Positions 1 to 12,526 of a stretch of DNA of 12,526 nt are shown one piece after another. Each line of letters begins with the position of its first letter. Position 1 is the first letter of the stretch. The notes under the pieces are model-generated. The model was not told the origin of the DNA. It searched no databases and worked only from the letters and a program-made list of their open reading frames with translations. The translations under genes and the position numbers were made by a program. Location of the stretch: assembly GCA_000004985.1 (NCBI GenBank), contig GG738990.1; one strand, written 5' to 3'. This DNA is from Naegleria gruberi (lineage: Eukaryota).

Positions 1-332
1 TCGTCATCTCTTGATATTGTCTTTATTTTGACCATTTCAATGGAGTTTGTTGAATGGGAAAAGTCTTGTTGTTATTGTGCTATTTTTTTAGCTTTTGGTT
101 TTTTTGTTATTTTAGCAAATAATTTCATCAATATTTTTGATGAAAGCTTTTTTGTCATCATCACGGGATTTTGAATTAATAATTAAATTATTTTCTGATT
201 CTTATTGTGAGTACTAAGGATTGGTGAGCAATTATGTTTCTTCTGGATGTGGGTGGTATATGGAGATCTGTCTGTTCCGAAAATTATATAATATTTGTAA
301 AAAGCCTTTGGATGTTTAAAGCAACAAAATAA

Positions 333-818
333 CTACAAGTTGGAATAACGTTCATTGCTATGGGTGGATTCCTGCAAAATAGACTGATGTAATTCTACAA
401 AGTACCAATTATCAGCAAAGAATTCATCATCCAACTTGTTTGTATTTCTATTGGGATTCGATGATGCTGAAGAAGGATTTGAAGAGTTTCCATGATTACG
501 TAGATAGATATCCTTCGCAGAGGCTGGCAATGGATTCAACAAATCAGCCCCAGCACTCTTATAATCATAATTTGGAGTGGAAGGCATTACTATAAGAGAG
601 GCATTGCCATTCACTTTGCAAATACCATTCTCTACCAAGAGACCCAAGCTTGCTCTCATATCACCAGATAGTTTGGCAAATTCGGAGAGTCCCATCTGTG
701 CCATTAATTTTCCTCCTCCATTGTTGTTGTTATTATTCATGGCACTACTTCCGTTATTGCTTGTTGTTGTGCTTCTTCTGTTGGTGTTTGATGATGGTGA
801 AAAGCCTTGTTGTTGCAT
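333..818 (-). CDS. hypothetical Asn/Ser/Gln-rich low-complexity protein, 161 aa, unknown function
   Basis: Complete ORF on the minus strand. ATG at 818..816 sits in an A-rich context (aaaATGc). The TAG stop is at 335..333. The N-terminal half is low-complexity (a poly-N run, S/T-rich). The C-terminal half is more ordered (…DIYLRNHG…NWYFVELHQSIL…). The plus-strand ORFs 577..852 and 650..841 are the antisense mirror of the low-complexity codons (poly-L/V) and are rejected. Confidence 0.55.
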   Translation of the reverse strand: MQQQGFSPSSNTNRRSTTTSNNGSSAMNNNNNNGGGKLMAQMGLSEFAKLSGDMRASLGLLVENGICKVNGNASLIVMPSTPNYDYKSAGADLLNPLPASAKDIYLRNHGNSSNPSSASSNPNRNTNKLDDEFFADNWYFVELHQSILQESTHSNERYSNL

Positions 819-905
819 TTTTCGACCGTTACATATTTTAATTGTTTTTTAAATTATTAAATATTATTTTAATAATTTAATAGTTTGGTTTTTAATTGTT
901 GTTAT

Positions 906-1145
906 TTATCGTTCTTCTTCTTGACTGGATGATGATTTACTCTTGGACATGGACTCGAGAGCTTTCTTTCTCAGTGTTTCCGAAGTGGAATTTTCATTGG
1001 ATTTTCTTCTTGAACTAATATAATTGTGACCATCAGAGTCAGAGTCATCGGATGATGAAGGAGGTGGTGTCGGCTCTGATCTCTCAGATGATGGTTTCCT
1101 AGAGTTGTAAGAATATTTAGAGTGCTTTCTTGGTGGTGATCTGTT
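906..1145 (-). CDS. 3'-terminal coding segment (Ser/Arg/Asp-rich tail, …SEPTPPPSSSDDSDSDGHNYISSRRKSNENSTSETLRKKALESMSKSKSSSSQEEER*) of a gene whose body lies in the N-masked block
   Basis: There is a 79-codon open frame on the minus strand from 1145 down to 909. It ends at a TAA at 908..906. No ATG sits near its 5' end. In-frame stops lie at 1146..1151, just before the N run, so the segment must be joined by splicing or belong to a frame hidden in the gap. Its composition is typical of an RS/SR-like disordered tail. Confidence 0.3.
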   Translation of the reverse strand, partial: NRSPPRKHSKYSYNSRKPSSERSEPTPPPSSSDDSDSDGHNYISSRRKSNENSTSETLRKKALESMSKSKSSSSQEEER

Positions 1146-1152
1146 CTATCAG

Positions 1153-2434
1153 NNNNNNNNNNNNNNNNNNNNNNNNNNNNNNNNNNNNNNNNNNNNNNNN
1201 NNNNNNNNNNNNNNNNNNNNNNNNNNNNNNNNNNNNNNNNNNNNNNNNNNNNNNNNNNNNNNNNNNNNNNNNNNNNNNNNNNNNNNNNNNNNNNNNNNNN
1301 NNNNNNNNNNNNNNNNNNNNNNNNNNNNNNNNNNNNNNNNNNNNNNNNNNNNNNNNNNNNNNNNNNNNNNNNNNNNNNNNNNNNNNNNNNNNNNNNNNNN
1401 NNNNNNNNNNNNNNNNNNNNNNNNNNNNNNNNNNNNNNNNNNNNNNNNNNNNNNNNNNNNNNNNNNNNNNNNNNNNNNNNNNNNNNNNNNNNNNNNNNNN
1501 NNNNNNNNNNNNNNNNNNNNNNNNNNNNNNNNNNNNNNNNNNNNNNNNNNNNNNNNNNNNNNNNNNNNNNNNNNNNNNNNNNNNNNNNNNNNNNNNNNNN
1601 NNNNNNNNNNNNNNNNNNNNNNNNNNNNNNNNNNNNNNNNNNNNNNNNNNNNNNNNNNNNNNNNNNNNNNNNNNNNNNNNNNNNNNNNNNNNNNNNNNNN
1701 NNNNNNNNNNNNNNNNNNNNNNNNNNNNNNNNNNNNNNNNNNNNNNNNNNNNNNNNNNNNNNNNNNNNNNNNNNNNNNNNNNNNNNNNNNNNNNNNNNNN
1801 NNNNNNNNNNNNNNNNNNNNNNNNNNNNNNNNNNNNNNNNNNNNNNNNNNNNNNNNNNNNNNNNNNNNNNNNNNNNNNNNNNNNNNNNNNNNNNNNNNNN
1901 NNNNNNNNNNNNNNNNNNNNNNNNNNNNNNNNNNNNNNNNNNNNNNNNNNNNNNNNNNNNNNNNNNNNNNNNNNNNNNNNNNNNNNNNNNNNNNNNNNNN
2001 NNNNNNNNNNNNNNNNNNNNNNNNNNNNNNNNNNNNNNNNNNNNNNNNNNNNNNNNNNNNNNNNNNNNNNNNNNNNNNNNNNNNNNNNNNNNNNNNNNNN
2101 NNNNNNNNNNNNNNNNNNNNNNNNNNNNNNNNNNNNNNNNNNNNNNNNNNNNNNNNNNNNNNNNNNNNNNNNNNNNNNNNNNNNNNNNNNNNNNNNNNNN
2201 NNNNNNNNNNNNNNNNNNNNNNNNNNNNNNNNNNNNNNNNNNNNNNNNNNNNNNNNNNNNNNNNNNNNNNNNNNNNNNNNNNNNNNNNNNNNNNNNNNNN
2301 NNNNNNNNNNNNNNNNNNNNNNNNNNNNNNNNNNNNNNNNNNNNNNNNNNNNNNNNNNNNNNNNNNNNNNNNNNNNNNNNNNNNNNNNNNNNNNNNNNNN
2401 NNNNNNNNNNNNNNNNNNNNNNNNNNNNNNNNNN
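1153..2434. other. run of N (masked or unsequenced, 1282 nt)
   Basis: Literal n characters. The track ORFs 1130..2485(+) and 1149..2471(-) are made almost entirely of X and are artefacts. Confidence 1.
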
Positions 2435-2442
2435 AGATCAAA

Positions 2443-2448
2443 TTTATT
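2443..2448 (-). promoter_or_regulatory. candidate polyadenylation signal AATAAA for the kinase gene
   Basis: The minus strand reads AATAAA about 72 nt downstream of the TAA stop at 2522..2520. AATAAA occurs by chance in AT-rich DNA, hence the low confidence. Confidence 0.25.
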
Positions 2449-2519
2449 GAAATGGAATCAAAACAATACAAAAGTTCAAAAATAGGAAAACTTTTCGAAT
2501 AATTTTAGATGACAACAAG

Positions 2520-3581
2520 TTATTTTTCATTCTTTTTCAATATTTCTTCCATTAAAGAATCATTAATGACATCTTCATATAAATCTGCTGTTTCAGAGTG
2601 ATTCATTAAGCTCAAGATATATTTGATTACTGCATAAAAATCCTTCAATGGTATTCTAAGAGGTGACTTTTTGATTGTGCAGTATAATAAGCGAATGATA
2701 CAGTTTCGTATTTTCTCATTTGTGTTTTTGTACAACATCTCAATTCTTTCCTTAATAAAGTTGTGAACTTTCTCCTCTTGATTAACAATCATCCAATCGA
2801 AGAATGTTTTCCCATCCACTTCCAAACAGGTCTTGATTAGAACAAATAAATAAATGCATCCCAATGAGTAAATATCAACTGTTTCATACAGATTATTATT
2901 CGAAAGATGCTTTTCGAATAATTCTGGAGCTGCATACTCTCTTGTACCCTGAATCATTGTAGTCCTCACAAGATCCAATTCAGAAATCTTGCATTCATCA
3001 TGGTCCGAAATTTTAGGAACTATTTCACCTTGCACTCTATATATGAGAATGTTTTGAGGTTTCAAATCTCTGTGAATAATCTTGTTCTGATGTAAGTAAT
3101 CATATCCTTTCAGAATATCTCTGAATAGTAAAGTAACTTCCTTCAACGATAGACTATATTCCCTATTTTTGTTCTGAGATACTTCTCCAATTCGAAATCT
3201 TTCATTTCCAGAATCGGAATTTACTACTGAATGGTTTAGAATATATTTTTCCAAATCCAGTGGAGCTAATTCCATCACAACGAAATGTAAATTCTCAAAT
3301 GATTGTTCCAACACTCCATAATCTAAATAACGAACAACATTGGGATGATTAAACTCCTTTGCTCTTTTGAATGCCTCAATTAGTCTGGGTAAATCATTAG
3401 AAACTGTACTCTCTCTGTAAGTTTTCAAAGCAGCCACCATATTGAGCTTTTTATCCTTCACCTTAGCAATAACACCCTTACCAATACCGATTGTCCTTTC
3501 AAGTATTTCGAATCTTTCATTGGTGTCAATAGGATTTTTGATTTCATTTTCATTTTGTATCCTGTCAAGCTTTGTAAAATA
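2520..3581 (-). CDS. protein kinase domain 2 (Ser/Thr-type, canonical catalytic loop), C-terminal part of the tandem-kinase gene
   Basis: The frame is open from 3581, just after a TGA at 3584..3582, down to a TAA at 2522..2520. The track ORF 2520..3461 'starts' at GTG, which is not a real start. Upstream of that GTG the same frame encodes subdomain I (…NERFEILERTIGIGKGVIAKV…). Further motifs are VAALK (beta-3 Lys), an alphaC Glu (LIEAFKRAKEF), HFVVMELAP (hinge), IIHRDLKPQNILI (catalytic loop), KISDHDECK (DFG replaced by DHD), GTREYAAPE and DIYSLG. There is no ATG between the upstream stop and the glycine loop, so this domain cannot be a stand-alone gene. Confidence 0.75.
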   Translation of the reverse strand, partial: YFTKLDRIQNENEIKNPIDTNERFEILERTIGIGKGVIAKVKDKKLNMVAALKTYRESTVSNDLPRLIEAFKRAKEFNHPNVVRYLDYGVLEQSFENLHFVVMELAPLDLEKYILNHSVVNSDSGNERFRIGEVSQNKNREYSLSLKEVTLLFRDILKGYDYLHQNKIIHRDLKPQNILIYRVQGEIVPKISDHDECKISELDLVRTTMIQGTREYAAPELFEKHLSNNNLYETVDIYSLGCIYLFVLIKTCLEVDGKTFFDWMIVNQEEKVHNFIKERIEMLYKNTNEKIRNCIIRLLYCTIKKSPLRIPLKDFYAVIKYILSLMNHSETADLYEDVINDSLMEEILKKNEK

Positions 3582-4365
3582 TCACAAACTTGATTGATTT
3601 TAGGTCTCTTTGTTGGATCAAGTGACAACATTTGAATAATTAGAGCTTGAACAATCTTATTGATGTGAGAATGTGTTTTGAGGAGAAGTGACACATTATC
3701 ATGTAGCCAATCTTCAGCAGAACTGCACAATTCTCCCAGAGTTCTCGCTCCTAGTACTGGATGAGTTAACAAGGTTTGACCTGTCAACATTTCAAAAAAA
3801 GAAACTCCACAAGAAAACACGTCAGAAGGAAGAGATAGTCTCTCAAATGACTCAGGTGCAAGGTAGCTTATGGTTCCAATAGCGCCTGAACACTCAATAT
3901 ATTCTATTCCATTCTCCACCTCAAGGTCCTCACTCAACATCTCAATGCAATCAAAATCTATCAACCTAATACAATCTCCATCCTTTACAAAGTTTGCCGG
4001 TTTCACATCTCCATAGATAATTCTCTCCTTGTGTAGTTCATTAATTCCCAAAGCCACTTGCAACATTTCAGTCACTGTAAATTCATACTTTCTTTTAATG
4101 AGTTGTTTCAAATCTCCCTCTTTAGCATAATCCATTATCATTACTATTGAATCTTCTTTTGGAGTGATTTTTTTTGGAAGTAGGACATATTTTTGATTCA
4201 ATTTAAGTTTAGTTAGCACTAAATATTTGTGTAAAAATTCATTTGCTAAATTATCCGACCGCACAACTTTCATGGCAGAACCATCCGAGAGAGGTATAAG
4301 CTTCCATAGGCACCTCTGGCAAATAATTCCGTCACGTTAAGACCATGAGGAACGTATTCTGCCAT
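3458..4365 (-). CDS. protein kinase domain 1 (atypical motifs), N-terminal part of the tandem-kinase gene; ATG at 4365
   Basis: ATG at 4365..4363 in an A-rich context (aaaaaaaATGg). It gives MAEYVPHGLNVTELFARGAYGSLYLS, where FARGAYGSLY is the glycine-rich loop. That frame then meets a TGA stop. A frame offset by 2 nt continues as DGSAMKVV… (beta-3 AxK) and forms the 271-aa track ORF 3458..4273. Further motifs are DLKQLIK and IVMIMDYAKEGDL (hinge), RIIYGDVKPANF (HRD replaced by YGD; the catalytic Asp and the Lys/Asn are kept), LIDFDCIE (DFG replaced by DFD), SYLAPES, and a typical domain end at …KRPKINQVCDILQSL. Confidence 0.7.
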
Positions 4366-4543
4366 TTTTTTTGATGTTTCAACTCACAATAAAATTGAAA
4401 AACTTTCAGGCTATGGAGTTGCAATACTTCTATATTAGCTAGCTCTTTCATATTAATTTTACTTGGTTTTAGTAGAAATAGGTATTTTTATAATTTAATT
4501 TTGAGTGAAAATTTACAAAGAATTGTGGCTGTGTTTTGTGACT

Positions 4544-5554
4544 CTATATTGCTTTGAAGATAACGACTGGTTGAGGAATGGTTGAATAATTTGTAGAGGA
4601 TGACTTTCTTTTCATTAATTTGGAGAATGAATAATTGACAAACTTGGCGAAACAATTTGCAAAAAAGTTGATCATTCTTCTTGGGATACTAATTTGTTCC
4701 AACATACTGACATCTCTCTTTGGGAAAATATGATGATTGTCATGCTCATTGACATGATGAATGTGATATCCAATCAAAATTTCAAGAACAAGATTAATGT
4801 CCACGGTTTGTTGGAAAGGATAAAAGTTGTCAACCAATGAATCGAACCATCCTTCTTCATGAGCTAATGTTGTGAAAACCATAAAGATTACAGTCATGAC
4901 AAGTCTACACATTACCAAATGAATTAAATAAGCAATAGGATTCATTAGCAAGAATGGAGCCAAGAGCAATACCAATCTAGCAAAGGTCATTGGAGCATAC
5001 TTCCACTTCATGTCTCTCTTCTTCTTCAAATAAAAGCTGATATAATTAAAATCAAAGAGTGAACTTCTCATGAATAACACCCAACGATTTGGAGATGATT
5101 TACACCAATAATCAGCATCTCTTTGCATGATTTGCTTATGTCTGTAGAGAATATCTGATGGTGTCAAGTAATCTTGTGCAATGTCCATTGAGTACTTTCT
5201 GCTATCTTGGCCATAGTTGAAATGATGATGAGAATCGTGGCCAATTTTTCCTGGCTTGAAGGTTAACAAGTGACCGAATCCAACTCCAAGCAAGAGGTCA
5301 ACAATTGGATTCAATGACTTTTCTTGGTGAAGTAAATTGTGATAGCACAAAGTCCATCTTCCACCACAAATAAGATAGACTAGTGGTAAGATCAACATTT
5401 GAGCAGGAATGTTAACATTAAAGTGGCTCATTGCGAGCATGGTACCAAGAGGGATGAATTGAGTGATCATGTTGAAAAAGAGGGAGGCATATTTGCTGTA
5501 AGGAACTTCGGTTCCATGGACTGGATGTCTTCCGTGAATCAATTGTCTGGTCAT
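4544..5554 (-). CDS. membrane fatty-acid desaturase-family protein (three His boxes; possibly sphingolipid-desaturase-like), 336 aa, intronless
   Basis: Complete ORF from ATG 5554..5552 (context ctacaaATGa) to TAG 4546..4544. His boxes: HNLLH (HX3H); about 35 aa later GHDSHHH (HX2HH); about 150 aa later HIHHVNEHDNHHIFP (HX2HH followed by hydrophobic-FP). This spacing, plus hydrophobic TM pairs before box 1 and between boxes 2 and 3, matches the FA_desaturase (di-iron, membrane) fold. It does not match the sterol-desaturase/FA-hydroxylase family, where boxes 1 and 2 are about 10 aa apart. The context TLCYHNLLH, HDSHHHFNYGQD and GYH…NEH…HH.FP loosely resembles dihydroceramide delta-4 desaturases. 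Confidence 0.7.
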   Translation of the reverse strand: MTRQLIHGRHPVHGTEVPYSKYASLFFNMITQFIPLGTMLAMSHFNVNIPAQMLILPLVYLICGGRWTLCYHNLLHQEKSLNPIVDLLLGVGFGHLLTFKPGKIGHDSHHHFNYGQDSRKYSMDIAQDYLTPSDILYRHKQIMQRDADYWCKSSPNRWVLFMRSSLFDFNYISFYLKKKRDMKWKYAPMTFARLVLLLAPFLLMNPIAYLIHLVMCRLVMTVIFMVFTTLAHEEGWFDSLVDNFYPFQQTVDINLVLEILIGYHIHHVNEHDNHHIFPKRDVSMLEQISIPRRMINFFANCFAKFVNYSFSKLMKRKSSSTNYSTIPQPVVIFKAI

Positions 5555-5623
5555 TTGTAGTTTTGATGTTGTTGTTTGTTTTTTTTTGTTGTGGAAAAGA
5601 AAAACATTTTACCAGCGAGCTAA

Positions 5624-8600
5624 NNNNNNNNNNNNNNNNNNNNNNNNNNNNNNNNNNNNNNNNNNNNNNNNNNNNNNNNNNNNNNNNNNNNNNNNNNNNN
5701 NNNNNNNNNNNNNNNNNNNNNNNNNNNNNNNNNNNNNNNNNNNNNNNNNNNNNNNNNNNNNNNNNNNNNNNNNNNNNNNNNNNNNNNNNNNNNNNNNNNN
5801 NNNNNNNNNNNNNNNNNNNNNNNNNNNNNNNNNNNNNNNNNNNNNNNNNNNNNNNNNNNNNNNNNNNNNNNNNNNNNNNNNNNNNNNNNNNNNNNNNNNN
5901 NNNNNNNNNNNNNNNNNNNNNNNNNNNNNNNNNNNNNNNNNNNNNNNNNNNNNNNNNNNNNNNNNNNNNNNNNNNNNNNNNNNNNNNNNNNNNNNNNNNN
6001 NNNNNNNNNNNNNNNNNNNNNNNNNNNNNNNNNNNNNNNNNNNNNNNNNNNNNNNNNNNNNNNNNNNNNNNNNNNNNNNNNNNNNNNNNNNNNNNNNNNN
6101 NNNNNNNNNNNNNNNNNNNNNNNNNNNNNNNNNNNNNNNNNNNNNNNNNNNNNNNNNNNNNNNNNNNNNNNNNNNNNNNNNNNNNNNNNNNNNNNNNNNN
6201 NNNNNNNNNNNNNNNNNNNNNNNNNNNNNNNNNNNNNNNNNNNNNNNNNNNNNNNNNNNNNNNNNNNNNNNNNNNNNNNNNNNNNNNNNNNNNNNNNNNN
6301 NNNNNNNNNNNNNNNNNNNNNNNNNNNNNNNNNNNNNNNNNNNNNNNNNNNNNNNNNNNNNNNNNNNNNNNNNNNNNNNNNNNNNNNNNNNNNNNNNNNN
6401 NNNNNNNNNNNNNNNNNNNNNNNNNNNNNNNNNNNNNNNNNNNNNNNNNNNNNNNNNNNNNNNNNNNNNNNNNNNNNNNNNNNNNNNNNNNNNNNNNNNN
6501 NNNNNNNNNNNNNNNNNNNNNNNNNNNNNNNNNNNNNNNNNNNNNNNNNNNNNNNNNNNNNNNNNNNNNNNNNNNNNNNNNNNNNNNNNNNNNNNNNNNN
6601 NNNNNNNNNNNNNNNNNNNNNNNNNNNNNNNNNNNNNNNNNNNNNNNNNNNNNNNNNNNNNNNNNNNNNNNNNNNNNNNNNNNNNNNNNNNNNNNNNNNN
6701 NNNNNNNNNNNNNNNNNNNNNNNNNNNNNNNNNNNNNNNNNNNNNNNNNNNNNNNNNNNNNNNNNNNNNNNNNNNNNNNNNNNNNNNNNNNNNNNNNNNN
6801 NNNNNNNNNNNNNNNNNNNNNNNNNNNNNNNNNNNNNNNNNNNNNNNNNNNNNNNNNNNNNNNNNNNNNNNNNNNNNNNNNNNNNNNNNNNNNNNNNNNN
6901 NNNNNNNNNNNNNNNNNNNNNNNNNNNNNNNNNNNNNNNNNNNNNNNNNNNNNNNNNNNNNNNNNNNNNNNNNNNNNNNNNNNNNNNNNNNNNNNNNNNN
7001 NNNNNNNNNNNNNNNNNNNNNNNNNNNNNNNNNNNNNNNNNNNNNNNNNNNNNNNNNNNNNNNNNNNNNNNNNNNNNNNNNNNNNNNNNNNNNNNNNNNN
7101 NNNNNNNNNNNNNNNNNNNNNNNNNNNNNNNNNNNNNNNNNNNNNNNNNNNNNNNNNNNNNNNNNNNNNNNNNNNNNNNNNNNNNNNNNNNNNNNNNNNN
7201 NNNNNNNNNNNNNNNNNNNNNNNNNNNNNNNNNNNNNNNNNNNNNNNNNNNNNNNNNNNNNNNNNNNNNNNNNNNNNNNNNNNNNNNNNNNNNNNNNNNN
7301 NNNNNNNNNNNNNNNNNNNNNNNNNNNNNNNNNNNNNNNNNNNNNNNNNNNNNNNNNNNNNNNNNNNNNNNNNNNNNNNNNNNNNNNNNNNNNNNNNNNN
7401 NNNNNNNNNNNNNNNNNNNNNNNNNNNNNNNNNNNNNNNNNNNNNNNNNNNNNNNNNNNNNNNNNNNNNNNNNNNNNNNNNNNNNNNNNNNNNNNNNNNN
7501 NNNNNNNNNNNNNNNNNNNNNNNNNNNNNNNNNNNNNNNNNNNNNNNNNNNNNNNNNNNNNNNNNNNNNNNNNNNNNNNNNNNNNNNNNNNNNNNNNNNN
7601 NNNNNNNNNNNNNNNNNNNNNNNNNNNNNNNNNNNNNNNNNNNNNNNNNNNNNNNNNNNNNNNNNNNNNNNNNNNNNNNNNNNNNNNNNNNNNNNNNNNN
7701 NNNNNNNNNNNNNNNNNNNNNNNNNNNNNNNNNNNNNNNNNNNNNNNNNNNNNNNNNNNNNNNNNNNNNNNNNNNNNNNNNNNNNNNNNNNNNNNNNNNN
7801 NNNNNNNNNNNNNNNNNNNNNNNNNNNNNNNNNNNNNNNNNNNNNNNNNNNNNNNNNNNNNNNNNNNNNNNNNNNNNNNNNNNNNNNNNNNNNNNNNNNN
7901 NNNNNNNNNNNNNNNNNNNNNNNNNNNNNNNNNNNNNNNNNNNNNNNNNNNNNNNNNNNNNNNNNNNNNNNNNNNNNNNNNNNNNNNNNNNNNNNNNNNN
8001 NNNNNNNNNNNNNNNNNNNNNNNNNNNNNNNNNNNNNNNNNNNNNNNNNNNNNNNNNNNNNNNNNNNNNNNNNNNNNNNNNNNNNNNNNNNNNNNNNNNN
8101 NNNNNNNNNNNNNNNNNNNNNNNNNNNNNNNNNNNNNNNNNNNNNNNNNNNNNNNNNNNNNNNNNNNNNNNNNNNNNNNNNNNNNNNNNNNNNNNNNNNN
8201 NNNNNNNNNNNNNNNNNNNNNNNNNNNNNNNNNNNNNNNNNNNNNNNNNNNNNNNNNNNNNNNNNNNNNNNNNNNNNNNNNNNNNNNNNNNNNNNNNNNN
8301 NNNNNNNNNNNNNNNNNNNNNNNNNNNNNNNNNNNNNNNNNNNNNNNNNNNNNNNNNNNNNNNNNNNNNNNNNNNNNNNNNNNNNNNNNNNNNNNNNNNN
8401 NNNNNNNNNNNNNNNNNNNNNNNNNNNNNNNNNNNNNNNNNNNNNNNNNNNNNNNNNNNNNNNNNNNNNNNNNNNNNNNNNNNNNNNNNNNNNNNNNNNN
8501 NNNNNNNNNNNNNNNNNNNNNNNNNNNNNNNNNNNNNNNNNNNNNNNNNNNNNNNNNNNNNNNNNNNNNNNNNNNNNNNNNNNNNNNNNNNNNNNNNNNN

Positions 8601-9080
8601 NNNNNNNNNNNNNNNNNNNNNNNNNNNNNNNNNNNNNNNNNNNNNNNNNNNNNNNNNNNNNNNNNNNNNNNNNNNNNNNNNNNNNNNNNNNNNNNNNNNN
8701 NNNNNNNNNNNNNNNNNNNNNNNNNNNNNNNNNNNNNNNNNNNNNNNNNNNNNNNNNNNNNNNNNNNNNNNNNNNNNNNNNNNNNNNNNNNNNNNNNNNN
8801 NNNNNNNNNNNNNNNNNNNNNNNNNNNNNNNNNNNNNNNNNNNNNNNNNNNNNNNNNNNNNNNNNNNNNNNNNNNNNNNNNNNNNNNNNNNNNNNNNNNN
8901 NNNNNNNNNNNNNNNNNNNNNNNNNNNNNNNNNNNNNNNNNNNNNNNNNNNNNNNNNNNNNNNNNNNNNNNNNNNNNNNNNNNNNNNNNNNNNNNNNNNN
9001 NNNNNNNNNNNNNNNNNNNNNNNNNNNNNNNNNNNNNNNNNNNNNNNNNNNNNNNNNNNNNNNNNNNNNNNNNNNNNNNN
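5624..9080. other. run of N (masked or unsequenced, 3457 nt); an isolated n also at 9173
   Basis: Literal n characters. The track ORFs 5418..9194, 5563..9084, 5586..9158 and most of 5620..9513 are X artefacts. Confidence 1.
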
Positions 9081-9474
9081 ATAGTCCTTTACTTGTTTCG
9101 ATGTAAATGTCTCCTCTCCAAACATGTTTACCAAATACATTACTTTCCAAAGTTTTAAATAGTGTAATAGTTNTGCGTAATAGGATTGATTCAATATCTA
9201 TATCCATTTCCTGAGCTGCCTCTTCGCATTTTTCATCCACAAGTGCACCATTATAAAGTAAACATTCAATTATCTCAATATAATTTCCCATAATTGCAGC
9301 GTAGAGAGGAGAAACCTCCCCTTCATTGACACTAATATTTCTGAATTGCAATAATAATTTGACAATTTCCAAATATCCTCTTTTGCATGCTGCATAAAGT
9401 GGCGTAGTTAAATAAGGATAATCACTACTATCGTGCTCTAAAGTACTATAAACATATTCATTATTCGTTGGTTC
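9081..9474 (-). CDS. ankyrin-repeat protein, exon 2 (partial; continues into the N block)
   Basis: The frame is open from 9474 down to the gap edge. It encodes EPTNNEYVYSTLEHDSSDYPYLTTPLYAACKRGYLEIVKLLLQFRNISVNEGEVSPLYAAIMGNYIEIIECLLYNGALVDEK… (two more ANK repeats) and then non-repeat sequence. It joins in phase 0 to exon 1 across a GTAAGT…CAG intron. Confidence 0.7.
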
Positions 9475-9517
9475 CTGACACAATGAAAAAATTACTAAAC
9501 AGGAACTATCCACTTAC
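9475..9517 (-). other. spliceosomal intron, 43 nt (GTAAGT…tgtgtCAG)
   Basis: Minus strand: …AAT TAT GAT|GTAAGTggatagttcctgtttagtaattttttcattgtgtcAG|GAA CCA ACG…. The donor matches the fungal/metazoan consensus GTAAGT. A pyrimidine-rich stretch precedes the CAG. Splicing joins two ANK-repeat reading frames that otherwise differ by one frame, and it removes the in-frame TAG at 9508..9506. Confidence 0.75.
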
Positions 9518-9967
9518 ATCATAATTGAAAATAGCTCTGTTAACTTCAATATCCTCAAATTTCAATAACCATTTAACCATTTCATAATCACCTATTTTAC
9601 AAGCATAATACAGTGGAAAATCTTGTTTATCATAATGTTGAAATGAAGTACTCATTAGATAACAACCATCATTAACATTTATGCCATCAATTGTTAATAA
9701 TAACTTTACAATATCTCTAAAACCCCGCATATAGGCAGCAAATAGATTTGAACAATAATCTGTATAGCAGTGCACTCCCTTGTTGATATTGACTCGTCGT
9801 CCCGTAGCTAATAATAATTTAACAATTGCAATATTTCCGAGTTTACAAGCAGCATATAATGGAGAGGAATAGGAATATTGATCATTAATATCAACTACTT
9901 CATCACCTGATAATAATAATTGAACTTGCGAAACATCACCATTCTTACAGGCTTTGTTGAGAGACAT
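9518..9967 (-). CDS. ankyrin-repeat protein, exon 1 (ATG at 9967; four ANK repeats)
   Basis: ATG at 9967..9965 in the context aaaaaaATGt. It encodes MSLNKACKNGDVSQVQLLLSG…PLYAACKLGNIAIVKLLLATGRRVNINKG…LFAAYMRGFRDIVKLLLTIDGINVNDG…PLYYACKIGDYEMVKWLLKFEDIEVNRAIFNYD. The ANK repeat consensus (-PL--A---G-–-VK-LL--GA-VN) has a period of about 33 aa. Confidence 0.8.
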
Positions 9968-10149
9968 TTTTTTAATTACTTTTTACTGCAAATTTGAATT
10001 TTGCACTCGATAATTGAACCTTTTGTTTGGGTTTTTTAATTGTACAACTTTCCTTTACTTGAGTATTGCGGCAAATGGTTTTTTACTTGGGAACTTTACA
10101 TATATTAATTTATTAAGAATTTACAGAATAACTGAATAAGAAGCCGACA

Positions 10150-10161
10150 TAGCTCAGTTGG
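10150..10161 (+). promoter_or_regulatory. internal Pol III A box (TAGCTCAGTTGG)
   Basis: Matches TRGCNNAGTGG at tRNA positions 8-19. Confidence 0.6.
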
Positions 10162-10193
10162 GAGAGCGTAAGACTGAAGATCTTAAGGTCCCT

Positions 10194-10204
10194 GGTTCGA
10201 TCCC
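10194..10204 (+). promoter_or_regulatory. internal Pol III B box (GGTTCGATCCC)
   Basis: Matches GGTTCGANTCC at tRNA positions 52-62. Confidence 0.6.
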
Positions 10205-10217
10205 TGGTGTCGGCAAA

Positions 10218-10221
10218 TTTT
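10218..10221 (+). terminator. Pol III terminator T-run (TTTT), 3 nt after the tRNA 3' end
   Basis: aaTTTTag lies immediately downstream of the discriminator base. Confidence 0.5.
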
Positions 10222-10557
10222 AGTGTCTTTGATAATGCTTGTTTTGGTTGTTTGATTTTCCTTTGTATTCATCTTTTTAGATATTTGTACAACAGATTCC
10301 AATTCTGCACAATCAATGAGCTCGGTAGAGCTTGAAATCTTCTTGATGGCATTAAAATCCAAATGAATTGTAGTGACTGGAATTTCTTTTTCTGGAATTC
10401 CATCATCAAAGAAGAAAACTTCTTCCTCCTCTTCCTCAGGTTTTGATGTAAATGACGAAATTGATTTAATAACATTAGATACGATGATAATGCATTTGTA
10501 ATAAATCAAATCTGAAATGAAAAGTTCAATAAATAATTTTTAAAAAAAAATAGCACG

Positions 10558-11385
10558 ATGAGTCTTTGCTTGTTAACCGATAACGAATTGATGTGTTCCG
10601 ATACATTGATGCACTCATTTCTATTTCTTGATTTATCAACCTTGATTGCTTCATGCTCTCTAGTTTCCAAACAATTCAATCGAGTGGCAAAGAGCAATCC
10701 AATATGGCAAATATTATATGACAAGTGGATGTTTGATAATATGAATGAATTAATCATGAGGAATTTATTAATTGTTTTAAATTATCAAGTGATCAGGAAA
10801 AGCAGGAAATTATAGAAGATTGGACTGAACCAAATGACATGGGCCCTTTTTATTGGTTTCGTAAATGTATGGAAATATTAGAATGTTTGCCAAGATTGGA
10901 TTTAAAAGATGAGGAAGGTGAATATGGAACATTTTACTACAAACTGAATAATCGTAATGCAGCAACTGAATCCCACTTAAAGTTGGCTACCATTTTGGCA
11001 ATAATTTATGGTGACTATTCCTTTTCACTTCTTTCAGATTCTGTTGTGATTGCATTGAGAGGTTACTTGACAGAGAGTGAAATTGGAACTACGAGAAACA
11101 GAGAATACTAATCTTTGTGTGGCTCCATTTGTGAGTGGAATGTGGATGAATGGATTGATTGATGTTAAGGAATGTTGTTTCTTCAATGTTATGGACGCAT
11201 GTGGCTATTATAATCCATTAAATGGAGAGCTTTCCTATTCAAATGAATCAGATGAAGGAGGATTTTCATGGTGTCCCAGATTCTTCAATGCAAGTGGTAG
11301 ATATTATATCAACACGATTTGTGCATCCAATATTGGACCTAGTTCTATTAAAGTGGAGAAATCAGAACGTTTCGACTATTACTAG
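10558..11385 (+). CDS. F-box-like domain protein, read in three successive frames (disrupted gene, or unresolved very short introns)
   Basis: ATG at 10558 in the context aaaaaaatagcacgATGa. The N-terminus LLTDNELMCSDTLMHSFLFLDLSTLIASCSLVSKQFNRVAKSNPIWQ fits the F-box pattern (L.D.EL…L..L…L….VSK.w). Frame 1 stops at 10813..10815. Frame 0 is open 10761..11108 (…SSDQEKQEIIEDWTEPNDMGPFYWFRKCMEILECLPRLDLKDEEGEYGTFYYKLNNRNAATESHLKLATILAIIYGDYSFSLLSDSVVIALRGYLTESEIGTTRNREY). Frame 1 is open again 11071..11382 (…NTNLCVAPFVSGMWMNGLIDVKECCFFNVMDACGYYNPLNGELSYSNESDEGGFSWCPRFFNASGRYYINTICASNIGPSSIKVEKSERFDYY). The F-box is paralogous to the N-terminus of the next gene (LVSKQFNRV…WQILYDKWMF versus LISKQLKVREYLEKYWKMVLYQ). 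Confidence 0.5.
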
Positions 11386-11534
11386 ATATGGATGCACCAA
11401 TGTTTGAAGATCTTTGAAAATTGAGTTCTGCATCAAGTAACAGATCCTTTCATTAGATTAAATTCACATTTATTTGAAAAATTAGTTTACAATGAACTTT
11501 AGGAGAGAACTCAATCGGAAGAAAAAGAAAAAAA

Positions 11535-12117
11535 ATGCCACAACAACTCGTTGATCTTCCTCACGAACTGATTCTTCACATGATGGAATTTGTCATCATT
11601 ACCGATAATAGAACGATACGATTCGAGTCAAATATTAAAAATTTATGTAATTTTGAATTAATTTCCAAGCAATTAAAGGTTCGGGAATATTTGGAGAAAT
11701 ATTGGAAGATGGTCTTGTATCAATTTATTCATATTAGATTGGAAATTAATGAGGATGGAAAGGAGATGATTCAACCAATCAATCCTTGGGATGTTTGGAA
11801 GAAAAAAGATCAAACATTACAGGAATTTGTGGAGAGGAAGAGGTCGTTTAAGAGAAGTTTTGCAATTTTGAATGAAATGGAAAGGAGAAACTATTTGAAT
11901 ACCAATAAGGCTAATTTTAAACTTTGCATAACTGGACCTGGTGGATCAGGAATTCATAGTTTCATTCATAGATATTTAAATGATGTATTTTATGATCAAT
12001 ATGATTATTCAATAGATGACATATTTTACAAAACTATCCTATTTAATGAGAGAAAAGTTGAATTAGAAATTTGGGAGACTGGTTTTAGGAGTACTGATTA
12101 TTACTTGTTCCTGGAAT
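11535..12117 (+). CDS. F-box-like N-terminus plus the first half of a Ras-superfamily G domain (exon 1)
   Basis: ATG at 11535 in the context agaaaaaaaATGc. LVDLPHELILHMMEFVIITDNRTIRFESNIKNLCNFELISKQLKV fits the F-box pattern (LsdLPdEiLl.I…L). From about residue 134, NFKLCITGPGGSGIHSFIHRYLNDVFYDQYDYSIDDIFYKTILFNERKVELEIWETGFRS aligns residue-for-residue with Ras [61 protein letters not shown]. The exon ends in phase 1 at a GTAAGT donor. Confidence 0.75.
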
Positions 12118-12157
12118 GTAAGTTTCTATAATATTGTGTAGTATTTACATGAATTAG
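12118..12157 (+). other. spliceosomal intron, 40 nt (GTAAGT…aattAG)
   Basis: …ctg gaa t|GTAAGTttctataatattgtgtagtatttacatgaattAG|ca aaa cta…. The splice removes the TAA at 12129..12131 and restores the frame. The product …LFLE-S-KLKGARGYIVLLPIHADVDKYGVFERIIKSIVYMHDDESVPLLIGITQIDK aligns with Ras …[46 protein letters not shown]. The alternative acceptor at 12208 (a 91-nt intron) is also in frame, but it would delete the beta-4/alpha-3 segment. Confidence 0.6.
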
Positions 12158-12525
12158 CAAAACTAAAAGGAGCAAGGGGATATATTGTGCTTTTACCGAT
12201 ACACGCAGATGTTGACAAGTATGGGGTTTTTGAAAGAATTATTAAATCTATTGTATACATGCATGATGACGAATCAGTACCATTATTAATAGGTATCACT
12301 CAAATTGATAAGTTGGAGACCAATAGCTCACTAAATTTGGATCAAGTTAAACAAAAAGTTACTGATATAATGAATGTGTACTCGTGTTTAGATTTTGAAA
12401 TTGTTGAAACAAGTTCCAAGAGTAATATTAATATTCATACAGTCATAGAAAAAGCCCTTCTAAAAGGATATTTCTTCGAAGGATCCAAATATTGCAATAG
12501 AAGATTATTATGGAGAGGGTTATAA
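12158..12525 (+). CDS. second half of the Ras-like G domain (exon 2), with TAA at 12523..12525
   Basis: It encodes beta4-alpha3-beta5 (G4 position TQID in place of NKxD), alpha4, beta6 (ETSSKS; G5 SAK becomes SSK) and alpha5 (NINIHTVIEKALLKGY), then a short tail ending …CNRRLLWRGL* with no CAAX box. The track ORF 12187..12525 begins at a GTG inside this exon. Confidence 0.7.
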
Positions 12526-12526
12526 A

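Follow-up and report, generated by a model that had tools for sequence, protein, structure and literature searches.

We analysed a window of 12,526 bp, which is an entire leftover scaffold of the Naegleria gruberi NEG-M genome. Its minus strand (positions 4365-2520) encodes two full protein kinase domains between an ATG at 4365 and a TAA at 2522-2520. We conclude that the locus is an ordinary lineage-specific tandem kinase whose sequence either has errors from low coverage or reflects a recent inactivation. The preferred reading, to which we assign a probability of about 0.5, is a single gene of approximately 614 aa that combines a divergent kinase-like domain with a following kinase domain; its frame breaks would be artefactual, and the organism itself would have an unbroken gene. 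The searches revealed a single other gene of this type, likewise in N. gruberi.

Gene layout and frame breaks

The kinase locus uses three reading frames separated by two breaks, near positions 4290 and 3562. One frame holds the start codon and the glycine-rich loop of domain 1 (4365-4295), a second one the body of this domain (4284-3560), and a third one domain 2 (3560-2520). Without correction, the first frame ends at a TGA at 4272-4270, and the second one at a TGA at 3460-3458. The original prediction, made from the sequence alone, never called the gene frame-broken, and its mention of a "conceptually repaired protein" was the sole hint. The features of the locus are as follows.

4295-4365, minus strand: start codon and glycine-rich loop of domain 1, MAEYVPHGLNVTELFARGAYGSLYL, in the frame of ATG 4365
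4320-4300, minus strand: ARGAYGS, glycine-rich loop of domain 1, aligned with SRGAFGKVYL of Greatwall
4285-4294, minus strand: frame break 1, within CCTCTCTCGG; removal of one CT or insertion of one base gives GSLYLSDGSAMKVV
3567-4284, minus strand: body of domain 1 (Pfam Pkinase, 3.2e-29, and alignments)
4276-4262, minus strand: AMKVV with the β3 Lys of domain 1 (alignment)
4015-3992, minus strand: YGDVKPAN, non-RD catalytic loop of domain 1 (alignment)
3950-3958, minus strand: DFD replacing DFG in domain 1, aligned with the DFG of Greatwall, RSK1, CDK2 and PKA
3865-3851, minus strand: YLAPE of domain 1 (alignment)
3532-3566, minus strand: linker with frame break 2, ACAGGATACAAAATGAAAATGAAATCAAAAATCC; the homology of domain 1 stops at CDILQSLTG (3560)
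2520-3560, minus strand: end of the linker, domain 2 and stop codon (Pfam Pkinase, 2.6e-30, and identity to the paralogue)
3491-3471, minus strand: IGIGKGV, short glycine-rich loop of domain 2 (alignment)
3437-3423, minus strand: VAALK of domain 2 (alignment)
3383-3366, minus strand: LIEAFK with the αC Glu of domain 2 (alignment)
3074-3051, minus strand: HRDLKPQN of domain 2 (alignment)
2997-3005, minus strand: DHD replacing DFG in domain 2, kept in the paralogue
2936-2922, minus strand: YAAPE of domain 2 (alignment)
2876-2859, minus strand: DIYSLG of domain 2 (alignment)
2520-3440, minus strand: public model EFC35900.1 / XP_002668644.1 / NAEGRDRAFT_76437 of 306 aa, with 100% identity over query residues 48-353

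The ATG at 4365 is located 180 bp from the upstream gene and has the context aaaaaaaATG, as do the annotated starts of the neighbouring genes. No such A-rich context was found ahead of domain 2 or at ATG 3440. The earlier statement that no ATG lies between the domains is correct for the part of the domain-2 frame that precedes the glycine-rich loop; it does not hold for the ATG at 3440 (MVAALK), the first one in this frame. The stop-free stretches comprise 292 and 353 codons in a sequence of 32% GC with stop-rich off-frames. Apart from the two indels, the 614 codons contain no in-frame stops and have lost no catalytic residues. Break 1 is inside a (CT)3 run, and about 730 bp separate it from break 2, a distance that may correspond to approximately one Sanger read. 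The tblastn match of the paralogue EFC38022 in the domain-2 frame begins at 3560.

We listed all possible GT/GC..AG introns with lengths of 18-400 nt, and the frame remains interrupted when plausible introns are allowed for. Introns were rejected as an explanation for the changes of frame, since the candidates remove the glycine-rich loop, the β3 Lys or subdomain XI, or measure 20 nt: no GT..AG intron at break 1 retains both the glycine-rich loop and the β3 Lys, and introns in the region of break 2 are either 20 nt long or cost subdomain XI. Programmed frameshifting is ruled against by the missing slippery heptamer X XXY YYZ at both breaks and by the missing downstream structure, as the 105 nt that follow each break are no more stably folded than shuffled sequences (z = +0.9 and +0.55).

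EFC35900 is the sole public model at the locus and represents the 3' half only. It begins at the internal Met of MVAALK and lacks the glycine-rich loop. It is a shortened model of a gene that is, or was, a two-domain kinase, and the frame breaks would account for a domain-2-only model as an annotation artefact. The public annotation is thus corrected: EFC35900 / NAEGRDRAFT_76437 covers a part of a two-domain kinase.

A paralogue with the same domain layout

EFC38022 (NAEGRDRAFT_59622, XP_002670766.1) is an intact predicted paralogue of 861 aa in the same genome. It has the same order of kinase-like domain, short linker (LQFLKG vs LQSLTG at the locus) and kinase. Domain 2 of the paralogue and domain 2 of the locus share 65% identity over 335 aa. 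The two genes have in common HRDLKPQN, DHD, the C-terminal tail, and a short glycine-rich loop (GCGKGV in EFC38022, GIGKGV at the locus). Unlike the locus, EFC38022 is an unbroken ORF. Since it is intact and has the same layout and DHD motif, the one-gene reading of the locus is most probably right. The original claim of one gene therefore stands insofar as the paralogue is a single protein, but the two domains of the locus itself do not form one ORF.

EFC38022 also differs from the locus in several respects. It has approximately 213 additional N-terminal residues, for which tblastn gave no match anywhere in the window. Its domain 1 contains HRDLDPKN and NFN, thus lacking the Mg-binding Asp, and is barely alignable with domain 1 of the locus (21% identity over 42 aa). 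An insert of approximately 26 residues, which domain 2 of the locus contains, is missing from EFC38022. No relatives outside N. gruberi were found in protein searches and in scans of genome, viral and metagenome contigs; a bacterial, viral or metagenome origin was rejected, as the contig scans gave one unrelated bacterial kinase or nothing. The two loci constitute a tiny N. gruberi-specific tandem-kinase family, in which the catalytic domain has a conserved DHD in place of DFG. The family has no bearing on any long-standing open question.

The scaffold and its other genes

The scaffold of the kinase locus is small and gappy. Undetermined nucleotides (N) make up 38% of its length and are split over two gaps, with a single stray N at 9173. 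Four other genes of the scaffold are intact over approximately 2.9 kb of coding sequence, and a second scaffold, of 209,908 bp, contains copies of them at 96-99% identity. The genes on both flanks of the kinase locus have counterparts elsewhere. For the kinase model, protein searches found no counterpart at 90% identity or above (cluster size 1).

A clean intron of 40 nt (GTAAGT..TAG) is present in the Rab gene of this scaffold, and its splicing gives EFC35898 exactly. An F-box ORF switches frame at two places where ORFs overlap. The GC content at one of these frame junctions is coding-like at 40%, versus 22% in the confirmed Rab intron, and none of the seven spliced models tried for the F-box gene was present in the protein collection (0/7). 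A Ser-rich ORF at 909-1145, which was tried as a link to the neighbouring model EFC37095, has no words in common with any protein. Frame jumps on small leftover scaffolds of this kind should not be trusted as they stand.

Possible explanations of the frame breaks

We lean towards base-calling or assembly errors in a low-coverage, leftover Sanger scaffold as the source of both breaks. The intact gene would then read one extra base near 3562, and CCTCTCGG or one additional base near 4290. The poor scaffold, with its 38% of N, and the similar frame jumps of the F-box gene speak for an artefact. The breaks could also be real, in which case the same tandem-kinase gene would be a recently inactivated haplotype (a null allele or a pseudogene) yielding at most truncated fragments devoid of a glycine-rich loop. 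This is a serious possibility, which we nevertheless hold only tentatively. It would agree with the disruption of the kinase gene alone next to four intact neighbours that match the large-scaffold copies, and with the position of break 1 in a CT dinucleotide run, where replication slippage is plausible. Protein searches gave no allelic counterpart of the kinase, in contrast to the genes on either side of it, and this suggests that the kinase is dispensable or polymorphic. All these observations, together with the short β2-β3 hairpin that domain 1 retains after repair, count against an artefact. The small size of the family, with two loci only, and the very fast evolution of domain 1 also fit an inactivated copy. 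On the other hand, the low quality of the scaffold and the similar frame jumps of another gene on it speak against inactivation, as do 614 codons that show neither an in-frame stop nor the loss of a catalytic residue; given these clean codons, inactivation, if any, would be very recent.

Two separate genes or products are unlikely, although the corresponding ORFs are present (3458-4273, 271 aa, and 2520-3461) and EFC35900 was modelled from ATG 3440. They would be a domain-1 protein that ends at the TGA at 3460-3458 and a domain-2 protein that starts at the Met at 3440. Each of them would start within or past β3 and would lack the ATP-binding glycine-rich loop, which is encoded just upstream in another frame and, in the case of domain 2, is conserved in the paralogue. 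The paralogue is a single polypeptide, and ATG 3440 is devoid of the A-rich start context. We see hardly any room for real breaks bypassed by programmed -1 frameshifting or transcript slippage, which would yield domain 1 alone and the fusion at a fixed ratio. The same -1 shift is required at both breaks, and the run TCA AAA ATC in the linker would let a single tRNA slip into the frame of domain 2; however, neither break has the canonical heptamer, the downstream regions fold like shuffled sequence, two independent events would be required, and the intact paralogue has no need for recoding. Very improbable, too, is a regulated ratio of a pseudokinase and a pseudokinase-kinase fusion produced by recoding of genuine breaks, with DHD marking a subfamily with a two-Asp metal site.

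Two kinase domains of unequal conservation

Under the preferred reading of one intact gene, the repaired protein comprises two adjoining kinase folds, as was originally proposed. Both domains score far above the Pfam cut-off for PF00069 (31.7 bits): domain 1 with 102.5 bits (3.2e-29, profile positions 30-258 of 263), and domain 2 with 106.1 bits (2.6e-30). The HMM alignments, with Greatwall/RSK and CDK2 as references, agree with the earlier manual placement of motifs in both domains.

Domain 2 has the β3 Lys, the αC Glu, the HRD Asp, the catalytic-loop Asn and the DFG Asp. In the numbering of the domain-2 ORF, K53, E70, D172, N177 and D193 occupy invariant or nearly invariant columns. The top solved-structure matches by sequence are CDK2, IKK and IRE1, not tyrosine kinases. 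The AlphaFold model of domain 2 (pLDDT 78, pTM 0.80) is a complete, generic kinase fold, for which the best structural matches are CDK2, DAPK1 and PknB. Its additional elements are a low-confidence insert of 21 residues and the conserved C-terminal tail. Domain 2 is probably a catalytic Ser/Thr kinase, as it retains the β3 Lys, the αC Glu, the HRD Asp, the Asn and the first Asp of DHD, and we infer that it is active.

Domain 1 keeps the Lys of AMK, the Asp and Asn of YGDVKPAN and the Asp of DFD, with DPTKRP as subdomain XI. The five-residue catalytic set is incomplete, as no Glu of domain 1 aligns with the αC Glu of Greatwall, CDK2 or PKA. The β2-β3 hairpin is unusually short even once repaired. 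The top solved-structure matches of domain 1 are AGC kinases (E about 1e-11); a search for relatives among 5.8 billion proteins gave a best score of 51 bits. The N-terminal domain is indeed the more degenerate one, as predicted: it lacks the αC Glu, has the non-RD motif YGD and a short β2-β3 hairpin, and barely aligns with domain 1 of the paralogue. Because it evolves fast, lacks the αC Glu and is non-RD, domain 1 is most likely a regulatory or scaffolding pseudokinase-like module, in parallel to other pseudokinase-kinase tandems.

The D-x-D motif and internal duplication

The Gly of DFG is missing in both domains, which have DFD (domain 1) and DHD (domain 2). The original prediction treated D-x-D as unusual and took it to suggest an internal duplication. 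D-x-D is hardly a novelty, given that DFD occurs in approximately 1% of the kinase domains retrieved and characterises both MNK1/2 and the pseudokinase of RNase L. Acidic residues at DFG+2 are rare, with known precedents. DHD was found in no retrieved protein besides the locus and its paralogue, and this family provides a further natural example beside the few kinases with an acidic DFG+2 residue (MNK1/2, RNase L, WNG1). The motif is kept as DHD in domain 2 of EFC38022, and domain 1 of this paralogue has NFN.

MNK1/2 have DFD in an otherwise competent Ser/Thr kinase, where the additional Asp promotes a DFD-out, ATP-occluding resting state (PMC3326643). RNase L coordinates Mg by both Asp residues of DFD and tightly binds ATP, and the activity of Toxoplasma WNG1 requires an acidic residue at DFG+2 (PMC6442604). 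By analogy with MNK1/2, which are active with DFD, the missing Gly would not be disqualifying for catalysis. The second Asp of DHD could serve as an additional ligand for Mg, in the manner of RNase L, or could favour a "DFG-out"-like autoinhibited state, as in MNK1/2. The DFD of MNK1/2 is the same as in domain 1 (3958-3950) and differs from the DHD of domain 2. MNKs are single-domain CaMK-family homologues with MNK-specific inserts (PMC3326643), and they do not appear among the 60 top solved-structure matches of domain 1. RNase L and WNG1 have the acidic DFG+2 residue in common with the locus and show no homology to it beyond the kinase fold; Pfam found neither ankyrin repeats nor the ribonuclease domain of RNase L in either half.

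Overall similarity gives no support to an internal duplication. Unrelated bacterial Ser/Thr kinases reach 54-61 bits with domain 1, whereas domain 2 reaches 16 bits and takes rank 357. Duplication was rejected on this ranking, as hundreds of unrelated kinases are nearer to domain 1 than domain 2 is, or equally near. The sole point in its favour is the loss of the DFG Gly in all four domains of the two paralogues (DFD, NFN, DHD and DHD).

Comparison with other tandem kinases

Two kinase folds per polypeptide are known in JAK (JH2-JH1), GCN2 and RSK/MSK. Neither solved-structure matches nor fold comparison revealed a specific sequence affinity of the locus to any of these proteins. In JAK, FERM and SH2 domains precede a pair of pseudokinase and tyrosine kinase; the locus has neither and offers no upstream room for them. 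RSK/MSK pair an N-terminal AGC kinase, which bears the AGC C-terminal domain PF00433, with a CAMK-type kinase at the C-terminus; PF00433 has no match at the locus. In both halves of the repaired protein, Pfam gives kinase families only, with no FERM, SH2 or AGC C-terminal domain. In plant tandem-kinase immune proteins, both domains come from RLK/Pelle lineages; N. gruberi is a heterolobosean amoeba, and the top protein matches of the locus are not plant RLKs. The likeness to pseudokinase-kinase tandems and RSK/MSK consists in the presence of two folds, of which the N-terminal one is more degenerate or regulatory.

Two kinase domains in one frame-broken gene

The kinase locus encodes two complete protein kinase domains on the minus strand, between ATG 4365 and TAA 2522–2520. 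The Pfam Pkinase family matches domain 1, the N-terminal one, with E = 3.2e-29 and domain 2 with E = 2.6e-30, each about 70 bits over the curated cut-off, and chance is excluded as the source of these matches. The back-to-back arrangement of the original prediction thus stands, and all of its motif positions were reproduced when the domains were aligned to solved kinases with HMMER and to CDK2 and PKA with MAFFT. Domain 1 contains ARGAYGS, AMK, YGDVKPAN, DFD and APE; in these alignments it has no residue at the alphaC Glu position, and its beta2–beta3 hairpin is 3–4 residues short. Domain 2 contains IGIGKGV, VAALK, the alphaC Glu, HRDLKPQN, DHD, APE and DIYSLG, with a Gly-loop one residue below the GxGxxG length. 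The AlphaFold model of domain 2 (pLDDT 78, pTM 0.80) has a generic, complete kinase fold with no specific affinity to any kinase family. Its low-confidence 21-residue internal segment (ORF 120–140) falls inside about 26 residues that are gapped relative to the paralogue.

The gene spans three frames rather than one ORF, a frame change absent from the earlier account.

Segments and reading-frame breaks of the kinase gene
4365–4295, minus strand: start and first Gly-loop; frame ends at TGA 4272–4270
4294–4285, minus strand: break 1, within CCTCTCTCGG; removing one CT gives ...GSLYLSDGSAMKVV
4284–3560, minus strand: domain 1 body, second frame; ends at TGA 3460–3458
about 3566–3560, minus strand: break 2, adjoining several A runs
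3560–2520, minus strand: domain 2, third frame

Both breaks are -1 shifts, equivalent to the loss of one base or the gain of two. At break 2, domain 1 homology runs up to ...CDILQSLTG; from 3560 on, the domain 2 frame matches the paralogue. We enumerated every GT/GC..AG intron, and none keeps the kinase motifs except a 20-nt candidate that would cut out conserved C-terminal residues. No slippery heptamer was found at either break, and shuffled controls fold as well as the RNA downstream of the breaks.

The closest relative, EFC38022 (NAEGRDRAFT_59622, 861 aa), also comes from N. gruberi and is encoded on a 238,573-bp scaffold. This single polypeptide consists of a 213-aa N-terminal region (residues 1–213, matching no Pfam family), a kinase-like domain at about 214–535 with the motifs AIK, HRDLDPKN and NFN, a linker ending in LQFLKG, and a kinase domain sharing 65% identity with domain 2 (GCGKGV, HRDLKPQN, DHD and the entire tail included). 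The sole public model at our locus, retrieved by exhaustive HMMER search, is a 306-aa protein (EFC35900.1 / XP_002668644.1 / NAEGRDRAFT_76437) that is 100% identical to domain 2 from an internal Met. It starts at MVAALK, within strand beta3, and leaves out the Gly-loop encoded just upstream; domain 1 has no annotation in public models. A word-indexed protein search missed EFC35900 despite its 100% identity to half of the query, and the absence of a very close relative, for instance an allelic copy, from its results calls for caution.

The paralogue is one polypeptide, the aaaaaaaATG context of ATG 4365 recurs at annotated starts of neighbouring genes but not at ATG 3440, and the domain 2 frame has no ATG upstream of the Gly-loop. 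The locus is therefore one tandem gene, as had been proposed, and it is the frame break that gave rise to the EFC35900 model. Public databases annotate only half of this gene.

Family size and the D-x-D motif

The tandem-kinase family is very small. Searches of 5.8 billion clustered proteins and of 1.84 billion representatives gave no close protein beyond the two from N. gruberi; after an E of 6.5e-130 the next match stands at 3.3e-40, and its DFG is canonical. The observations of the original prediction largely hold and its interpretation holds in part; the suggested internal duplication is not seen in overall similarity. Domain 1 reaches 54–61 bits with unrelated bacterial Ser/Thr kinases and 16 bits, at rank 357, with domain 2; it has no detectable match to the first domain of the paralogue in the similarity ranking. 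That domain of the paralogue reaches 32 bits with its own domain 2 and 30 bits with many other kinases. The DFG Gly is absent from all four domains in the MAFFT alignment (DFD, NFN, DHD, DHD), which is compatible, on thin evidence, with a common D-x-D ancestor.

The replacement of this Gly by Asp is rare and already known. Of 395 catalytic loops in the retrieved proteins, five (about 1%) precede a DFD, and DHD is confined to the N. gruberi pair. The proposed check of the paralogue for D-x-D gave DHD in its domain 2 and NFN in its first domain. In an unrelated 844-aa multi-kinase protein from the representative search (P0214), two kinase domains, at about 348 and 650, carry DFD; tandem kinases elsewhere have therefore undergone the Gly-to-Asp change as well. 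MNK1/2 are active kinases bearing DFD; their additional Asp favours the DFD-out conformation, with ATP occluded, and the D-to-G mutant can take both states (PMC3326643). Mg is bound by both Asp of the DFD in the RNase L pseudokinase, which gives tight ATP binding, and Toxoplasma WNG1 needs an acidic residue at this position for its activity (PMC6442604).

Domain 1 is fast-evolving, non-RD and devoid of the alphaC Glu. The first domain of the paralogue has also lost the Mg-binding Asp, having Asn at both Asp positions of D-F-D; as NFN replaces DFG, its sequence clearly reads as that of a pseudokinase. We infer that domain 2 is most likely a working Ser/Thr kinase, whose second Asp may tune metal binding or autoinhibition, and domain 1 a regulatory or scaffolding pseudokinase-like module. 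In its way of working the locus can be likened to JAK-, GCN2- and RSK-type tandems; it lacks the accessory domains that define these families, and sequence affinity likewise speaks against membership.

Scaffold context and origin of the breaks

Other features of the scaffold
336–818, minus strand: EFC35899, by exact look-up of the ORF
909–1145, minus strand: Ser/Pro-rich open frame extending into the first gap
1153–2434 and 5624–9080: runs of N, plus a stray N at 9173
4547–5554, minus strand: EFC35901, fatty-acid-desaturase-like membrane protein, by exact look-up; Pfam FA_desaturase 8e-10
9509–9967, minus strand: EFC35902, ankyrin-repeat protein, by exact look-up of the ORF
10143–10215, plus strand: tRNA-Phe (GAA), between the ankyrin-repeat and F-box genes
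10558–11385, plus strand: F-box ORF; Pfam F-box 7e-06
11535–12525, plus strand: EFC35898, Rab-family small GTPase, 316 aa, exact match once a 40-nt intron is spliced

By exact look-up of three of its ORFs, the window is an entire 12,526-bp leftover scaffold of Naegleria gruberi NEG-M. N makes up 38% of the scaffold; the runs look like assembly gaps and the N at 9173 like a low-quality base. The window does not occur in bacterial, viral or metagenome DNA collections. Since EFC35899 and EFC35901 have copies 96% and 99% identical, respectively, on a 209,908-bp scaffold, it most likely represents a second haplotype that was left unmerged, or a duplicate of very recent origin. The twin of EFC35901, EFC37096, differs at 5 of 336 residues; the kinase start is 180 bp downstream of the EFC35901 gene.

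What the locus carries is a lineage-specific tandem kinase gene of an ordinary kind; it is either frame-broken or mis-sequenced, and the scaffold is of poor quality. We favour a sequencing artefact over a real lesion at odds of roughly 50:38. The scaffold is a leftover with gaps, and the distance between the breaks, about 730 bp, is close to the length of one Sanger read. The two indels aside, 614 codons contain no stop and no lost catalytic residue, with the off-frames full of stops. The F-box ORF likewise switches frame twice (overlapping ORFs 10537–10812, 10749–11108 and 11071–11382), and one of its junctions is coding-like (40% GC, versus 22% for the confirmed intron). A real lesion would agree with the intactness of four other scaffold genes, the confinement of both breaks to this one gene and the position of break 1 inside a dinucleotide run; moreover, no counterpart of EFC35900 was found at at least 90% identity, and both flanking genes have one.

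The frame changes of the F-box ORF bear on the sequence quality of the scaffold. Its candidate introns are 59 nt (19% GC) and 40 nt (40% GC, coding-like), and none of seven spliced versions equals a public protein. Frameshifts resembling those of the kinase gene may be present in this ORF too. The Ser/Pro-rich frame shares no words with any of 5.8 billion collected proteins, and may represent either the 3' terminus of a gene without annotation or low-complexity, non-coding DNA. The tRNA-Phe gene is overlapped by a spurious minus-strand ORF. The intron of EFC35898 (GTAAGT..TAG, 12118–12157) is 40 nt long with 22% GC; the protein has a long N-terminal extension opening with the F-box-like LVDLPHELILHMMEF, and its stop codon sits right at the end of the scaffold.
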